A stretch of 11,072 bases of DNA, taken from the IMG/VR virus record IMGVR_UViG_2698536560_000011, positions 1 through 11,072 of that record; one strand, written 5' to 3'. Positions 1 to 11,072 of the stretch are shown in pieces. The notes below the pieces were generated by a model. It worked only from the letters and a program-made list of their open reading frames with translations, did not search any database and was not told the origin of the DNA. Position numbers and translations under genes: made by a program. Source of the DNA: a virus. Its lineage: Duplodnaviria; Heunggongvirae; Uroviricota; Caudoviricetes. Position 1 is the first letter of the stretch. Every line of letters starts with the position of its first letter.

Positions 1-7803: not shown

Positions 7804-7881
7804 GGAGACTCATCCTCAGACCGGCAAGCCAGGAAAAGGTCGCAGGAAAAACCGGCTTACTGTTTGTTTTTTTATATTTTA

Positions 7882-7986
7882 CTGTTCACCTCTGTTCACC
7901 ATAAGAAAAAAGATAAGTAATACAGTAAGTTAAAGGGTGAACAATCGCAGTAATGACTGTTCACCGTCTGTTCACCACTGTTCACC
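7882..7986. repeat. iteron cluster: five direct CTGTTCACC copies plus one inverted TGTTCACC; crr/ori-like alpha-binding repeats
   Basis: Direct copies at 7882-7890, 7892-7900, 7957-7965, 7968-7976, 7978-7986, spaced 10-11 bp. Inverted copy GGTGAACA at 7936-7943. TGTTCACC is the octamer I recall as the P4 alpha-protein binding iteron. Lies between the divergent sid and alpA promoters. Confidence 0.7.
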
Positions 7987-8144
7987 CGCTCATGGACTTT
8001 TTGTGCTGTTTACTACTGTTTATTTTTATTAATTCACTGAAATAAATAAGAAAAAACAATTTGTATTTCACTATAAAAAATTCCAAGTCCTTCAGAACCC
8101 TTTGAGACCCTTCCAGTCCGAATGAATAAAAAATATACAGTCAT

Positions 8145-8162
8145 TGTAAGGCAGCCTGAACA
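8145..8162 (+). promoter_or_regulatory. candidate Delta site (TGT-N12-ACA) of a PLL-like late promoter driving alpA/vis
   Basis: TGTAAGGCAGCCTGAACA sits in the AT-rich region upstream of alpA. A -55 centre would put the transcription start near 8208, giving a 5' UTR of about 57 nt. A single site, and such sites occur by chance. Confidence 0.35.
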
Positions 8163-8264
8163 AATCCCCCCTGTTGCGTCTGCCAAAAATATTCACAAAA
8201 TAAAGCGCTACCCGAAGCCGGACGGACTTATCCGGTGCTGTATGGACATTAACGAGGTAGCCCG

Positions 8265-8531
8265 ATGCAAGCTGTTTTTTCTTCCCCGTCTCCTGCCCCT
8301 GTGACGCCACTGATGCCGCTGCCGGACATCACGCAGGAGCGTTTTTTACGTCTGCCGGAAGTGATGCACCTGTGCGGCCTGTCACGCTCGACCATCTATG
8401 AACTCATCCGTAAGGGGGAATTTCCGCCGCAGGTGAGCCTTGGCGGTAAAAATGTGGCCTGGCTGCACTCTGAAGTCACTGCATGGATGGCCGGTCGCAT
8501 TGCCGGACGCAAACGGGGGTACGACGCATGA
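8265..8531 (+). CDS. alpA: AlpA/Vis-family helix-turn-helix regulator (excision / recombination directionality and late-promoter regulator)
   Basis: [50 protein letters not shown] is a classic AlpA-type HTH. GAGG lies 8 nt upstream of the ATG at 8265; an alternative start at 8313 would give 72 aa. Stop overlaps a downstream ATG as ATGA (8528-8531). Confidence 0.85.
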
Positions 8532-8657
8532 TGATGCCCGCTCTGCAAAAAGTCCCTTTTTCTGGCTTGCCTTTTTCCGGCATTTGCGGATATAGTTTTT
8601 CCGCTGCCGCAAAATCGGCAGCCGGGCGTGAGAACCCGAGCAATCTAACGGCGACAT

Positions 8658-8681
8658 ATGACGCGCCATGCGTCTTTTTTT
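8658..8681 (+). terminator. short GC stem plus T7: candidate intrinsic terminator in the early-operon leader
   Basis: GACGC (8660-8664) / GCGTC (8670-8674) with a 5-nt loop, then TTTTTTT at 8675-8681. It lies inside the 214-aa ORF predicted at 8483-9127. Confidence 0.4.
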
Positions 8682-8863
8682 GTGTCGCAATCAACGCCAC
8701 AGAGCGCCAGATTATGGTGTGGTGTGTGGTCAGTCGTGCAGATGGCATTCCGTGCATCCTGCCCGCGTCCGCTCATTATGCCGCAGAGTCAATGGTAGCT
8801 CAGGCGGGGCAGCCTCCGGGCTGGCCGGTATCCTGTGAAGCCGGTATTTCCACCCCCGTCTGG

Positions 8864-8912
8864 GCTATCGCCATCGAGCGTGGAAACTCCGGCGATAGCG
8901 TTATTTGCTATT
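8864..8912 (+). terminator. hairpin plus U-rich tail just upstream of a strong ribosome-binding site
   Basis: GCTATCGCC (8864-8872) / GGCGATAGC (8891-8899), 18-nt loop, followed by GTTATTTGCTATT, then AGGAGG at 8916-8921. Confidence 0.35.
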
Positions 8913-8929
8913 CACAGGAGGCTGCCATC

Positions 8930-9127
8930 ATGGCTACACCCCTTACCCCCTCACACCCTGAATTTGTCTTTGTGTTTGCGGCTGTCCGTCGCACAGACCG
9001 TCATCCCCGTATCTGTATGCTTCGCACCGTCGCCGGTGATGAACGCAGTGCCCGCCGTTCCCTTGTCCGTGACTATGTGCTCTCCCTTGCTGCCCGTCTG
9101 CCGGTGGTGGAGGTGTCCCGTGCGTAA
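8930..9127 (+). CDS. hypothetical small protein, 65 aa
   Basis: ATG at 8930 sits 8 nt after AGGAGG (8916-8921). It is in frame with the longer 8483-9127 ORF but is the only start there with a strong Shine-Dalgarno. Its stop overlaps the next gene's GTG start by 8 nt. Confidence 0.45.
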
Positions 9128-9407
9128 TAAAAAAGCCCCTCAGACCGTCTCAGCACGTCATGACGCCCGTGAACACCTCAGCATTGAGGCTTACCATAAG
9201 CTCAACCGCGCCAGCGCCGTATCCCGGTTTGTTGGGGGTGATTTGATTCACCGTGAACTCTCCGGCCTGCATCAGCTCTACATTCCGCATATTTTCAGCT
9301 ACCTGAATGAAGATATTGAGTTTGTGCTGAATGAGCTGAAAGCCAAAGGCCTGTGCCGCGATTTTCTCGCCCAGCAGAAAGACCGGGGAGACAGGACGCA
9401 TGTTTGA
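9120..9407 (+). CDS. hypothetical protein, 95 aa, in the position where P4-like elements carry small early proteins such as epsilon
   Basis: GTG at 9120 sits 6 nt after GGAGG (9109-9113). The 3' end overlaps the next ORF's ATG by 8 nt. Assignment to epsilon is not supported by any motif I can see. Confidence 0.5.
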
Positions 9408-9855
9408 TTTTCCCCAGCCCGGTGAGATTTACCGTTCTGCCGGTTTTCCCGATGTGGCCGTGGTCGGCATTCTGGAAGACGGTATTCCGTGGGAAGTGCC
9501 GTACCGCTGCCCGGACATTGTCTGGAACCCGTACCGCCGTAAATTCAGTATCCTTGTGCGTATCCTCGCCGACGGGCGCACCACAGACATCCCGCTGGGG
9601 CGTTTTCTGCGGGAATTTACCTGTGACCGTCCTGACCTGTTTAAACGCAGCCCCGTAAACCGGCATGCGGTACTGAAAGAAATGGCCGGAGACCCGGAAT
9701 TACAGAAATGGCGGGAGAAATATCTGGATATTTACCCGCAGGACACTGTTCCGGTCAGCCGGGCGGCACCGGTGGCGCGGGAATGGCGGGAAATTCCCCG
9801 CACGGAGCCTGACCCGGAAATCACACCGGATAACAGTTACCGCAATTATCTGTAA
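9400..9855 (+). CDS. hypothetical protein, 151 aa
   Basis: GGGGAG Shine-Dalgarno 9 nt upstream of the ATG; translationally coupled to the upstream ORF. Same length as the P4 ORF of unknown function that I recall upstream of alpha (orf151); homology unverified. Confidence 0.7.
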   Translation: MFDFPQPGEIYRSAGFPDVAVVGILEDGIPWEVPYRCPDIVWNPYRRKFSILVRILADGRTTDIPLGRFLREFTCDRPDLFKRSPVNRHAVLKEMAGDPELQKWREKYLDIYPQDTVPVSRAAPVAREWREIPRTEPDPEITPDNSYRNYL

Positions 9856-9928
9856 TTAAAAAACGACACCCGAAAAATTAAATGTGCGTATTCGCGCAGG
9901 GATACGCACGTCTTCAGGAGACGCAGAT

Positions 9929-9994
9929 ATGCCTTATCAGTTAATGCAACCGGCACGGAATGCAGTCATCTGTCACAGGGAGGAAAGCAAATGA
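9929..9994 (+). CDS. 21-codon upstream ORF ([21 protein letters not shown]), candidate leader peptide
   Basis: ATG at 9929 sits 8 nt after AGGAG (9916-9920). Its TGA stop (9992-9994) overlaps the ATG of the 106-aa ORF (9991-9993) as ATGA. Confidence 0.3.
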
Positions 9995-10311
9995 AAACAC
10001 CCTTACCGCCCGTCTTACGCGCAGCCCTTTACCGTCGTGCTGTCGCCTGTGCCTGGCTGACCGTGTGCGAACGTCAGCACCGCTACCCGCATCTCACCCT
10101 TGAATCACTGGAGGCGGCCATCGCCGCTGAGCTGGAAGGCTTTTATCTGCGCCAGCACGGTGAGGAAAAAGGGCGCCAGATAGCCTGTGCCCTGCTGGAA
10201 GATTTAATGGAATCCGGCCCCCTGAAGGCCGCGCCGTCGCTGTCCTTTCTCGGGCTGGTTGTGATGGATGAACTCTGTGCCCGTCACATAAAAGCGCCGG
10301 TACTGCACTGA
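9991..10311 (+). CDS. hypothetical protein, 106 aa
   Basis: GGGAGG Shine-Dalgarno (9977-9982) 8 nt before the ATG. Lies directly upstream of the primase, whose AAGGAG ribosome-binding site overlaps this gene's stop codon (10309-10311). Confidence 0.7.
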
Positions 10312-10325
10312 AGGAGAACAACACC

Positions 10326-11072
10326 ATGAAAATGAACGTAACCGCCACCGTCAGCCATGCGCTCGGCCACTGGCCGCGTATTCTCCCGGCGCTGGGGATT
10401 CAGGTGCTGAAGAACCGTCATCAGCCCTGTCCGGTCTGTGGCGGGAGTGACCGTTTCCGTTTTGATGACAGGGAGGGGCGCGGCACCTGGTACTGCAATC
10501 AGTGTGGTGCCGGTGACGGCCTGAAACTGGTTGAAAAGGTGTTTGGTGTTTCCCCGTCCGACGCGGCCGCAAAGGTGGCTGCCGTGACCGGCAGCCTGCC
10601 CCCGGCTGACCCGGCAGTGACGGCCGCCGCCGGTGCTGAAACAGAAGCCGCCCGGAAGAACGCCGCCGCACTGGCACAAACCCTGATGGCGAAAACCCGT
10701 CCCGGAACCGGTAACGCCTACCTGACCCGCAAGGGCTTTCCCGGCCGGGAATGCCGGATGCTGACCGGCACACACAGAGCCGGTGGCGTGAGCTGGCGCG
10801 CCGGTGACCTTGTGGTGCCACTGTATGACGACAGCGGCGAACTGGTTAACCTTCAGTTAATCAGTGCTGACGGCCGTAAGCGCACCCTGAAAGGCGGACA
10901 GGTCAGGGGCACCTGTCACATCCTTGAAGGACAGAATCAGGCCGGAAAACGTCTGTGGATAGCGGAGGGATACGCGACCGCACTTACCGTACATCACCTG
11001 ACCGGTGAAACGGTGATGGTGGCGCTTTCTTCCGTGAACCTCCTTTCTCTGGCCAGCCTTGCCCGGCAGAAG
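10326..11072 (+). CDS. alpha: alpha-type primase / replication protein, N-terminal 249 codons (3' end beyond the window)
   Basis: AAGGAG 9 nt upstream of the ATG. Zinc-ribbon CPVCGG...x17...CNQCG followed by a Toprim-like EGYATAL motif; the N-terminus resembles P4 alpha as I recall it. The frame is open to the last base of the window. The ORF track missed it because it is truncated. Confidence 0.92.
   Translation, partial: MKMNVTATVSHALGHWPRILPALGIQVLKNRHQPCPVCGGSDRFRFDDREGRGTWYCNQCGAGDGLKLVEKVFGVSPSDAAAKVAAVTGSLPPADPAVTAAAGAETEAARKNAAALAQTLMAKTRPGTGNAYLTRKGFPGRECRMLTGTHRAGGVSWRAGDLVVPLYDDSGELVNLQLISADGRKRTLKGGQVRGTCHILEGQNQAGKRLWIAEGYATALTVHHLTGETVMVALSSVNLLSLASLARQK

Follow-up and report, generated by a model that had tools for sequence, protein, structure and literature searches.

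Immunity in phage P4 depends on the CI RNA, which is processed from an untranslated leader and pairs with seqA upstream and seqC downstream, resulting in premature termination (PMC4825925, PMC3632133). seqA and CI have been described as structural homologues of IsrK and C4 (PMC4825925, PMC3632133). According to PMC10111431, which cites Forti et al. 1999, the long ORF of this region is eta, whose translation is coupled to that of the alpA homologue and takes place only on transcripts of an upstream late promoter; the same paper states that eta translation prevents termination and that Kil is a truncated C-terminal form of 65 aa. The immI regions of P1 and P7 (c4, a1/b1, a2/b2, icd, ant; RF01695, RF03163) have an RNA of the same family and clan as the one found in the window analysed here (the whole stretch of DNA, 11,072 nt). 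As in the window, this RNA lies in the leader of the repressed operon and has targets upstream and downstream, the latter over the ribosome-binding site of an Icd-like gene. Control in P1 is by translation-coupled termination, as in the model proposed below. However, the downstream genes of the window serve P4 replication and derepression whereas those of P1 and P7 encode an antirepressor, and the P4-like RNA module lies inside a maintained long frame, unlike that of immI. The Gifsy-1 IsrK-orf45-anrP locus (with STnc1160) is also similar, as the window leader matches the isrK model and terminated and read-through forms are made from one promoter. In Gifsy-1 the C4-like RNA is overlapped by a small ORF that is conserved in its nucleotides but not in the protein it would encode (PMC4825925). 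That ORF parallels the pre-kil part of eta. The difference is that Gifsy-1 IsrK is described as a trans activator of its own long transcript, whereas the P4 leader is described as a target of CI.

DNA comparison showed 97.9% nucleotide identity between the window and phage P4 over the full length of 8200-9400, with 25 substitutions in this 1.2 kb. Pfam and PHROG matches recovered the P4 gene order (int, psu, delta, sid, vis, cI region, epsilon, orf151, orf106, alpha), and the genes are collinear with the annotation of the P4 record X51522; the window thus has the gene set of a P4 or P4-like satellite in P4 order. Upstream of the immunity region is the vis/alpA homologue (P4 ORF88, 88 aa; 8265-8531, + strand; Pfam Phage_AlpA, E 7e-21), at the place where ORF88 is annotated in the P4 record. 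Downstream, epsilon (95 aa; 9120-9407, + strand; P4 annotation and phrog_10016) comes next after kil in the operon under repression. The RNA elements of P4 are found at equivalent coordinates (C4 at 8788-8875, isrK at 8603-8680). The original prediction had proposed a P4-type immunity region from position only, and the identity to P4, three Rfam matches and co-varying complementary pairs now take that proposal beyond positional inference. It is very probable that the interval serves a P4-type satellite prophage as its immunity region and that it works as the published P4 system does. The immunity feature itself is already known, being textbook P4 biology, and finding it here is a correct rediscovery of a well-characterised system.

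Other parts of the window gave some additional observations. A 472-aa ORF at 1-1419 (- strand) matched the PADLOC anti-phage defence models PD-T7-1 (E 2.8e-69) and PD-T7-5 (E 2.6e-35) and had no Pfam match; it is found on the left side of the integrase and may not be part of the satellite. Between int and psu, a 435-aa ORF at 3993-5300 (- strand) had phrog_14906 (function unknown) as its sole match, with no Pfam or PADLOC match. The int-psu interval of P4-like satellites is a reported site of variable defence cargo (PMC9122126). A tRNA scan of the window gave 0 tRNAs by which the attachment site could be placed.

The whole window was scanned against Rfam and three + strand matches scored above gathering, all within the interval flagged by the original prediction; a permissive scan of 8200-9300 detected no further families. 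The strongest signal, absent from that prediction, was a three-helix RNA at 8788-8875 (+ strand), the CI or C4-type antisense immunity RNA. It matched Rfam C4 (RF01695) over the full-length model (1-87) with 76.6 bits against a gathering score of 45 (E 5.6e-14), so the covariance-model search that had been suggested as a check did find a P4 CI-type RNA. Its fold had a z score of -5.0, with 0/200 shuffles as good. Across 27 sequences, 99.9% of cells in the structure were paired and there were 4 compensatory pairs, compared to 29-52% paired in slid controls, which supports a closing stem (8793-8809 with 8854-8870) and two hairpins. The exposed segments are the loop 1 site GGCAGCCUCC (8808-8817), the loop 2 site UCCUGUGAA (8831-8839) and the single-stranded junction UUUCCAC (8847-8853). 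This core (query ~590-770) was also seen at 69-88% identity in the unrelated temperate phages phiKO2, PY54, D6, RCS47 and phiP27 and in Klebsiella phages, as well as in P1-like plasmids (1,195 plasmid places), making it a widely shared RNA module.

Immediately downstream is a hairpin with a U-rich tail (8864-8912, + strand), with arms GCUAUCGCC (8864-8872) and GGCGAUAGC (8891-8899) and tail GUUAUUUGCUAUU (8900-8912). This hairpin, one of the elements reported originally, is real (-18.9 kcal/mol, z -3.1, 2/200 shuffles as good), and its tail is U-rich without being a canonical U-run. It has 3 compensatory pairs among the compared loci, with 98% of cells paired versus 23-68% when the partners were slid. 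The 5' arm shares 8864-8870 with the 3' side of the CI closing stem, which makes the CI fold and this hairpin mutually exclusive. The loop, GUGGAAA (8880-8886), is complementary to the CI junction. From its position between cI and timm, we take 8864-8912 to be a candidate for P4 t4.

The leader (8603-8681, + strand) is a seqA or IsrK-like RNA. Rfam isrK (RF01394) matched 8603-8680 with 72 bits against a gathering score of 50 (E 3e-14) and c4-a1b1 (RF03163) matched 8590-8642 with 49.5 bits against 46.7, both on the + strand. The leader comprises hairpin 1 (8603-8622), hairpin 2 (8623-8638) with the loop GUGAGAA (8628-8634), the word TCTAACGG (8644-8651) and an intrinsic terminator with its stem at 8660-8674 and seven U at 8675-8681. 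The last of these is the GC stem followed by a T7 tract of the original prediction (GACGC 8660-8664 and GCGTC 8670-8674, then seven T at 8675-8681). In a simple terminator scan 1 was found versus 1.5 expected, a count not above chance, and the leader fold was not significant by energy alone in the shuffle comparison, with a z score of only -1.4. However, 93% of cells were paired in the leader structure with 5 compensatory pairs, including the terminator stem. This terminator hairpin (8660-8681) lies inside the isrK match and its stem co-varies, with G-C changed to C-G in 6/25 relatives. We take it to be P4 t1, based on its position between PLE and cI; both terminator-like elements of the original prediction would then fit P4 positions, t1 for this one and, by inference, t4 for the other. 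The roles of t1 and t4 in P4 are reportedly described by Briani et al. 2000. A promoter scan gave a sigma-70-like site, TTGCCT-18-TATAGT (8567-8596, + strand), which lies inside eta as the equivalent of the constitutive P4 promoter PLE. Its -10 falls on the 'consensus -10' of the X02534 annotation and it ends 7 nt upstream of the start of the isrK match. Predicted from the sequence, the leader thus has its own promoter and Rho-independent terminator.

The original prediction had not been able to identify the complementary pairs that P4 immunity would need, yet they are present. CI loop 1 GGCAGCCUCC pairs with GGAGGCUGCC (8917-8926) at 10/10 Watson-Crick positions, CI loop 2 pairs with UUCACAGGA (8911-8919) at 9/9 and the CI junction pairs with the downstream hairpin loop at 7/7. 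The seqC target (8911-8926, + strand) consists of TTCACAGGA (8911-8919), the partner of loop 2, and the loop 1 partner that overlaps it. Together the downstream targets cover the Shine-Dalgarno sequence of kil, AGGAGG at 8916-8921, which is located 8 nt before the ATG at 8930 and is the strong ribosome-binding site pointed out originally; all four of the features reported there were located where they had been placed or within 2 nt. RNAduplex comparison of the CI core with long flanks or 30-nt windows was non-discriminating in this GC-rich region (-30 to -48 kcal/mol everywhere), and exact-complement and fixed-register counts were used in its place. For CI loop 1, an ungapped search for an upstream partner gave only 6 bp (GGCAGC:GCUGCC, 8603-8608), which is not claimed as a site.

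These pairings were compared across 22 loci from other Enterobacterales genera, six from E. coli chosen by DNA similarity, and P4 itself. Both RNA elements were found in all complete loci, including 20/20 relatives from other genera. In a fixed register, CI loop 2 matched the leader word (8644-8651 in the window) at 7-8 of 8 positions in 25/25 other elements, involving 10 words, whereas cross-type combinations gave a mean of 4.2 and a maximum of 6. The CI junction matched two loops, that of leader hairpin 2 and that of the downstream hairpin, at 7/7 in the same number of other elements (25/25), involving five words, against a cross-type maximum of 5, and its match to the downstream hairpin loop was 7/7 in 26/26 elements. 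A larger sample, retrieved with a DNA pattern inside CI, comprised 99 distinct elements with 6 junction words, 17 loop-2 words and 40 combinations of the two; 93 of the 99 match at all four sites. This co-variation of words is strong evidence, at the level of sequence comparison, for the antisense interactions and for modular immunity specificity. P4 has the same loop 2 word and seqC as the window, but its CI junction is TTCTCAC where the window has TTTCCAC, with a compensating change in the downstream loop. From P4 to the window, the junction changed from UUCUCAC to UUUCCAC and the downstream loop from GUGAGAA to GUGGAAA together; 8849/8850 and 8883/8884 are compensatory double substitutions between two near-identical genomes.

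One part of the circuit deviates from this pattern. The downstream CI sites of the window are all perfect, but the match between its seqA and CI has been lost. At 8644-8651 the leader has the word TCTAACGG where P4 has TTCACAGG, a difference of four substitutions (8645, 8646, 8648 and 8649). The resident CI matches the leader at just 5/7 positions (the GUGAGAA loop at 8628-8634 with the junction UUUCCAC) and 4/8 positions (the 8644-8651 word), which is the cross-type level, so complementarity of CI to the upstream seqA or a1b1 site was not found. Of the 99 elements, the window alone combines two heterotypic leader sites with two matched downstream sites, and its closest E. coli relatives (L025 and L003) have matched leaders. 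A one-off error in the odd leader word was considered and rejected, as the identical 31-nt context is present in 31 further contigs from IMG/VR and metagenomes. Of the 29 contigs that are informative, 28 combine this context with the CI loop 2 CCGUUAGA, the junction UUCUCAC and the downstream word TCTAACGGA, a set that, from the matching of these words, is a sibling immunity type. At informative sites, the window has sibling alleles at every position in 8552-8695 and P4-type alleles at all 13 positions in 8834-9049. This pattern marks the window as a recombinant whose crossover falls after the leader word and before CI loop 2, between 8695 and 8834. Since the leader words are of the sibling type, pairing of CI with its own seqA is predicted to be weak while seqC control is intact, and the upstream half of the published circuit may work abnormally in this copy. 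Mismatches of other kinds were seen in L048 (metagenome contig OHKJ01001871.1), with a P4-type CI loop 2 and both targets of the sibling type (4/8 and 4/8), and in L111 (IMG/VR), with mismatched downstream sites and a broken eta frame.

Such a leader could instead have been produced by assembly, through the joining of reads from two P4-like satellites resident in one host. In favor of a chimera of this kind, there are up to 6 copies of the region per E. coli genome, the two parental types are about 95% identical, and no exact match to 8597-8930 was found in 5,426 complete E. coli genomes (best 98.5%) or in IMG/VR and metagenome contigs. However, the mosaic extends over the whole of 7900-10200 with many switches and with some alleles of neither parent, which is typical of natural P4-like mosaicism, and L048 and L111 are further natural mosaics. 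A chimera is thus unlikely, and we favor a real recombinant. A separate question is what the leader RNA does. It might be mainly a trans-acting regulator like Salmonella IsrK, activating downstream genes by making a translationally inactive read-through transcript accessible, and not just a passive target of CI. The isrK match of 72 bits is in line with this, as is the finding that Gifsy-1 IsrK acts in trans on isrK-orf45-anrP with STnc1160 in the position of C4/CI (PMC4825925), and in S. Typhi TraDIS results point to a requirement for the IsrK-like elements that P4-like prophages carry (PMC3632133). However, the P4 literature gives seqA the role of a target, and the mismatch between the leader words and the resident CI would weaken an IsrK-type contact with its own transcript as well. 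A mainly IsrK-type function is therefore rather unlikely, and the reading of seqA as a CI target is retained.

The long ORF raises a similar question, as it could be an accident of a structured RNA or a protein gene in its own right. The 214-aa ORF (8483-9127, + strand) is present as originally reported, in the same frame as eta (8528-9127, + strand; 199 aa), for which the most likely true start is the ATG at 8528. This ATG overlaps the TGA stop of vis (8529-8531) as ATGA at 8528-8531, the overlap recurs in most other genera, and RefSeq annotates the same 600-nt CDS in relatives. The original prediction regarded the ORF as non-coding. Carried to its full extent, this would make the region purely non-coding and the ORF a chance open frame in GC-rich structured RNA, which agrees with the location of the only strong Shine-Dalgarno sequence at 8916-8921 and with the lack of a codon signature upstream of 8930. 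There, no excess of variability was found at third positions (0.28/0.32/0.30 and 0.41/0.46/0.47), and pN/pS in the true frame (0.76-0.83) was within the range of the shifted frames (0.64-1.16). However, the frame is kept open. There were 0 in-frame stops in 20/20 diverged relatives versus 77 and 109 in the other two frames, and although these relatives are not phylogenetically independent, only 1-5% of dinucleotide shuffles were stop-free. In a sample retrieved by DNA pattern, and thus blind to the ORF, the eta phase ran through CI without a stop for 450 nt or more in 120/127 contexts, or 115/117 where the leader is present, with a median open length of 564 nt compared to 138 and 159 nt in the other phases. 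Leader-to-CI distances took ten values, and the seven values that cover 115/118 elements all equal 2 mod 3; the distance from CI to the kil ATG was 124 or 127 in 114/115. Considering also the start-stop overlap in most genera and the published account of eta translation (PMC10111431, citing Forti 1999), a chance frame is very improbable. The frame is broken in L021, L030, L111 and L143, and in L030 an 'ash family' pseudogene and a separate 65-aa Icd-like CDS are annotated. Among CI-pattern contexts without an isrK-like leader, 5/10 lacked the open frame. In larger phage contigs that have the CI core but no isrK-like leader (L077, L113, L114, L151, L163), no long frame stays open across CI, and it would appear that only P4-like arrangements with a leader maintain the frame.

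The opposite reading is that a functional 'Ash' or repressor protein is made from the ORF, that its amino-acid sequence is what counts and that the RNA matches are secondary. It starts from the same open frame and from database matches. Residues 37-161 matched Pfam PF10554 Phage_ASH with 90.2 bits against a cut-off of 26 (E 1.5e-25), and the ORF matched phrog_6928, 'transcriptional repressor', with 297 bits; these matches arise because this frame was annotated with a 137-aa 'cI / put. ash' product in old P4 records. However, purifying selection on the amino-acid sequence was not detected. The lack of a third-position excess applies here too, and pN/pS of 0.76-0.79 upstream is like that of shifted frames, compared to 0.17 in kil. 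In a codon-aware alignment of 20 full-length frames, the peptide is conserved only in patches that map one-to-one on the hairpins, the terminator and CI, and is hypervariable and oddly composed between them. The Phage_ASH match corresponds to nt 8591-8965, exactly the RNA module from seqA to seqC, and the Icd-like domain (NCBIfam) is limited to the kil portion. The literature, too, has moved cI from a protein to an RNA (PMC4825925, PMC3632133). A functional Ash protein is thus very unlikely, and from these alignments Pfam Phage_ASH appears, in these elements, to largely model a translated RNA module. Labels for 8590-8965 and its RefSeq counterparts (L025-L030) are inconsistent, including 'transcriptional repressor' (NC_001609, PHROG), 'ash family protein' (the L030 pseudogene) and 'host cell division inhibitor Icd-like protein'; where the last is applied to the full length, the domain covers only the last 65 aa.

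Between these extremes, a coding signature is confined to one part of the long frame, kil (8930-9127, + strand; 65 aa, Icd-like; NCBIfam phage_ICD_like, E 9e-22), which has its own Shine-Dalgarno sequence and is conserved at the protein level. Variability by codon position in 8930-9124 was 0.22/0.17/0.42, and pN/pS was 0.38 (0.17 in close pairs) compared to 1.1-2.8 in shifted frames. The claim of a non-coding ORF therefore holds upstream of 8930 in the sense that codon-periodic conservation is absent there, but not for kil, and not for the frame itself. The suggested comparison of RNA-like and codon-like conservation came out the same way, with RNA co-variation on one side and codon-like conservation of kil and a stop-free frame on the other. 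Upstream of kil, selection appears to act on translatability and not on protein sequence.

Combining these results with the published P4 system, the following mechanism is proposed. The constitutive promoter at 8567-8596, inside the eta frame, would transcribe the leader, and most transcripts would end at the intrinsic terminator at 8660-8681, giving a seqA/IsrK-like RNA of about 78 nt. Transcripts that read through would carry the CI RNA (8788-8875), to be processed to a stable small RNA. CI would then pair in trans with nascent transcripts, its junction with 8880-8886, its loop 2 with 8911-8919 and its loop 1 with 8917-8926, and so cover the kil ribosome-binding site. Without translation of kil, transcription would terminate at the hairpin and U-rich tail at 8864-8912 and then at the Rho-dependent terminator timm. 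The timm fragment is X51522 8365-8209 (PMC3177188), which converts to 8930-9086 in the window and lies inside kil. As a result of this termination, epsilon, orf151, orf106 and the alpha primase would not be expressed. Late-promoter transcripts, which begin upstream of vis, would instead be translated from the ATG at 8528, coupled to the vis stop, through seqA, CI and seqC, and since ribosomes on eta would block the RNA structures, the pairings and Rho loading, late transcription would escape immunity. What selection would preserve upstream of kil is then the open frame and not a protein. For RNA processing, the action of CI in trans, the termination sites and promoter use, this model follows the literature or what the sequence suggests. 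That full-length eta is translated from the late promoter only and prevents termination gains evolutionary support here from the open frame and from indels in multiples of three.

The main value of this analysis is correct annotation, in that the active parts of the region are two small RNAs, their targets and the 65-aa Kil peptide. The eta frame offers a clear example from nature in which translation itself is selected for and the product is not. Immunity specificity in P4-like elements is modular, resting on two short words that occur in 40 combinations in 99 elements and are each copied at three places, and recombination can therefore create mismatched circuits like that of the window. It is quite doubtful, though conceivable, that this natural recombinant, with a sibling-type seqA (GUGAGAA and TCTAACGG) and CI and seqC of the P4/L025 type, is functional and splits the two jobs of CI. 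If it is, repression of the lytic operon through seqC would stay self-specific and CI-dependent termination in the leader, that is CI autoregulation, would be lost. Alternatively, leader termination could be under the control of the CI of another satellite, or the abundant leader RNA could titrate that foreign CI; either would, if true, provide a route to cross-talk or competition between co-resident satellites.
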